NCBI GenBank assembly: GCA_943787175.1
Contig: CALSLK010000031.1
Coordinates: 5,120-69,119, forward strand
Reading direction: 5' to 3'
Length of the DNA stretch: 64,000 nt
From: an uncultured Alphaproteobacteria bacterium
Lineage (GTDB): Bacteria > Pseudomonadota > Alphaproteobacteria > SP197
Translations under genes and position numbers: made by a program
In this document: positions 1-64,000 of the stretch, piece after piece
Layout of the letters: each line of letters starts with the position of its first letter
How positions within the stretch are numbered: position 1 is the stretch's first letter
Notes under the pieces: model-generated
What the model was told of the DNA's origin: nothing
Databases searched by the model: none
What the model saw: only the letters and a program-made list of their open reading frames with translations

Positions 1-1001
1 TCACCATCGACATCACGACCGAGCCTCTCGGGACCGGAAGCGATGGCGAGCCGATCTACCTGCGCGATATCTGGCCCAGCAATGCCGAGGTTGAGGCAAC
101 CATCCGCAGCGCGCTGGCCCCTGATATGTTCGAGCGCCGTTACTCCGATGTGTTTTCGGGCGACGAGGACTGGCAGGCCATCGAAATTCCCGAGGAGCGG
201 ATCTATTCCTGGGATTCAACCAGTACCTACATCCAGCGCCCGCCGTTCTTTGACGGCATGCCGAAAACGGCGCCTGAGCAGGCCCAGGATATTACCGGTG
301 CCCGTGATCTTGCCCTTCTGGGCGACAGCATCACGACGGACCATATCTCTCCAGCCGGTGGCATCGCCAAGTCCAGCCCTGCGGCGGCCTATCTGATGGA
401 TCGCCAGGTCGGTCAGCGTGACTTCAACAGCTATGGCTCACGCCGTGGCAACCACGAAGTCATGATGCGCGGCACCTTTGCCAACATCCGGCTCAAGAAC
501 GAATTGGCGCCAGGCACTGAAGGCGGCGTGACCCGTCACATGCCTTCGGGCGATCCGATGTCGATCTATGACGCGGCCATGCGCTATCAGGACGAGGGTG
601 TGCCGCTCGTGATCGTTGCCGGCAAGGAATACGGCACCGGCTCATCGCGTGACTGGGCGGCCAAGGGCACGATCCTGCTGGGCGTGAAGGCCGTCATTGC
701 CGAGAGTTACGAGCGTATCCATCGCTCCAACCTGATCGGCATGGGCGTCCTGCCGCTGCAGTTCAAGGATGGCCAGAATCGCAACAGCCTGCATCTCGAC
801 GGCAGTGAAACCTGGGACATCACCGGCCTGACCGACGGCATCACCCCTGGTATGGACGTTCATGCCACGGTCCATCGTGCTGATGGCTCATCCGAAGATG
901 TGGTCCTGCTCTGCCGCATCGATACCGGCAACGAGGTCGCCTATTACCTCAACGGCGGCATCCTGCATTATGTCCTGCGCCAGGCCGCCGGAACGGCCTG
1001 A
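1..1001 (+). CDS. acnA: Aconitate hydratase A, C-terminal part (5' end outside window)
   Basis: Frame is open from position 3 (IYLRDIWPS...). Motifs [66 protein letters not shown]. Confidence 0.97.
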
Positions 1002-1072
1002 GGGTTTCTATTCGGCTGCTAGGTTGGGTAGGTACCATGCTCTGTGAATCCGTCCGCGGGTAGACGGTGGCG

Positions 1073-1174
1073 CATGGATCGTCGAATCAAGTTCGACGAT
1101 GACTCAACATGATTGAGACGCCCGTGCTTTGGCCACTCCCATTGTCATCATCGGACTTGATCCGACGACCCATG
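1073..1174. repeat. Inverted pair of REP-like palindromic units between convergent genes
   Basis: CATGGATCGTCGAATCAAGTTCGACGATGAC (1073-1103) is the near-perfect reverse complement of GTCATCATCGGACTTGATCCGACGACCCATG (1144-1174). Each unit is itself a hairpin. Confidence 0.75.
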
Positions 1175-1261
1175 CACGGTCGCCCGAAAGCAGCGACAGC
1201 CAGGCTCAAGAGCACCTTTTTTCATGCTGAAAGATATCGAATCCAATATCGATGAAGCCCC

Positions 1262-2431
1262 TCAGGGGATCGTCTTGTCGAGGCCTCGGGGGATGCGCTT
1301 TTCCGGGTCGTAGAACGGCAGGCTGACAACCCTGCACTCAGACATGTTGCCATCGCCTGTCACCAGAGACAGCGTGCGGCCTTCCCAGTCGCCGGGCTGA
1401 TCAAAACGGACATAGCCGATGCCGCATTTCTGATAGGGCGAATAGGCCCCGGCAGAGATGCGGCCCACCGTGTCATCGCCATCCCTGACGGCGTCGCTGG
1501 AATCAGGCGTCGCACCCTCACAGGTGATGCCATAAAGCAGGGTGTCCCTGTCGGTGATCGCCAGCAATGCGTCACGGCCCACGAAGTCATCGTCCCTGTC
1601 GAGATCGACGAAGGAGCCCAGGCCCGCCTGCCAGGGGTTCATATCGGGATCGATGTCGGTGATGTTGTCGAGGATGCCGGCTTCGATCCGACGGATTTCG
1701 AGGGCATTGGCTGAGGTCGTGACCATGCCGAGTGGCATACCTGCCGCCACCAGGTGATCCCAAAGCCTGGCGCAATCAGTCTTGTCCCATTCGACATAGA
1801 ACTCATAGCCCAGTTCGGCGGTCCAGCCCGTGCGCGAGACATAGACCTGTTGGCCGCCGATATCGAAGTAGCCCGCGTGGAAATATTTGACGCTGTCGTC
1901 GATCGCGCCGCTCGATGCGGTACGTACGATCTCGGGCGAGGCGGGTCCCTGGACCTGCAGCACGCGGGCATGGGGGTCGCTCACCTTCGCGTCGAAGCCG
2001 CCGATATGGGCCAGAAGCCAGGTTTCCAGGTCACCGTCGGGCTGGACGTACCAGAACCTGTCTTCGGCCAGGCGGAACAGAACGCCATCCATGAAGATGC
2101 CGCCATCATGGGTGCAGGCAATGGCATAGCGCCCGCGTCCTTCCTTCAGGTTGGCGACACGGCGGGCAAAGACGTATTCCAGGAACGCGGCAGCATCCGG
2201 ACCAGAAATCTCGACGGGACGTTCCGGCACATCGACCATGATCGCCTTGCGACGCAGTGCCCAATAGGTGTCCTCGACATTGGCGCCGTTTGAGACGGTG
2301 TAGAAACGCCCGGCATAAACGCCAAACACCATGTCAGGTGTCGAATGGCAGTCGAAAAAGGGGGACCGCTCGAAACGGCGCCCGCTGATGTTCAGGGTGT
2401 TGGACGTGTCGGCGTGGACCGAGGTACTCAT
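1262..2431 (-). CDS. GcvT/DmdA-family aminomethyltransferase (THF-dependent demethylase-like)
   Basis: VEISGPDAAAFL, GGIFMDGVLFRL, VSRTGWTAELGYE, RRIEAGI, C-terminal LPFYDPEK. Start taken at ATG 2431. Confidence 0.85.
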   Translation of the reverse strand: MSTSVHADTSNTLNISGRRFERSPFFDCHSTPDMVFGVYAGRFYTVSNGANVEDTYWALRRKAIMVDVPERPVEISGPDAAAFLEYVFARRVANLKEGRGRYAIACTHDGGIFMDGVLFRLAEDRFWYVQPDGDLETWLLAHIGGFDAKVSDPHARVLQVQGPASPEIVRTASSGAIDDSVKYFHAGYFDIGGQQVYVSRTGWTAELGYEFYVEWDKTDCARLWDHLVAAGMPLGMVTTSANALEIRRIEAGILDNITDIDPDMNPWQAGLGSFVDLDRDDDFVGRDALLAITDRDTLLYGITCEGATPDSSDAVRDGDDTVGRISAGAYSPYQKCGIGYVRFDQPGDWEGRTLSLVTGDGNMSECRVVSLPFYDPEKRIPRGLDKTIP

Positions 2432-2510
2432 GGCGAGGGTTCCAATCTTCAGATTTAGTGAATAATAGCCCACAAATCTGGCTGAAAAATTCATATGATC
2501 TGAGGCAGAT

Positions 2511-2528
2511 AGTTAGATAAACTTAACT
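2511..2528. promoter_or_regulatory. Probable LysR-type binding site
   Basis: AT-rich inverted repeat AGTTA-N8-TAACT immediately before the LysR start codon, between divergent genes. Confidence 0.5.
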
Positions 2529-2530
2529 CT

Positions 2531-3454
2531 ATGACGACCTGGCTCCCCTCTCTCAACGCCCTGCGGGCTTTCGAAGCGACCGCGCGGCACCTCAGCTACC
2601 GCCGCGCGGCCGAGGAGCTCCACGTCAGCCCGGCTGCCGTGAAACAGCTTGTCGCCAAGCTGGAGCAGGCTATGGGAACACCGTTGCTGGTCCGGCGCGG
2701 GCGCGGTCTTGCGTTGACCCAGGCCGGTGTCGAGGGCAGCCAGCGTCTGGCCCCAGCATTTCGTGACATTGCCGGTGCGGTCGAAGCCATGCGCGTTGCC
2801 GAACAACGCCGGCGTTTGATCCTTTCGGTTGAACCCTCCTTTGCGACAGCCTGGCTTGTGCCCAGGCTTGACGATTTCAGGCAGCGCTACCCGGGCGTTG
2901 ATGTGCTGGTCGACTCGTCCCTGCACATGGTCGATGTCGAGCGGGGCGCTGCCGACCTGGCGATCCGCTTCTGGAACGGCTCCGATGATGGTCTTGTCAT
3001 GCACAGGCTGTTCGATGAAGAACTCTGTGCATTCTGCAGCCCATCGCTGGTTGAAGGTGATGCTGGTATCAGCAGCCTCGGTGATCTCGAACAGACAACG
3101 CTCCTGCATTGGGACCTCACAGACATGCCGTGGGCCCATGCGACACGTTTTTGGGTGGGCTGGACGCCATGGCTTGCCCGGATTGGTGCTGAACGCATTA
3201 AACCCGGCGAAGGGCTGCGCTTCAGCGACTACAACATGGCAGTCCAGGCAGCGATTGCAGGCCAGGGTGTCATTCTGGGCAGTGGGCCGGTGTTCAGGGA
3301 CCTCGTCGCTTCAGGCCTTCTTGTCTCGCCCTTCCGCGAGAAGGTCGTGACCGATATCGGCTATGACCTGCTGGCAAGCGAGCGCAGTCTTGAACGTGAG
3401 GAAGTTCGCAATTTTCGCGACTGGATCATCGAGACTGCTCAGCCGTCGCGCTGA
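2531..3454 (+). CDS. LysR-family regulator, GcvA-like
   Basis: N-terminal LPSLNALRAFEATARHLSYRRAAEELHVSPAAV helix-turn-helix; WLVPRL; AVQAAIAGQGV. Confidence 0.93.
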   Translation: MTTWLPSLNALRAFEATARHLSYRRAAEELHVSPAAVKQLVAKLEQAMGTPLLVRRGRGLALTQAGVEGSQRLAPAFRDIAGAVEAMRVAEQRRRLILSVEPSFATAWLVPRLDDFRQRYPGVDVLVDSSLHMVDVERGAADLAIRFWNGSDDGLVMHRLFDEELCAFCSPSLVEGDAGISSLGDLEQTTLLHWDLTDMPWAHATRFWVGWTPWLARIGAERIKPGEGLRFSDYNMAVQAAIAGQGVILGSGPVFRDLVASGLLVSPFREKVVTDIGYDLLASERSLEREEVRNFRDWIIETAQPSR

Positions 3455-3461
3455 TTCCGTT

Positions 3462-3905
3462 TCAGACATCAAGCCATTTCAGGTCGTGCCAGCTCGTCTT
3501 TTGCCAGGTTTCGGTGTCGCGGGCATCAGCATCGCCCTGGGGCAGGTCGTACCAGGCTCCGGCCTCGTCGGTGTAGATGTGGACGGCAACGTGCAGGGCA
3601 GGTGCCGTATCAAACGAACCAACGGCAATGCCGGTCGGGTGTTCTTTCCCGTGATCAAAGAACAGGGTTGATCCGCACAGCTTGCAGAAGCCGCGGTTGA
3701 GCGCGCCACCGTGGCTGTACCACGCAAGGCCGCGATCATCGGTGACCTTGAGTTTCCCGGGTTTGGCAGCGGTCGCGGTGACATGGTTGCTGCTGGCCTG
3801 TTGGCATTCGCGGCAATGGCAGGCAATCACCTCGCGCAGCGGCCCGGTCACCTCGTAACGCACGCCACTGCACATGCAGCCGCCGGAATGCTTGTGATGC
3901 TCCAT
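3462..3905 (-). CDS. GFA (glutathione-dependent formaldehyde-activating/CENP-V) family protein
   Basis: GGCMCSGVRY, CHCRECQ and RGFCKLCGSTLF zinc-binding pattern. Confidence 0.9.
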   Translation of the reverse strand: MEHHKHSGGCMCSGVRYEVTGPLREVIACHCRECQQASSNHVTATAAKPGKLKVTDDRGLAWYSHGGALNRGFCKLCGSTLFFDHGKEHPTGIAVGSFDTAPALHVAVHIYTDEAGAWYDLPQGDADARDTETWQKTSWHDLKWLDV

Positions 3906-4005
3906 GTTAGTCCTCCTGTGTCTGTGAGCTCATGTTCGCCCTGAATATCCCGACACTCGCCAAGTCCGGTCCACTCGGCCATGATCCCCGAACCATTTTT
4001 GGAGA

Positions 4006-4485
4006 GTGTTGATGGCGATTGTACTGCTGACCCTGGTGACGCTGGCCTATGCCGGCTACAACCTGTTTGTGAAAGTTGCGGGTGATCATGCACCGGCTGA
4101 GGCGACCACCACAGTTCTCGCCACCATGGTCCTGCAGATCGGCGCGATCGCAACGTCGACCGCCTTTCTCATCTTCCTGAGTGTTCAGGGCGGTCATGTC
4201 TTCAAACTCTCGACACCAACCTATGTCTACGCGCTGATCGCAGGCGTCTGCATCGGCACTGCAGAGATTGGCTATCTCTACATTTTCGGCGGTGTCGGCG
4301 GCATCAAGCCGTTACCCGGCAGCCTGGTCATTCCCACAGTTGTGACCGGCACCATCGTGATCACGCTCATCGTCTCCTGGCTCGTCTTCAAGGAGCATCT
4401 CTCGATGATGCAGCTCTTCGGCGCAGCCATGATCGTGGGCGGCATCGCCGTCCTCTTTGCCGGCCACAAAGGTCATGTCGCCTGA
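4006..4485 (+). CDS. Small DMT/EamA-like membrane protein
   Basis: About 5 hydrophobic segments; C-terminal VSWLVFKEHLSMMQLFGAAMIVGG. GGAG RBS upstream. Confidence 0.7.
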   Translation: MLMAIVLLTLVTLAYAGYNLFVKVAGDHAPAEATTTVLATMVLQIGAIATSTAFLIFLSVQGGHVFKLSTPTYVYALIAGVCIGTAEIGYLYIFGGVGGIKPLPGSLVIPTVVTGTIVITLIVSWLVFKEHLSMMQLFGAAMIVGGIAVLFAGHKGHVA

Positions 4486-4503
4486 GTGCGTCCGCCCGGC
4501 AAA

Positions 4504-5700
4504 TCAGTCCTGTTCCATGACCTCATCGCGATGGCCGATCTTGCCTTCCACGACCATGGTGCCCAGGGCATCCAGGATGACGCGGCAAGCCAGCTGCGCG
4601 GTGTTGTCGTTGACGTCATAGGGTGGTGAGACCTCCACGACTTCCAGGCCGCACAGGCCTTCGCGGGAAATCAGACGCACCATTTCCAGCGCTTCGCGCG
4701 GCGTAAAGCCGCCGGGCTCGGGCGTTCCGGTGCCTGGTGCAAAGCCTGGATCAATGGAATCGATGTCAAACGAGAGATAGACCGCCTTGGCGTCTTTCCA
4801 GGCCAGTTCCAGGGCCATCTCGGCGCACTTCTTGGTGCCCATCTCTTCGAAATCGGCCATGGTGATGACACTGGTGCCGCGCTCGTTGGCAACCTCGACG
4901 CCACGGCGCGATCCGTACCAGCCACCAATACCGATCTGCACCAGATTTTTGGGCGGACAGTTGGCCAGGCCAACATCATGCATATGCGTATGAGCATGGT
5001 GCGATGCGCTGCGATCGACACTCTCATGGCCGTTCGAGGTCCAGTACCACGGCGTCGTGTGCATCCTCTCGTCCATATCCATGTCGGCCATGTCGATATG
5101 ACGGTCAAAATGGATGATGCCGACATTGCCGTCGATATGAGGGGCGATGCCGCGCACGTTGGGATAACCAAGGCTGTGATCGCCACCGACCAGGATGGGG
5201 AAGGCGCCTGAGGTATAGACGTGCGAGACGGCCATACTGACCTGATCGAACGACTTTTCGATGTTGCCTGGAATGACGAAGATGTCACCGGCATCGCAGA
5301 TATCGAGCTCCTCGGGCAGATCGACGCCGCCATCGACGGAATAGCCGTCATAAACCGCTGAGATGCGTCGTACTGCCTGGGGCCCGAAACGGGTACCCGG
5401 CCGATAGGTCGTGCCGGTATCGAAGGGCACGCCGACAAAAGCGGCTTCGTAGTTGCCGACCTTCTTGATGTCTTCGCAGTAAGGCGCCTTCATGAAGGTG
5501 TTGATGCCGGCAAAGGCGGGCAGGTGGCCGCGACTGAACAGAGAGATCGAGCGATCATTGATTGAGGGTGCTGCTTCCAGACCCAGTTCCAGACCGCGTT
5601 CGATCTCTTCTTCCTGCTTGGTCTGGGAAATCTTGCGCAGGCGTTTCATGTTCCGATTGCCTCGGAGTTCGCCGGTCTTTGGATCGGGCATCTTGTTCAC
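4504..5700 (-). CDS. Ureohydrolase (arginase/agmatinase family), guanidine hydrolase GdmH-like
   Basis: GGDHS, HFDRHID, SFDIDSIDPGFAPGTG, VEVSPPYD. The N-terminal GLEAAPSINDRSISLFSRGHLPAFAGINTFMKAPY and DERMHT resemble my recollection of Synechocystis GdmH (Sll1077). Confidence 0.8.
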   Translation of the reverse strand: MNKMPDPKTGELRGNRNMKRLRKISQTKQEEEIERGLELGLEAAPSINDRSISLFSRGHLPAFAGINTFMKAPYCEDIKKVGNYEAAFVGVPFDTGTTYRPGTRFGPQAVRRISAVYDGYSVDGGVDLPEELDICDAGDIFVIPGNIEKSFDQVSMAVSHVYTSGAFPILVGGDHSLGYPNVRGIAPHIDGNVGIIHFDRHIDMADMDMDERMHTTPWYWTSNGHESVDRSASHHAHTHMHDVGLANCPPKNLVQIGIGGWYGSRRGVEVANERGTSVITMADFEEMGTKKCAEMALELAWKDAKAVYLSFDIDSIDPGFAPGTGTPEPGGFTPREALEMVRLISREGLCGLEVVEVSPPYDVNDNTAQLACRVILDALGTMVVEGKIGHRDEVMEQD

Positions 5701-5858
5701 CTAACGCGCTGCAGTTAATGGAAATGGAGGCTTGGGCTGCCCCACAGAATATCTGGGAAAAAAGATAGGCACGTGCCCTGGATGCGTCAACTTGGCCCAC
5801 GTTCATTCCAGTGACGGGGATCATGTCCCAACGGCCGCAGCCCATGTTACAAAACGAC

Positions 5859-7043
5859 ATGAATATGCCCTCGACAGAGTCGGCCAACGGCCCCTTCCTT
5901 GAGCCAAAAGCGCGCCACCACGCCTTTGACATTCCCGGTTGGTTGCGTGTTGCGCGCGATCATCACGAGGGCGGCACGTTCGGCGTGGTGCGCGATATCG
6001 CGACCCTGGCGTTCGGGCCGGGCAAGCTGAAGCCTTATGAATACTTCTTCATGGGGCTTTACGAAGGCGATCGCATCGATGCCGCAGAGCGCAGGCGTTT
6101 CATGGGGGATCGCGCACGGGTGGTCCTGCACAAGGAAGCCATTGAATCCGAATGGCTGGCCGTGACCTATGACAAGCTTCTCTTCCTGCTTGCCATGCGT
6201 GGTCAGGGACTGCCGGTGCCTGACGTGCGCGCCATCTACCATCCCGGCCGTAACTTTGCCGATGCTGCATGCCTGGCTGACACAGATGCCGTGGCCAGGT
6301 GGCTGCGTGATGATGCTGTCTATCCGTTCTTTTCCAAACCGGTAGAAAGCACCGGCAGTGCGGGAACCGCTTCTATCGAGTCGTTTGATAGTGCGACCGA
6401 TGAGCTTGTCGCAGCCGACGGGCGCAGGGTTTCTGTCGAACAGTTTTCCCGTGAAGTCGGGCGTTATCACGAACGTGGTTATCTGTTCCAGGAACGCATC
6501 GCAACGCATCCAGAGATCGCGCCGGTCTGCGGCATGGGCGTTTCGGCCTGCCGGATGCTGGTGCGCATGGATGACGGAAAACCTGTCTTGCACCGCGCGA
6601 CCTGGAAGATTCCGGCCGGCGTCAACATGGCCGACAACTTCTGGCGCGATGGCAACATGCTGGGCGCGCTTGACCCTGAAACCGGGGAAGTTACCCGCGT
6701 TGTGCGCGGCATTGCCGTTGATGCGGTGGAGGTCGACACCCATCCAGACACCGGAAAGGCCCTGAAGGGCTACCGCCTGCCCGAGTGGGAGGCCCTGAAG
6801 GAAACCTGCCTGAAGGCCGCGGCGACCTTCCCGCCGCTCTGGCTCCAGGGCTGGGACGTCGCCCTGTCGGATCGCGGCCCCGTGCTCTTCGAGGTCGAGG
6901 GTGATGGCGGTGGTGCACAGATGACCCAGCACGCCCAGGGGCGCGGTCTTCTGGACGACGACTTCGTCGCCTTTCTGGAACGCTGGAAAAAGTCAGCAGG
7001 TGATCGCCGCCAGCGCCTCACGGGAAACCGCAAGAAACGTTAG
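5859..7043 (+). CDS. Sugar-transfer-associated ATP-grasp family protein
   Basis: YDKLLF, FFSKP, YLFQERI, ADNF...G, THPDTG, GWDVALSDRGPVLFEVE. Start uncertain (5811-5865). Confidence 0.75.
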   Translation: MNMPSTESANGPFLEPKARHHAFDIPGWLRVARDHHEGGTFGVVRDIATLAFGPGKLKPYEYFFMGLYEGDRIDAAERRRFMGDRARVVLHKEAIESEWLAVTYDKLLFLLAMRGQGLPVPDVRAIYHPGRNFADAACLADTDAVARWLRDDAVYPFFSKPVESTGSAGTASIESFDSATDELVAADGRRVSVEQFSREVGRYHERGYLFQERIATHPEIAPVCGMGVSACRMLVRMDDGKPVLHRATWKIPAGVNMADNFWRDGNMLGALDPETGEVTRVVRGIAVDAVEVDTHPDTGKALKGYRLPEWEALKETCLKAAATFPPLWLQGWDVALSDRGPVLFEVEGDGGGAQMTQHAQGRGLLDDDFVAFLERWKKSAGDRRQRLTGNRKKR

Positions 7044-7070
7044 GGCTGCCGGTTGCTGCCTAACCTAACG

Positions 7071-7172
7071 GTGTCATCCCGGCCTTGAGCCGGGATCTCG
7101 GTCCGCACGTTGCTTTTGAAACGCGTCATGACGAGATCCCGGATATTCGCTGCGCGAATTCCGGGATGACAC
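7071..7172. repeat. REP/REPIN-like element, copy 1 (GTGTCATCCCGG...CCGGGATGACAC)
   Basis: 12-bp terminal inverted repeats and two internal hairpins. Core GATCTCGGTCCGCACGTTGCTTTTGAAACGCGTCATGACGAGATC is shared with 50708-50816. Confidence 0.85.
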
Positions 7173-7230
7173 AGTTGTTGAAGTGCCGGTTTGAGCGTTC
7201 AGGAATCAGGCGACCGACAAACCGGTCAGC

Positions 7231-7635
7231 TCAGCCTTTCTTCGACGGTTTCTCGCCAACCGGTCCATCAGCCTTCTTCCAGCCTCCGAAGCCGCCTTCG
7301 ATATGGGCAACCGGTTCCAGGCCCATGTCCTGCACTGCCTTGGTTGCGAGTGCCGAGCGCCAGGCCGACGCGCAATAGAAGACAAAGGTCTTGCCGCTGG
7401 CAAAGACCTCCTTGTGGTAGGGGCTTTCGGGATCAACCCAGAATTCCAGCATGCCGCGGGGCGCATGCATGGCGCCGGGGATCATGCCGTCGCGTTCGAG
7501 TTCACGCACATCGCGGATATCGACAAAGACGGTGTTGTCATCGCCAAGCATCCCTTTGGCTTCCTCAACGGGGATCGTGCGGATCTCCTCATTGGCTGCT
7601 GCAACCATCTCCTTGACCGTTGTTTTAAGCGCCAT
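7231..7635 (-). CDS. Rhodanese-like single-domain protein
   Basis: FVDIRDVRELERDGMIPGAMHAPRGMLEFW, active-site VFYCASAWRS, HIEGGFGGW. Confidence 0.88.
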   Translation of the reverse strand: MALKTTVKEMVAAANEEIRTIPVEEAKGMLGDDNTVFVDIRDVRELERDGMIPGAMHAPRGMLEFWVDPESPYHKEVFASGKTFVFYCASAWRSALATKAVQDMGLEPVAHIEGGFGGWKKADGPVGEKPSKKG

Positions 7636-7734
7636 ACTGCGTTCTCCGTGTTTGTTCCTGCCAGAGATTAGCATTGCTTGCGCGCTCTGGGGCAGCGTGT
7701 GAGATAAGGATTGCTGATTTTGGGAGACGTTTGC

Positions 7735-8703
7735 TTGAACAAGACGGTTCTGGTCACCGGAGGTGCTGGTTACGTTGGCAGTCATGCCTGCAAGGCGCTT
7801 GCGGCATCAGGCTACGTTCCCGTGGTTTACGACAATCTGTCGACTGGTCATGCCGACCTTGTTCAATGGGGCGCATTGGAGGTCGGCGATATCCTTGACT
7901 CCGAACGCCTTGATGCCGTGCTTGAACAACACAAGCCGCGCGCAGTGCTCCATTTCGCCGCGCTCAGTATCGTTGGTGAATCCGTTGCCAAGCCGGATCT
8001 CTACCATCGCAACAATGTCGAGGGTTCGCGTTGCCTGATCCAGGCCATGGCCCGTCACAACATCGGGCCAATCGTGTTTTCCAGCACGGCAGCGGTCTAT
8101 GGCGTGCCTGCAGCGGTTCCTATCACCGAAGAGATGAGCAAACAGCCGATCAATCCCTATGGGGAGACCAAGGCCGCGATTGAGGATGAACTCGCCTGCT
8201 CCGGTCTGGCATGGACGGCGCTGCGTTACTTCAACGCGTCCGGTGCGGATGCCCAGGGACAGACTGGCGAGCATCACACACCAGAATCCCATCTGATCCC
8301 TCTGGTGCTTGATGTCGCCCTGGGACGTCGCGAGACCATCAGCATCTTCGGGGATGATTACGAAACGCCCGATGGCACCTGTCTGCGCGACTACATCCAC
8401 GTCACCGACCTTGCCGATGCCCATGTCAGGGCACTCGCGCGGTTGCTCGATGGCGGGGAGTCCGGGCCGTTTAATCTGGGCACCGGCATTGGCACGTCGG
8501 TGCGCGAAATTGTCGAGACGGCGCGGGGCGTGACCGGCCATGCAATCCCCACGACCATGTCGGAACGCCGCGTTGGCGACCCGCCAGTGCTGGTCTGTTC
8601 CAATGCAGCGGCTAGCCGTGCACTTGGTTGGCGGCCGACACGGGGAATCGAGACTCAAATTTCTGATGCCTGGCGCTGGCACAAGGCGCGATTTGGTTCA
8701 TGA
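7735..8703 (+). CDS. galE: UDP-glucose 4-epimerase
   Basis: VTGGAGYVGSH, FSSTAAVYG, NPYGETK, LRYFNASG, DGTCLRDYIHVTDLADAH. TTG start after GGAGA. Confidence 0.92.
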   Translation: MNKTVLVTGGAGYVGSHACKALAASGYVPVVYDNLSTGHADLVQWGALEVGDILDSERLDAVLEQHKPRAVLHFAALSIVGESVAKPDLYHRNNVEGSRCLIQAMARHNIGPIVFSSTAAVYGVPAAVPITEEMSKQPINPYGETKAAIEDELACSGLAWTALRYFNASGADAQGQTGEHHTPESHLIPLVLDVALGRRETISIFGDDYETPDGTCLRDYIHVTDLADAHVRALARLLDGGESGPFNLGTGIGTSVREIVETARGVTGHAIPTTMSERRVGDPPVLVCSNAAASRALGWRPTRGIETQISDAWRWHKARFGS

Positions 8704-8721
8704 ACAACAAGAGGTCCTGGG

Positions 8722-10182
8722 ATGTCTGATCTGAAACTGGCGTACATGTCCGCAACAGAGGCTCTGCGCCGCTACCGCGACAAGTCCCTGTCTCCGGTTG
8801 AAGCGACACAGGCAGCACTTGCGCGCATGGATGCGATTGAACCCAAAATCAACGCGTTCATGACCAGGGATCACGAGACCGCACTTGGCGAAGCTAATGC
8901 TTCCGAAGCGCGCTGGGCAAAGGGCGAACCTATTGGCCCGCTTGATGGGGTTTCGGTCACGATCAAGGACCTGATCCCCATGAAGGACCGGCCCCTGCGC
9001 AACGGGTCTGCGACCAGCAGTGATGCGCTGTGTGAGGTCGATGCCCCCAGCGTCGCACGCCTTCGCGAAGCCGGCTGTGTCTTTCTGGGCAAGACAACCA
9101 GCCCGGAATACGGCTGGAAGGGCATCACGGATGGCCCTCTGTTCGGCTTCACGCGCAACCCCTGGAACCTGGCACACAGCCCCGGTGGAAGCTCGGGCGG
9201 GGCTGCTGCGGCGCTGGCCGCGGGCATCGGCCATCTTGCACTGGGCAATGATGGTGGTGGCTCGGTGCGCATTCCGGTGAGCTATTCCGGACTCTACGGC
9301 CTCAAGCCGACCTTCGGTCGCGTGCCCGACCATCCCCGTGAAGGCATCTTCTGCATGACCTCGACCGAGGGGCCCATGACCCGGTGCGTCGCGGACGCGG
9401 CCCTGATGCTGAACGAACTTGCCAGACCCGATGCTCAGGATTGGTATGCCCTGCCCCAAGATGATCGCGACTGGCGCGATAGCCTTGAGGGCGGCGTCGC
9501 GGGTTTGCGCATTGCCTATGCACCCGGCCTGGGTGGTGCGCTGGTCGAGCCTGAAGTTCTGGAGCTGACAGACGCTGCCGCCAGAACCTTCGCCAATCTG
9601 GGTGCGCTCGTCGAGAACCCCGGACCTGTGTTCGAGCCGCTCGAAGAAGCCATGACTGCGCACTGGCTGGCAGGGTTTGCTGCCATCCTGCGCAGTATTC
9701 CTGCCGACAAACATGACCTGCTGGATCCGCGCTTCCGCGCAGTTGCCGAACGGGGCCTTGGTGTGACGGTGGCCGAACTCCAGGCCTCGATCGTCCACCG
9801 TGATCGCCTGGGCACTCTGATGAACCAGTTCCATCAGGACTGGGATCTGCTGCTGACCCCGACCCTGCCGACACCGGCGCCCCTGGTCGATACGCCCTAT
9901 CACAGTCAGGGCCTGCATCGCTGGAATCACGCCACACCGTTTACCGTACCGTTCAATCTCACGGGTCAGCCGGGCGCATCCATTCCCTGCGGCGTAACAT
10001 CTGGCGGATTGCCTGTGGGCCTGCAGATCGTCGCCGCCAAGTACCGCGATGACCTTGTGCTGCGCGCCAGCCAGGCGTTCGAGCAGACCATGCAGCCCGT
10101 CTGGCCTAACGAACTGGTCGAGACGTCACTGGCAGAGCCCGTTCCCACCGCTGCCGACCGCTATGGTGAGCCGGTCGCGTAA
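8722..10182 (+). CDS. Amidase (amidase-signature family)
   Basis: GVSVTIKD, PGGSSGGAAAA, GNDGGGSVRIP, GLKPTFGRVP. Confidence 0.93.
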   Translation: MSDLKLAYMSATEALRRYRDKSLSPVEATQAALARMDAIEPKINAFMTRDHETALGEANASEARWAKGEPIGPLDGVSVTIKDLIPMKDRPLRNGSATSSDALCEVDAPSVARLREAGCVFLGKTTSPEYGWKGITDGPLFGFTRNPWNLAHSPGGSSGGAAAALAAGIGHLALGNDGGGSVRIPVSYSGLYGLKPTFGRVPDHPREGIFCMTSTEGPMTRCVADAALMLNELARPDAQDWYALPQDDRDWRDSLEGGVAGLRIAYAPGLGGALVEPEVLELTDAAARTFANLGALVENPGPVFEPLEEAMTAHWLAGFAAILRSIPADKHDLLDPRFRAVAERGLGVTVAELQASIVHRDRLGTLMNQFHQDWDLLLTPTLPTPAPLVDTPYHSQGLHRWNHATPFTVPFNLTGQPGASIPCGVTSGGLPVGLQIVAAKYRDDLVLRASQAFEQTMQPVWPNELVETSLAEPVPTAADRYGEPVA

Positions 10183-10190
10183 CAAATCTC

Positions 10191-10231
10191 GTGTCATCCC
10201 GGCATTTCGCTTTGCTGCGGCCGGGGTGACA
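10191..10231. repeat. Short (internally deleted) copy of the GTGTCATCCCGG REP-like element
   Basis: GTGTCATCCCGGC...GCCGGGGTGACA hairpin between convergent genes. Confidence 0.65.
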
Positions 10232-10238
10232 GGTGTTC

Positions 10239-11447
10239 TCAGGATCGGATGATGTTCTTCTCAGGGCCGACCGGGAACCCGGTGATGTTGCGTGCGCCGT
10301 CTTCTGTTACCACCAGAATGTCGTGTTCGCGGTAACCGCCGGCGCCGGGTTTGCCATCGGGGATGGTGATCATCGGCTCGATGGAAATCACCATGTCGGG
10401 CTCCAGCACGGTTTCGATATCCTCGCGCAGTTCCAGACCGGCTTCGCGCCCGTAATAGTGGGATAGGATGCCGAAGCTGTGGCCATAGCCGAAGGTGCGT
10501 TTGTCGAGAACCTGGTAGCTCTCGTAGATGTCGTTGAGTTCCCGGGCGATATCGCAGCAGCGCGCGCCGGGTTTGATCAGCGTCAGGCCGTGGCGATAGA
10601 CCTCGCAGTTGATCTCCCAGTAACGCAGGTGCTCGTCGCTGGCATGTTCACAGAACATCGTGCGTTCCAGTGCGACGTAATACCCTGCGACCATCGGGAA
10701 GCAGTTCAGCGAAAGGATGTCGCCAGCCTGCATCTTTCGCGATGTGACCGGGTTGTGGGCCCCATCGGTGTTGAGGCCTGACTGAAACCAGACCCAGGTG
10801 TCGCGCAGTTCGCTGTCGGGGTGACGCCGTGCAATCTCGCGCACCATGGCATCGGTGCCCGCAATGGCGACTTCATGTTCTGGAACATCGTGACCGACCG
10901 CATCTGCACAAGCCTGGCCGCCAATGTCGGCGATGGCGGTGGCGCTTTCGATCAAGGCGATTTCCTCAGTCGATTTCACCATGCGCATGGCCATGGCCGC
11001 CGGCGCAATGTTGCCGAACTGGGCATCGGGCAGAGCGGCTTTCATCTTCTCAAGGTTCTCGACATTGATGTGGTCGAACTCCACGCCAACGCTTTTCGCG
11101 CCGCCGACAAGCTTCTGGACCGCCCGGAAGTAGTTGTCCCGGCGCCAGTCGGTATAGGTGAGGTTGTCACCACTGCGCCGTCCTGGCTGGCCATAGTCGA
11201 TGTTGGCGGCAACGGTGGTGGCACGGTCTTGCGTGACGACCAGCGCATAGGGGCGCCCGAACGAGCAATACAGGAAGTCGCTGTAGTAGTGGATGTTGTG
11301 CATGGAGCTGAACACGGCGGCATCAATGCTGTTTTCCGCCATATGCGCGCGCAGCTTGGTCAGGCGTGCGTTCATCTCGGCTGCCGAGAAGGTCGGGTTT
11401 ACGCGTTCACCGTTCTCGATGACCAGCATGTCCTTGAGATTGCTCAT
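10239..11447 (-). CDS. Creatinase (creatine amidinohydrolase, M24 fold)
   Basis: YYSDFLYCSFGRPY, YTDWRRDNY, DTWVWFQSGLNTDGAHNPVT, YYVALERT, GYGHSFGILSHYYGREAGLELRED, GAGGYREHD. Confidence 0.92.
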   Translation of the reverse strand: MSNLKDMLVIENGERVNPTFSAAEMNARLTKLRAHMAENSIDAAVFSSMHNIHYYSDFLYCSFGRPYALVVTQDRATTVAANIDYGQPGRRSGDNLTYTDWRRDNYFRAVQKLVGGAKSVGVEFDHINVENLEKMKAALPDAQFGNIAPAAMAMRMVKSTEEIALIESATAIADIGGQACADAVGHDVPEHEVAIAGTDAMVREIARRHPDSELRDTWVWFQSGLNTDGAHNPVTSRKMQAGDILSLNCFPMVAGYYVALERTMFCEHASDEHLRYWEINCEVYRHGLTLIKPGARCCDIARELNDIYESYQVLDKRTFGYGHSFGILSHYYGREAGLELREDIETVLEPDMVISIEPMITIPDGKPGAGGYREHDILVVTEDGARNITGFPVGPEKNIIRS

Positions 11448-11520
11448 GATGTCGTTCCTCAAAAGAAAGCCGCGGATCAGGAATGATCCGCGGCTGGAAG
11501 TTTTAAAAGTGCGGTTGTTG

Positions 11521-12348
11521 TCAGACGCGAATGCCGCGCAGGCGCTCGGTCCGGCGGCGCAGGAGCTCCATGACCACCATCAACAGGATAGAGGTCAGGA
11601 TCAGCAGCGTGGCAACGGCCATGATGGTCGGCGAAAGCAGTTCGCGAATGCCAGACCACATGCGCCTGGGCAGGGTGTGCTCTTCGGCACCTGCCAGGAA
11701 GATGGCGATGACCAGCTCGTCCCAGGAAGTGATGAAGGCAAACAGGCCGCCCGAAACGATACCGGGCAGGATAAGCGGCATCGTGATCTTGAAGAACGTA
11801 CGGACCGGGTTTGCGCCAAGGCTTGCGCCGGCACGCACCAGATTGTTGTCGAAACCCGCCAGCGTCGCTGAAACCGTGATGATCACGAAGGGAACGCCAA
11901 TGGTAGCATGGGCGAACACAAGGCCTGCCAGTGAACCGGTCAGGCCGACGCGTGAGTAGAAGTAGAACATGCCCGCCGCGGTAATCACGATCGGCACGAT
12001 GATCGGTGAGATCAGCACGCCCAGAATGGCGGCCTTGCCCGGGAATTCCGCGCGGTGCAGGCCCAGTGCGGCAAGGGTGCCCAGAATACTGGCCACGATC
12101 GTGGCAAAGATGCCCACGATGATGCTGTTCTTCAGGCCCAGCAGCCATTGGGGACTGTTGAAGAACTCTTCGTACCAGCGCAGCGAGAAACCGGGCATGG
12201 GATAGGTGAAGTAGGGCTCGGAATTGAAGCTGAGCGGGATGATCACCAGAATCGGAATGACCAGAAACGCAAAGATCAGAGTGCAGATGATGCGGAAGGA
12301 ATAGTACCAGGCCCGATCAAGCGGCGTTGCATAACTTGGAATGGCCAT
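11521..12348 (-). CDS. Polyamine-type ABC transporter permease (PotC-like)
   Basis: PGFSLRWY, EAA-like loop AGASLGANP, FAFITSWDE. Confidence 0.9.
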   Translation of the reverse strand: MAIPSYATPLDRAWYYSFRIICTLIFAFLVIPILVIIPLSFNSEPYFTYPMPGFSLRWYEEFFNSPQWLLGLKNSIIVGIFATIVASILGTLAALGLHRAEFPGKAAILGVLISPIIVPIVITAAGMFYFYSRVGLTGSLAGLVFAHATIGVPFVIITVSATLAGFDNNLVRAGASLGANPVRTFFKITMPLILPGIVSGGLFAFITSWDELVIAIFLAGAEEHTLPRRMWSGIRELLSPTIMAVATLLILTSILLMVVMELLRRRTERLRGIRV

Positions 12349-12350
12349 CT

Positions 12351-13613
12351 TCAGTTCACCTTCAGGTTGTCGATGCCGACAAAGCGGTTGTAGATGAAGA
12401 ACATCACCATGGTGATACCCAGCAGGATCAGCGAGAGCGCTGCACCCAATCCCCAGTTGGCGTTGCGGCCCATGTTCTGGACGATCCAGTAGCTGACCAT
12501 CTGATCATCGGGGCCGCCGACCAATGCCGGGGTGATGTAGTAACCAAGCGACAGAATGAAGACGAGCAGGGTGCCCGCACCCACACCGGGCATGCACTGG
12601 GGCATGTAGACCTTCAGGAAGGCCTTCCAGCCCGGGGCGCCAAGCGAGGCGGCAGCACGCATGTGCCAGGGATTGATGCTCTTCATGACAGAGAACATCG
12701 GCAGCACCATGAAAGGCAGCAGGATGTGCGTCATGGCGATATAGACGCCCAGTCGGTTTCGCACCAGTTCGAGCGGTTCGTTCCATAGCCCAATCCATAT
12801 GCCAAGATCGTTCACCAGGCCTTCGTTCTGCAACAGCACCAGCCATGAGGTGGTTCGCACAAGCAGTGATGTCCAGAACGGTAGCAGCACCAGAATCAGA
12901 AGTAGGTTGCTCTTGGCCGTGGGCAGGGTCGCCAGCAGGTAGGCAACCGGCAGGCCCATGATGAAACAGAGGATGGTAACGGCAACGCTGATCTCGATCG
13001 TGCGGATCAGCACTTCGACATAAACGGCCCGGCCCTCGTCGACGCTGACAATCTCGCGACTCTCGCCATCGCGTTTGAGATCCAGTGCCCAGAGCACGTA
13101 GTAGTCGGAATAGGGCGAAGACGCGTTCTTGACGGCGCGCCAATAAGCCTGGTCTTCCCAATCCTTGTCGATGTCGATGTAACCCTGAAGGATCTCATCT
13201 GCAGGCAGCAGCGCCAGATCGTCTGCGGCGCGCGCAGTAGCCTTCAGCATCGATTTGAAGCCGGAGATTTCATAATTGAGGCGCTTGGAAACACGTCCGA
13301 ACTCGCCACGGCTTGCGGCAGCCAGTTCTTCGGCAAAAATGATCATGCTCTCGGTCGAGGGATAATCCTTGCCATCCCATTCGCTGAAAGCTTCGGCTGT
13401 GCGTGGCAGGGCGTCGGGGATTTCAGGGTCTTCCACCGACAAGGTCATCAGTGAGATGATCGGGATAATGAAGCCACCGACAATGAAGATGAACAGTGGT
13501 GCGATCAGACCCAGCGCCCAGATCTTGCGCATGCGTTCGGCACGACGAAGCTTGGTTTTGAGAGGCACGCCATCGGCGGCTATCATCACGTCCGTTTCAG
13601 CGGTCGATGCCAT
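12351..13613 (-). CDS. Polyamine-type ABC transporter permease (PotB-like, with large periplasmic insertion)
   Basis: LLPFWTSLLVRT, HILLPFMVLP, AAASLGA, GYYITPALVGG. Confidence 0.9.
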   Translation of the reverse strand: MASTAETDVMIAADGVPLKTKLRRAERMRKIWALGLIAPLFIFIVGGFIIPIISLMTLSVEDPEIPDALPRTAEAFSEWDGKDYPSTESMIIFAEELAAASRGEFGRVSKRLNYEISGFKSMLKATARAADDLALLPADEILQGYIDIDKDWEDQAYWRAVKNASSPYSDYYVLWALDLKRDGESREIVSVDEGRAVYVEVLIRTIEISVAVTILCFIMGLPVAYLLATLPTAKSNLLLILVLLPFWTSLLVRTTSWLVLLQNEGLVNDLGIWIGLWNEPLELVRNRLGVYIAMTHILLPFMVLPMFSVMKSINPWHMRAAASLGAPGWKAFLKVYMPQCMPGVGAGTLLVFILSLGYYITPALVGGPDDQMVSYWIVQNMGRNANWGLGAALSLILLGITMVMFFIYNRFVGIDNLKVN

Positions 13614-13645
13614 GGTGTTGTGCCCCGTCGTCAAAATTCAATAAG

Positions 13646-13693
13646 TCAAAATTCAAAAAGAAACGGGAGGCCCGGAAAAACCGAGCCTCCCGT
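13646..13693 (-). terminator. Intrinsic terminator/mRNA-stabilising hairpin after the substrate-binding protein gene
   Basis: ACGGGAGGC...GCCTCCCGT stem (13663-13693) followed on the minus strand by TTCTTTTTG. Confidence 0.7.
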
Positions 13694-13706
13694 CCTAGAC
13701 GTCAGA

Positions 13707-14783
13707 TTACTGCGAACGCCAGACCTGGAAGCGCTCACCGAGCTCTTCCGTGCGGTCAGCCCACCACAGCGTGTCGGACCAGACCGCATTGGTCAGGTTC
13801 GCAGGTGCTGTCGGCAGATGCTGCAGGATATCCGGGTTGATCAGCTCAGAAGCCGCATAGGTCGTGGGACCGTACGAGATGTACTGCGACTGACGGGCCA
13901 TCACTTCAGGACGGCTTGCGTACTCAATGAACTTCATACCCAGATCGTAATCGGGGTGACCCATGGGGATCATCCAGATGTCATAATCGATGACCTGACC
14001 ATCCCAGACGATCACGAAGGACTGGCCTTCGTTGACGATGGCGTTGTAGATGCGGCCGTTCCATGCGGTCGTCATCACAACTTCGCCGTCAGACAGGAGC
14101 TGGGGAGCCATGGCGCCCGAATCCCACCAGACAACTTCGTCCTTGATCGAGTCCATCTTGGCGAAGGCACGATCAAGAGCCTCGTCTTCGTTTTCATTGA
14201 GGTAGGTGTAAACGTCGGCCGGAGCAACTCCGTCGGCGATCAGAGCGAACTCAATGTTCACGACAGGCGAGTTGGCATAGAGCCCACGCTTGCCGGGGAA
14301 CTTTTCGAGGTCGTAGAAGTCAGCCAGCGTTGTAGGAACCGCGCCGCCCGGGAACTCATGCTCACCGTCGTAGGCGAAGATGGTTGCCCAAGCAATTGTG
14401 CCAACGGTGCAGTCACTGGTTGAGCCGGGCAGGAAGCGATCCGTGCCGCCCAGCATGTCCCAATCGAGCTCGGCAACAAGGCCTTCATCACAGGCAGCCA
14501 GACCGGTGCCGGTCTCGGCATCGATGACGGTCCACTTGTAATCGCCGGTTTCGACCTGCACGCGAATTTCAGAGAGGGTCCCGCCCCACTCGTCTTCCAG
14601 CACAGTCATGTCGATTTCCTTGGCTGCGGGCTTGTAATAAGCCTCGCGCTGACTGGCGGAATAAGCGCCGCCCCAGCTTGCCGCAGTAATCGTGTCTTCA
14701 GCCTGGGCCGGCGAAACCGCCGTCAGACCGATCAGCGCCACGCCCGAGAGGGCCGCCGCTGAAACGCTCAGAATTCCCTTCAT
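13707..14783 (-). CDS. ABC transporter substrate-binding protein (PotD/PotF superfamily)
   Basis: Signal peptide; ASWGGAYSASQ, DLEKFPGKRGL, TTAWNGR. Confidence 0.9.
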   Translation of the reverse strand: MKGILSVSAAALSGVALIGLTAVSPAQAEDTITAASWGGAYSASQREAYYKPAAKEIDMTVLEDEWGGTLSEIRVQVETGDYKWTVIDAETGTGLAACDEGLVAELDWDMLGGTDRFLPGSTSDCTVGTIAWATIFAYDGEHEFPGGAVPTTLADFYDLEKFPGKRGLYANSPVVNIEFALIADGVAPADVYTYLNENEDEALDRAFAKMDSIKDEVVWWDSGAMAPQLLSDGEVVMTTAWNGRIYNAIVNEGQSFVIVWDGQVIDYDIWMIPMGHPDYDLGMKFIEYASRPEVMARQSQYISYGPTTYAASELINPDILQHLPTAPANLTNAVWSDTLWWADRTEELGERFQVWRSQ

Positions 14784-14903
14784 GTAATCGTCTCCCTGTG
14801 AAGGTTGGTGTTTTTGTACGGACTACGGCATTAAGTCTGCCGCGCCTTTGTCGACCGCACAAGTCTGTTGCCGCTATGTGGCGGCAATGTGGTCACCACA
14901 TTT

Positions 14904-16025
14904 TCAGGCGGCGTCCAACGCCCGGCAATCCTGCGAATGCCAGCCGATCTTGATATCCTGTCCCACATCAAAGCTGCGCCCGCCCGATCCGCGCGGCATC
15001 TTGATGACGAAATCGTCATTGCCACAGGTCTCCACACGCACACGTGTGTGGTCGCCCATATAGATGAGCTCGCGCACCGTTGCAGTGTGGATGTCGTCGC
15101 AGGTGTTGTCTGCGCCGGGCTCAACCGTGATGACTTCCGGACGCAGGGAAAGGACGGATTTTTCTCCAACGCCGCCGATGTTGACCGGCAGTGCCTTGAT
15201 CATCTCACCCGATTCGAGCTCGACCGTACAACGGTCGCCCGAAACGTCCTTGACCGTTCCGATAAGCTTGTTGTTCTCACCGATAAACTCGGCAACGAAC
15301 GCATTTTTTGGCTTCTCGTATAGGGTTTCCGGGTCATCCAGCTGCTGAATGATGCCGTCGTTGAAGACTGCAATCCGGTTTGACATCGTCAGGGCTTCGC
15401 TCTGGTCATGGGTCACGTAGACGAAGGTCAGGCCGATGTTCTCGTGAATATGCTTCATCTCGATCTGCATCTGCTCGCGCAGCTGCTTGTCGAGGGCGCC
15501 CAGAGGCTCGTCCATCAGAACGATCTGGGGCTGGAACACCAGGGCGCGCGCCAGCGCAACGCGCTGCTGCTGGCCACCGGAAAGCTGTCCGGGGCGGCGG
15601 CGCTCGAAACCGGTCAGTTCGACCATGGCCATCGCATCGGCGATCTTGGCTTCCTGCTCGGACTTGTCGACACCGTGGCACTGCAACGGGAACGCCAGGT
15701 TCTCGTGCACCGTCATGTGCGGGAACAGCGCATAATTCTGGAACACCATGCCGATGTTGCGCTTGTGCGGTGGCACCGACTTGAGTGATTGGCCGTCCAG
15801 CGTGATGTCACCGTGGGTGGCCGATTCGAATCCGGCCAGCATCATCAGGGTGGTGGTCTTTCCCGAACCCGACGGACCCAGCAGCGTCAGAAACTCGCCG
15901 CGCTCGACATCAAGGTTGAGATCCTTGACGACGAGAATCTCGCCGTCATAGGTCTTTTGCACATTTTCAAATCGGACCAGCGGCTCATTCGCGCCGGCAC
16001 CTCTGTTGTGGCCTGAATCGGTCAT
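14904..16025 (-). CDS. ABC transporter ATP-binding protein (PotA-like)
   Basis: Walker [10 protein letters not shown], signature [32 protein letters not shown]. Confidence 0.95.
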
Positions 16026-16269
16026 TTGTCTTGTTTTTCCCGCCCGTTGCCTCTTATGGATTCGATCGCAGCCTTTGCGGCTTTTCTATCGAACGCGCCA
16101 AAGAAGTGCATTTGCACGGCCCGGCTGTCAACATGTGTGCATCGCATCGGGCCCTTTTTTTGCCATCTTCTGTCATCAAATGACCCATGTGCGAATGCAA
16201 CACTATAATGACTCGCCCGTTTGTGGCGGGCGCAACGTGTTTTCCATGGTTATGGCGGTCCAGAATCAG

Positions 16270-17568
16270 ATGCAGCTACTCTCAAACCGAATCGGCAGGC
16301 TGTTGGCACTGTCCCTTGTCGGGATTCTTGCGCCGCGCATGCTGCATGCTGAACTACCCGCATTGCCGATGAGCAACGATGCGGTGATCGACGTCGTGGC
16401 AGAACATGGCCTTCTGTTCGAAAGCGAGTTCGAGGCTCTTGATGACCCCTATGTCGGGCCCCTGATCGTCGGGCGCGCGCAGGATCGCGAGACTCCGGCC
16501 AGTGCAGTCAGCGTGATCCTCTATCAGGGAGAAAGTGGCCCCAATCAGGTCCGAATCGTTCTAACGGGCCCCTGGAGCGATCTGCCCGAACGCATAGAGA
16601 TGGCTGCTGACATCGTTGATCTGGCCATCGCGGTGCCGCCCGTTTACGGAGCGCTACCTAACGATCCAACCCTTGCGGGGATGAGCCAGACGGCACGCTG
16701 GTTATACGGTCTTATGACGGAATCGTGGCTTGGTTGGCCCGGATCCGACCAGCGACTGGTTCGTGTTCGTGACGGGGGGGCGGTGATTGTCGAAGGTGTC
16801 CCGCCCGAAATCTGGGGTATCACCCTGGTAATGGACGAAGGCCAGCCGGATCAGACCTGGCCTGGCGCTTTTTACGAACTCGATTCACCTGGCGTCACGG
16901 CTGGTCGTGCGTTGATCCGGGCTGGCGAGTATCAGCAGGCCTATGACGTCTTGTTGCCTCTCGCCGAAGCCGAGGATCCCCAGGCTGCTACCCTGATGGG
17001 TGATATGTATCGTTATGGCCGCCTGGATTACCCCTCCATGGAACGTGCGGCGGACTGGTATCTAATCGGCGGGCGTTTCCGCTATCCCCCGGCCGTCTGG
17101 GCACTGGCATCCATGGGCAATGAAGGCTGGGGCGTTTTTTTTGTCAGCAACTTTAAGGCGCCGTTGATTGTTCAAGCTGCTGAAACCGGTTCGGCCGACG
17201 CCCTTTATTTGCTGTCTGGAACCAATGCCAGCGTGAACTATGTCCGGCCCCAGGGCGTGACGTCTTTTGAACAGGCTCTGACCTCAGCACAATGGGGGCT
17301 TCTTGGTGCCCAGCAGGATATCGCCCTGCGTTATGCCACGGCCGACGGGGTCGAAGGCGATGCCGTTGAAGCCTATGCCTGGGCTCTGGCGGCGTTGGCA
17401 AACACGGGCCCCGGCCTTGATGACATCCGCTCGCACCAGCTTGTCGCGGACCTGCGCAAGGGTCTGACCGATGACGAGATCGCAGCAGCAGAACTGCGCG
17501 CCGGGGAACTGGTCACCGGCCCGCCCCAATGGCCCGAGGAAGTCGACGGCAACATCGTCAAGGACTGA
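16270..17568 (+). CDS. Secreted protein with C-terminal Sel1-like repeats
   Basis: Signal peptide (RLLALSLVGILAPRMLHA); LLPLAEAEDPQAATLMGDMY, YATADGVEGDAVEAYAW. Start uncertain. Confidence 0.65.
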   Translation: MQLLSNRIGRLLALSLVGILAPRMLHAELPALPMSNDAVIDVVAEHGLLFESEFEALDDPYVGPLIVGRAQDRETPASAVSVILYQGESGPNQVRIVLTGPWSDLPERIEMAADIVDLAIAVPPVYGALPNDPTLAGMSQTARWLYGLMTESWLGWPGSDQRLVRVRDGGAVIVEGVPPEIWGITLVMDEGQPDQTWPGAFYELDSPGVTAGRALIRAGEYQQAYDVLLPLAEAEDPQAATLMGDMYRYGRLDYPSMERAADWYLIGGRFRYPPAVWALASMGNEGWGVFFVSNFKAPLIVQAAETGSADALYLLSGTNASVNYVRPQGVTSFEQALTSAQWGLLGAQQDIALRYATADGVEGDAVEAYAWALAALANTGPGLDDIRSHQLVADLRKGLTDDEIAAAELRAGELVTGPPQWPEEVDGNIVKD

Positions 17569-18025
17569 GTGCCCTGAGTCCTTCTACATAGTCTGCGGGC
17601 AGGCCATGCTCGATGGCTCCCTCGATCATCAGGCCCAGATAGACCGGTGATGGCGGGAAGGGCCCGCCCGGTCGCGCCACGCGGTAGAGGTCTGCGCTGT
17701 GCCATGCCTGATCGGCACCCAGCACGCGGAAGGTTTCGCGCCGGTAGAGTCCCTCGTTGACGTTTTCCAGCTCGTCCATGGCTTCGATCTCGGCGCGTTT
17801 GATCGCGTAAAGCGCGCCATGCACCAATCCGCCGGGTGTCTCGATGATGGTCGAGATGCCGCCCTTCATGTTGGTCGAATAGCGGCGGAACGCAATGCTG
17901 TAGTTCGGAAGGGCAGCATGCATCACGGTGCGCGCAGACGGACACTCATCGTGGACGTAACGGATGGCCAGATTCGAGCCATAGGCAAAGTTGAGAAGTT
18001 CGTCAGGCGCAAGGTCCAGAGCCAT
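17558..18025 (-). CDS. Gamma-glutamylcyclotransferase family protein
   Basis: NFAYGSNL, VHGALY, MDELE, YLGLMIEGAIEHGLPADY. Confidence 0.85.
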   Translation of the reverse strand: MALDLAPDELLNFAYGSNLAIRYVHDECPSARTVMHAALPNYSIAFRRYSTNMKGGISTIIETPGGLVHGALYAIKRAEIEAMDELENVNEGLYRRETFRVLGADQAWHSADLYRVARPGGPFPPSPVYLGLMIEGAIEHGLPADYVEGLRALSP

Positions 18026-18041
18026 CGATGGTGATCCTGTT

Positions 18042-19220
18042 CTAGAGGTCGCAGATGTGGAGTTCGCGCGGGGCGTCGGTCAGGGCTTGGCAGCCGTTTT
18101 CGGTGACCAGGACGGTTTCGCTGAAGCCCATGTTCCCCGTGCCCCGGAAACCTGCCATGGGAACAAGATGAAACACCTCGCCCGCTTCAAGCGGACGTTC
18201 GTTGCCCTCAGCAATATCGTCAACCAGCCCTTCGCCCCAGCCCGGTGCAAAGGCGACACCCAGTGAGTAACCCGCCCGGTGGCGGAACTCCTCACCCATG
18301 CCGCCTTTCTTCATGATGGTCCGTCCTGCCCGGTCGACATCCTGGGGTGTGACCCCGGGCCGTATCGTTCCCAGCATCGCTTCCAGTGCCTCGATCGACG
18401 TGGCGGCACGATGTGCTGCCTCGTTGCCGGGTTTGCCCACGCTGGCCATGCGCATCAGGGAGCCGGAGTAACGTTTGTAGCAGCCGCCAACCTCGAAATA
18501 GACCGTGTGGCCCGGCTCGATCACGGCACGTTCAGGCAGCATGTGCGTCACGGCCGAACGCGGGCCCGTCACCACATAAGGGCCGCCAGCGGGGTGTTCG
18601 CCGCCTTCATGCATCAGCGCCTGATAGATGTCGCCGGCGACCTGGTTTTCGGTTTTGCCGGGCACCACGGCTTCCAGCCCGGCCCTCATGCCTACCGAAG
18701 CAATGCGGGCGGCTTCGCGGATCGCGTCGATTTCAGCAGCTGACTTGATGCGCCTGGCATTCTCCAGCACGTGACCGGCCGGCATGGTCGCACCGCGGCC
18801 CCATGTTGCCCGCACGGCATCCAGAATCCGTGGCGGCAGCCAGAAACCGCGCTCCTCGTAACCGATCTGTTTGCAGTCTGCGCCCGTGGCCTCCAGACCC
18901 TGCAGGGTGATGGCCACTTCGTCTTCGCCCATGAAGACGGTCAGCCCCGTCTTGATCCAGGAAAGTGCGCGCACGCATTCATGTTCCAGTCTCGAAGTCA
19001 CGAACTGCGGCGTGCCTTCCAGCGGCAACAGAAAGATCTGATAAACATAGTATCCGGTCGTGCGGTAACCCGTCAGCCAGTAGATGTTCTCCGGGCTCGT
19101 GACCATCAGCAGATCCAGCCCGGCCTCGGCCATGGCGGCTTTCACCCGCTTCATCCGGTCGTGGTATTCGCCGATCTCGAACGGCAGACCAAACGGAAGG
19201 TCGTTGTCCCAATCCTGCAC
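18042..19220 (-). CDS. M24-fold hydrolase, ectoine hydrolase DoeA/EutD-like
   Basis: PENIYWLTGY, RRIKSAAEI, FEVGGCYKRY, RAGYSLG.AF.PGWGE, SETVLVTENG. GTG start with AGGAG RBS. Confidence 0.8.
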   Translation of the reverse strand: MQDWDNDLPFGLPFEIGEYHDRMKRVKAAMAEAGLDLLMVTSPENIYWLTGYRTTGYYVYQIFLLPLEGTPQFVTSRLEHECVRALSWIKTGLTVFMGEDEVAITLQGLEATGADCKQIGYEERGFWLPPRILDAVRATWGRGATMPAGHVLENARRIKSAAEIDAIREAARIASVGMRAGLEAVVPGKTENQVAGDIYQALMHEGGEHPAGGPYVVTGPRSAVTHMLPERAVIEPGHTVYFEVGGCYKRYSGSLMRMASVGKPGNEAAHRAATSIEALEAMLGTIRPGVTPQDVDRAGRTIMKKGGMGEEFRHRAGYSLGVAFAPGWGEGLVDDIAEGNERPLEAGEVFHLVPMAGFRGTGNMGFSETVLVTENGCQALTDAPRELHICDL

Positions 19221-19375
19221 CAGACTTTCTCCTGTTTCGTTGCACGACCAGTCTAACCCGAACTTCCGTTCCTACCCCATTTGATCGCAGGGATGAGGGA
19301 ATCTCATTTCCCGAATTGGGCAAAGTCGGTCATAATACAAGCATTCTCAACGGTTATAGCGTGATGGAGGCTGTG

Positions 19376-20602
19376 ATGCAGGCAAACACTGATGCTGTGT
19401 CTGTTAAGGAACTTGTGGCCCGGCAGAAGCCCGGATTCACGCTGGATCAACGGTTTTATCGCGATCCCGAGATCTTTCGGAAGGACCTGGAAAAGGTCGT
19501 CGGCAAGTCGTGGCTTTACGTCGACCACACCAGCGAAATCCCCAACAAGGGTGATTTCCTGCTTTATCAGATTGGCGAAGAATCCATCATCGTCGTACGC
19601 GGTCGCGATGGCGAGGTTCGGGCGTTCTTCAACGTCTGCCGTCATCGCGGCAGCCATATCTGCCTTAAAGATCAGGGCAATGTGCGCACGCTTACCTGTC
19701 CCTATCACGCCTGGATCTATGATCTTGAAGGCCGGTTGATCGCAGCGCGCGGCATGCCCGAGGATTTCGACAAATCGGAGTTTCCGCTCCATTCCTGCCA
19801 GGCCCGCGTTGCCCACGGTCTCATTTTCATCTGCCTGGCGCGTCCGGGCGATCCCGATGTAGCGGACTTTGATCCCATTGCTTCCGATATCGACCAGCTC
19901 ACCGCTCTGCATCGCATCGAAGATACGAAGATCGTGCATCGCGAGGTTTACCCAACGCCTGCAAACTGGAAGCTCGTCGTCGACAACTTCCGTGAGTGTT
20001 ACCACTGCACGCCGGCGCATCCTGAATACACGATGGTCAATGCCTACGTGAAAGCCCACGATCGCGACTTGGGATCCTATGATCCCGTCGTCAAGGAATG
20101 GGAGGGCAAGACCATCGCCCTTGGCCATCCCGTCGGTCAGAACGGCGGCAATGAAGGTGATCCCCGCCAGCCCGGTGGATACTGGCGCCAGCCGATCCGC
20201 GAGGGGTTCGTGACATTGTCGGAAGACGGCAAACCGGTCGCACCTCTCCTGGGCGATCTCCAACACTGGGATGGTGGCGAAACGGCCTTTACCTTCGGGG
20301 CGCTCTCCTATGCCTATCTCTGTGCCGATCACCTCTGCATGTTCCGCTTCACGCCGGTCAGCCCAGAGCATTCCGATGTCGTCGTGACCTGGCATGTCCG
20401 GTCCGATGCTCAGGAAGGACGGGACTATGATCTCGAGCGTCTGAAATGGCTGTGGGATGTCACGACTGTCGAAGACACCAAGATCATCATCGACAACCAG
20501 AAGGGCGTGAACTCCAGCCGCTATGAACCCGGCCCCTATGCGCCCCTGGAGGCGTATTCCCACGATTTCACGCGCTGGTACCTGGAGCGGCTCGCCGGTT
20601 AA
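19376..20602 (+). CDS. Rieske non-heme iron oxygenase alpha subunit (GbcA/Stc2-like), copy 1
   Basis: NVCRHRG...CPYHAW Rieske motif; NWK...NFRECYHC..AH mononuclear iron motif. GGAGG RBS. Confidence 0.92.
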   Translation: MQANTDAVSVKELVARQKPGFTLDQRFYRDPEIFRKDLEKVVGKSWLYVDHTSEIPNKGDFLLYQIGEESIIVVRGRDGEVRAFFNVCRHRGSHICLKDQGNVRTLTCPYHAWIYDLEGRLIAARGMPEDFDKSEFPLHSCQARVAHGLIFICLARPGDPDVADFDPIASDIDQLTALHRIEDTKIVHREVYPTPANWKLVVDNFRECYHCTPAHPEYTMVNAYVKAHDRDLGSYDPVVKEWEGKTIALGHPVGQNGGNEGDPRQPGGYWRQPIREGFVTLSEDGKPVAPLLGDLQHWDGGETAFTFGALSYAYLCADHLCMFRFTPVSPEHSDVVVTWHVRSDAQEGRDYDLERLKWLWDVTTVEDTKIIIDNQKGVNSSRYEPGPYAPLEAYSHDFTRWYLERLAG

Positions 20603-20678
20603 GGCATCAACTGTCATGGGTATTGACGAATCGTGTGTGTCAGCGTGAGAGTTACGCTGGCTAACCCGGGGTAAGGTC

Positions 20679-21938
20679 ATGGCGCATGATGCTGATGTGA
20701 CGTTCGAAGAACTGGTGGCTCGCCAGAAGCCTGGCATGTCGCTGGAACAACCGTTCTATACCGACCCTGCGATCTTCGAGCGCGAGATGGCGGACGTGTT
20801 GCCGGGCCAGTGGCTTTACGTCGAACACACCACGACGATTCCCAAAAAGGGCGATTATGTCCTCTATGACATTGCCGGTGAGTCGATCATCGTCGTGCGC
20901 GGGCGCGATGGCGAAATCCGCGCGTTCTACAACGTGTGTCGTCATCGCGGCAGCCGCGTCTGTCTGGCACCACAGGGCAATGTGCGCACACTGACCTGCC
21001 CCTACCACGCCTGGGTCTATGATCTCGAAGGCAAGCTCATCCATGCCGCACTTATGGCCGATGACTTCGATCCCGGTGACTGGCCGCTGCATGACTGCAG
21101 GGTGCGTGTGTGGGAAGGCATGATCTTCATCAACCTTGGTGATGATGACGGGCCGGTGGCCGATTTTGACGAAATCACCGCAGCCTTCGAGCGTTATGCC
21201 AAACCCTATCGCCTGGCTGATACCAGGATCATCCATCAGGAGACCTATCCCACGGACGCGAACTGGAAGCTCGCGGTCGAGAACTTCCGCGAGTGTTACC
21301 ACTGTTCGCCGGCACATCCCGAATACACCACGGTCAATGCCTATGTGAACGACGGCGATCGCGATCCCGAAACCCGCGCGAAGCTGGTCGAAGACTGGGT
21401 CACAGAGTGGGAAAGCAAGGGCGTTGCTGCCTGTGACCTGCGGAATTGGGGCGACCTGCTCGACGCCATTCAACCCTATGGCGCGTTCCGACAGCCGATC
21501 CGCGAGGGTTCATGGACCCTGTCGCAGGATGGCCAGCCCGTGGCGCCGCTCATGGGTGATCTCAAGGAATGGGACAAGGGTGAAACCCTGCTCATTGTCG
21601 GGCCGCTCTTCTACATCTACCTGGCCAACGATCATGCCGCGCTGTTCCGGTTCACCCCGGTCCGTGAGGACCATTGCGAAGTCGTCGTGACCTGGCTGGT
21701 GCGGGACGATGCAGAGGAAGGGCGCGATTACGACACCGACAAGGTGATCTGGATGTGGGACGTCACCACCATCGAAGACACCAAGATCATCAACGACAAC
21801 CAGCTCGGCGTGAACTCCCGGCGCTATATGCCGGGCCGTTATTCCGAACGCGAATACGGCACGCGCAACTTCATTGCCTGGTATCTCAATCGCATGGGTG
21901 CCCAGGGTGTTGTCAGCCCCGTGGTGGGCCAGCCCTGA
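20679..21938 (+). CDS. Rieske non-heme iron oxygenase alpha subunit (GbcA/Stc2-like), copy 2
   Basis: Same motifs; long segments identical to copy 1 (ESIIVVRGRDGE, QGNVRTLTCPYHAW, WDVTT.EDTKII). Confidence 0.92.
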   Translation: MAHDADVTFEELVARQKPGMSLEQPFYTDPAIFEREMADVLPGQWLYVEHTTTIPKKGDYVLYDIAGESIIVVRGRDGEIRAFYNVCRHRGSRVCLAPQGNVRTLTCPYHAWVYDLEGKLIHAALMADDFDPGDWPLHDCRVRVWEGMIFINLGDDDGPVADFDEITAAFERYAKPYRLADTRIIHQETYPTDANWKLAVENFRECYHCSPAHPEYTTVNAYVNDGDRDPETRAKLVEDWVTEWESKGVAACDLRNWGDLLDAIQPYGAFRQPIREGSWTLSQDGQPVAPLMGDLKEWDKGETLLIVGPLFYIYLANDHAALFRFTPVREDHCEVVVTWLVRDDAEEGRDYDTDKVIWMWDVTTIEDTKIINDNQLGVNSRRYMPGRYSEREYGTRNFIAWYLNRMGAQGVVSPVVGQP

Positions 21939-22001
21939 AAATGCAAAGCGGCCGGCGTGAGGGCGCCGACCGCTGCAATCAAACGACTGGACTGGTGTGG
22001 C

Positions 22002-22215
22002 TTACGCCGCCAGCTGCAGATCGCTGATCTCGAAATCACAGATGCAGACCATCAGGTCATTCATGTCGTCGGCAACGATCGTGTCGTCGCCGCGTCCTGG
22101 CGGCAAGCTGGTCAACATCGGCGCTGGCCTGCTTTGCAGCAACCGCGTCGGCGAAGAGAACCACGGTGTCGCGGTCCTGGCTGTCGATGATGATGTCGGT
22201 GGTGTTCTTGGTCAT
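22002..22215 (-). CDS. Small acidic hypothetical protein (~70 aa) with an apparent frameshift
   Basis: GGGGGA RBS, then MTKNTTDIIIDSQDRDTVVLFADAVAAKQASADVDQLAA. A shift near 22097 continues with host-like codons as (G)RGDDTIVADDMNDLMVCICDFEISDLQLAA-TAA (stop at 22002-22004). Confidence 0.5.
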
Positions 22216-22444
22216 GGTCATTCCCCCCAGAATGATGATGGGCGTTTCGCCCGCTGTCTGGGGATCATGTAGGAACAACCCCGAATCCGGCAAGACCGGC
22301 TACCGGCCATCTGTGCGTCCGGTCACACCGGGTTCGCCGTCTCAACAGACAAGTGTGTGCTTCATCACATGATTTGGCCCGATAGAGCCCCCTTGCGCTG
22401 CCCGGCCGTTTGCCGCCACCATGCCCCGCATTGGAGGCGTGGAC

Positions 22445-23620
22445 ATGAAAACACTCGATAATCTGCTCGACGATCTGGCCCAGTACGTCACGACACCCGA
22501 CGATGCTTCCTGGTCGCTTCCGCGTGACGCTTACCTGTCGCCGGATCTTCATGATCTGGAGGTTCGCGAGATCTTCGAGAAGTCCTGGCTTTGCGTCGGG
22601 CGTGAAGAGTACATCGCCAAACCTGGCGATTACTTCACCATCGACCTGATGGACGAGCCGGTGGTCATCGTGCACGGCACCGATGGCGTGATCCGTGCGC
22701 TCAACAGCGCCTGCCGCCATCGCTACATGCCGGTGGTCGCGGGCAAGGGCAATGCCAAACGGTTTGTCTGCCCCTACCACACCTGGACCTATGCCACCGA
22801 TGGACGCCTGATCGGCGCGCCCCATATGGAAGGCAGCAAGGTGTTCGACAAGGCCGCCTGCAGCCTGCCGCAGTACCGCCTGGAAAGCTGGCAGGGATTT
22901 CTCTTCGTCAACCTGGATGACGATGCCGCCCCACTTCAGGTCACGATGGCGTCCATGGATAAGGCCGCAACGAACTACCGTGTCCATGAGCAGACCGAGG
23001 TCTTCCATTACGAGATGACATGGAACGGCAACTGGAAGCTCTCCGCCGAGAACTCCATGGAGTACTACCATCACATCGGCCTGCATTCCGGCACGGTCGG
23101 GGTCCAGATGCCGGCAAAGGGGGCCTACTTCCCCGACAGCACGCAAGCCGACGACACCTTCACCCACTCACGTTGCAGAGTGGGCGATGAGTTCCTGGGC
23201 GGAGCTGATCATCCGCTCAACCCGCGCGGCGACCTGACCGGCCTGACCCAGGAAGAGCTCGAAACCGGCTATCTCGTCTATGTCTTTCCTGCGTTCACCA
23301 TGGCGATGCGGGCAGGCACCAACAACTGGCTTGCCTTCCGCCCGGATGGCCCTGAGAAGACCACGGTGCTGGGCGGATACCTGATGTGGCGTGATTTGGT
23401 CGAAGAAGATCCAGAGGTCACCGCTGCGCGTGCCGAGCTGATCGAGAAGGTCAACACCGAGGATGCGCTGGCCACCACCGAACTGGCCCGGGTGATGCGC
23501 TCTCGCAAGGCGGGTCGTGGACCACTCGCGCCCTTCGAAAAGACCATCGCCCAGTTCTACAAGTACCTGGGCCGCACGCTTGCCGGCGACCGGATCACGA
23601 CGCGCCAGGCTGCTGAATAG
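22445..23620 (+). CDS. Rieske oxygenase alpha subunit, copy 3
   Basis: CRHRYMP...CPYHTW; NWKLSAENSMEYYHHIGLH. GGAGG RBS. Confidence 0.92.
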   Translation: MKTLDNLLDDLAQYVTTPDDASWSLPRDAYLSPDLHDLEVREIFEKSWLCVGREEYIAKPGDYFTIDLMDEPVVIVHGTDGVIRALNSACRHRYMPVVAGKGNAKRFVCPYHTWTYATDGRLIGAPHMEGSKVFDKAACSLPQYRLESWQGFLFVNLDDDAAPLQVTMASMDKAATNYRVHEQTEVFHYEMTWNGNWKLSAENSMEYYHHIGLHSGTVGVQMPAKGAYFPDSTQADDTFTHSRCRVGDEFLGGADHPLNPRGDLTGLTQEELETGYLVYVFPAFTMAMRAGTNNWLAFRPDGPEKTTVLGGYLMWRDLVEEDPEVTAARAELIEKVNTEDALATTELARVMRSRKAGRGPLAPFEKTIAQFYKYLGRTLAGDRITTRQAAE

Positions 23621-23623
23621 GAA

Positions 23624-24805
23624 ATGATCATGTCTGATGTTACCCAACGTCTGCTCGACACGCTGGCGACCTATCCCGCGACGCCCGATGCGGCGAGCCT
23701 CACCTTGCCGCCGCAGGCCTATACCGATCAGGGACTCTTTGAGCTGGAGGTCGAAACGATCTTCAAGCGCGAATGGCTGCTGGTCGGGCGTGCCAACGAC
23801 ATCCCCGATCCCGGTGACTGGTTCACCATGCAGGTGGTTGATGATCCCCTGCTGATCGTGCGTGGCAACGACGGCGTGATCCGTGCGCTCTCGAATGTCT
23901 GCCGCCACCGCTACATGCCTATCGCGCTGGACGAGAAGGGCTCGGACAAGCGATTTGTCTGCGCCTATCACGGCTGGGTTTATGGCACGGACGGAAGGCT
24001 GGTTGCCGCACCCCTGATGGAAGGTTCGCTGGCGTTCGACAAGAAGGACTGCGCCCTGCCGGAATACCGTCTCGAGATCTGGCAGGGCTTCATCTTCGTC
24101 AATCTCGACGATGACGCTCCGGCTCTTGCGCCTCAGCTTCACGAAGCCGATGCCATGCTGGGAAACTACAGAATTGATGAGTTGGTAACCGGCATTGCCT
24201 ATGACGCCATCTGGGAAGGCAACTGGAAACTCGCCACTGAAAACGGCATGGAATACTACCATCACATGGGCCTGCATGCCGCGACCCTGGAGGCAGAGCA
24301 GCCTGCACGCCTTGCCAGGATGGATCCCGCGCCAGCAAGCGCGCGCTTCGCCCATGCGCGCTGTGGTTATGCTGAAGGGATACAGGGCCAGGCGGAAGGC
24401 TTCGGCAACTGGCCGCGCCCCAACTGCAAGTTCAGTGATTCCGAACTCAACCATGTCTATGTCATGGGTCTGTTCCCCAACATGTCGCTGGCCATGTCGT
24501 CGGCGACCCATAACTGGCTTTCGTTTATCCCCCTGAGTCCAGGAAAGACCCGTGTGGTCGGTGGTTTCATTGTGGCACCGGAAATGGCGGCTGATGCCGA
24601 AGTGATGGCGACCAGCAACGATCTGGTTATGCGCATCAACGAAGAAGACGCCCAGGCCACCTGGCGCCTGCAGCAGGTGATGCGCTCGACCAAGGCCGCA
24701 CCCGGGCCGCTCAACGTGCGCGAAGGCACCTGTGCCCAGTTCTACAAGTACCTTGGCCGCACGCTTGCTGGGGACCGACTGCCCGGCCTTCAGGCAGCAG
24801 AATAG
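23624..24805 (+). CDS. Rieske oxygenase alpha subunit, copy 4
   Basis: CRHRYMP...CAYHGW; NWKLATENGMEYYHHMGLH. Confidence 0.92.
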   Translation: MIMSDVTQRLLDTLATYPATPDAASLTLPPQAYTDQGLFELEVETIFKREWLLVGRANDIPDPGDWFTMQVVDDPLLIVRGNDGVIRALSNVCRHRYMPIALDEKGSDKRFVCAYHGWVYGTDGRLVAAPLMEGSLAFDKKDCALPEYRLEIWQGFIFVNLDDDAPALAPQLHEADAMLGNYRIDELVTGIAYDAIWEGNWKLATENGMEYYHHMGLHAATLEAEQPARLARMDPAPASARFAHARCGYAEGIQGQAEGFGNWPRPNCKFSDSELNHVYVMGLFPNMSLAMSSATHNWLSFIPLSPGKTRVVGGFIVAPEMAADAEVMATSNDLVMRINEEDAQATWRLQQVMRSTKAAPGPLNVREGTCAQFYKYLGRTLAGDRLPGLQAAE

Positions 24806-24816
24806 GGAGAGTACCC

Positions 24817-25995
24817 ATGTCCGATATAACCGAGCAGCTGCTCGATACCCTGGCAACCTATCCCGGCACGCCGGATGCGGCCTGCATGACCCTGCCACCG
24901 CAGGCCTATACCGATCCCGGACTTTACGAGATCGAGGTCGAGACGATCTTCAAGCGCGAGTGGCTGTTGATCGGGCGCGCCAACGACATTCCCGATCCCG
25001 GCGATTGGTTCACCATGACCATCCTGGATGAGCCGATGCTGATTGTGCGGGGCGCCGACGGCGCGATCCGCGCGATGTCCAACATCTGCCGCCATCGCTA
25101 CATGCCGATCGCGCTGGAAGATCGCGGCAACGCCAAACGCTTTGTCTGCGCTTATCACGGATGGGTCTATGGCACCGATGGCCGGCTGGTCGCTGCACCC
25201 CTGATGGAAGGCTCTCTGGCCTTCGAGAAGAAGGGCTGTGCCCTGCCGGAGTACCGGCTAGAGGTCTGGCAGGGGTTCATCTTCGTCAATCTCGATGACG
25301 ACGCACCCGCGCTTGCGCCTCAGCTGCACGAAGCCGATGCCATGCTCGCGCATTACAGCAACGCCGACCATGTGACCGGGTTCTCCTATGACAAGATCTG
25401 GGAAGGCAACTGGAAGCTTGCCACCGAAAACGGCATGGAATTTTACCACCACATGGGCCTCCATGCCGCCACGCTGGAGGAGGCCATGCCTGCCAAGGGC
25501 GCCTGGGTTGAACCCGCGCCTGAAAGCGGCCGCTTTGCCCATACGCATTGCTCGTATTCTGCGCATGGCAGTTACAAGGAAGGCGCTATGGCGCGCTTCA
25601 TTCCCGGCGAGGACGTTTTTACCGAGCTGGAAAAGACATCCTCCTATGCCATTGGTCTCTTCCCGAACATCTCGCTTGCGATGTCGGTCGACTCCAACAA
25701 CTGGCTGTCGTTCATCCCACTGGGGCCGGACCGTACCCGCGTGATCGGTGGTTACATTGTCCAGCCGGGTTACGACGCGGCCCATCCCGAAGGGGCCGCC
25801 CAACGCAACCAGCTGCTTTATGACGTCAACGAAGAAGACGCCCAGGCCACCTGGCGCCTGCAGAAGGTCCTGCGCTCGACCAAGGCCGCACCCGGCCCGC
25901 TCAACGTGCGCGAAGGCACCTGCGCCCAGTTCTACAAATACCTTGGCCGCACCCTTGCCGGGGATCGGGTCCCCGGCCTTCAGGCTGCCGAGTAA
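24817..25995 (+). CDS. Rieske oxygenase alpha subunit, copy 5
   Basis: CRHRYMP...CAYHGW; ENGMEFYHHMGLH. Close paralog of copy 4. Confidence 0.92.
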   Translation: MSDITEQLLDTLATYPGTPDAACMTLPPQAYTDPGLYEIEVETIFKREWLLIGRANDIPDPGDWFTMTILDEPMLIVRGADGAIRAMSNICRHRYMPIALEDRGNAKRFVCAYHGWVYGTDGRLVAAPLMEGSLAFEKKGCALPEYRLEVWQGFIFVNLDDDAPALAPQLHEADAMLAHYSNADHVTGFSYDKIWEGNWKLATENGMEFYHHMGLHAATLEEAMPAKGAWVEPAPESGRFAHTHCSYSAHGSYKEGAMARFIPGEDVFTELEKTSSYAIGLFPNISLAMSVDSNNWLSFIPLGPDRTRVIGGYIVQPGYDAAHPEGAAQRNQLLYDVNEEDAQATWRLQKVLRSTKAAPGPLNVREGTCAQFYKYLGRTLAGDRVPGLQAAE

Positions 25996-26017
25996 CCCTG
26001 ACATCGGGAATCCGCCC

Positions 26018-27458
26018 ATGAACTTCGATGACTACGCCTCCCATGACGCCCTGGGCCTCGCCGACCTTGTGCGCAAGGGAGAAGTGAGTGCTGCCGAACT
26101 GGAGGAGACCGCCCGTCGGAGCATCGACACGGTGAACGGCACGATCAACGCTGTGGTCGGAGACGTGCCGTTGGCTGAGGGTCGTCAAGAGACATCGAGC
26201 GATGCTGTCTTTCATGGCGTGCCGTTTCTGCTGAAGGACCTCGCCCACGGCTATGCCGGCGTCCCCTGCGAGATGGGAAGCCGCATGGGCGCTGGTTACG
26301 TCAACAGCGCAGAGAGCGTCTATGGCGCCCGCTGCAAGGCAAGCGGCCTGATCGCTGTGGGTCGCACGAACACACCGGAGTTCGGCTTGTCGGGCTCGAC
26401 CGAACCGGTCGCCAACGGCCCCACGCTCAATCCCTGGGACCTCGGTGCGTCGGCCGGCGGCTCCAGTGGCGGCGCAGCAGCGGCCGTGTCGGCCGGAATC
26501 GTGCCCATTGCCCATGCCAGCGATGCCGGTGGCTCGATCCGTATTCCGGCAGGCTGGACCGGACTGGTCGGCCACAAGCCGACGCGCGGCCTGGTTTCCA
26601 AGGGCCCCCAGGCAAGCGACGCCACGGTGCCGCTTTCGGTCAATCTGGTGGTCACCCGCACCGTGCGCGACACGGCGGCCTTCATGGATGCCGTCACGGG
26701 CCCTGGCTCCCGGCGACTATGTCGCCGTGCCCAAACCGGCGCGCGGTTATCTCGAGGGCCTCAACGAGCCCGTTCCCGCAACTCCGCGTCGCCGTCTGCG
26801 ACGCCCTCCCGGGCGGCATGCACCGTCCGACCCGGAAGCCATCGCCGCCTCGCGCGCGGTGGCCGCCAGGCTCGAGGCCATGGGCCACCATGTCGAAGAG
26901 GCGACGCCTGATGTCGATGTGCAGGAAAGCCACCGGGCCTGCTACGACCTCTTCCTTTCGCGCGTGGTGAACTTCGTGAAAGGACTTGCTGTCGCGATGG
27001 GCCGGGAACCCGGGCCCGACACCCTCGAAGCCATGACCCTTGCCGCGATGGATGAGGCCCGCGCCATGACCATCGAACGCCTTTACGGCGCCCTTGCCAG
27101 GCTGGAGCATCTCTCGCTTGCCATGGACCGGTTCATGGAAGGTTACGACCTTCTGGTTATGCCCGGTGTCTCCAAGGCGCCTTATCCGATCGGTTTTGCC
27201 GACCCTCAGCGACCGGCGCCGTCCGGCCACGGCTACTGGGTCGAAGAGATGCCCTATTTCGCCATGAGCCCCATGTTCAACGTCTCGGGCCAGCCCGCAC
27301 TGGTCATTCCGCCCCTGGAACAGAACACGCAGGTGCCGCTCGGGCCCCAGCTGTCGGGCAGGAAGGGTTCTGACGCCCTGCTATTCCAGGTTGCCGCACA
27401 ACTGGAAGAAGAGGCTCGCTGGCAGGATCGCCGCCCACCGGTGCACGTGTCGGACTAG
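26018..27458 (+). CDS. Amidase, frameshifted (near 26710, probably more nearby)
   Basis: N-part GVPFLLKD, GGSSGG, HASDAGGSIRIP. C-part in another frame: YDLLVMPG, FNVSGQPAL, QLEE..W.DRRP. Confidence 0.82.
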
Positions 27459-28701
27459 TTATTACGATCACGGTCAAGTCGTTGGGGAAGTGGGTCAGAA
27501 AATCGACGCTGTTTTCGCCGAACTCCATGGTGTTGATCGTGAGCGATGAGCCCGCTTTCTGGGGCAGGTAAACATCGCTTTCCAGGTTGATCACCATGCC
27601 GGAATCCAGCGTCGCATCGCCGGGGTCGATGTCGGCGTCATAGGTGAAGGGACCGTCCCAGTCGGGCGGGATGGCGATGCCAAGTTCGTAGCCGCCGACC
27701 CAGCCGCGATCTTCCCAGAGGCCGTTCTCCTCATAGTAGGCCCGCGCCGGGGCGATCAGGTCGGCCACCCGCATGCCCGGCTTCAGGATGTCGGAGATAT
27801 GGCTGAACAGGCCTGATGATTTGCGGATCTGCTCGGCAACCTGCACATGGGGTTCGCCCATGGAGAAGGTCCGCGCCAGGTTCGTGTGATAGCAGCGATA
27901 GACCCCGCAGATATCGACCAACACGTTTTCGCCGGCCTGGATTTTCTTGTGTGATGGCGCAGCGTGGGGCGAGGCAGTCTTGATGCCCGAGGTCACCGGA
28001 AGCAGGATCGCGGCAGGTTCGCCGCCTGCCATGATCATGGCGTGGGTCATGGCGCCATGGATCTCCAGTTCCGTGGCGCCCACCATGAGCGCATCGCGCG
28101 CAGCAGCCATGCCGATATCGGCAATACGCCCGGCCTCGCGCAGGTATTCACGTTCCCTGGGCGATTTGATGCGGCGCACATCGCGCAGGATGTCGGTCGC
28201 GTCGACGACCGTTGCGCCTGCTGCAACCAGAGCAGCCTCGAATAACTCCGAGTGGCCGCGGTTGGGCCGGTAGCTGTAGATCTCCAGACCTGTCGTGCCC
28301 TTGAGCCAACCCTCGGCGGAAAGTTCGGCGGTGATGAAGTCGATCATGCTGACTTCGGGGTCACGCGGCACCCGAAGGTCATCGGAAACGCTCGTGAACT
28401 GGACCAGCGTTTCCTCGGCTTCGGACTCGAAGTGGATCGTGCGCCCGCTCTCGCGATGGATCGCGATGCCGCTGGTCGGCGGCCAGATCATCGGGCTCTG
28501 TGCCTGGTACCAGTTGGTCAGGAAACCGCTGACGTAATAGAGCCCTTCAGGCGCGGAAACGAACAGCAGATCGACACCGGCAACCTCCATCGCGGCCCGG
28601 ATGCGCTCCAGGCGCTCGGCATACTCCTCGCGGGAAAACGGGATTTCGGGTTCGGGGAGACAATGGCGGGTCATCATCTCCTTGTTGCTGATATCGGTCA
28701 T
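27459..28701 (-). CDS. M24-fold (creatinase/prolidase-like) hydrolase
   Basis: PFSREEY..RL, RRIKSPRE, VDICGVYRCYHTNLART, GYELGIAIPPDW. The true stop is probably the out-of-frame TAATAA at 27459-27464; the ORF track reads past it to 27304. Confidence 0.8.
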
Positions 28702-28709
28702 ATTGGTGT

Positions 28710-30140
28710 TCACCAATTCGGATCGATGGGGGTCATGATGCCGGTCACGTTCTCGACCGCCTGTGCCGCATCCAGTGCCATGTCTTCGCGATAACGCGGG
28801 GCAATGATCTGCACGCCCATGGGCACAGTGTCGTTGACACCCGTGGGCACCGCGACCGAGGGCAGGCCCAGAAGGTTCATGGCATAGGTCAGGCGGTTGG
28901 CCATGAAGATCTCGGTCGTGCGTGCGCCCGAGACTTCATCGTCGTTCTGCGGGAACGGTGGCTCGGCCGAGACCGGACCCACGATCACGCCATGGTCTTC
29001 CATCAGCAGCGACCAGTCGCGCAGGTCCCCGGCACGCTGAGCGATTCCCTTCATGTAGGCCGCGCGATCCTCGCCGGGTTTCTCGTTGCCGTAAAAGGCA
29101 TCCAGGCCGTCCTGATAGTTGTCGAGCACCCGGTTGATCTTGTGGCTGCCATAGTTGCGGATTGCCGGTTCCATCAGCTCGGCGACTTCAGCCATCAGCA
29201 GCGCCATCCAGTTGCGCGCGGCGTTCATGATGTCTGGCAGGTCGATTTCGGTGACCTGATACCCGGCATTGGAAAGCGCATCGCCCGCCTTCATCACGGC
29301 TTCACGTACTTCGGGCGCAACACCCAGACCACCGGGGTCCGGGCAGATAGCGGCACGTGGCGTCGCATGCATGGCAGGGCCTTCCAACGGCGCAGGCACC
29401 CACCAGGGATCGCGCGCATCACGTGCGGCCATGGCCGCAAGCGCAAGCCTGCAATCGGCCACCGTGCGTGTGTGGGGCCCCTGGACGCTCATCAACTGGA
29501 TCGTCGGCGGGCGCTCTTCGGTCTGTGTCGGGTTGAATGCCGGCACGCGTCCTATGGTCGGGCGGATGCCGACCAGGCCGCAGGCATAAGCGGGGTAGCG
29601 GATCGAGCCGCCCAGATCATTGCCGTGGGCAATCGATCCCATACCCGATGCGCACGCTGATGACGCCCCGCCCGAGGAGCCGCCCGGTGTAATCGCCTTG
29701 TTCCATGGGTTCAGCGTCTGGCCGCGCAGGGTGTTGTCGGTGAAGTAACGCAGCGAGAATTCCGGCGTGTTGGTGCGTCCCATGGGAATCGCTCCTGCCT
29801 TGCGCAGGTTCGCCACCACGGGCGAGTCATCGGATGCCACCATATCGACAAAGGCTTCCACGCCGTTGGTCGTGGCAAACCCTTTCTGGTCGACATTCTC
29901 CTTGATCGTGACCGGCACACCGTGGAGCGAACCCAGCGGTTCACCGGCAGCCTGCGCCGCATCGGCAGCCCGCGCCCCGGCCAGGGCTTCATCATCCAGT
30001 CGCACCGTAATGGCGTTCAGCTTGCCGTTCACCGCATCAACACGGCCAAGGTGACTGGTCATCACCTCCTCGGCTGACGTCTGCTTGTTTTTGATTGCCG
30101 CCGTGATCTCCACAGCCGTCTTGCGCCACCACTCGGTCAT
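28710..30140 (-). CDS. Amidase
   Basis: HGVPVTIKEN, GRTNTPEF, PGGSSGG, HGNDLGGSIRYP. Confidence 0.93.
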   Translation of the reverse strand: MTEWWRKTAVEITAAIKNKQTSAEEVMTSHLGRVDAVNGKLNAITVRLDDEALAGARAADAAQAAGEPLGSLHGVPVTIKENVDQKGFATTNGVEAFVDMVASDDSPVVANLRKAGAIPMGRTNTPEFSLRYFTDNTLRGQTLNPWNKAITPGGSSGGASSACASGMGSIAHGNDLGGSIRYPAYACGLVGIRPTIGRVPAFNPTQTEERPPTIQLMSVQGPHTRTVADCRLALAAMAARDARDPWWVPAPLEGPAMHATPRAAICPDPGGLGVAPEVREAVMKAGDALSNAGYQVTEIDLPDIMNAARNWMALLMAEVAELMEPAIRNYGSHKINRVLDNYQDGLDAFYGNEKPGEDRAAYMKGIAQRAGDLRDWSLLMEDHGVIVGPVSAEPPFPQNDDEVSGARTTEIFMANRLTYAMNLLGLPSVAVPTGVNDTVPMGVQIIAPRYREDMALDAAQAVENVTGIMTPIDPNW

Positions 30141-30275
30141 GTCGTCGTCCCCTTGTTCGGTCGGATCATCGCCCGATTGCGTATGCACACCAACCCCGGT
30201 GGTGGCGTTGCGTCAAGGCTTGTTCTTTCATCAGACATGTGCAGGCTTTGCTCAATACCTTGAGGGGAGAACATC

Positions 30276-31521
30276 ATGTCCAAACCGCGCGTTTCGACGA
30301 CCTTTGACCGGGCCAATGCCGAGCCGGTCGAACTGGCGTTTCCGAAATCCGAGTACCAGGCGCGCTGGAAGAAGGCCAAGACCATGATGGAGGCTGCGGG
30401 GGTCGATGTCCTCTATGCCACATCCCCCGCACACATGTGCTGGCTGCACGGCTATTACGCTGCCTGGTACCGCACCCACGCACCCTCGGGCTGGGGCGCG
30501 TGCCTTGGCACCGCCCTGTGTCTGGATTGGGACGAGCCGATCCATTTCGACGCCATCGGCGAGGATGCGCTGCTCTACAAGACCTCCGTAGCTGAGGACA
30601 TGCGCTTCTTTGATGATCGCACGCCCGAAGGCCAGCCGCCGTTCATCGTGCGGGAACTCCAGAAGAGCGGGCTCCTGAAACCAGGCACCCGGGTCGGCAT
30701 GGAATTTCGCAGTTTCCAGCCCAACCGTTGGGTCCAGGACACGATCGAAGCCGCATTTCGTGATGCCGGCTGCGAGGTCGTTGATACCAGCATGATCCTG
30801 CGTGAGGCCCGGCGTGTGAAGTCGCCTGCCGAACTGGCCTATATCGAAACGGCCATGCGGGTCTGCGAACTGGCCCATGAGGCAGCCCAGCGCACGATCA
30901 GGCCCGGTGTGACCGAACTTGACGTCGAGGCCGAAATGGCTTGCGCCATGCACCATGCCGGGGGCGAACTTTCTGCCATCCCCATCATGATCCAGTCTGG
31001 CAACACCATCGGCGGGCACCAGATGCCGCGCCGTCGCAAGCTGCTGTCGGGCGAACACATCAAGATCGATTGTTCCGGCGTCTGGTACCGCTATCACGCC
31101 AACATCCTGCGCGGCTTCTGGACCGGTGAGCCGCCTGCAGACGTGCGCGACCGCTACCCGCCGCTCCGCCGGTTCCTGGGAGGTCTTCAGGAATGAGGCC
31201 ACGGCCGGACGCCCCGTGCGCGAAGTCAATGCCGAACTGCGCCGCTATTACCGGGACTGTGGCTTTGAAGGCAAACAGGCGGGCTGGTGTATCGGTTACG
31301 AACTGGGCATCGCCATGCCGCCCGACTGGGTTGATGAGTTCAACTTCTCCTATGACGAGGACCCGCCCGACGATGTCGTCTGGGAAGAGGGGTTTGTCGG
31401 TAACTTCGAAACCCTCTGGGATACCGGTCTGATCGACACTTTCGTCATCGAAAAGGACGGAGCGCGCAACCTTGTCGACAACGACCGCATCCCCCTCGAC
31501 ATCATCGCCTGCCAGGGCTGA
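30276..31521 (+). CDS. M24-fold hydrolase, frameshifted near 31165
   Basis: FPKSEYQARW, RRVKSPAE, IDCSGVWYRYHANILR. Continues in another frame with GYELGIAMPPDW; paralog of 27459-28701. Confidence 0.8.
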
Positions 31522-31538
31522 GGGCGGCCTTATTCCGG

Positions 31539-32519
31539 TCAGGCCGTGGGCAGGGTTCCGCAGGATTGGGGGGAACTACCCTTGAGGCTGGCGAGCACGT
31601 CGCGCGAGCGGTCGCAATCCTGGGTCATCTGGATAGCAAGGGCGTCCATGCCGCGGAAGGTCATATCCTTGCGGACGCGCTCGACAAAGGCGACGCGCAG
31701 GCGTTTGCCATAGAGGTCGCCGGAGAAATCGAGCAGGTTGGTTTCCAGCAGCACGGTCTCGCCGTTGAACGTGGGGCGGGTGCCGATATAGGCCGCGCCG
31801 TTGTGCCAGGTGGTGATGCCGTGTTCGATCACCCCGGCGCGCACGGCATAGATGCCGGGACCTGGATGCAGCAAACCGTCGAGCGCCAGATTGGCAGTGG
31901 GAAAGCCCATCTCGCGCCCGCGCTTCTCACCATGCTGAACGTGGCCTTCCGTCTCCCAGAAATGGCCCAGGAGTCCGGCGGCCTGATCGACCAGGCCACG
32001 GCGCAGCATGACGCGGATTTCGGTCGAGGAAACCTTCTGGCCGTGATGTTCGAAGAACGGTGCCTGGGTGTAGCCAAATCCTTCCATACGGGCCATCTGA
32101 TCGAGAATATAGCCATTGCCGTGGCGGCCCTTGCCGAAGACAAAGCCCGGGCCCGTGACAAGATGACTGATGCCCAGGCCATCAAGCAGATGCCCCTTCA
32201 CGAAATCCTGAGCCAGGCAGCCGGCCATAGCGGGGTTGAAGGCCAGATTGACCATGAGGTTGAGGTCAAGCCCTGCCAGCACCCGCGCCTTCTGGCGAAA
32301 CGGTGTAAGGCGGAAGGGAACAGAACTGCCCTGAAAGAAGCTGCGGGGATGAGGTTCGAATGTCACCACACCCAGCGGCGCGCCCGTTTCTGCAGCCAGG
32401 TCGCGCGCCACATCGATGACACTGCGATGGCCGCGATGCACACCATCGAAGTTGCCCAACGCAACGACAGCACCGCGCAGGGTAGCGGGCGTGTCGGATG
32501 TGTGGCGCAGAATTCTCAT
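31539..32519 (-). CDS. ribF: Bifunctional riboflavin kinase/FAD synthetase
   Basis: ALGNFDGVHRGH, TFEPHP, VSSTEIR, GREMGFPTAN, GTRPTF. Confidence 0.96.
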   Translation of the reverse strand: MRILRHTSDTPATLRGAVVALGNFDGVHRGHRSVIDVARDLAAETGAPLGVVTFEPHPRSFFQGSSVPFRLTPFRQKARVLAGLDLNLMVNLAFNPAMAGCLAQDFVKGHLLDGLGISHLVTGPGFVFGKGRHGNGYILDQMARMEGFGYTQAPFFEHHGQKVSSTEIRVMLRRGLVDQAAGLLGHFWETEGHVQHGEKRGREMGFPTANLALDGLLHPGPGIYAVRAGVIEHGITTWHNGAAYIGTRPTFNGETVLLETNLLDFSGDLYGKRLRVAFVERVRKDMTFRGMDALAIQMTQDCDRSRDVLASLKGSSPQSCGTLPTA

Positions 32520-32610
32520 GGCGGTGTTGGTAGTGGTTTTTGAGGCTGGTCTCAAGCGCGCGGTGCGCGCTTGATTGTCTTTTAGCTTCAGTCGCCGGCA
32601 CGCGCCCCGC

Positions 32611-33033
32611 TTATGGTTTCGGCAGCATCACCATGGCTTCGCCTTCGATGACGGTGGTCTCGCCTACGGTGCAGACGGTATCGAGGGTGAGGCGGCGCTT
32701 TTCCTGGTTGATCTCGCGGATCGTGACCGTGGCCGTTACCGTATCGCCGATACGCACAGGTGCGCGGAACTTCAGGGACTGGCTCATATAGATCGATCCC
32801 GGGCCTGGCAGGCGTGTGCCGATGACCGTGGAGATGTATCCGGCTGAGAGCATGCCGTGGGCGATGCGACCCTTGAACATGGTCTGGCTGGCCCATTCCT
32901 CATTGATGTGGACGGGATTGTCATCACCCGAGACGCCGGCGAAGAGAATGATGTCTGCTTCGGTCACGGTGCGGGCATAGGATTCGGACTGGCCTTCGGA
33001 AAGTTCGCTCAGACGATCAACAGCTTGCGTCAT
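32611..33033 (-). CDS. MaoC-family (R)-specific enoyl-CoA hydratase (PhaJ-like)
   Basis: FAGVSGDDNPVH, RIAHGML, LPGPGSIY, FRAPVRIGD. Confidence 0.9.
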   Translation of the reverse strand: MTQAVDRLSELSEGQSESYARTVTEADIILFAGVSGDDNPVHINEEWASQTMFKGRIAHGMLSAGYISTVIGTRLPGPGSIYMSQSLKFRAPVRIGDTVTATVTIREINQEKRRLTLDTVCTVGETTVIEGEAMVMLPKP

Positions 33034-33181
33034 GGTTTGGCTCCGTTGCTGGAAATTTGTGCGGTGCACCATAATGAAGTGTCGTGATGCCGCAAGGCGC
33101 GATTGGTCTGGCAGTCAGGAATTGTGCACTGCCGCGTAAATCAGGGATTTTGTGCCTGTATCAGGTGGCGCGCATCGGCCT

Positions 33182-35377
33182 TCAGAACACCGCAAGTTTG
33201 CCGCCTGATTCCTCTGTTACAGATCCGATGACGCAGGCTTGGTTGTCTCCCGACTGATGCAGTGCTTTCAGACAATCGGCCACGCGCGCCTCTGGCATCC
33301 CGGCAAGCAGACCACCGGCGGTCTGGGGGTCGAACAGCAGGGGGTCGCAGGGTACTGTCTGGTCGTCCATCACGCCTTCGCCTGCATGGCGACGTTGCCG
33401 GGATGCAGCGTGCTCGCTACGCCGCGCGCCAACAGCTCCACGCGCTCCGGCATAGGCTGGCAAGGTCGCCCGCCTCGATCAGGCGCGCACCAACGTGCCT
33501 GATGCATCCGTAGCAGTTCCAGCAGGTGCCCGGCCAGCCCGAACCCGGTCACATCGGTCATGGCCGTCGTCGCCGTGATGCCCTGAAGATCCGGGCGGCC
33601 GGTCCATTGGAGCGCTGCATGCCCGTCAAGCGCCGCCTCGACCCAGGCGCTTTCGGCCTCGCCGCGCATGTCGGCGGCAAACAGCGTGCCGGTGCCCAGC
33701 GGCTTGGTCAGGATCAGCGCGTCGCCTGACCTTCAGCCCGCCCTTGCGCGATCAGGCTGCTCCGGCCGTCGCAAATCCCTGTGACCGACAGCCCCAGCGC
33801 GGCGCGTTCTCCCTCGGTCGTGTGCCCGCCCACCAGGGCGCAGTTCTCCTCGCGCAGCACCGCAACAACGCCGCTCAGCATCTGGACCAGGTCGTCTTCC
33901 ATGGCCGCGGGCGTGCCCGGCAGCAGCCCGGCCAGCGCCATGGCGGCAACCGGTTCGGCGCCCATGGCATGGATGTCCGACAGGGCATGCACGGCGGCAA
34001 TGCGCCCGAAGACATAGGGGTCGTCCAGAAACGCCGGGAACTGGTCCACGGTCTGGACCGCGACGGTGCCGCGCGGGGGGCGTCACCACCGCTGCATCGT
34101 CGGGCGCCTCCAGGCCGACCAGCACTTCCGGGACGGGTCGGCAGCTCCAGACGCGCCAGCGCGCGCCGTCAGCACCTGTGCCGGCACCTTCGCGCCGCAG
34201 CCGCCGCAACGCATGGGCGTCTCAGTCATGTCGGGCATCGCCGGCAGGTGCTGATACTTCTCCATCCAGCGCCGGTCGATGCGGTCCTTCCAGCGCCACA
34301 CCCAATCACCCTGAAACGACATCCCGCCCCAGGACGCAACAGCGTGGCGCTCACCGGTCGTGATCATCGCCATGGTGCGGTGCTGGGGCTTGAAAGCCTC
34401 CAGCGCTTCGCCCCGCGCCAGACGACGCAGGTTCGACCCCAGCAACGGCCCCTGGCGCACCGCATAAACGCCGTTCTTGATCAACGGGCGCGGTGTGTAG
34501 GCAGCAATATCTCCGGCCGCCCAGACAAAGGATGGGAGGTCGAACGCAACATGGCATCCACGGCGACGAACCCATCGGCATCCAGCGTCAGCCCGGTGCT
34601 GCCCAGCCATGACGCTGGTGCTGCGCCGGTCACCAGAACCGTGGCATCAGAGGCAACAGCAGTGCCATCACTGCACTGCACCTGATCGGCCTCGATGGCA
34701 TCGACGCGTTTGTTTTTGTGTACCCTCACACCTGCATCGGCCAACGCCTTTTCCATGCGGCGGCGAACCCCCGCACCATGACGGGGAAGCAGCGTTGCGC
34801 CGTCAGAGACCAGCGTGACATCCAAAGCCAGGTCGTTACCAAACTGCGTCAGAAGCCGGTGACGCAGACCCAGACAGACCTCCAGACCACCGGCACCGCC
34901 TCCAACCACGGTCAGATGGAACGCCTCCTTGCGCCCCTGCAAGGCGTCTTCGACGGCACGCCACCGGCCCAGAAAACCGTCAACCGGCTTCACGGGAATG
35001 GCGTGTTCGCCAGCACCCTTGATGCCGCTGGCTGCCGGAGTCGAACCAATGTCCAACGATGCCAGGTCGAAATGAAGTGGTGGCCGGCCTTCGAACAGCA
35101 CCTTGCGTTGGTCCACGTCCAGCCCGGTGGCGCTGGCATGAATCAGGCGAGCGCCCGACCGCGCGCAAAGCGGACGCAGATCGATATGCGCTTCGGCGTG
35201 CCTATAGATGCCCGCCAGGTAACCCGGCAGCATGCCCGAATAGGGCGTCACAGTGTCGCGTGCGACCACGGTCAGGCGGAGTTTTTCGACCGGTTTCATG
35301 GCAAGGCTGCGCAGAACCTCGACATGGGCATGGCCGCCGCCAATCAGCACAACATCCATCTCGGACGGAGCCTTCAT
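33182..35377 (-). CDS. selD: Selenophosphate synthetase with N-terminal FAD-dependent oxidoreductase domain; at least 5 apparent frameshifts
   Basis: N-domain VLIGGGHAH, YSGMLPG, VVGGGAGG, AAGD, GVYAVRQG, WKDRIDRRW. SelD domain MRCGGCGAKV, DDAAV, HALSDIHAMG, VGGHT, LTKPLGTG, TDVTGFGLAGH, DPQTAGGLL. These motifs are spread over successive frames. Confidence 0.88.
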
Positions 35378-35395
35378 GTTTGCCTCGGGAAGCGA

Positions 35396-35491
35396 TGGCG
35401 GAAGGGGGTGGGAGTCGAACCCACCAGACACGTTGAACGCCTCTCAACGGTTTTGAAGACCGTGCGGGCCACCGGGCCGCGATCCCCCTCC
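35396..35491 (-). tRNA. selC: tRNA-Sec (anticodon UCA)
   Basis: Minus strand GGAGGGGG...ACGGT-CTTCAAA-ACCGT, long variable arm, GTGGG-TTCGACT-CCCAC, CCCCTTCC-GCCA. 8-bp acceptor stem, 96 nt, located between selB and selD. Confidence 0.96.
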
Positions 35492-35501
35492 AAACTCAGG
35501 T

Positions 35502-37444
35502 TCATGACGATACTCCATCGTCTGCCTGAACCAACACACGCAGGTCGCCACGTCGTGTGGTCACGCCGATGCGGTCGAGAAATTCGACCAGATCGACCGC
35601 AAGGTTCCTGCCGATGCCCGCGACATCGCGGTACTGCGCCACCGTAAATCCCTTCCGGCTGCTCTCGCCCGGCCTCCCGAGCATGAGCTGCGTCGCCTGT
35701 TCGATCTGGTCGGTGGTCAGGTAACGGTTGCGCGCGATCTTCACGATCGAGGCCGAACCCGGCCATGCGCTGCAGGAACTTCTCGAGGTCGCCGGGCGTC
35801 TGGCTCCAGCTTCTCTGCCAAGCGGAAACAGGGCGGGCGGTGAGCCGGAGTCTCTGGTGTCAGCGCGGCTTGCGCCTGCCTCCAGAGTTTCTCGTCCTTG
35901 CCCTCCAGCGCCACCGCATGGTCGGGCAGGTGGGCAATCGCCCCGCGCCGCACCAGCGCCCCATCCCGCGCCAGGCCGGCCAGCGCCTCGCCCAGCAGGA
36001 CGTCATCCGGGCCTGCCCGTCAGATACCGGCGCAGTTCCGCCAGGTTGGGCCCCAGCCGGTCGCCATGTGTCTCGGCATGGTCGCTTGCCAGCCCGGCCA
36101 GGACCTCCTGCCTGAGCGTGTCCCAATGACGTGCGGCGGACCAGTCGCAGGGACTCGGCCGCGCCCCAGGGCAACGGCATCCATCGTCTTCGGCCAGGGC
36201 TGCGTTGGCAGCTCGGCTGCCTCTGGTTTCGGCTGCGCAGATAGCTCGGACCGGAGCCACCCCTTCGGGTGCGAACACGCCAGCAGCGCGTCGAGCGCCG
36301 CCATGGCGTCGTCCCGGTCCATGGCCTCCAGCCGTTCCATGACGTTCGGGCCGCGCGCGGCCACGCGTTCAGGCCCCCGGGGAGCCATCGACGCGCCCGC
36401 CGGCCGATGGTGCGCCGTGCCGACTGGTCGCGCAGGACCAGCCGGTCGCCGAACGCAGGCACCAGAGGGTCGTCCAGAACGATCTGCGCCAGGCCGCGGT
36501 CCCCCGGCGCAATCGCGTCCACGCCTTGCAGCACGGCCACATCGGCCCGTGGCGTGGCCCGCGCCGTGATGCACATGCACCGGCGTCCAGTGTTTGAGCG
36601 GGCGCGCCTCGCTCGCCGAGAACCCGCAACGACACATCCATGCGCTGTGATGGCCCAAGAAGGTCCGGTGCCACGACCCAGTCGCCGCGCCCGACATCAT
36701 CGCGTTCCACACCCACCAGATTAAGCGCCGCCCTGTCGCCGCGCCGTGCGGTGTCGCTGGCCTGATCCTGCGCGTGGATGGCACGAACCCGCACCGGCCT
36801 GTCATCAGGCATGATGGTGAGCTGGTCGCCAACACTGACAGCGCCGGCATGAACCATGCCCGTCACCACAACACCGGCACCGCGCACGACAAATGCGCGA
36901 TCCACCGCCAGACGAAAGCCGCCCCGGGTTCCCGGCGGTTCATGGTTGCGTGCTGCCTCGGTCAAGGCGTCCTGCAACGCCGGAATACCCTGCATGGCCG
37001 GCGCCACGGTCTCGAACAATCCGTCACAGACCAGACCGGCTTTCTCCAACAGTGCGCGCGCCTCCTCGGCGACCACTTCACACGTTCAGGGCTGGCACGG
37101 TCCACCTTGGTCAGGGCAATCAATGCCCGCTCGACGCCCAGCAGATCCAGCACGGCGACATGTTCAATGGTCTGGGGCATCACCCCGTCATCGGCGGCAA
37201 TCACGACCAGCGCCAGGTCGATCCCTGCAATGCCTGCCACCATGTTGCGCACAAACCGTTCGTGCCCGGGCACATCGACAAACCCGATGACGTCTCCAGA
37301 CGCCAGCGGCAGATAGGCAAAGCCAAGGTCGACGGTAAGGCCACGCTCCTTTTCTTCGGGCAGGCGGTCGGTATCCACACCGGTCAGGGCGTGGATCAGC
37401 GATGTCTTGCCGTGATCGACATGGCCTGCGGTGGCAACAATCAT
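35502..37444 (-). CDS. selB: Selenocysteine-specific elongation factor, multiply frameshifted
   Basis: [58 protein letters not shown]-terminal [25 protein letters not shown]. Motifs lie in several frames. Confidence 0.9.
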
Positions 37445-38838
37445 GATGTATTGAGCTCTGCCAGTTGCCCGATAAATCCGGCCTCATCGTCCAGGCAACG
37501 CAGGTCCAGGCGCAGAACACCATCATGAACCGCACCAATCACCGGTCGCGGAAAGGCACGCAGCCGGTCGGTCAGCTGACGCAGACGGGCATCGGCACCG
37601 CGTCCGCTCCTGGCCGCCCGGATTGCCAACCCTGCGCTTTCGAGTGATTCCACCGGCAGGGCCCCGCTGCCGATCTGGCTTTTCCTGGTTGTTGTCTCGA
37701 CGACAAAGTCATCGCCGAGCGCCAGCTCCAAAGGATCCTTCAACCGTTCGGCCTGCGCCGCGATATCCTCTGGCGGGCGTGTCAGAAGCCGCAATGCGGG
37801 CAGGGTCCGGGGCAGGGTGTCGGGATTCTCGTAAAGCGCCAGCGTCGCGTCGAGCGCTGCAAGGGTCATCTTGTCAGCGCGCATGGCCCGTTTCATGGGG
37901 TTTTTGGCCAGACGTTTGATCAGGTCAGCGCGTCCAACGATCAGCCCGGCCTGTGGCCCGCCCAGCAGTTTGTCGCCACTGAAGGTCACAAGGTCTGCGC
38001 CACCCGCCAGGGTCTCTGTAACCGTTGGCTCTCTTGGCAAACCCCATCGGCTCAGATCAACCAGCGTGCCGCTGCCCAGATCCACGGCAAAGGGCAGGCC
38101 GTGTTCGTGAGCCAGCTTTGCCAGCTCCGGTTCGGGAACCTCTGCCGTGAAACCCTGAACCGCATAGTTGCTGGTATGGACCTTCAGCAGGCATGCCGTG
38201 CGAGGCCCCATGACCTCGGCAAAGTCGTGCAGATGGGTGCGGTTCGTCGTGCCCACTTCGACCAGACGGCACCCGGCGCGCGCCATGATGTCGGGCATGC
38301 GGAACGCGCCGCCAATCTCGATCAGCTCGCCGCGGGAAACCGGGACTTCTTTTCGCTGGCCAAGCGTGTTGAGCAGCAGCAGCACGGCCGCCGCGTTGTT
38401 GTTGACGACCAGTGCCGCCTCCGCACCGGTCAGACGCTTCAGGCGTTCGGCAATGGGTGAATCGCGTTCGCCGCGTTTCCCCCGGGCCAGATCGTATTCC
38501 AGATTGCTGGCGCTCCGGGCGGCGGCGGCCATGGCGTCAATCGCGGCCTCAGCCAGAGGCGCGCGTCCCAGATTGGTATGCAGCACGGTGCCGGTCAGAT
38601 TGAAGACCGGCTTCAGCGAGACCGCTGACCGGCGATGACAGGTTTCTTCGACGGCCCTTGCGATGGCTACGTCCGAAACATCGGGCGTGGTGCCTTCACG
38701 CCAGGCCAGGCGCAGGCCATCCAGGGTTTCGCGCGTCGCCTGAACCACGGCAGCACGCCCGAAACCATCGGCAAGAGCCAACAGGGCCGGCGTTTTGAGG
38801 ACGCGGTCGACAGAGGGGATCAAGCTGGTTTCCTTCAT
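37441..38838 (-). CDS. selA: L-seryl-tRNA(Sec) selenium transferase
   Basis: [55 protein letters not shown]. Intact frame. Confidence 0.96.
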
Positions 38839-38947
38839 GACGGCGTCACCCACGGTGTCGCACGATGGAAAGCATAGGCCGGAATCTGACCGGCGCAACC
38901 AACATGACGATTGCTTGAAGCGCGAATCCAATTAACCTCACGCCATC

Positions 38948-41045
38948 ATGAGCGAACATCGTCTGCGTCCCCTGCTTGAACCCAAATCCATTGCGCTCGT
39001 CGGTGCCTCGGCGCGCGAGGGCTCGTTTGGTCTCTCGACCCTGCGCAACCTCAACAACCCCGGCTTTACCGGTCGTGTGCATCCGGTCAATCCGTCACAC
39101 GAGTCGATCGAGGGGACTGGCCTGCTACCCCACCCTTGGCGACATTCCTGGTGGTGTTGAACACGCCGTCCTTTCGGTCGCCAACGCTGGCATCGAAGAC
39201 GCCATGACCCAGGCTGCGCTTGCCGGCGTCAAGGCCGTCACCATGTTCGGCAGCGGTTATCTGGAAGGCGATACTGGCGAGCCCAAGCTGAAGGAGCGTC
39301 TTCAGGCGATCGCGCGCGAGGCCGGTATTCTGGTTTGCGGCGCCAACTGCATGGGCTTTGTGAACTACGAATCCTCGACCCGCGCGACCTGGATGAACGT
39401 GGCGGACGAGAGTTGGTTCGATACCGGCAACATCACGCTCATCACCCATTCGGGCACCTGTTTCCTGTCCCTGCAGTTCATTGATCCGCGTCACCGCCAT
39501 AACCTGTGCATCTCCGCCGGGCAGGAACTCACGGTCACGGCCGCCGACTACATGGATTATGCCTTGGAACTGGAGAGCACGCGGGTGATTGCGTTGTTCC
39601 TGGAGACCGTGCGAGATCCCGACAGCTTTCGTGCGGTGCTCGACAAGGCCGCCGCACGGGACATTCCCGTTGTCGCGATCAAGGTGGGGCGCACCGAAAA
39701 GAGCGCTGCTCTGGCGCAAAGCCATTCCGGCGCACTGGCAGGCGACGATGCCGCTTATGAAGCCCTGTTCGACCACTATGGCGTCCTGCGCGTCGATACC
39801 TGGGACGAACTGGCCGCAACCTCTCGCCTGTTCTCCCATCACAAGCAGCTCGCGCCCGGCGGCCTTGCCGGCATCATGGATTCCGGCGGCGCGCGCGGCA
39901 TGCTGATCGATCTGGCCGACAAGATGAACGTGCCGCTGGCCGATATCGGCCCCCAGACCGCCGAGAAGCTCTCTGGTCTGCTCGAATACGGTCTTGAACC
40001 GGTCAATCCCACGGATGTCTGGGGCACGGGCCGTGACTGGGAGAATGTCTTTGCCGGTTCCATGACCGCGCTGGCCCAGGACGACGATGCCGCCATGACA
40101 ACCCTGTTCTCGGATCTGGGATTCGACGACGGCGTCAGCTACGGCCTGCTGGCCATTGCTGAGCAGGTTGAGGAAACAACCGACAAGCCGGTCTACATCT
40201 GCCAGCACTGGAGCCGTGCGCTCAATCGCGACAACCTGATCAAGTCTGCCTCCAGCCCGGCGCTGGTGTTCGAAGGCACGCAAACGTTCCTGACCGCCGT
40301 CAAACTGGCCATGGAGCGCCGAGACCGAATCAACGATGGTCCCGGTGATGCGCCGGCGGCGCCGGAGCCTTCGGTGATCGAGGCCTGGCGGAAACGCCTG
40401 GCGGACGGTGCACCGTTTGATGAGAACGAGGGGCTCGACCTGCTCGATGCCTTCGGGTTTTCAACGCCGGCCCGGAGAATCGCAATAGATCGTGATGCCG
40501 TACGGCAGGCAGCCACAGACATCGGCTATCCCGTTGTTCTCAAGACGGCCGAACCCGGCATTCTCCATAAAAGCGATGTCGGTGGTGTTGCACTCAATCT
40601 GCACGATGAAGCCGTACTGCTGGCTGCCTACGATGCCATGGCCTCACGTCTCGGCCCACGGGTTCTGGTCGCCGCCATGGCCTCAAAAGGTGTCGAATTG
40701 GCAGCGGGTATTGTCATTGATGCCCAATTTGGCCCGCTGGTCATGGTCGCCGCCGGCGGTGTCCTGATCGAGATCATGAAGGACCGCCGCTTTCTGATGC
40801 CCCCTGCTGGCCGCGTCAGCGCGCGCCGTGCCATCGACAGCCTGGCATGCCGCCCGCTTCTGGATGGCGTGCGTGGTGCCGCACCCAGTGATGTGGAAGC
40901 GGTGGTCGATGCCGTTGCCGCGCTTGCATCGCTGGCACAACATCTTGGTGATCTGATCGGTGAACTTGATATCAACCCCCTGATCGCCGGACCACAGGGA
41001 TGTATCGCGGTTGATGCGCTTGTGGTGGCACGCGGGCAGTCATGA
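38948..41045 (+). CDS. Acetate--CoA ligase (NDP-forming acyl-CoA synthetase) family protein, frameshift near 39115
   Basis: PKSIALVGAS (first frame); GANCMG, SHSGALAGDD, GYPVVLK, HKSDVGGV, FGPLVMV, ELDINP (second frame). Confidence 0.88.
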
Positions 41046-42043
41046 CCGAACGGCCGCGTATCTCGGTTGTCATTCCAACCCGTAACCGGCCCGACTATCT
41101 CCGCACCTGTCTGGAAGGGTTTGCTGCTCAGACTGCGCCGCACGGTGCCTTTGAAGTCATCGTGGTAGATGACGGTTCCACACAGCCGCTAGACACCCTT
41201 GCTGCCAGCTTTGAAGGAACGATCGACTTGCGGATCGAACGCCGACCACCGGACGGCGTCGCGGCCGCCCGCAATGTCGGCATCACGCTCGCCAGAGGCG
41301 ATTCGCTGATCCTGTTCGACGATGATCAGTGTCCGGCTTCCGACATGGTTGCCCATTGTCTGGCGTTGCACGAGGCCTCGCCCGAGGAAGAAGATTTTCT
41401 GTTGTTGCGGTTGTTGGCAGATACCTCGGCACCGCGACTGCCAGAGAGTTTTGCCATGTTCGAAGGCGGTCTCTTCCTGCAATATCCAGCGCCGGGGGAG
41501 CGCCGGGGCCATAACGTCTTCTAGGGTGGCGCGGTAAGCTGCAAGAAATCTGTTTTTCGCTACGGGCTCTATGACCCCGCCTATGCCGTGATCGAAGATG
41601 CAGAACTTGGGCTGCGCATCAGTCAACTCCTGACGCTGACGGATCACTACGATGCGGACAGGCTGGATGCTGTCCAGACTCGAACACTGACAAGCCGCGA
41701 ATTGCTCATGCGCTGGTGCCGCATGAGCTACTTCCACCTGATCTGGCAGCGCAACTATCCCCAGCTTGTCATGACCGGAAGATTGCCGGTTTATCGCGAT
41801 GCACAAGCCTGTGTGGATCGTGCCGCGCCCATGCAGACGACACTTCCAGCCCTCGAGGCCGAGTCCCGCGCCGTTGGCCTGGTCCAAACGGGTTCGATCA
41901 CGCCCGCGCAGCAGGCCGCATTGGCCCAGTATGTCACTGGAATGCGTGGGGCTGTCGGACATGCCCAGGCCCTGGGCTGGCTTGGCGCACGCGGCGATGT
42001 GCCGCTTGAGTCTGTCATGCATGAAGCGTTCGGCCCGGCTTGA
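41042..42043 (+). pseudogene. GT2-family glycosyltransferase interrupted by an in-frame TAG (41522-41524)
   Basis: ISVVIPTRNR, EVIVVDDGS, AAARNVG, LFDDD. The frame continues after TAG as GGAVSCKKSVFRYGLYD...IEDAELGLR. Confidence 0.7.
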
Positions 42044-42078
42044 CCTTGATCGACTCTCCATCCCACAGTTGACCTGAC

Positions 42079-43191
42079 ATGACGCATTCCCCATCAGACC
42101 CGCCGGAGTTCCCAGGCGATGCCTATGACAGTGAGGCCTTCTGGCTGCGCGAACAGAACGACCTGTTTGGCACGGCGTGGGTCCATGTTGCATCCGGCTT
42201 CGAATTGCCTGATCCCGGCGATGTTCGTCCGGTCATGGCAGCCGGCCAGCCGCTGATCCTGATCCGCCAGCGCAATGGCTCGATTGCCGGGTTCCATAAT
42301 GTGTGCCGCCATCGCGGTCCGCGTCTGGTGCGCGAGGCCTGTAACGCTAAGGCCGTGCTGACCTGCCCCTATCATGGCTGGGCCTATGGTCTGGACGGTG
42401 CTTTGCGCACAACGCCCTATTGGTCTGTTGAAGACGGCTCCGCGCCGGAAGGTTTCGACAAGGCTGCGTTCGGCCTCAAACCCGTACGTTGCGAAACCTG
42501 GTGCGATCAGGTCTTCGTTTGCCTGGATGACGACGCACCGTCCTTTGCCGTGCACGCAGCACCGCTCATGGCGCACTGGGCTCAGGCGGACCTGTCCCTG
42601 CTGCGTTACGGCGCCCACGTAACCTATGAAGTTCCGGTGAACTGGAAATGGGTGATCGAGAACTATCTCGATACCTATCACCTCCCGCTGCTTCATCCCG
42701 AGCTCGGCCCTGTCGACTCTGCGCGCAGGTTCAACGTCATGAATGACGGAAACCTGATCGGGATCGACTACACCAGCGGTGCCGTCGACAAGAACAAGGG
42801 TGATACCGGTTTCCAGACGTTTCCGGGGCTTGATGGCGCGCAACTGGTACGCCAGGACATCGCTTTGCTGTTTCCCAACACGCTGTTCGAATTTGTCCCT
42901 GAACACGTGATGTTCTTCCGGGTCGAACCCCTGGGCCCCAGGCAGACGCGCGAAACCCTGGCGTTCTATTTCCTGGGCGATGACGCAACCAGCCCCGATC
43001 TGGCGGCGGGACGTCAGGCATCACTCGATGCCTGGGATCGCATCAACCGGCAGGATTTCAGGATCCTTGATGAATTGCAGGCAACGTCGGCCTCTCCGGC
43101 TGCGCGTGGTCTGGCCCCGGCTTCCCCGTTCTGGGAGGGCGCGAACATGGCCTTCCGCAAACGCCTTCTGGCAGCATTGGAGATAACATGA
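42079..43191 (+). CDS. Rieske oxygenase alpha subunit (choline monooxygenase-like), copy 6
   Basis: HNVCRHRG...CPYHGW; NWKWVIENYLDTYHLPLLH; LFPN; QDFRIL. Confidence 0.9.
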   Translation: MTHSPSDPPEFPGDAYDSEAFWLREQNDLFGTAWVHVASGFELPDPGDVRPVMAAGQPLILIRQRNGSIAGFHNVCRHRGPRLVREACNAKAVLTCPYHGWAYGLDGALRTTPYWSVEDGSAPEGFDKAAFGLKPVRCETWCDQVFVCLDDDAPSFAVHAAPLMAHWAQADLSLLRYGAHVTYEVPVNWKWVIENYLDTYHLPLLHPELGPVDSARRFNVMNDGNLIGIDYTSGAVDKNKGDTGFQTFPGLDGAQLVRQDIALLFPNTLFEFVPEHVMFFRVEPLGPRQTRETLAFYFLGDDATSPDLAAGRQASLDAWDRINRQDFRILDELQATSASPAARGLAPASPFWEGANMAFRKRLLAALEIT

Positions 43192-44113
43192 CCGCGTTCC
43201 CTTTTGGCCGCGTTGCCGTAACCGGTGGCAGCGGCCTGCTTGGCCGCTATGTCGTGCGCGAACTCATGGCCGATTGTTCGGTCACCTCCATCGACCTTAA
43301 GCCGCTGCCTGAAGACGTCGCTTTCACGCAATGTGACACCCGTGATCTCGACGCCGTGCGTGCTGCCCTCAAGGGCCATGATGCCATCGTGCATCTTGCC
43401 GCACTCGACGACGGCATCGTGCCGGAAGAAGAAGCCTTCATCGACGTCAATCTGCGCGGCACCTGGCATGTCCTGCAGGCGGCCGAGGAACTTGGGATCT
43501 CCCGGGTCGTGATAGCCTCCAGTGTTGCTGCCGTTGGTTTCGACACGGCAAGCCAGGCGATGCGGCTTCCCATTCCGGTTGATATCGAGCTGTTGCCGCA
43601 GGATTCCTATGGCGTCACCAAAAAGGTCTGTGAGGAATTTGCACGCACCTTCGTGCGCCGCGGCACGATGGACGTGATCTGCCTTCGACCTCCGCTGGTT
43701 GCCCAACCCCATATCACCTACTCCATTGCCTGCATCGCGGCAGAGCGTGACGGCGTGGAGCCACCACCACGGCAAGCGGCGCCAATTGGCAGGAACTGCG
43801 CGAAACGCTCTCGCCTATCGGCGGGTTCGTGACCCCCGATGATGCCGCGCGTGCCTTCCGTGCCGCGCTGACGGCTCGCGATATTCGTTACGGTGCATTT
43901 TTTGTGTCAGGACCTGACACCCTCGGTTCCGGCCCCACGGTTGAAAGCATTGCTAGGGGCTTTGGCATCACGCCTGAGGTTATACGCCCGGAGGTTTATG
44001 CCGGGGATCCCCGCGCCAGCGCCTATGACCTGCAGCCGGCTTTCGACGCCCTGGGTTGGCGTCCGCAAGACCGCTGGGCCGATCATGTCGCACGCGTGAT
44101 TGCGGCGGGCTGA
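43188..44113 (+). CDS. NAD-dependent epimerase/dehydrogenase, frameshift near 43770
   Basis: VTGGSGLLG, VHLAA, VN..GT, ASS, YGVTK. C-terminal GFVTPDDAARAF...LGWRP in another frame. Confidence 0.8.
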
Positions 44114-44116
44114 GCT

Positions 44117-45625
44117 ATGGCATCTCAACCTCTGGTCCTGCGTGGCGGACTGATCCTTGATGCCGCCAGCCGGTCTGCTGAACGCGGGGATATCCTGGTC
44201 GAGAATGGCGTCATCCGTGCATGCGGTCCCGCTGGCATGGCGGTGCCTGATGGCACGGCGGAACGCGACGTGTCCGGCAACATCGTCATTCCCGGCCTGG
44301 TCAACGCCCATACCCATGGCCACGGCAGTTTCGGCAAGGGCAGGGGAGATCTCTGGTCCCTCGAATTGCTGCTCAACGCTGGCCCCTGGATCAGTGCCAA
44401 ACGCGCGCATGAGGACAAGTACCTCGCCACACTGCTCAACGCCGCCGACATGATCCGGCGCGGTTGCACGGCGGTCTATGATCTCACCTGGGAACAGCCG
44501 CGCCCCAGTGTCGAGGGCATGCACCAGGTCGCGGGCGCCTATGACACCATCGGCATGCGCGCGCTCATCGCCCCGATGATGGCCGATCTTTCATTCTATG
44601 ACATCGTGCCGGGCCTTGCCGATGCGCTCCCCAACGACCTGCGCAAGACCGTGGAGCAATGGCGTCTCGACCCCTTTGGCGCTTCGATCGAAGCCTGCCG
44701 TGAAGTCCTGGCGACCTGGCCCTTTGATTCCGACCGCCTGCGTTTCGGCATCGCACCGACCATCCCCATGCATTGCACGGATGAATTCCTCATCGCCTGC
44801 CGTGATCTCTCAGCAGAATTTCAGTGCCCGATGCACACCCATATGGCCGAATCCAAACTGCAGGCCCTGGTCGGTCAGGAAACCTATGGCAAGACCCTGA
44901 CGGCCCACTTTGATGACCTCGGTCTTGTCACGGAGCGGTTTACCGCAGCACATGGCGTCTGGCTTGATCCCGATGACATGCGGCGCATGGCCGATTGCGG
45001 TGCATCGGTGGCGCACAGCCCGGCCAGCAACATGCGCCTTGGTTCGGGCCTTGCTCATGTGCGTGAGCTGCGCAATGCCGGTGTCAATGTCGGCCTGGGT
45101 TCCGACGGCTCCAATTCTTCGGACAACCAGAACATGTTCGAAGCCGCACGCCTTGCCGCCTATGTCTCGCGTGTGCTCACACACGATCTTGGTGAATGGG
45201 TTTCATCGTCAGAGGCACTTGCCATGGCGACCACCGGCGGCGCCCGCACCATGGGATTCGAAGACCTGATCGGGCAGATTGCGCCAGGCTACAAGGCCGA
45301 TATGGCGTTCCTGGATCTCCATGACCTGGCCTATGTGCCGCTCAACGACCCGTTCAATCAGCTTGTTTATGCCGACGATGGCGCGTCGGTCGCCCATGTC
45401 ATGATTGACGGGCGTTTCGTATACGAAGATCGCTGTTTCACGACGATCGACCTCAAGAAGGTCATTGCCGATGTTGAGCGGGCCATGGAACGGCTCAATC
45501 GCGAGACCGCCGATCGCAAGGAGCTTGTCGCTGCGCTCGAGCCCCATGTCGCAGACCACTGTATCTGCTTCTCGTCGCGTCCCTATCACGTTCACAGCAT
45601 TCTTGACGGTCACGATCACCTCTGA
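44117..45625 (+). CDS. Amidohydrolase (AtzA/AtzB/MtaD-like deaminase family)
   Basis: PGLVNAHTH, HTHMAES, AAHGVWL, HSPASNMRLGSG, LGSDG, GYKAD. Confidence 0.9.
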   Translation: MASQPLVLRGGLILDAASRSAERGDILVENGVIRACGPAGMAVPDGTAERDVSGNIVIPGLVNAHTHGHGSFGKGRGDLWSLELLLNAGPWISAKRAHEDKYLATLLNAADMIRRGCTAVYDLTWEQPRPSVEGMHQVAGAYDTIGMRALIAPMMADLSFYDIVPGLADALPNDLRKTVEQWRLDPFGASIEACREVLATWPFDSDRLRFGIAPTIPMHCTDEFLIACRDLSAEFQCPMHTHMAESKLQALVGQETYGKTLTAHFDDLGLVTERFTAAHGVWLDPDDMRRMADCGASVAHSPASNMRLGSGLAHVRELRNAGVNVGLGSDGSNSSDNQNMFEAARLAAYVSRVLTHDLGEWVSSSEALAMATTGGARTMGFEDLIGQIAPGYKADMAFLDLHDLAYVPLNDPFNQLVYADDGASVAHVMIDGRFVYEDRCFTTIDLKKVIADVERAMERLNRETADRKELVAALEPHVADHCICFSSRPYHVHSILDGHDHL

Positions 45626-45670
45626 CACGAGGCGCTCGGTCGTTTATGTTTCTGGCAAAGGAGAACTGCC

Positions 45671-47014
45671 ATGCGTTTTGATCTTGTCGTAATGGGTGAC
45701 CTCGTTCTGCCCGAAGGTGTGGCCAGGAATGGCTGGGTTGCCGTGCGCAACGGCGTGATCGATGCCATCGGGCAGGGTGAGGCGCCACCGGCAAGGACGG
45801 TCGAGGATTTCAGAGGATCCTTCGTCTTCCCAGGTGTTATCGATGGTCAGACCCATGCCGGTTCGATTGCCGGGTTTGCCGGCCTGGAAGATCTCTCGCG
45901 CAGCGCAATCGCAGGCGGCGTGACCACCATTGTCGATATGCCGTTTGATGAGCCCGACCCGGTCTGGAGCCGTGACCTGCTCGATGCCAAGATCGAAACT
46001 GCTGATGCCGTCGCCCATTGTGATGTTGCGCTCTATGGCATGGTGAAAAAGAAGGTGGAGGTCGACCAGATCGCTTCTCTGGCTGAAGGTGGCGTCTGTG
46101 CTTTCAAGATGTCGACCTATGAAGCCAACCCCCATCGTTTTCCGCGTATTCCCCATCATGAGATGGCCCGCGCTTTCTCCGCCATTGCTGAAACCGGTCT
46201 CACCGTCGCGGTCCATAACGAGGACCAGGAGGTCGTTGACGACGCCATTGCACGGTTCAAGGAAGCCAAGCAGATGGGCGCCAATGTGCATCACCCCAGC
46301 CGTCCGCCGCTGGCAGAACTTCTGGCCAACGCGGCAATCCTCGAGATGGGCGCACAGACTGGCGCCCGGGCGCATATCGTGCATTCGTCGCTGGCACGTG
46401 GCTTTGACATGGCGCGCCAATATCGCGATCAGGGATTCCAGGCGACTTGTGAAACCTGCATCCATTATCTGGTTTTCGATGAGTCCGATGTGCTCGAGCG
46501 TGGCGCACGCGGCAAGGTGAATCCGCCCATCCGGCCCGATCAGAAAGAAGCCATCTGGGAGAAGATTGTCGCCGGCGATGCCGCCTTTGTTTCTTCCGAT
46601 CACTGCTCCTGGCCGCTTGAGCGCAAGCCCGATGACAATATCTTCCAGGCAGCGCCTGGCGCGCCCGGTGTGGAATGCCTCCTGCCCGCCATGGTGACGG
46701 AAGTCTCCAACCGGGGTCTGTCACCCACCCTGGTGGCCGAAATGTTGTGTGAAGGCCCCGCCCGCCATTTCGGCCTCTGGCCAAAAAAGGGCGCCATCCG
46801 TGTCGGTGCTGATGCTGACCTTGCCGTTGTTGGTCGCGAGGCTTACCGCCATGACGATGCCACATTGCACTGCAATCTGGCACCCTGGAGTCCTTACGAT
46901 GGCATGGAAATGGCAGGACGCGTCATGAAGGTATGGTTGCGCGGAACCGAAGCGTTTTTCGGTGGCGATGTTCTGACCGCTCCAGGTGATGGCCAGTTCG
47001 TGCGGCCCGTGTAA
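45671..47014 (+). CDS. Cyclic amidohydrolase (allantoinase/dihydropyrimidinase family)
   Basis: PGVIDGQTH, AGGVTTIVDMP, AFK, VHNE, KVNPPIR, SSDH, KKGAIRVGADAD, WSPYDG. Confidence 0.88.
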   Translation: MRFDLVVMGDLVLPEGVARNGWVAVRNGVIDAIGQGEAPPARTVEDFRGSFVFPGVIDGQTHAGSIAGFAGLEDLSRSAIAGGVTTIVDMPFDEPDPVWSRDLLDAKIETADAVAHCDVALYGMVKKKVEVDQIASLAEGGVCAFKMSTYEANPHRFPRIPHHEMARAFSAIAETGLTVAVHNEDQEVVDDAIARFKEAKQMGANVHHPSRPPLAELLANAAILEMGAQTGARAHIVHSSLARGFDMARQYRDQGFQATCETCIHYLVFDESDVLERGARGKVNPPIRPDQKEAIWEKIVAGDAAFVSSDHCSWPLERKPDDNIFQAAPGAPGVECLLPAMVTEVSNRGLSPTLVAEMLCEGPARHFGLWPKKGAIRVGADADLAVVGREAYRHDDATLHCNLAPWSPYDGMEMAGRVMKVWLRGTEAFFGGDVLTAPGDGQFVRPV

Positions 47015-47018
47015 CGCC

Positions 47019-47681
47019 ATGGCCGACCGCATTCTTGTCATCAATCCCAATTCCAGCCGGGATGTCACGGCGCGCATGTCAAAGGCGCTTGATGGTCTGC
47101 GCTTCGACAACGGTCCCGCGATTGATTGCGTAACGCTCGACGAAGGCCCCCCGGGAATCGAGACAGACCGGCACATCGCTGATGTGGTCGCTCCCATCGT
47201 CGCAACGGTGGAGAAGGAGCAGAATCGCACCTCGGCGTTTGTCATCGCCTGTTTCAGCGATCCCGGCCTGCATGCCGCCCGTGAAGCCAGCCGCGTCCCG
47301 GTTTTCGGGATTGCCCAATGTGGATATGCCGCGGCCACAGCAATCGGCGAGCGCTTCGGTGTCATCTCGATCCTCTCGCGTTCGCTGTCGCGCCACCGCC
47401 GCCACATCGGCTCGCTCGGTCTGCTCGACAAGCTAGCGGCCGACCTGGCCATCGACATGGGTGTCACGGAACTGGGCCAGGCCGACAAGGTGCTCGACCG
47501 TATGACCGCCGTGGGCAGCCGGCTGAAAAAGGACCACGGTGCCGATGTTCTGGTCATGGGCTGCGCCGGCATGGCGCAGTATCGCCGTCTGCTGGAGCAG
47601 CGCGTCGGCATCCCCGTGATCGAACCAACCCAGGCGGCAACCGCCATGGCACTCAACACCGTCCAGGCCGCAAAAAACTAA
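47019..47681 (+). CDS. Hydantoin/Asp/Glu racemase family protein
   Basis: ILVINPNSS, IACFSDPG and MGCAGM (catalytic Cys pair), PVIEP. Confidence 0.9.
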   Translation: MADRILVINPNSSRDVTARMSKALDGLRFDNGPAIDCVTLDEGPPGIETDRHIADVVAPIVATVEKEQNRTSAFVIACFSDPGLHAAREASRVPVFGIAQCGYAAATAIGERFGVISILSRSLSRHRRHIGSLGLLDKLAADLAIDMGVTELGQADKVLDRMTAVGSRLKKDHGADVLVMGCAGMAQYRRLLEQRVGIPVIEPTQAATAMALNTVQAAKN

Positions 47682-47694
47682 CAAGGAAATCACC

Positions 47695-48627
47695 ATGGCA
47701 AAACGTGTTCTTACTGTCGCCGGCGCTCAGATGGGCCCGGTCCAGCGGGTTGATTCAAAGGCATCGGCGGTGGCGCGCATGGTCGACCTGATGCGCCAGG
47801 CCGCTGGTCGCGGCTGCGACCTGGTGGTGTTTCCCGAACTGGCGCTCACCACGTTTTTCCCGCGCTGGCTGATCGAGGATCAGGCCGAACTCGACAGCTA
47901 TTACGAGTTCTCCATGCCGGGCCCCGATACGCAGCCCCTGTTCGATACTGCGCGCGAACTGGGCATCGGATTTCATCTGGGTTATGCCGAAGTGGATGGT
48001 GAGCACCGCTACAACACTGCCATTCTGGTCGACAAAACAGGTGAGATTGTCGCCAAGTACCGCAAGATTCACCTGCCCGGTCATGCTGAGTTTGATCCCG
48101 AGCGTGAGTTCCAGCATCTCGAAAAGCGCTACTTCGAAGTCGGCAATCTGGGCTTTCCGGTGTGGGAGACTATGGGCGGCAAACTCGGCATGCTGATCTG
48201 CAACGATCGGCGCTGGCCCGAAGCCTTCCGTGTTCTGGGCCTGCAGGGCGCCGAACTGGTCGTGATCGGCTACAACACACCCACGCTGAACGGTCAGACC
48301 TTCGAGCCGCCGCATCTGCGTATCCACCACAACCTGCTCGCCATGCAGGCCGGCGCTTATCAGAACGGCACCTGGGTTGTCGGCGTGGCCAAGGCCGGCC
48401 ACGAAGATGGCGTGCACATGATGGGTTCCAGCGCGATCTGCACCCCCAATGGTGAAGTCGCTGCCCTGGCAAGCACACTGGAAGACGAGCTGATCGTGGC
48501 TGATTGCGATCTTGATGCCGGTGCCTACATCAAAGCCAACATCTTCAACTTTGAAGCTCACCGCCGGCCCGAGCATTACAACCTGATTGTTGAAACCGCC
48601 GGCACCGTGCCGCCCAGGGGTTCATGA
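47695..48627 (+). CDS. N-carbamoyl-D-amino-acid amidohydrolase (nitrilase superfamily)
   Basis: VFPELALTTFFPRW, YRKIHLPGH, HLEKRYF, ICNDRRWPE, MQAGAYQNG. Confidence 0.9.
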   Translation: MAKRVLTVAGAQMGPVQRVDSKASAVARMVDLMRQAAGRGCDLVVFPELALTTFFPRWLIEDQAELDSYYEFSMPGPDTQPLFDTARELGIGFHLGYAEVDGEHRYNTAILVDKTGEIVAKYRKIHLPGHAEFDPEREFQHLEKRYFEVGNLGFPVWETMGGKLGMLICNDRRWPEAFRVLGLQGAELVVIGYNTPTLNGQTFEPPHLRIHHNLLAMQAGAYQNGTWVVGVAKAGHEDGVHMMGSSAICTPNGEVAALASTLEDELIVADCDLDAGAYIKANIFNFEAHRRPEHYNLIVETAGTVPPRGS

Positions 48628-49490
48628 TCCGCCTGACCGGCCTCACGCTGGCCACCCTGGCGCTGGTAAGTTTGTTTGCAGGATATTGGGTTGGCGCGCG
48701 TGACCGCGATGTTTCGCCCTGGCAGCAAATACCCGACGAAACAGCAGGTTTCTTCGGCTGGGAATCTGCCTGGATCAAAGCCGGGCCCTTCGACCTGTTG
48801 AGCTATCGCAGGTTCTCGGAACCCGATGCGGAGCTGCTTACGGTCTATATTGAAGGCGATGGCTTGCCCTGGGTAACCAGGACGGAACTCTCCGACGATC
48901 CCACACCACGTGTCGACCGGGTCCTCAAGCTTGCGGTGCAGGACAAACAAGGCAATGTCGCCTACTTGGCGCGACCCTGCTTTTATCTGCCTGCCGATGA
49001 ACTGGCATCCTGTCCGTCCGACCTGTGGTCCCTGGCGCGTTACGCGGACGACGTCGTGGCTGCGCTCGACATCGCGCTCGATGAACTCAAATCGGATGCA
49101 GGCGCAGCGCAGCTTCGCCTGATTGGTGTCTCAGGTGGCGGGGTTCTAGCTGCCCTGCTGGCGGAGCGAAGGGATGACGTGGGCAGCCTCATCACTGTGA
49201 CCGCAAATCTTGACCATGCGGTCTGGACCGCACGCAACGGCGTCACCCCCATGCGCGATTCTCTCAACGCTGCCGATGTGGCCCGGGATATCCAGGACAT
49301 TCCCCAGGTCCATTTCGTCGGTGGCGATGACACCAATGTCATGCTGGCTGATGTGGAAGCCTACATCGCGCGCATGTCTGACACGGCACAAAGTCAGGTC
49401 ATCGTGGTCCCGGGACAGGCGCATGTTTGTTGCTGGGTCCAGTCTTGGCCGGCCCTTCTGGGTGAGGCTGAACGTCTGATGACGCCGTGA
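48624..49490 (+). CDS. Exported alpha/beta hydrolase
   Basis: N-terminal hydrophobic segment; VYIEGDG, YLARPC, GVSGGG nucleophile elbow, ANLDH. Confidence 0.8.
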   Translation: MIRLTGLTLATLALVSLFAGYWVGARDRDVSPWQQIPDETAGFFGWESAWIKAGPFDLLSYRRFSEPDAELLTVYIEGDGLPWVTRTELSDDPTPRVDRVLKLAVQDKQGNVAYLARPCFYLPADELASCPSDLWSLARYADDVVAALDIALDELKSDAGAAQLRLIGVSGGGVLAALLAERRDDVGSLITVTANLDHAVWTARNGVTPMRDSLNAADVARDIQDIPQVHFVGGDDTNVMLADVEAYIARMSDTAQSQVIVVPGQAHVCCWVQSWPALLGEAERLMTP

Positions 49491-49578
49491 CGCCTGGCTG
49501 ATCACACTCGCTTGATTTTGTTTGTTTTTATGACAAATCACCTATGGTTGTTTCTTCACGCCCTTGGGAGGAACGCAG

Positions 49579-50697
49579 ATGTCGATCAAGAGAGCCATTG
49601 ATGAGTTAAAACGTGGCGAACTCAGCCGCCGCGACTTTTCTCGTGCTGCCGCGTCGCTCGGTCTGGCCAGCATGACTTTGCCCATGATGAACCGGTCCGC
49701 GCAGGCTTCGGATCTTACGGTCTTCACGTGGAGCGGTTACGAACTTCCGGAGTTCTTCGAGCCCTATATCGAAAAGTACAACAGCGAACCGAACTTCTCG
49801 TATTTTGCCGACAACGATGAGGCCTTTCAGAAGGTTCATGCCGGCTTCACGCCTGATCTTGTGTGCCCGTCGAATCCGCTGGTGAAGAAGTTCCACGATG
49901 GCGGGCTCATCAAACCCATCGACACCACCCGCCTCTCCAACTGGGACCAGATGCTTGGTGCCTTGAAGACCGTTGATGCCACCATGTTCAACGACAAGAC
50001 CTGGTACGTCCCCTGGGACTGGGGCAATTCGTCGGTTGTTTACCGGCCCGATCTTGTGGATCCCGAATATGTCGAAACCAATTCCTGGAAGATCCTGTGG
50101 GACGAACGGTATGCCGGTCGTCTGGCAACCAACGACCAGATGGATTCCATCGTCATTCCAGCTGCCCTGGTTCTGGGCATCGAAAATCCCTTCGCCATGT
50201 CTGATGAAGACATTGCCAGGGTGAAGGCATACCTGGTCGAGCAGCGCCCATTGCTGCGCTATTACTGGCAGAATGAAACCGATGTCGCCCAGGCCATGGC
50301 CTCAGGTGAAGTCGTGGCGGCCTATGGCTGGAACTCCACCGCAGCCCTGCTGGCAGCCGAAGGCGTGCCCACTGCCTATATGGTTCCGGTCGAAGGCATC
50401 CTTACCTGGACGGATGGTTACTGTCTGGTCGAAGGCGGCGAGGGCAGCGAACAGGAAGCCTATGACTTCATGGATGCCGTGCTCAGCGTTGAAGCAGGTG
50501 TGCATCTCCTCAACGCTTACGGGTTTGGTTGCGCCAACAAGAACGCCTACCCGCTGGTTGATCAGGACATGCTGGCGGGTCTGGGTTACTCCGACCCGGA
50601 GAATGCCCTCAATACCGGACTCTTCTTTGCCACCATCGAGTCACCCTGGCGCGAGAAGTACCTCAACATGGTCGATGAGGTCCGTGCGGGCGCGTAG
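49579..50697 (+). CDS. Polyamine-type ABC substrate-binding protein with Tat-like leader (no permease adjacent)
   Basis: LSRRDF, FTWSGYE, PWDWG, LWDERYAGR, EG..TWTDG. Confidence 0.88.
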   Translation: MSIKRAIDELKRGELSRRDFSRAAASLGLASMTLPMMNRSAQASDLTVFTWSGYELPEFFEPYIEKYNSEPNFSYFADNDEAFQKVHAGFTPDLVCPSNPLVKKFHDGGLIKPIDTTRLSNWDQMLGALKTVDATMFNDKTWYVPWDWGNSSVVYRPDLVDPEYVETNSWKILWDERYAGRLATNDQMDSIVIPAALVLGIENPFAMSDEDIARVKAYLVEQRPLLRYYWQNETDVAQAMASGEVVAAYGWNSTAALLAAEGVPTAYMVPVEGILTWTDGYCLVEGGEGSEQEAYDFMDAVLSVEAGVHLLNAYGFGCANKNAYPLVDQDMLAGLGYSDPENALNTGLFFATIESPWREKYLNMVDEVRAGA

Positions 50698-50707
50698 TTC
50701 TCAATAG

Positions 50708-50816
50708 GTGTCATCCCGGCCGACCAAAGGGAGAGCCGGGATCTCGGTCCGCACATTGCTTTTGAAACGCGTCAGGACGAGATCCCGGCTCTCCTTCCAG
50801 TCGGCCGGGATGACAC
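50708..50816. repeat. REP/REPIN-like element, copy 2
   Basis: GTGTCATCCCGGCCGAC...GTCGGCCGGGATGACAC; core nearly identical to 7071-7172. Confidence 0.85.
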
Positions 50817-50856
50817 ACTTTATCTAAAGCGCGAGTCGCCGCTCACGCGCATGAAC

Positions 50857-51624
50857 TCAGGCGCGGATGAAGACATAGGTGTCGTCGTCCGACAGGTCCT
50901 GGCGGAACTGGTAACCATCCTGGGCAAAGTCCTTCAGGCCCTCGGGCCGGTCCAGCCGGTTCTGGACGATGAAACGCGCGATCATGCCGCGTGCAACCTT
51001 GGCCGAGAAGCTGATGATCTTGGCTACTCCGTCGCGTTCTTCCTTGAACACGGGTGTCACCACGCGGGCTTTCAGCTTTCTGGTTTTGACTGCGCCGAAA
51101 TACTCCTGGGACGCCGCGTTCACCAGGACCGGTACCGCCTCGTCCTTCATGTCGCGGTTCAGCGCGCGCGAGATCTTCTCGCCCCAGAAATCATAGAGGT
51201 TTTCACCACGTTCGGTGGCAAGCCGTGTTCCCATCTCCAGACGATAGGGCTGAATCAGGTCCAGCGGACGCAGCACGCCATAAAGGCCTGAAAGGATGCG
51301 CAGATGATCCTGGGCATAGTCCAGGTCTTCGCGGTCCAGGCTTCCGGCGTCCAGGCCGCGATAGGTGTCACCGGCAAAGGCCAGGGCAGCCTGTTTGGCA
51401 TTGTCGTTGGTGTGTTTCAGGCGGAAGGCGCGGAAGCGGTCATGGTTGAGGTCCGACAGCTTGTCGGAAAGGTCCATCAGCCCGGCGATCTCCGTGCGTG
51501 TCAGATGCCGCGTGGTCTTCATCAGCTCGCGTGTCTGGGCCATCAGGGCCGGCTGCGTAGCGGGCAGACCCTCGGGTGCCGGGTCGAAATTCAGCGCCTT
51601 GGCCGGTGACACAACAACAAGCAT
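50857..51624 (-). CDS. yaaA: Peroxide stress protein YaaA (DUF328)
   Basis: VSPAK, F.GDTY.GL, LRILSGLYGVLRPLD.IQPYRLEMG, ASQEY, AK.ARG. Confidence 0.93.
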   Translation of the reverse strand: MLVVVSPAKALNFDPAPEGLPATQPALMAQTRELMKTTRHLTRTEIAGLMDLSDKLSDLNHDRFRAFRLKHTNDNAKQAALAFAGDTYRGLDAGSLDREDLDYAQDHLRILSGLYGVLRPLDLIQPYRLEMGTRLATERGENLYDFWGEKISRALNRDMKDEAVPVLVNAASQEYFGAVKTRKLKARVVTPVFKEERDGVAKIISFSAKVARGMIARFIVQNRLDRPEGLKDFAQDGYQFRQDLSDDDTYVFIRA

Positions 51625-51685
51625 GGGTTTTCTCCTGAAGCGAGGCTTCTATGTAGGTGTGCGGTGGCCTCGGAGCAAACCCTGC

Positions 51686-52468
51686 TCAGCGACCTGTCCA
51701 CACTGGCTTACGCTTTTCGATAAAGGCGCGCGCGCCTTCCTTGGAATCAGCGGACTCATTTACCTTGGCCTTGGCAGTCAGGGCGCCGCCTTTTTCAAGT
51801 TTTGCGGCTTCGTGCGGAGGCAGGTCACCGACCAGATCGACCATCTGCTTTTCGGCCTGCACAGAAAGCGGTGCGGCCGCGGCGATCTGTTCAGCCAGTT
51901 CGCGCGCTGCATTCATGACTTCGCCCTGGGGCACGACACGGTTGAGCAGATGCAGATCAAGCGCTTCCTGTGCCTTCATGCGCCGGCCAGTCAGCAGCAG
52001 TTCCATGGCGATGTGGCGGGGCAGGCGTGACATCAGACGCGAAATGCTCGCACCCGAGGTCGTCAGGCCCACATTGACCTCCGACAGGAAGAATTCGGCG
52101 TTTTCCGAAGCCACCATCAGATCGCCTGAAAGCGCCAACTCAAAACCTCCGGCAACACAATAGCCGTTGATTGCCATGATGACCGGCTTGTTGAGGTCAT
52201 ACATGCCCGAAACGCCGCCAAAGCCAAAGGGTCCGAAATCCTTGTCGGGCTCTTCTTCGGCGCCGTCGTTCAGGTCCCAGCCGGTGCAGAAGAACCGGTC
52301 GCCAGCACCCGTCAGGATCGCCACCCACAATTCGGGATCATCTCGGAACTGGATGAACGCGTCATTCATCGCCCGGCTGACTTCGGCCCCGATCGCATTC
52401 GCCTTGGGATTATCCAGAGTGACTTCAAAGATACGTCCGTTGATGTGGGTGTGAACACGATCGCTCAT
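51686..52468 (-). CDS. Enoyl-CoA hydratase/crotonase family (CaiD-like)
   Basis: PKANAI, FFCTGWDL, KPVIMAINGYCVAGGFELAL, EGARAFIEKRKPVW. Confidence 0.88.
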   Translation of the reverse strand: MSDRVHTHINGRIFEVTLDNPKANAIGAEVSRAMNDAFIQFRDDPELWVAILTGAGDRFFCTGWDLNDGAEEEPDKDFGPFGFGGVSGMYDLNKPVIMAINGYCVAGGFELALSGDLMVASENAEFFLSEVNVGLTTSGASISRLMSRLPRHIAMELLLTGRRMKAQEALDLHLLNRVVPQGEVMNAARELAEQIAAAAPLSVQAEKQMVDLVGDLPPHEAAKLEKGGALTAKAKVNESADSKEGARAFIEKRKPVWTGR

Positions 52469-52618
52469 GGCTGGCTCCTCGGGGGGGTTGCGGGCGCAGG
52501 AACCATATCCAACCTGAAAAGCTTCCGCCATGTCCTTCGGTCGCGCGAGTAACATGCACCCGGTTTGGCTCCGTGAGCATCTGGTGTAAACAACGCTCCC
52601 TGTTCCCGGTTCGGTGTC

Positions 52619-54148
52619 ATGTCACTCCTCATCGCTTCCCAACTGACGGTTTCCCACGGTGTTGCACCTCTGGTGCGCGATGCCGGGTTCACCGTGGGTG
52701 AGAACGATCGCATCGGTCTTGTCGGTGCCAACGGCAGTGGCAAATCGACCCTGCTGGCCGCACTGGCCGGGCGCCTGGAACTTGATGCTGGAGATCTTGC
52801 TCTGCGCCGTGGCCTGACCATGGGTATGTCCGAACAGGAAGTGCCAACGGAACTGCTCGAACTGACCCTGCGCGATGCCCTGCTGGAAGCTCTGCCTGAG
52901 ACCGAACGGGACAACGAATCCTGGAAGGTCGATGTCGTCCTGAACTCGCTTGCCTTCCCTTATGAGTTTCACGAACGTCCCGTCGGCAAACTCTCTGGTG
53001 GCTGGCAGCGTCTGGCGCTGATTGCCCGTGCGCGCCTTCCTGAACCCGATCTTCTGTTGCTCGATGAACCGACCAATCATCTCGACCTTGCCAAGATTCT
53101 CCATCTGGAGCGCTGGCTCGAGGACGAGGTGCGCGGACCGCTCATCATGGTCAGCCATGACCGTGAGGTGCTGGACCGTTGCACCAACCGCACCATGTTT
53201 CTGCGCGATGCCGTGTTGTTTGACTTTCCCGGCAACTACACCCGCGCGCGCCAGCTTCTGCTCGAGCATGATCTGGCCGCTGCTCGTGCACGCGAAGCCG
53301 AGGAGGCCGAGATCAAGCGCCTTGACCGCAGCGCCAAGCGTCTCGCCCTGTGGGGCAGGCAATGGGACAACGAAAAGTTCTCCAAACGCGCGCGCAGCAT
53401 CGAGCGGCGCATCGAAAAGAAAAAGGGTGAGGTGACCTATGTCGCGCCCGAGGACCGGCGTCGCCTGGAACTGCGCGAACGCGAAGCCCAGGCCAACATT
53501 CTGATGCGCTGCAACAATTGTGCTATCGCCACGCCTGATGGCACCCCGCTCATCAACATCGAGCGCCTGACCCTGGCGCGCGGCGACCGTGCGGTCATTC
53601 TGGGTGCCAACGGCTCGGGCAAATCGACCTTCCTGCGCCGCCTGATGTCGGAATATGAAAATCACGGCGACCGCATTGCCGAGAAGGCCGAGGTCTATTT
53701 CAACCCTCAGGTTCTGGCCGGCTATTTCGACCAGGACCTTTCGCGCTTGCCCGACGATCAGCCGATGTTCCGCTTCTTCGCCAGCCAGTTCCCAGTGCCC
53801 GATCTGCGCGTGCGCTCGGAACTGATCAACGCTGGTTTCCCCCATGTCGAACAGACCCGCAAGATCGGGACGTTGTCGGGCGGTGAACGCGCTCGTCTGC
53901 TGTTCCTGTTGCTGAAGTTCGAGGAGCCCAATCTGCTGATCCTCGATGAGCCGACCAATCACCTCGATGTTGATGGCCGCGAGCGTCTGGAAGACGAAGT
54001 CCTCACGCGCGAACTCACCTGCATCATGGTCAGCCATGACCGTCGTTTCGTCGACGGCATTGCCAACCGCTTTTTCGTCATCCAGCGCGGGAGGCTGATC
54101 GAAACCACCTCTGCCGACCCGTTCTACGACTCTCTGCTGGACGATTGA
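52619..54148 (+). CDS. ABC-F family ATP-binding protein
   Basis: Two ABC domains (GANGSGKST twice, LSGG, LDEPTNHLD twice) with a charged linker and no TM segments. Confidence 0.92.
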   Translation: MSLLIASQLTVSHGVAPLVRDAGFTVGENDRIGLVGANGSGKSTLLAALAGRLELDAGDLALRRGLTMGMSEQEVPTELLELTLRDALLEALPETERDNESWKVDVVLNSLAFPYEFHERPVGKLSGGWQRLALIARARLPEPDLLLLDEPTNHLDLAKILHLERWLEDEVRGPLIMVSHDREVLDRCTNRTMFLRDAVLFDFPGNYTRARQLLLEHDLAAARAREAEEAEIKRLDRSAKRLALWGRQWDNEKFSKRARSIERRIEKKKGEVTYVAPEDRRRLELREREAQANILMRCNNCAIATPDGTPLINIERLTLARGDRAVILGANGSGKSTFLRRLMSEYENHGDRIAEKAEVYFNPQVLAGYFDQDLSRLPDDQPMFRFFASQFPVPDLRVRSELINAGFPHVEQTRKIGTLSGGERARLLFLLLKFEEPNLLILDEPTNHLDVDGRERLEDEVLTRELTCIMVSHDRRFVDGIANRFFVIQRGRLIETTSADPFYDSLLDD

Positions 54149-54213
54149 GCGGCTAAATCGAGTTTGATCCCGAGCCTTCGCTGGGGATCGCACTAAGGGA
54201 ATACCCAGCCGCC

Positions 54214-54333
54214 GTGTCATCCCGGCCGACCAATGGGAGAGCCGGGATCTCGTCATGACGGGTTTCTTATGCAGCGTGCGGGCCGAGATCCCGGCTCTGC
54301 ACCGCGCGAAGCGCGGCTTGGCCGGGATGACAC
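54214..54333. repeat. REP/REPIN-like element, copy 3 (core inverted relative to copies 1 and 2)
   Basis: Same terminal inverted repeats. Core CTCGTCATGACGGGTTTCTTATGCAGCGTGCGGGCCGAG is the reverse complement of a diverged copy-1 core. Confidence 0.85.
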
Positions 54334-54351
54334 AGATTTTGTGGGACGCCT

Positions 54352-55290
54352 TCAGATCTTCGGCTGATCGTCTGCCCTGGCTTCCTCGCGCTGCAACTTC
54401 GCCTCACGCAGCAGAATGTAGATGCCACTGGCAATCAGGATTGCGGCACCGCCGACCACGGTCCAGCTCGGCAGGTCGCCCCAGACGATAAAGCCCAGCA
54501 GGGTCGCCCAGATCATCGCGGTGTAATCGAACGGTGCCAGAACCTGAGGCGGTGCCAGCGTGCAGGCCGTCACGGCAATCAGTTGGGCCACCAGCACGAT
54601 CAGGCCGCAGCCAAACATCAGGCCGATATCGGTCCAGGTCGGCATCACCCAATAGAACGGTGCAAAGGCCGGCATGGTGATGACGTAAAGCGCGTTCAGC
54701 CAGAACACGATGACGACCGTGTTGTCGGTTTTGGTCACCATACGCGTCACGATGATGGCAAGCGCATAACCCAGGGCAGAGAGCAGGGCCCACAGGGCGG
54801 CCATCTCGAAAATGCCGGTTGATGGGTTGGCGATTACCAGCACCCCGACAAAGCCGATCAGGATTGCGCTCCAGCGCCTCACACCGACCTTCTCGCCCAG
54901 CAGCGGAACGCTGAGCGCGGTCATGAAAAGCGGGGCCGCAAAACTGACCGCCGTTGCATCGGCCAGGGGAATGGCGCGCACGGCCTGGATGAACGAAGCC
55001 AGCGCCACCGTAAAGCAGGCAAAGCGGATCAGGTGCAGGCGGAACTTGGCCGTGCGGAAGGGTGCGGCAAGTCCGTCCCCGCGCTTCAACAGGATCATGG
55101 TGCCGACCACCACCACGGCCGAGCGGGCAAACAGGATTTCAGAGAAATGATAATCGTCGGCAAGCCATTTCAGGATCGCAGATTGCGAGACAAACAGCAG
55201 AGCTGCGATTAGCCAAAGGCCGATGGCGGTGACTGGCGCATGTCGGTGGCGCGAAGCCAGGGGCTCCAGCAGGGGTGGTGTAACCGTCAC
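54352..55290 (-). CDS. DMT/EamA family transporter
   Basis: About 10 TM segments; PLADATA, LLGEKVG.RRW, LAPFDY. Confidence 0.9.
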   Translation of the reverse strand: MTVTPPLLEPLASRHRHAPVTAIGLWLIAALLFVSQSAILKWLADDYHFSEILFARSAVVVVGTMILLKRGDGLAAPFRTAKFRLHLIRFACFTVALASFIQAVRAIPLADATAVSFAAPLFMTALSVPLLGEKVGVRRWSAILIGFVGVLVIANPSTGIFEMAALWALLSALGYALAIIVTRMVTKTDNTVVIVFWLNALYVITMPAFAPFYWVMPTWTDIGLMFGCGLIVLVAQLIAVTACTLAPPQVLAPFDYTAMIWATLLGFIVWGDLPSWTVVGGAAILIASGIYILLREAKLQREEARADDQPKI

Positions 55291-55532
55291 GCCCCGCTGC
55301 GGGAATCGAAATAGGCGTGCAGCAGGCGACGGTACTCATCGCCGACATTGTCGAGCTCCTCGTGGGAGCCTTCGTTTGTGGCAGCCGCAAAGGCGGTGAA
55401 GTTGGCCGCTGCATGGGTCATGGCAAGACCGATGGCTTCAGCATCACCGCCGGCCTCGAGCATTTCGTTGGCATAGCCGACAAAGCGGTTGGCAAGTTCT
55501 GTATGGGTGCTGGCCTGGGTGGATTCGCTCAT
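55287..55532 (-). CDS. Small helical protein, DUF3144-like
   Basis: LANRFVGYANE...AMTHAAANF.AF; overlaps the start of the next gene. Confidence 0.6.
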   Translation of the reverse strand: MSESTQASTHTELANRFVGYANEMLEAGGDAEAIGLAMTHAAANFTAFAAATNEGSHEELDNVGDEYRRLLHAYFDSRSGA

Positions 55533-55702
55533 GGTTTTGCTCTTGGTTTCGTTGCGGTCTCAAGATTGCGCATACGCGCAGGTTCCGGGGCCGTGATAGT
55601 CGATTTTGCCTTCTGCGACCACAACGACCGTCATTGGGACTGGCGGTTCCCTGTCTGCCCATGTCACATTTGCCTCCCGCTCCACGACACCGGTTTCCCG
55701 CC

Positions 55703-57442
55703 ATGACCGCTTTTTTCGCGCAAGTCGCCGATATCCGCTTCTCACTCGAGGCCCAGGCCGGTTACGACGATCTGGCCACCCTTTGGGGTGAAGACACCGC
55801 TGATGCCGATCTTGTTGAAGCGATGCTGACCGAGGCTGGCCGTCTGGCCAACGAGGTCTATGCGCCGCTCAACCATGCCGGCGATCTGGCAGGTTCGGTT
55901 CTTGAAAACGGTGTGGTGCGCCTGCCTGAAGGCTTCACGGAAGCCTACAGATCCATGGCCGCGGGCGGCTGGGTGGGTCTTTCCTTTCCCGAAGAACTAG
56001 GTGGTCAGGGCCTGCCCTGGTCCCTTTCGCTGGCGGTCTCGGAGATCTTTGAAGCCTCCAGCCTGTCGCTTTCCCTTGTCACGCTGCTGTCCAAGGGTGC
56101 GATCGAGGCGATCCTTCATCATGGGACCCAGGAGCAGAAGCAGACCTACCTGCCCAACATGATCGCGGGCACGTGGTCTGGCACCATGAACCTCACCGAA
56201 CCTCAGGCCGGCACCGACCTTGCGCGCCTTAAATCCCGTGCCGAGCGTGCCGATGACGGCAGCTATCGCATCACCGGCCAGAAGATCTTCATCACCTATG
56301 GCGAACACGAGATGACCGAAAACATCGTCCATCTCGTTCTCGCACGCCTGCCCGATGCCCCTCTGGGTGTGAAGGGCATCTCGCTCTTCATCGTGCCGAA
56401 ATACCTGCCCCGTGCCGACGGCACGCCGGGCGAACGCAACGATCTGCGCGTCGTCTCGCTGGAAAAGAAGCTGGGCATCAAGGCAAGCCCCACCTGCGTC
56501 ATGGCCTATGGCGATAACGGCGGTGCCACCGGCTTCCTGGTGGGCGAGGAACACAAGGGCCTTTCCTGCATGTTCACCATGATGAACAACGCGCGCATCT
56601 CCGTTGGTCTGCAGGGTCTGGCCATTGGCGAACGCGCGCTTCAGGGCGCCCGTGCCTATGCCGCCGATCGTGTTCAGGGCCAGCGCGGTGGTCAGGATGT
56701 CACCATCGACCAGCACCCCGATGTCGCCCGCACATTGGCCTGGATGACTGCGCGCACCGAAGCCGCCCGTGGCCTGGTCTATTGGACCGCCGGTTGTTTC
56801 GACCGTTCCGTGGGCGAAGCCGACAAGGAAAAGGCCGCTTACAACCGCGCCCTGTTTGATCTCATGACCCCTGTCGTGAAGTCCTGGGCAACCGATGGCG
56901 GCGTACAGGTTGCCTCCGAAGGCGTGCAGCTCCACGGCGGCATGGGGTTCATCGAGGAAACCGGCGCGGCCCAGCATTACCGCGACGCCCGCATCCTGCC
57001 CATCTATGAGGGCACCAATGGCGTCCAGGCCATCGACCTCGTCGGCCGCAAGATCAGCAAGGATGGTGGCGTCGTGGCACGTGAACTCTTCAAGCTGATC
57101 GATGCCGACATCGCCCATGCCCGCGAATCCGGCGACACAGCCCTGGCCGATGCCGTCGCCGCAGGCCTGGAACACCTCACGGCGGCCACCGATTGGGTCG
57201 TCGCCACCATGGCCGAAAACCCCGACCGCGTTTTGGCACAGGCCACGACCTTCCAGAAACTCTTCGGCACCGTCACCGGCGCATGGCAGATGCTGCGCCA
57301 GGCCTCAGGTGCAAAAGCCAGACTGGACAGCGGGGAGGGCGATGCCACCTGGCTCGAAGCCAAACGCACCAGTGCCGATTTCTACATGCGCCAGGAACTG
57401 CCGCTGGCAGCCGCCATGGCTGCGATTGTCGTGGGTGGTTAA
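55703..57442 (+). CDS. Acyl-CoA dehydrogenase (long DmdC-like clade)
   Basis: GTMNLTEPQAGTDL, GQKIFITYGEH, GISLFIVPK, MMNNAR, QLHGGMGFIEE, IYEGTNGVQA. Confidence 0.92.
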   Translation: MTAFFAQVADIRFSLEAQAGYDDLATLWGEDTADADLVEAMLTEAGRLANEVYAPLNHAGDLAGSVLENGVVRLPEGFTEAYRSMAAGGWVGLSFPEELGGQGLPWSLSLAVSEIFEASSLSLSLVTLLSKGAIEAILHHGTQEQKQTYLPNMIAGTWSGTMNLTEPQAGTDLARLKSRAERADDGSYRITGQKIFITYGEHEMTENIVHLVLARLPDAPLGVKGISLFIVPKYLPRADGTPGERNDLRVVSLEKKLGIKASPTCVMAYGDNGGATGFLVGEEHKGLSCMFTMMNNARISVGLQGLAIGERALQGARAYAADRVQGQRGGQDVTIDQHPDVARTLAWMTARTEAARGLVYWTAGCFDRSVGEADKEKAAYNRALFDLMTPVVKSWATDGGVQVASEGVQLHGGMGFIEETGAAQHYRDARILPIYEGTNGVQAIDLVGRKISKDGGVVARELFKLIDADIAHARESGDTALADAVAAGLEHLTAATDWVVATMAENPDRVLAQATTFQKLFGTVTGAWQMLRQASGAKARLDSGEGDATWLEAKRTSADFYMRQELPLAAAMAAIVVGG

Positions 57443-57481
57443 CGCGGCGTCGTCGGCCATCCTTAAATCCTGGTGTAACTT

Positions 57482-58447
57482 TCAGGCTCGCAACAGGCTG
57501 CCTGTGACGCCATCCCAGCGCCAAACTGCGCCGGGCATTGCCAGCTGCAGGCCGCCATGATGGCGATTGATACCGTTCTGGGTGAGCCAGTCTGCCGTAC
57601 CATCCAGCAGGCGTTTCCCAAGAGGTGTCAGGGCAACCGGCGACTGCCAGGTCACGACCGGCGTGATCGCGGGCTCACTTGCCCGCGCCAGCTCCGCCAC
57701 AATCGGCCAGTACATGAGGTCACCCAGAAAGGGTTGCGGCTCGAGCTGATTGACCAGAGCACCAAAACACTTGCCCGGTGTCGGGGCGCCCTCGCTGATC
57801 GCCTGCAGGGTCAGCCGTTGCGTCAGCGATAGCCCGTCGCGCGTCCAGGGCAGGTCCTGCAGGTGGCGTCTCAGCGCAGCCGCCAGATAGGGCAGGGCAA
57901 GATCGTTTCGCTCCGACATCGTCCCAAGGCCGGTCGGATTCCCGGACCGGAAGGCGCGCCAGGCTGCAACGCCCAGTTGCCGCTGTGCCGGCGTGACGGG
58001 CCTCTCGCTTCCCCACAGCGTGGCAAGCTGGTCGGGAGAAAGCTGACCCAATCCGTTGAACCGTGCGATGCCGGGGAAACGATCCAGCGTGATCATGTAA
58101 AGACGGTCGTGCAGCTCCGGGTGCTGTTCGAAGTGATCGAGCAGGCGGATCAGAACCGCTTGGTCATAGATGTCATGTTCAAACCACAGAACGATACGTT
58201 CATAACTCTCGGCGTCGGCCAGTCCCGCCTCTGCAGCATCAAGCTTGGTGTTGGTCTCACCGGTATCCTCACCCAGTTCGCCCACCAGGTAATCCAGGTG
58301 CGCCTGTCGGAAGATGTGCGGGTCATCGGTTGCGGGCGTCGCGCCCCGGCAGACCGGATCGGCATATTCCAGGAAGTCGCCTTCAATGCCGGCCGCCTTC
58401 AGGCTGCCACGCAGGTCACTGCCGCAACGGATGTGCAGCAGGCGCAT
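57482..58447 (-). CDS. DUF1835-domain protein
   Basis: LHIRCG, VLWFEHDIYDQ, F.GLGQL, AW.AFR, LP..RDGLS.T. Confidence 0.7.
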   Translation of the reverse strand: MRLLHIRCGSDLRGSLKAAGIEGDFLEYADPVCRGATPATDDPHIFRQAHLDYLVGELGEDTGETNTKLDAAEAGLADAESYERIVLWFEHDIYDQAVLIRLLDHFEQHPELHDRLYMITLDRFPGIARFNGLGQLSPDQLATLWGSERPVTPAQRQLGVAAWRAFRSGNPTGLGTMSERNDLALPYLAAALRRHLQDLPWTRDGLSLTQRLTLQAISEGAPTPGKCFGALVNQLEPQPFLGDLMYWPIVAELARASEPAITPVVTWQSPVALTPLGKRLLDGTADWLTQNGINRHHGGLQLAMPGAVWRWDGVTGSLLRA

Positions 58448-58662
58448 TACGCCAGGAAGCCGCAGACTGCACCGATCGCCATCAGCGCCGCTCCCAGCAG
58501 AGTGAAGCGCACCATGCTCATCTGAAAGCCTGGGTCTGCGCTGTCGGCATGGTCAGCCTGGAACTGGGTGAACGGGGTGTTGAAGAGGTTGCCCATCGAC
58601 AAAATGCCGAATCCTATGAGCAGAATTCCAAGTGTCAGGAAGACGACTGCTGCGATGCCCAT
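58447..58662 (-). CDS. Small two-TM hypothetical protein
   Basis: Two hydrophobic segments, GAAGGG RBS; stop codon overlaps the next start. Confidence 0.55.
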   Translation of the reverse strand: MGIAAVVFLTLGILLIGFGILSMGNLFNTPFTQFQADHADSADPGFQMSMVRFTLLGAALMAIGAVCGFLA

Positions 58663-58749
58663 GGTCTGGTACCCTTCAATGCGTCAGCAAGGATAGCAGA
58701 CTTGAGACAGCAAAGGCGGCTCTGATCGGGTGCGCGCCCGACAGGCGCA

Positions 58750-59547
58750 TTACTTCAGCGCTGCGATCATCGCATCCAGCGTTTCGTTGGGTTGTTCCGA
58801 CATCATCATGTGCCCGCAACCCTTCAGCACGATCATGCGTGCATCGGGCAGGGCTGCCATCAGGTCCCGCGCCCGCTTGGGCGGCGTCATCATGTCGCCG
58901 TCACCCAGAATCAGGGTTGCGGGGCAGGCCACCTTGGCAGCGGCTTCCAGGCCCGTCGTGTAGTCGTTGCATGCTTTCATGTCGTTGTGGAGCACACCGT
59001 CGCCGCCACGCTCCAGCAGGCGCAGTCCACCACCGGTACGCCAGATGCCCGGCGCCGTGTTGCCGCCGATCTGCGCGGTCATGCTGTGACCCCAGATGTT
59101 GACCATGTCATGGGCGGCTGAATTGTTGGCCTCTGCATTATCCAGCAGGGCGTCAGCCACCATCATCGGAACGGAGATTCCCAGCATGATGGCGCGCTCG
59201 ACCCGCTCGGGGTAACGCGCAGCAGCTTCCAGCACGGGCAGGGAGCCCATGGAGTGACCGGCCAGAACCGCCGTCTTCACGCCGGCCGCATCCATCAGGC
59301 GCATGACCCAGTCGGCAATGTCCCCGATGCTGGGCAGCAATGCGCCTTGGGATTTGCCGTGCCCGGGCAGATCAACCGCCAGCACGCCATAACTGCGATG
59401 GGCAAAGTAACGCGCCTGGACTGCCCACACCGAGCGGTCCATGGAGGCACCGTGAATGAAGATGATGGTCGGCAGGGCGGGATCAAAATCCGCGCCGCCC
59501 GTTGCGGCAAAGATGCTGTGTCCGTCAACGCTGAGTTCCAGTGCCAT
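58750..59547 (-). CDS. Alpha/beta hydrolase
   Basis: FIHGA, DLPGHG, GHSMG, D.MTP, GHMMM.E. Confidence 0.9.
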   Translation of the reverse strand: MALELSVDGHSIFAATGGADFDPALPTIIFIHGASMDRSVWAVQARYFAHRSYGVLAVDLPGHGKSQGALLPSIGDIADWVMRLMDAAGVKTAVLAGHSMGSLPVLEAAARYPERVERAIMLGISVPMMVADALLDNAEANNSAAHDMVNIWGHSMTAQIGGNTAPGIWRTGGGLRLLERGGDGVLHNDMKACNDYTTGLEAAAKVACPATLILGDGDMMTPPKRARDLMAALPDARMIVLKGCGHMMMSEQPNETLDAMIAALK

Positions 59548-59551
59548 GACC

Positions 59552-60847
59552 CTAAACCTTCATGGCGGCGCGCAGGCCGCGGTTGAGATCGTCCTTGAGG
59601 TCGCCAACGTCTTCCAGCCCGATCGAAAGGCGGACCAGACCTTCACTGATGCCCGCAGCCTTCAGCGCCTCGGCCTCGACCTGCTGATGGGTCGTGGAGG
59701 CGGGATGGATGACCAGCGATTTTGCATCGCCGACATTGGCCAGATGCGAGAAGAGCTGCAGCGATTCGATAAACGCCGCACCTGCCTTGCGCCCGCCCTT
59801 GACCTCGAAGCTGAAGATCGAGCCGCAGCCCTTGGGCAGCAGACGCTTGGCAACTTCATGGTCAGGATGGTCGGGCAGTTCGGGATAACCCACGCTTTCG
59901 ACCGCTTCGTGTTCGGCCAGGAACGCCACGATCTCGCGGGCATTGGCCATATGGCGGTCCATGCGCAGGGGCAGGGTCTCGACGCCCTGCAGCAGGTGAA
60001 AGGCGTTGGTCGGGCTCATGCAGGCACCAAAGTCGCGCAGGCCTTCCGCGCGGGCCCGCATGATCATGGCGGCCGGGCCGAATTCCTCGGAAAAATCCAG
60101 GCCGTGGTAACCATCATAGGGCTCCGTCAGGGTCGGGAACTTGCCCGATGCCTCCCAGTCGAAGGCACCGCTGTCGATCAGGGCGCCGCCAACGGCAATG
60201 CCGTGACCGCCCAGGAACTTGGTCACCGAATGCATGACGATATCGGCACCATGCTCGAACGGTTTGAAGAGGTAGGGCGTGGCAAAGGTGTTGTCGATCA
60301 TCAGCGGAACACCGGCATCGTGCGCGATGTCGGCGATGGCCGGAATGTCCATGATTTCCAGGCCCGGATTGCCCAGGGTCTCGCCATAAACCAGCCGCGT
60401 CTCGGGCCGGATCGCCTTTTTGAAGGCATCGGGATCGCGCGGATCAACCAGGGTCGTGGTGATGCCAAAACGCGGCAGGGTGTACTGGAACATGTAGTTG
60501 GTGCCGCCATAGAGCGAACCCGACGACACGATATGTCCGCCCTGGCCCATCAGCGTGGCGATGCCCAGGTGAATGGCTGCCATGCCGCTTGCCGTGCAGA
60601 CCGCGCCAACGCCGCCCTCAAGCCCGGCAAGGCGCTCTTCGAGCACCGCAACCGTCGGGTTCGAGATGCGCGTATAAAGGTGCCCCGGCCGCTCCAGGTT
60701 ATAGAGCGCGGCGGCATAGTCGGAATCAGGAAAGACATAGGATGTCGTCTGATAGATCGGCACCGCCCGCGCACCCGTCGCAGGATCAGGCTGCTGCCCG
60801 CCATGCAGAGTCAGCGTATCGAAACCGACATATTTAGGACCAGCCAT
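59552..60847 (-). CDS. O-acetylhomoserine aminocarboxypropyltransferase/sulfhydrylase (MetY-like)
   Basis: ARAVPIYQTTS, YTRISNPT, DNTFATP, HSVTKFLGGHG, HLANVGDAKSLVIHPASTTH. Confidence 0.93.
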   Translation of the reverse strand: MAGPKYVGFDTLTLHGGQQPDPATGARAVPIYQTTSYVFPDSDYAAALYNLERPGHLYTRISNPTVAVLEERLAGLEGGVGAVCTASGMAAIHLGIATLMGQGGHIVSSGSLYGGTNYMFQYTLPRFGITTTLVDPRDPDAFKKAIRPETRLVYGETLGNPGLEIMDIPAIADIAHDAGVPLMIDNTFATPYLFKPFEHGADIVMHSVTKFLGGHGIAVGGALIDSGAFDWEASGKFPTLTEPYDGYHGLDFSEEFGPAAMIMRARAEGLRDFGACMSPTNAFHLLQGVETLPLRMDRHMANAREIVAFLAEHEAVESVGYPELPDHPDHEVAKRLLPKGCGSIFSFEVKGGRKAGAAFIESLQLFSHLANVGDAKSLVIHPASTTHQQVEAEALKAAGISEGLVRLSIGLEDVGDLKDDLNRGLRAAMKV

Positions 60848-60867
60848 GAACGCGTCTCCCCGGATGT

Positions 60868-60906
60868 TGGTTGGAACCTAATGCGGATCGTGGCTGGTTG
60901 GAACCA
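60868..60906. promoter_or_regulatory. Two copies of TGGTTGGAACC (candidate GntR/FadR-type operators)
   Basis: Copies at 60868-60878 and 60895-60905 in a divergent promoter region; each is an imperfect palindrome (TGGTT-GG-AACCA). Confidence 0.45.
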
Positions 60907-60982
60907 TCACCTGCCCCTACTTCTGCTTGGCCCCATGCCCTGCCTGCGCTAGGAAGCGGCGAACGAATTCGGGGAAAAGACC

Positions 60983-62296
60983 ATGACGCGTGAAATCAAC
61001 TCAGTGGCAGTGATCGGTGGCGGCACCATGGGTGCTGGTATTGCGGGCAAGTGTGCGGATGCCGGCTGCAAGGTGCTGTTGCTCGAAATCAACGAGGAAG
61101 CTGCCGCCAAGGCGATGGAGCGCATCACGGGCGGACGCTCGCCTGCCATCGAAAATCCAGAAAGCGCCAAGCTGATCGAAACCGGCACGTTCGACGATCT
61201 CGACCGCATCGCGGGTTATGACTGGATCTGCGAAGCCGTGATCGAGGATCTGGCGACCAAGCGCGATCTCTTCGTGAAACTTGATGCCGCGCGCAGCCCA
61301 GGCTCGGTGATCTCGACCAACACCTCGGGCATTCCCCTACGCTCAATCGTCGAAGGCATGCCCGAAAGCCTGCGCCGCGATGTCGTCGTCACCCACTTCT
61401 TCAATCCCGTGAAGGTCATGAAGCTGCTTGAGGTCGTGCCGGGCGAAGACACGACACCCGATGTCGTTGCCGCCATGGCAGCCTTTGGTGCGGATAAACT
61501 GGGCAAGGGCGTCGTGCACGCCAAGGACACGGTCAACTTCATCGGCAACCGCATCGGCTGTTTCTGGATGCTTTCAGGCCTGCACAAGGCGCGCAAGGCA
61601 CGCCAGGAAGGCGGGCTTTCCATGGAGACCATCGATGCCGCCATGTCGGGCCCGGTCGGCCTTCCGCCCACGGGCCTCTATGGCCTGATCGATCTCATCG
61701 GCCTCGATATCATGGACTTCGTGGGCAAGAACCTCGCCATCAATCTGCCCCAGGGCGATGTCGGCCACAGTTTCACGGCCTTTCCGCCTGAGGAACAGGC
61801 CATGCTCGAGCGCGGTCAGCTCGGCCGCAAGACCGGCGGTGGTTTCTACAAGGTGACCAAAACCGAAGACGGCGGAAAGCTGAAGGAAACCTTCGATCTC
61901 GACACCGGTGACTGGCGTCTGACGGGTGCTCCCGATATCACCGAAGCCCACGGCACACTCCAGGGCCTGATGCTGGCCGACGATGCCGTCGGTGCCTTTG
62001 CGCGTGACCTGATGGGCGGCACGCTGCTCTATGCCGCTGATCTTGTGCCCCAGATTGCCGATGACGTCGTCAACATCGACCGCGCCATGCGCTGGGGTTT
62101 CGCGTGGGGCCAGGGGCCGTTCCAGATGATGGACGAACTGGGCCTTGCCATGATCATTGCGCGTCTTGAATCCATGGGTGAGGCGCTGCCTGCCATGCTG
62201 CAGGTGGCAAAGGACGCAGGTGCGGACTCGTTCTATCGAAACGAAGGAACCGAGTTTCTTGGCCGTGACGGCGCCTGGCACAAGGTGCCGGCTTAA
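60983..62296 (+). CDS. 3-hydroxyacyl-CoA dehydrogenase
   Basis: VIGGGTMGAGIA, EAVIE, STNTSG, HFFNP, FIGNRIG, IDRAMRWGF.W..GPF. Confidence 0.93.
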   Translation: MTREINSVAVIGGGTMGAGIAGKCADAGCKVLLLEINEEAAAKAMERITGGRSPAIENPESAKLIETGTFDDLDRIAGYDWICEAVIEDLATKRDLFVKLDAARSPGSVISTNTSGIPLRSIVEGMPESLRRDVVVTHFFNPVKVMKLLEVVPGEDTTPDVVAAMAAFGADKLGKGVVHAKDTVNFIGNRIGCFWMLSGLHKARKARQEGGLSMETIDAAMSGPVGLPPTGLYGLIDLIGLDIMDFVGKNLAINLPQGDVGHSFTAFPPEEQAMLERGQLGRKTGGGFYKVTKTEDGGKLKETFDLDTGDWRLTGAPDITEAHGTLQGLMLADDAVGAFARDLMGGTLLYAADLVPQIADDVVNIDRAMRWGFAWGQGPFQMMDELGLAMIIARLESMGEALPAMLQVAKDAGADSFYRNEGTEFLGRDGAWHKVPA

Positions 62297-62751
62297 GGTT
62301 CCAGGGTCGCCAGCGTCAGACCCAGGGAGCCGTCGTCTTCGCGCATCAGCGTGACTTCGGCCTCTTCGAAAATGCAGACGCCGTCGGCAGGCAGGCATGC
62401 GCCAAAGGTGATGCCAAGGCCTGTGGGCATGTCGATGCCGTCACCGTCAAAGACCAGGGTCTGAAGCACGGCACCGTCGAAATAGTCGCTCTCGACGACC
62501 AGAAGGCTGGGCAGGTCGTCCTGCCAGGTGCCGTAATCATCCAGCGCCTTCATGCCGATGCCCAACTGGCCGTTCAGCTTCACGTCCATGGTGGGCATGA
62601 TCGTGATCACCAGCTTGTCGTTGGAGCTGAGATGCGCCTGCACATCCACCCCGGTCGTGGTGATGGCCGAAGCGATGGTGTCAGCGCGCGCATCAGCATC
62701 GTGCATCAGCACAATAGTCAGGGCAGCAAGCAGGGTCGCGAAACGTTTCAT
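62293..62751 (-). CDS. Secreted protein, possibly DsbD-alpha-like (CX6C)
   Basis: Signal peptide; beta-rich sequence with YFDG and GACLPADGVC. Confidence 0.55.
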   Translation of the reverse strand: MKRFATLLAALTIVLMHDADARADTIASAITTTGVDVQAHLSSNDKLVITIMPTMDVKLNGQLGIGMKALDDYGTWQDDLPSLLVVESDYFDGAVLQTLVFDGDGIDMPTGLGITFGACLPADGVCIFEEAEVTLMREDDGSLGLTLATLEP

Positions 62752-62800
62752 GACATCTCTGGAAATGATCTAACCGCAGGGTCACCTCATAAGGTGACCA

Positions 62801-63158
62801 TGGTGTGGCCGCCAAGTCACGTTCGATTGAGCAGGCCAGGAATCCCGACCTTACCGAAACGGTAAGTCTTCTGCCCTGCCATCATGGCAAGTTGCCGAAG
62901 CTGTGACTGCGGTTTGAAAGCCCGGCAGGTCGTCGTGGGCCTATTCTGCCTGTCGAAACAGGGACGCAGGTTCCTGTGTGAAAGCACCCGGCCCCCAACA
63001 CCCGGGTGTTCAGGGGCGGCAGATCTCCGTCCACACCAGTCCCCTCGATCGCCGTCCTGCCTTGACGCGGCGCTGGTTTCGGCCAGTGCCGCGTTACGCG
63101 TTCCAGACACGCCTGATCTGGACAAATCCGCAGACATGCACGACATAGACCCCTGAAC
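62801..63158 (+). ncRNA. Candidate large structured non-coding RNA or leader upstream of prfC (family unassigned)
   Basis: Nested helices closed by 62801-62808/63031-63038, several GAAA/UUCG-type loops, and G-U pairs that work only on the + strand. Confidence 0.55.
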
Positions 63159-63179
63159 CACACCTCTTGGCAAACGAAC

Positions 63180-64000
<821 letters not shown>

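Follow-up and report, generated by a model that had tools for sequence, protein, structure and literature searches.

Does the intergenic spacer that precedes prfC, the gene of release factor 3, hold a structured RNA of its own, and if it does, is that RNA there for prfC? The spacer (62752–63179, 428 nt) belongs to the window, the whole stretch of 64,000 nucleotides of an uncultured alphaproteobacterium that was analyzed, and separates two divergent genes, p152 on the minus strand and prfC on the plus strand. The initial annotation had folded it by hand and read it as either an uncharacterised large RNA or a complex leader controlling release factor 3. The reading that we favor, tentatively and at somewhat less than an even chance, is an independent structured small RNA gene on the plus strand, running from about 62800 to about 63098.

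The spacer between p152 and prfC

The locus consists of the following features:

62293–62751, minus strand: p152, a 152-aa open reading frame with an N-terminal hydrophobic segment
62787–62816, minus strand: predicted p152 promoter, TTGGCG (62815–62810), 17 nt, TTATGA (62792–62787)
62800–63098, plus strand: candidate non-coding RNA of ~300 nt, suggested by folding z-scores, homologues, model matches, pair counts and metatranscriptome contigs; its 5′ end is uncertain (62786–62807) and its 3′ end follows the terminal hairpin
63119–63147, plus strand: predicted prfC promoter, TGGACA (63119–63124), 17 nt, GACATA (63142–63147)
63180–63998, plus strand: N-terminal 273 codons of prfC (release factor 3), which continues beyond the window

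The identity of prfC follows from two RF3 equivalog models of NCBIfam (PRK00741.1, 1.1e-130; TIGR00503, 2e-121), and p152 falls in no family when Pfam and NCBIfam are searched. By tblastn, p152 lies upstream of prfC in divergent orientation at 16 of 20 loci of the genus; in G021 it is further upstream. Both promoter-like sites recur among relatives. The p152 geometry (TTGGCC followed by CTATGT or CTATCT) is also found in G014, G021 and G006 and in the short-spacer metagenome-assembled genomes L040 and L042, and on the plus strand the predicted p152 promoter of the window overlaps the invariant block GCCAAGTCACGTTCG. The pattern TGGACA-N17-CACAYA/GACATA stands upstream of prfC in the genus loci compared, including those with element-less spacers of ~100 nt; in the window it sits 3′ of the terminal hairpin of the element and 5′ of the prfC start. 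Both sites are predictions from sequence, made by comparison with the alphaproteobacterial consensus. A strict sigma-70 scan calls neither of them, and strict promoter and terminator scans of 62600–63300 give no calls.

Known RNA families were rejected as an explanation, as neither Rfam nor ARAGORN gives a match. Rfam 15 has no hit at E≤1 over 60000–64000, which agrees with the claim of novelty in the initial annotation. When the spacer is searched by itself at E≤10, only two matches arise, both at chance level: one is to a human lncRNA, the other to an archaeal snoRNA. The scores are 21 and 14 bits, where the gathering scores are 75 and 45. ARAGORN detects no tRNA or tmRNA gene in 62000–64000. 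A small protein gene was also rejected, since the presence and length of open reading frames differ among the copies of the element and tblastn similarity extends to all frames. The literature listings and opening parts of abstracts available to us mention no RNA upstream of prfC in Alphaproteobacteria.

Distribution and history of the insertion

The element is a ~300-nt single-copy insertion between the promoter-like sites of p152 and prfC. It is carried by 5 of the 23 species genomes of the genus and by two metagenome variants. A DNA search of 60 relatives, together with pattern scans of genome and metagenome contigs, yielded seven distinct full copies with pairwise identities of 51–91%: that of the window, those of G007, G014, G018 and G021, which are the genomes with DNA matches among the 22 others of the genus, and L048 and L052. 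Within its own genome (3.89 Mb, 38 contigs) the sole match is the locus itself, followed by chance matches of 16–32 nt with E>0.2. A covariance model of the 172-position core (62891–63062) matches 5 of 33 genomes of the family, including the own genome, once in each; a search at the order level of the same 33 genomes adds one weak match of 19 bits (E about 0.1), and the core model finds nothing in 150 other alphaproteobacterial genomes sampled, one per genus.

The history of the element can be followed through the spacers of the genus, prfC having been located in 20 of the 23 genomes. The carrier species have the prfC closest to that of the window (90–96% identity) and spacers of 426–653 nt. 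G006, with a prfC identity of 86%, has a short version in a spacer of ~230 nt, in which a CTTGCCG-AAA-CGGCAAG hairpin, a terminator-like stem and the first of the conserved blocks are all that is present. The remaining species that keep the p152–prfC pair have prfC identities of at most 82% and spacers of ~100 nt, and the short spacers of L040 and L042 retain, of the element, only GCCAAGTCACGTTCGCTTGAC. Spacers of ~100 nt, of ~230 nt and of full length thus coexist within one genus, and the element is therefore seen as an insertion or expansion of ~300 nt.

An insertion of this kind may call to mind the REP and MITE repeats. The element resembles them in being GC-rich, hairpin-forming and intergenic, and in having 8-nt ends that are inverted repeats in this genome. 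It differs in that it is single copy in each carrier genome and its inverted ends are not conserved. A repeat or mobile element was rejected on the ground of the single copy in the own genome and the one model match per carrier.

Conserved helices and the probable strand

The spacer folds on the plus strand with −174.4 kcal/mol, at a z-score of −4.46 with none of 100 shuffles as good; the folding energy, which the initial annotation had proposed to compare with shuffles, is thus better than chance. The minus strand reaches z −2.01 (2/100 shuffles as good), and the segment 62801–63038 alone has z −2.76 (2/200). When the seven copies are folded together by RNAalifold, the consensus lies well beyond column shuffles, with z −5.49 on the plus strand (0/100 as good) and nearly as good a value on the minus strand (z −4.96, 0/100). 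The parts of the element are, all on the plus strand:

62807–62914: 5′ domain of the RNAalifold consensus, which encloses two hairpins; its helices are GGCCG (62807–62811) with CGGTT (62910–62914), and GTCACG-TTCG (62816–62825) with CGAA (62896–62899) and TGTGAC (62902–62907)
62850–62866: hairpin CTTACCG-AAA-CGGTAAG, kept in all seven copies
62877–62889: hairpin TGCCA-TCA-TGGCA, with 82.9% of cells paired and both-sided changes in 2 of 5 pairs
62912–62947: invariant GTTTGA (62912–62917), a variable hairpin and the conserved GGGCCTATTCT (62937–62947), delimited by invariant alignment columns
62948–62983: hairpin region of variable length; in the alignments G018 lacks it and G014 and G021 have a longer version
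62984–63009: hairpin GCACCCGG / CCGGGTGT, from a hand alignment of the seven copies
63011–63059: helix CAGGG(G)CGG(C)AGATC / GATCGCCGTCCTG, from minimum free energy and consensus folds
63063–63096: 15-bp terminal hairpin, kept in 6 of 7 copies and interpreted as an intrinsic terminator whose T tail is weak here

All the helices drawn by hand in the initial annotation can be formed by the sequence of the window: the closing helix TGGTGTGG (62801–62808) with CCACACCA (63031–63038); Domain 1, AGTCACGTTCG (62815–62825) with CGAA (62896–62899) and TGTGACT (62902–62908); the arm 62831–62879; the hairpins 62911–62922, 62946–62969, 62976–62987 and 62991–63017; and the 15-bp stem 63063–63096. Set against the six other copies, the Domain-1 helix, the TTACC hairpin, the TGCCA/TGGCA hairpin and the 3′ stem persist, but the remainder does not. 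The closing helix accumulates 8 A-C and 6 other mismatches, all in three of the seven copies (G018, G014 and G021), and displays no covariation; it was rejected as the organizing helix because it fails in these copies, and the nested architecture built upon it is not conserved. The GTGT-GAAA-GCAC hairpin, which had been likened to a GNRA type, occurs only in the window and L052. The hairpin assigned to GGTTTGAAAGCC is not kept, only its GTTTGA being invariant, and the outer arm 62831–62879 is not conserved. The stem 62991–63017 competes with the better conserved helices 62984–63009 and 63011–63059. The stem proposed to be capped by UUCG is retained, but the cap is not, the loop being different in every lineage. 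The suggested size of 240–360 nt is about right.

The helices that persist vary to different degrees. The 10-bp Domain-1 helix is paired in all seven copies apart from one C-A mismatch (98.6% of cells), but it gives no covariation, as 9 of its 10 pairs never vary; an overlap with the older promoter block keeps its 5′ arm frozen. The 5-bp helix of the same domain has one pair changed from C-G to G-C in G014 and G021. Both-sided changes are found in the hairpin 62850–62866 in G018, in G014 and in the short version of G006 (CTTGCCG/CGGCAAG, A-U to G-C), along with two mismatches of A-C type (G021 and G018) that are G-U on the other strand. For the hairpin 62984–63009, the hand alignment of the seven copies counts 45 Watson-Crick, 7 G-U, 3 A-C and 1 other cells, with C-G replaced by U-A in G018 and G-C by U-A in G021; on the MAFFT alignment, 4 of its 8 pairs have both-sided changes.

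The helix 63011–63059 encloses a 21-nt loop (63026–63046) that contains the invariant 15-mer CCGTCCACACCAGTC (63027–63041). One of its pairs is changed from C-G to U-A in G014, and its 3′ arm is absent from G018. The loop stretch GUCCACACCAGUC contains ACCA, like the 3′ end of tRNA. In the terminal hairpin, G-C is replaced by A-U in G021 and U-A by C-G in G014, with 5 G-U cells against 1 A-C cell.

Seven helices defined from the sequence of the window were counted on a MAFFT alignment of the seven copies, where 88.8% of 411 cells pair, against 32–46% when the partners are slid by 1–3 columns. Both-sided changes fall in 13 of 60 pairs, as compared with a mean of 5.9 (sd 1.7) among shuffles, none of 500 of which reach 13, and with 1–4 for slid partners; the 13 are to be read with the caution that the structure was derived from these same, related sequences, that the row of G018 is non-homologous in the last two helices, and that at least one pair is spurious. 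With G018 left out, RNAalifold gives 81 pairs on the remaining six copies; both sides change in 16 of these, and the covariation term is +0.34 kcal/mol, effectively nil. The covariation that the initial annotation had proposed to test among homologues is thus seen as compensatory changes in some pairs, but over seven related copies it is modest.

Could the element be a non-functional or DNA-level feature rather than an RNA, that is, a lineage-specific insertion or expansion of a hairpin-prone, GC-rich spacer in which the conserved blocks are promoter or operator sites? The identity of the element, 53–77% overall, is no higher than the 49–71% at four-fold degenerate sites of prfC (GC3 0.82–0.90). 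Two 15-nt runs are invariant in all seven copies, GCCAAGTCACGTTCG and CCGTCCACACCAGTC. The former predates the insertion, being present in the element-less short spacers of L040 and L042, and its conservation may reflect the p152 promoter or an operator instead of an RNA. The near-zero covariation term, the very narrow distribution and the failure of the scans to find a promoter for the element point the same way, as does a length that varies freely: the G018 copy is without about 50 nt, and G006 makes do with a hairpin and the terminator-like stem. Nevertheless, the second 15-mer and the blocks flanking it are specific to the insertion, and the stems persist through changes of the loops and of their own sequences, with the 13 both-sided pairs well above the shuffled and slid counts. 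The consensus folding beyond column shuffles and the single copy, which leaves no REP or MITE family, also speak for something other than a hairpin-prone spacer. We regard a non-functional or purely DNA-level nature of the element as unlikely.

The strand can be judged from the pairs themselves. The initial annotation had argued for a plus strand transcript from G-U pairs, and the argument holds across the copies: the hand-defined helices comprise 330 Watson-Crick, 38 G-U, 8 A-C and 11 other cells on the plus strand, although many of the 38 G-U cells are inherited and not independent. Read on the minus strand, those 38 cells are therefore 38 A-C mismatches. The T-rich tail 3′ of the terminal hairpin also exists on the plus strand only. 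The G-U excess and the asymmetry of the T tail favor the plus strand.

A minus strand RNA has nevertheless to be considered: p152 could possess a second promoter, distal and near 63100, from which its transcript would acquire a long, structured 5′ leader. In favor of this, p152 adjoins the element in all seven copies and the minus strand consensus fold is significant as well. The 5′ hairpins lean in this direction, their mismatches being of A-C type on the plus strand and G-U on the minus strand; such cells are found in the TTACC hairpin (G021, G018), the Domain-1 helix (G014) and the closing helix (G018, G014). Against this stand the overall count of 38 G-U to 8 A-C cells, the weaker single-sequence z-score of the minus strand, the T tail, and the conserved promoter-like site of p152 that lies between the element and p152. 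The sole RNA-library contig on the 5′ end of p152 stops at 62766, which is weak evidence. A leader of p152 appears quite improbable.

The element is thus supported as a candidate uncharacterised structured non-coding RNA by the consensus fold, the compensatory changes and the lack of Rfam, tRNA and tmRNA matches. The evidence for an RNA function is moderate.

Possible transcription and action of the element

Six runs of RNA libraries hold part of the stretch, and four of them (X1–X4, from two studies) were compared. Their contigs are exact matches at a depth of 2–7; they are unstranded, DNA carry-over is possible, and parts left uncovered carry no meaning. They lie as follows:

62511–62717 and 62610–62766: contigs on p152
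62786–62957: contig on the 5′ half of the element
62971–63239: contig on the 3′ half of the element, across the terminal hairpin into prfC
63122–63373 and 63168–63357: contigs on prfC

The two contigs on the element have a depth of 3–6. The RNA-library contigs would fit both a transcribed element and read-through into prfC, and prove neither.

A plus strand promoter for the element does not emerge from the scans, which make no sigma-70-like call in the window, L052, G014, G021 or G018, and no conserved −35 is apparent in the aligned upstream sequences of the copies. An internal pair, TTGACA-like at 62913–62918 with TAnTnT at 62942–62947, has a spacing of 21–22 nt in all copies; this exceeds the standard sigma-70 spacing, and the pair was therefore rejected as a promoter. 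ECF and RpoN promoters and anti-terminators were inspected by eye and set aside, the motifs not being conserved.

A terminator scan of five genomes passes the terminal hairpin in L052, with the tail TCGTTTTTCG, and in G021, with the tail CGCTATTTTG, and makes no such call for the window, for G014 or for G018. In the window the tail reads TTACGCGTT. The T-rich tail is weakest where prfC follows directly.

The order of a structured domain, a terminator-like hairpin and a gene on the same strand is also that of an attenuated leader. Accordingly, the element could be a long structured plus strand leader transcribed from a distal promoter, its terminal hairpin acting as a regulated attenuator of the downstream gene, prfC here and a CoA-transferase elsewhere, in the manner of a riboswitch or a protein-binding leader. 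The contig 62971–63239 extends across the hairpin into coding sequence of prfC, and a second one, from 63122 onwards, sets in before the predicted start site of prfC. The segment 63013–63017 can pair either upstream with 62991–62995 or downstream with 63047–63059, and the changes in G014 suit both pairings; the weak T tail in the genomes where prfC follows directly also counts for this reading. However, the hairpin and prfC are separated by a promoter-like site that is conserved in the genus, and the gene downstream is not constant. The element is directly followed by prfC in 4 of the 7 copies only. G021 and L052 have a gene of CoA-transferase family III between the element and prfC (two open reading frames in G021), and this gene has its own conserved upstream segment of ~100 nt. 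In G018 a 51-codon open reading frame of opposite orientation comes next, and another sequence takes the place of the terminal hairpin. A candidate anti-terminator pairing, judged by eye, is not kept in G014, and the scans find no distal promoter.

An attenuating leader of whichever gene happens to follow is, on this balance, a doubtful reading. Since other genes intervene between the element and prfC in three of the seven copies, a leader dedicated to release factor 3 is unlikely, and the element is very probably not a release-factor-3 riboswitch. The complex leader that had been proposed to control release factor 3 is disfavored by the intervening promoter-like site, by the change of the downstream gene and by p152 as the constant neighbor. 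Compared with known riboswitch and attenuator leaders, the element likewise has a conserved structured domain with a terminator-like hairpin 3′ of it, both on the strand of the gene downstream, and allows alternative pairings around 62991–63059, but differs in the predicted promoter-like site before prfC, the inconstant downstream gene and the lack of a match to an Rfam riboswitch.

Under the reading as an independent small RNA gene, the RNA would start with a domain of several hairpins, continue through a variable middle into a 3′ domain and end in a GC-rich terminal hairpin. In the 3′ domain, a 12-bp helix would present the 21-nt loop with its invariant 15-mer. The element would be transcribed on its own, and the terminal hairpin would stop transcription just 5′ of the promoter that belongs to prfC; in this genome the weak terminator may let some transcription continue into prfC. 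The RNA would act in trans, most likely by base pairing through the invariant C-rich loop.

The loop was scanned for targets by RNAduplex with 63027–63047 against 33,732 start regions of the genome, which were defined crudely and without proper annotation; no clear outlier appears, the mean being −12.6 kcal/mol (sd 4.2) and the best −32.5 kcal/mol. The 15-mer 63027–63041 is predicted to be mostly unpaired (0.76–0.82) in only 4 of the 7 copies. These two results and the promoter scans weaken the reading of the element as a trans-acting RNA.

Several known systems offer comparison, namely the AbcR and CcsR small RNAs and the OLE, GOLLD, ROOL, raiA, HEARO and marine IMES motifs. The AbcR and CcsR types are trans-acting alphaproteobacterial small RNAs with C-rich loops resembling an anti-Shine-Dalgarno sequence and an intrinsic terminator. 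The element is like them in its intergenic position beside a divergent gene, its build from hairpins, the invariant C-rich segment CCGTCCACACCAGTCCCCTC that looks single-stranded, the GC-rich hairpin at its end and its restriction to a clade. It differs in being ~300 nt, two to three times longer, and in that it yields no sequence or Rfam match, promoter or target outlier and its loop is not uniformly accessible in the predictions. With the large 'ornate' bacterial RNAs, which the other motifs represent and whose function Rfam leaves unassigned, it shares a multi-hairpin, non-coding nature, a size above that of a typical small RNA and an origin in environmental bacteria; it differs in lacking an Rfam match, in being confined to one sub-clade of one genus, and in being far less conserved, with no strong covariation.

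A bolder proposal, a long shot that we hold to be very improbable, is that the element constitutes a new family of ~300-nt structured RNAs whose de novo origin lay between two promoters of a single lineage of marine Rhodospirillaceae, that its invariant loop (…GUCCACACCAGUC…) binds a protein or the translation machinery and not mRNAs, and that the leaky terminator couples its expression to that of release factor 3.

The finding has a limited reach, since the element is very narrowly distributed, its covariation is modest and no carrier is in culture. With respect to release factor 3 the outcome is negative, in that no good evidence of a dedicated prfC riboswitch or leader was obtained. The element itself is a real, conserved and structured insertion that is specific to a small clade of marine Rhodospirillaceae, and it makes a reasonable candidate for a new, clade-restricted non-coding RNA. 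Its history is readable within one genus, where ancestral spacers of ~100 nt, an intermediate of ~230 nt and full spacers of 430–650 nt survive. If transcribed, the element would represent an unclassified family of non-coding RNA from uncultured marine Alphaproteobacteria, and would provide a small case study of a structured RNA gene arising inside a divergent promoter region.

Genes inserted between the hairpin-rich element and prfC

In three of the seven known copies, other genes occupy the interval between the element, a candidate non-coding RNA, and the release factor 3 gene prfC. A CoA-transferase family III gene separates the two in G021, a genome of the same genus, and in L052, a further element-carrying variant found by contig scan; the two carriers are not sisters. 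The gene lies as follows:

L038 (the G021 locus), 2419-3933: CoA-transferase family III gene, split into two ORFs
L052, after 3530: CoA-transferase family III gene

It is preceded in both by a conserved segment of ~100 nt, within which lies a 9-codon upstream ORF reading MMAVMMLRG in G021 and MTPVTMLRG in L052. In a second genome of the genus, G018 (loci L020/L041), a 51-codon ORF on the opposite strand is inserted at this position, with a GGAGAG ribosome-binding site and an N-terminus that reads as signal-peptide-like; CCCCTTATCTTTTT stands there in place of the usual terminal hairpin of the element.

Repeats elsewhere in the window

Repeat comparison within the window revealed three copies of a palindromic element, GAGCCGGGATCTCG...CGAGATCCCGGCTC, of 56-85 nt:

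7087-7142: palindromic element
50708-50816: palindromic element
54214-54298: palindromic element

Two inverted copies, 85% complementary, bound a 3.4-kb segment. The element could be a REP/MITE-like repeat or could mark the boundaries of a small mobile unit.

Tandem paralogous genes, spaced at ~1187-1300 nt, lie within 19500-26000 in at least five adjacent copies, and one more lies at 42.4 kb (42350-42550). The blocks common to them are 60-88% identical and contain the translated motif CPYH.W, which to us looks like that of a Rieske-type oxygenase.

p152 and the divergent promoter region

The 152-aa product of p152 (62293-62751, minus strand) matched no family in Pfam or NCBIfam. Its C-terminal FGACLPADGVC segment bears a possible resemblance to DsbD-alpha-type thiol-disulfide domains. 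Of the 20 genomes of the genus with a located prfC, 17 keep p152 in its divergent position beside that gene. Between the two predicted divergent promoters a block, AAGTCACGTTCG(A/C)TTGA(G/C), is conserved even in species without the insertion:

62812-62830: conserved block in the window
L040 and L042 (short-spacer MAG loci without the element): same block

The block contains an imperfect GTCA-N8-TGAC inverted repeat, a possible operator common to p152 and prfC.
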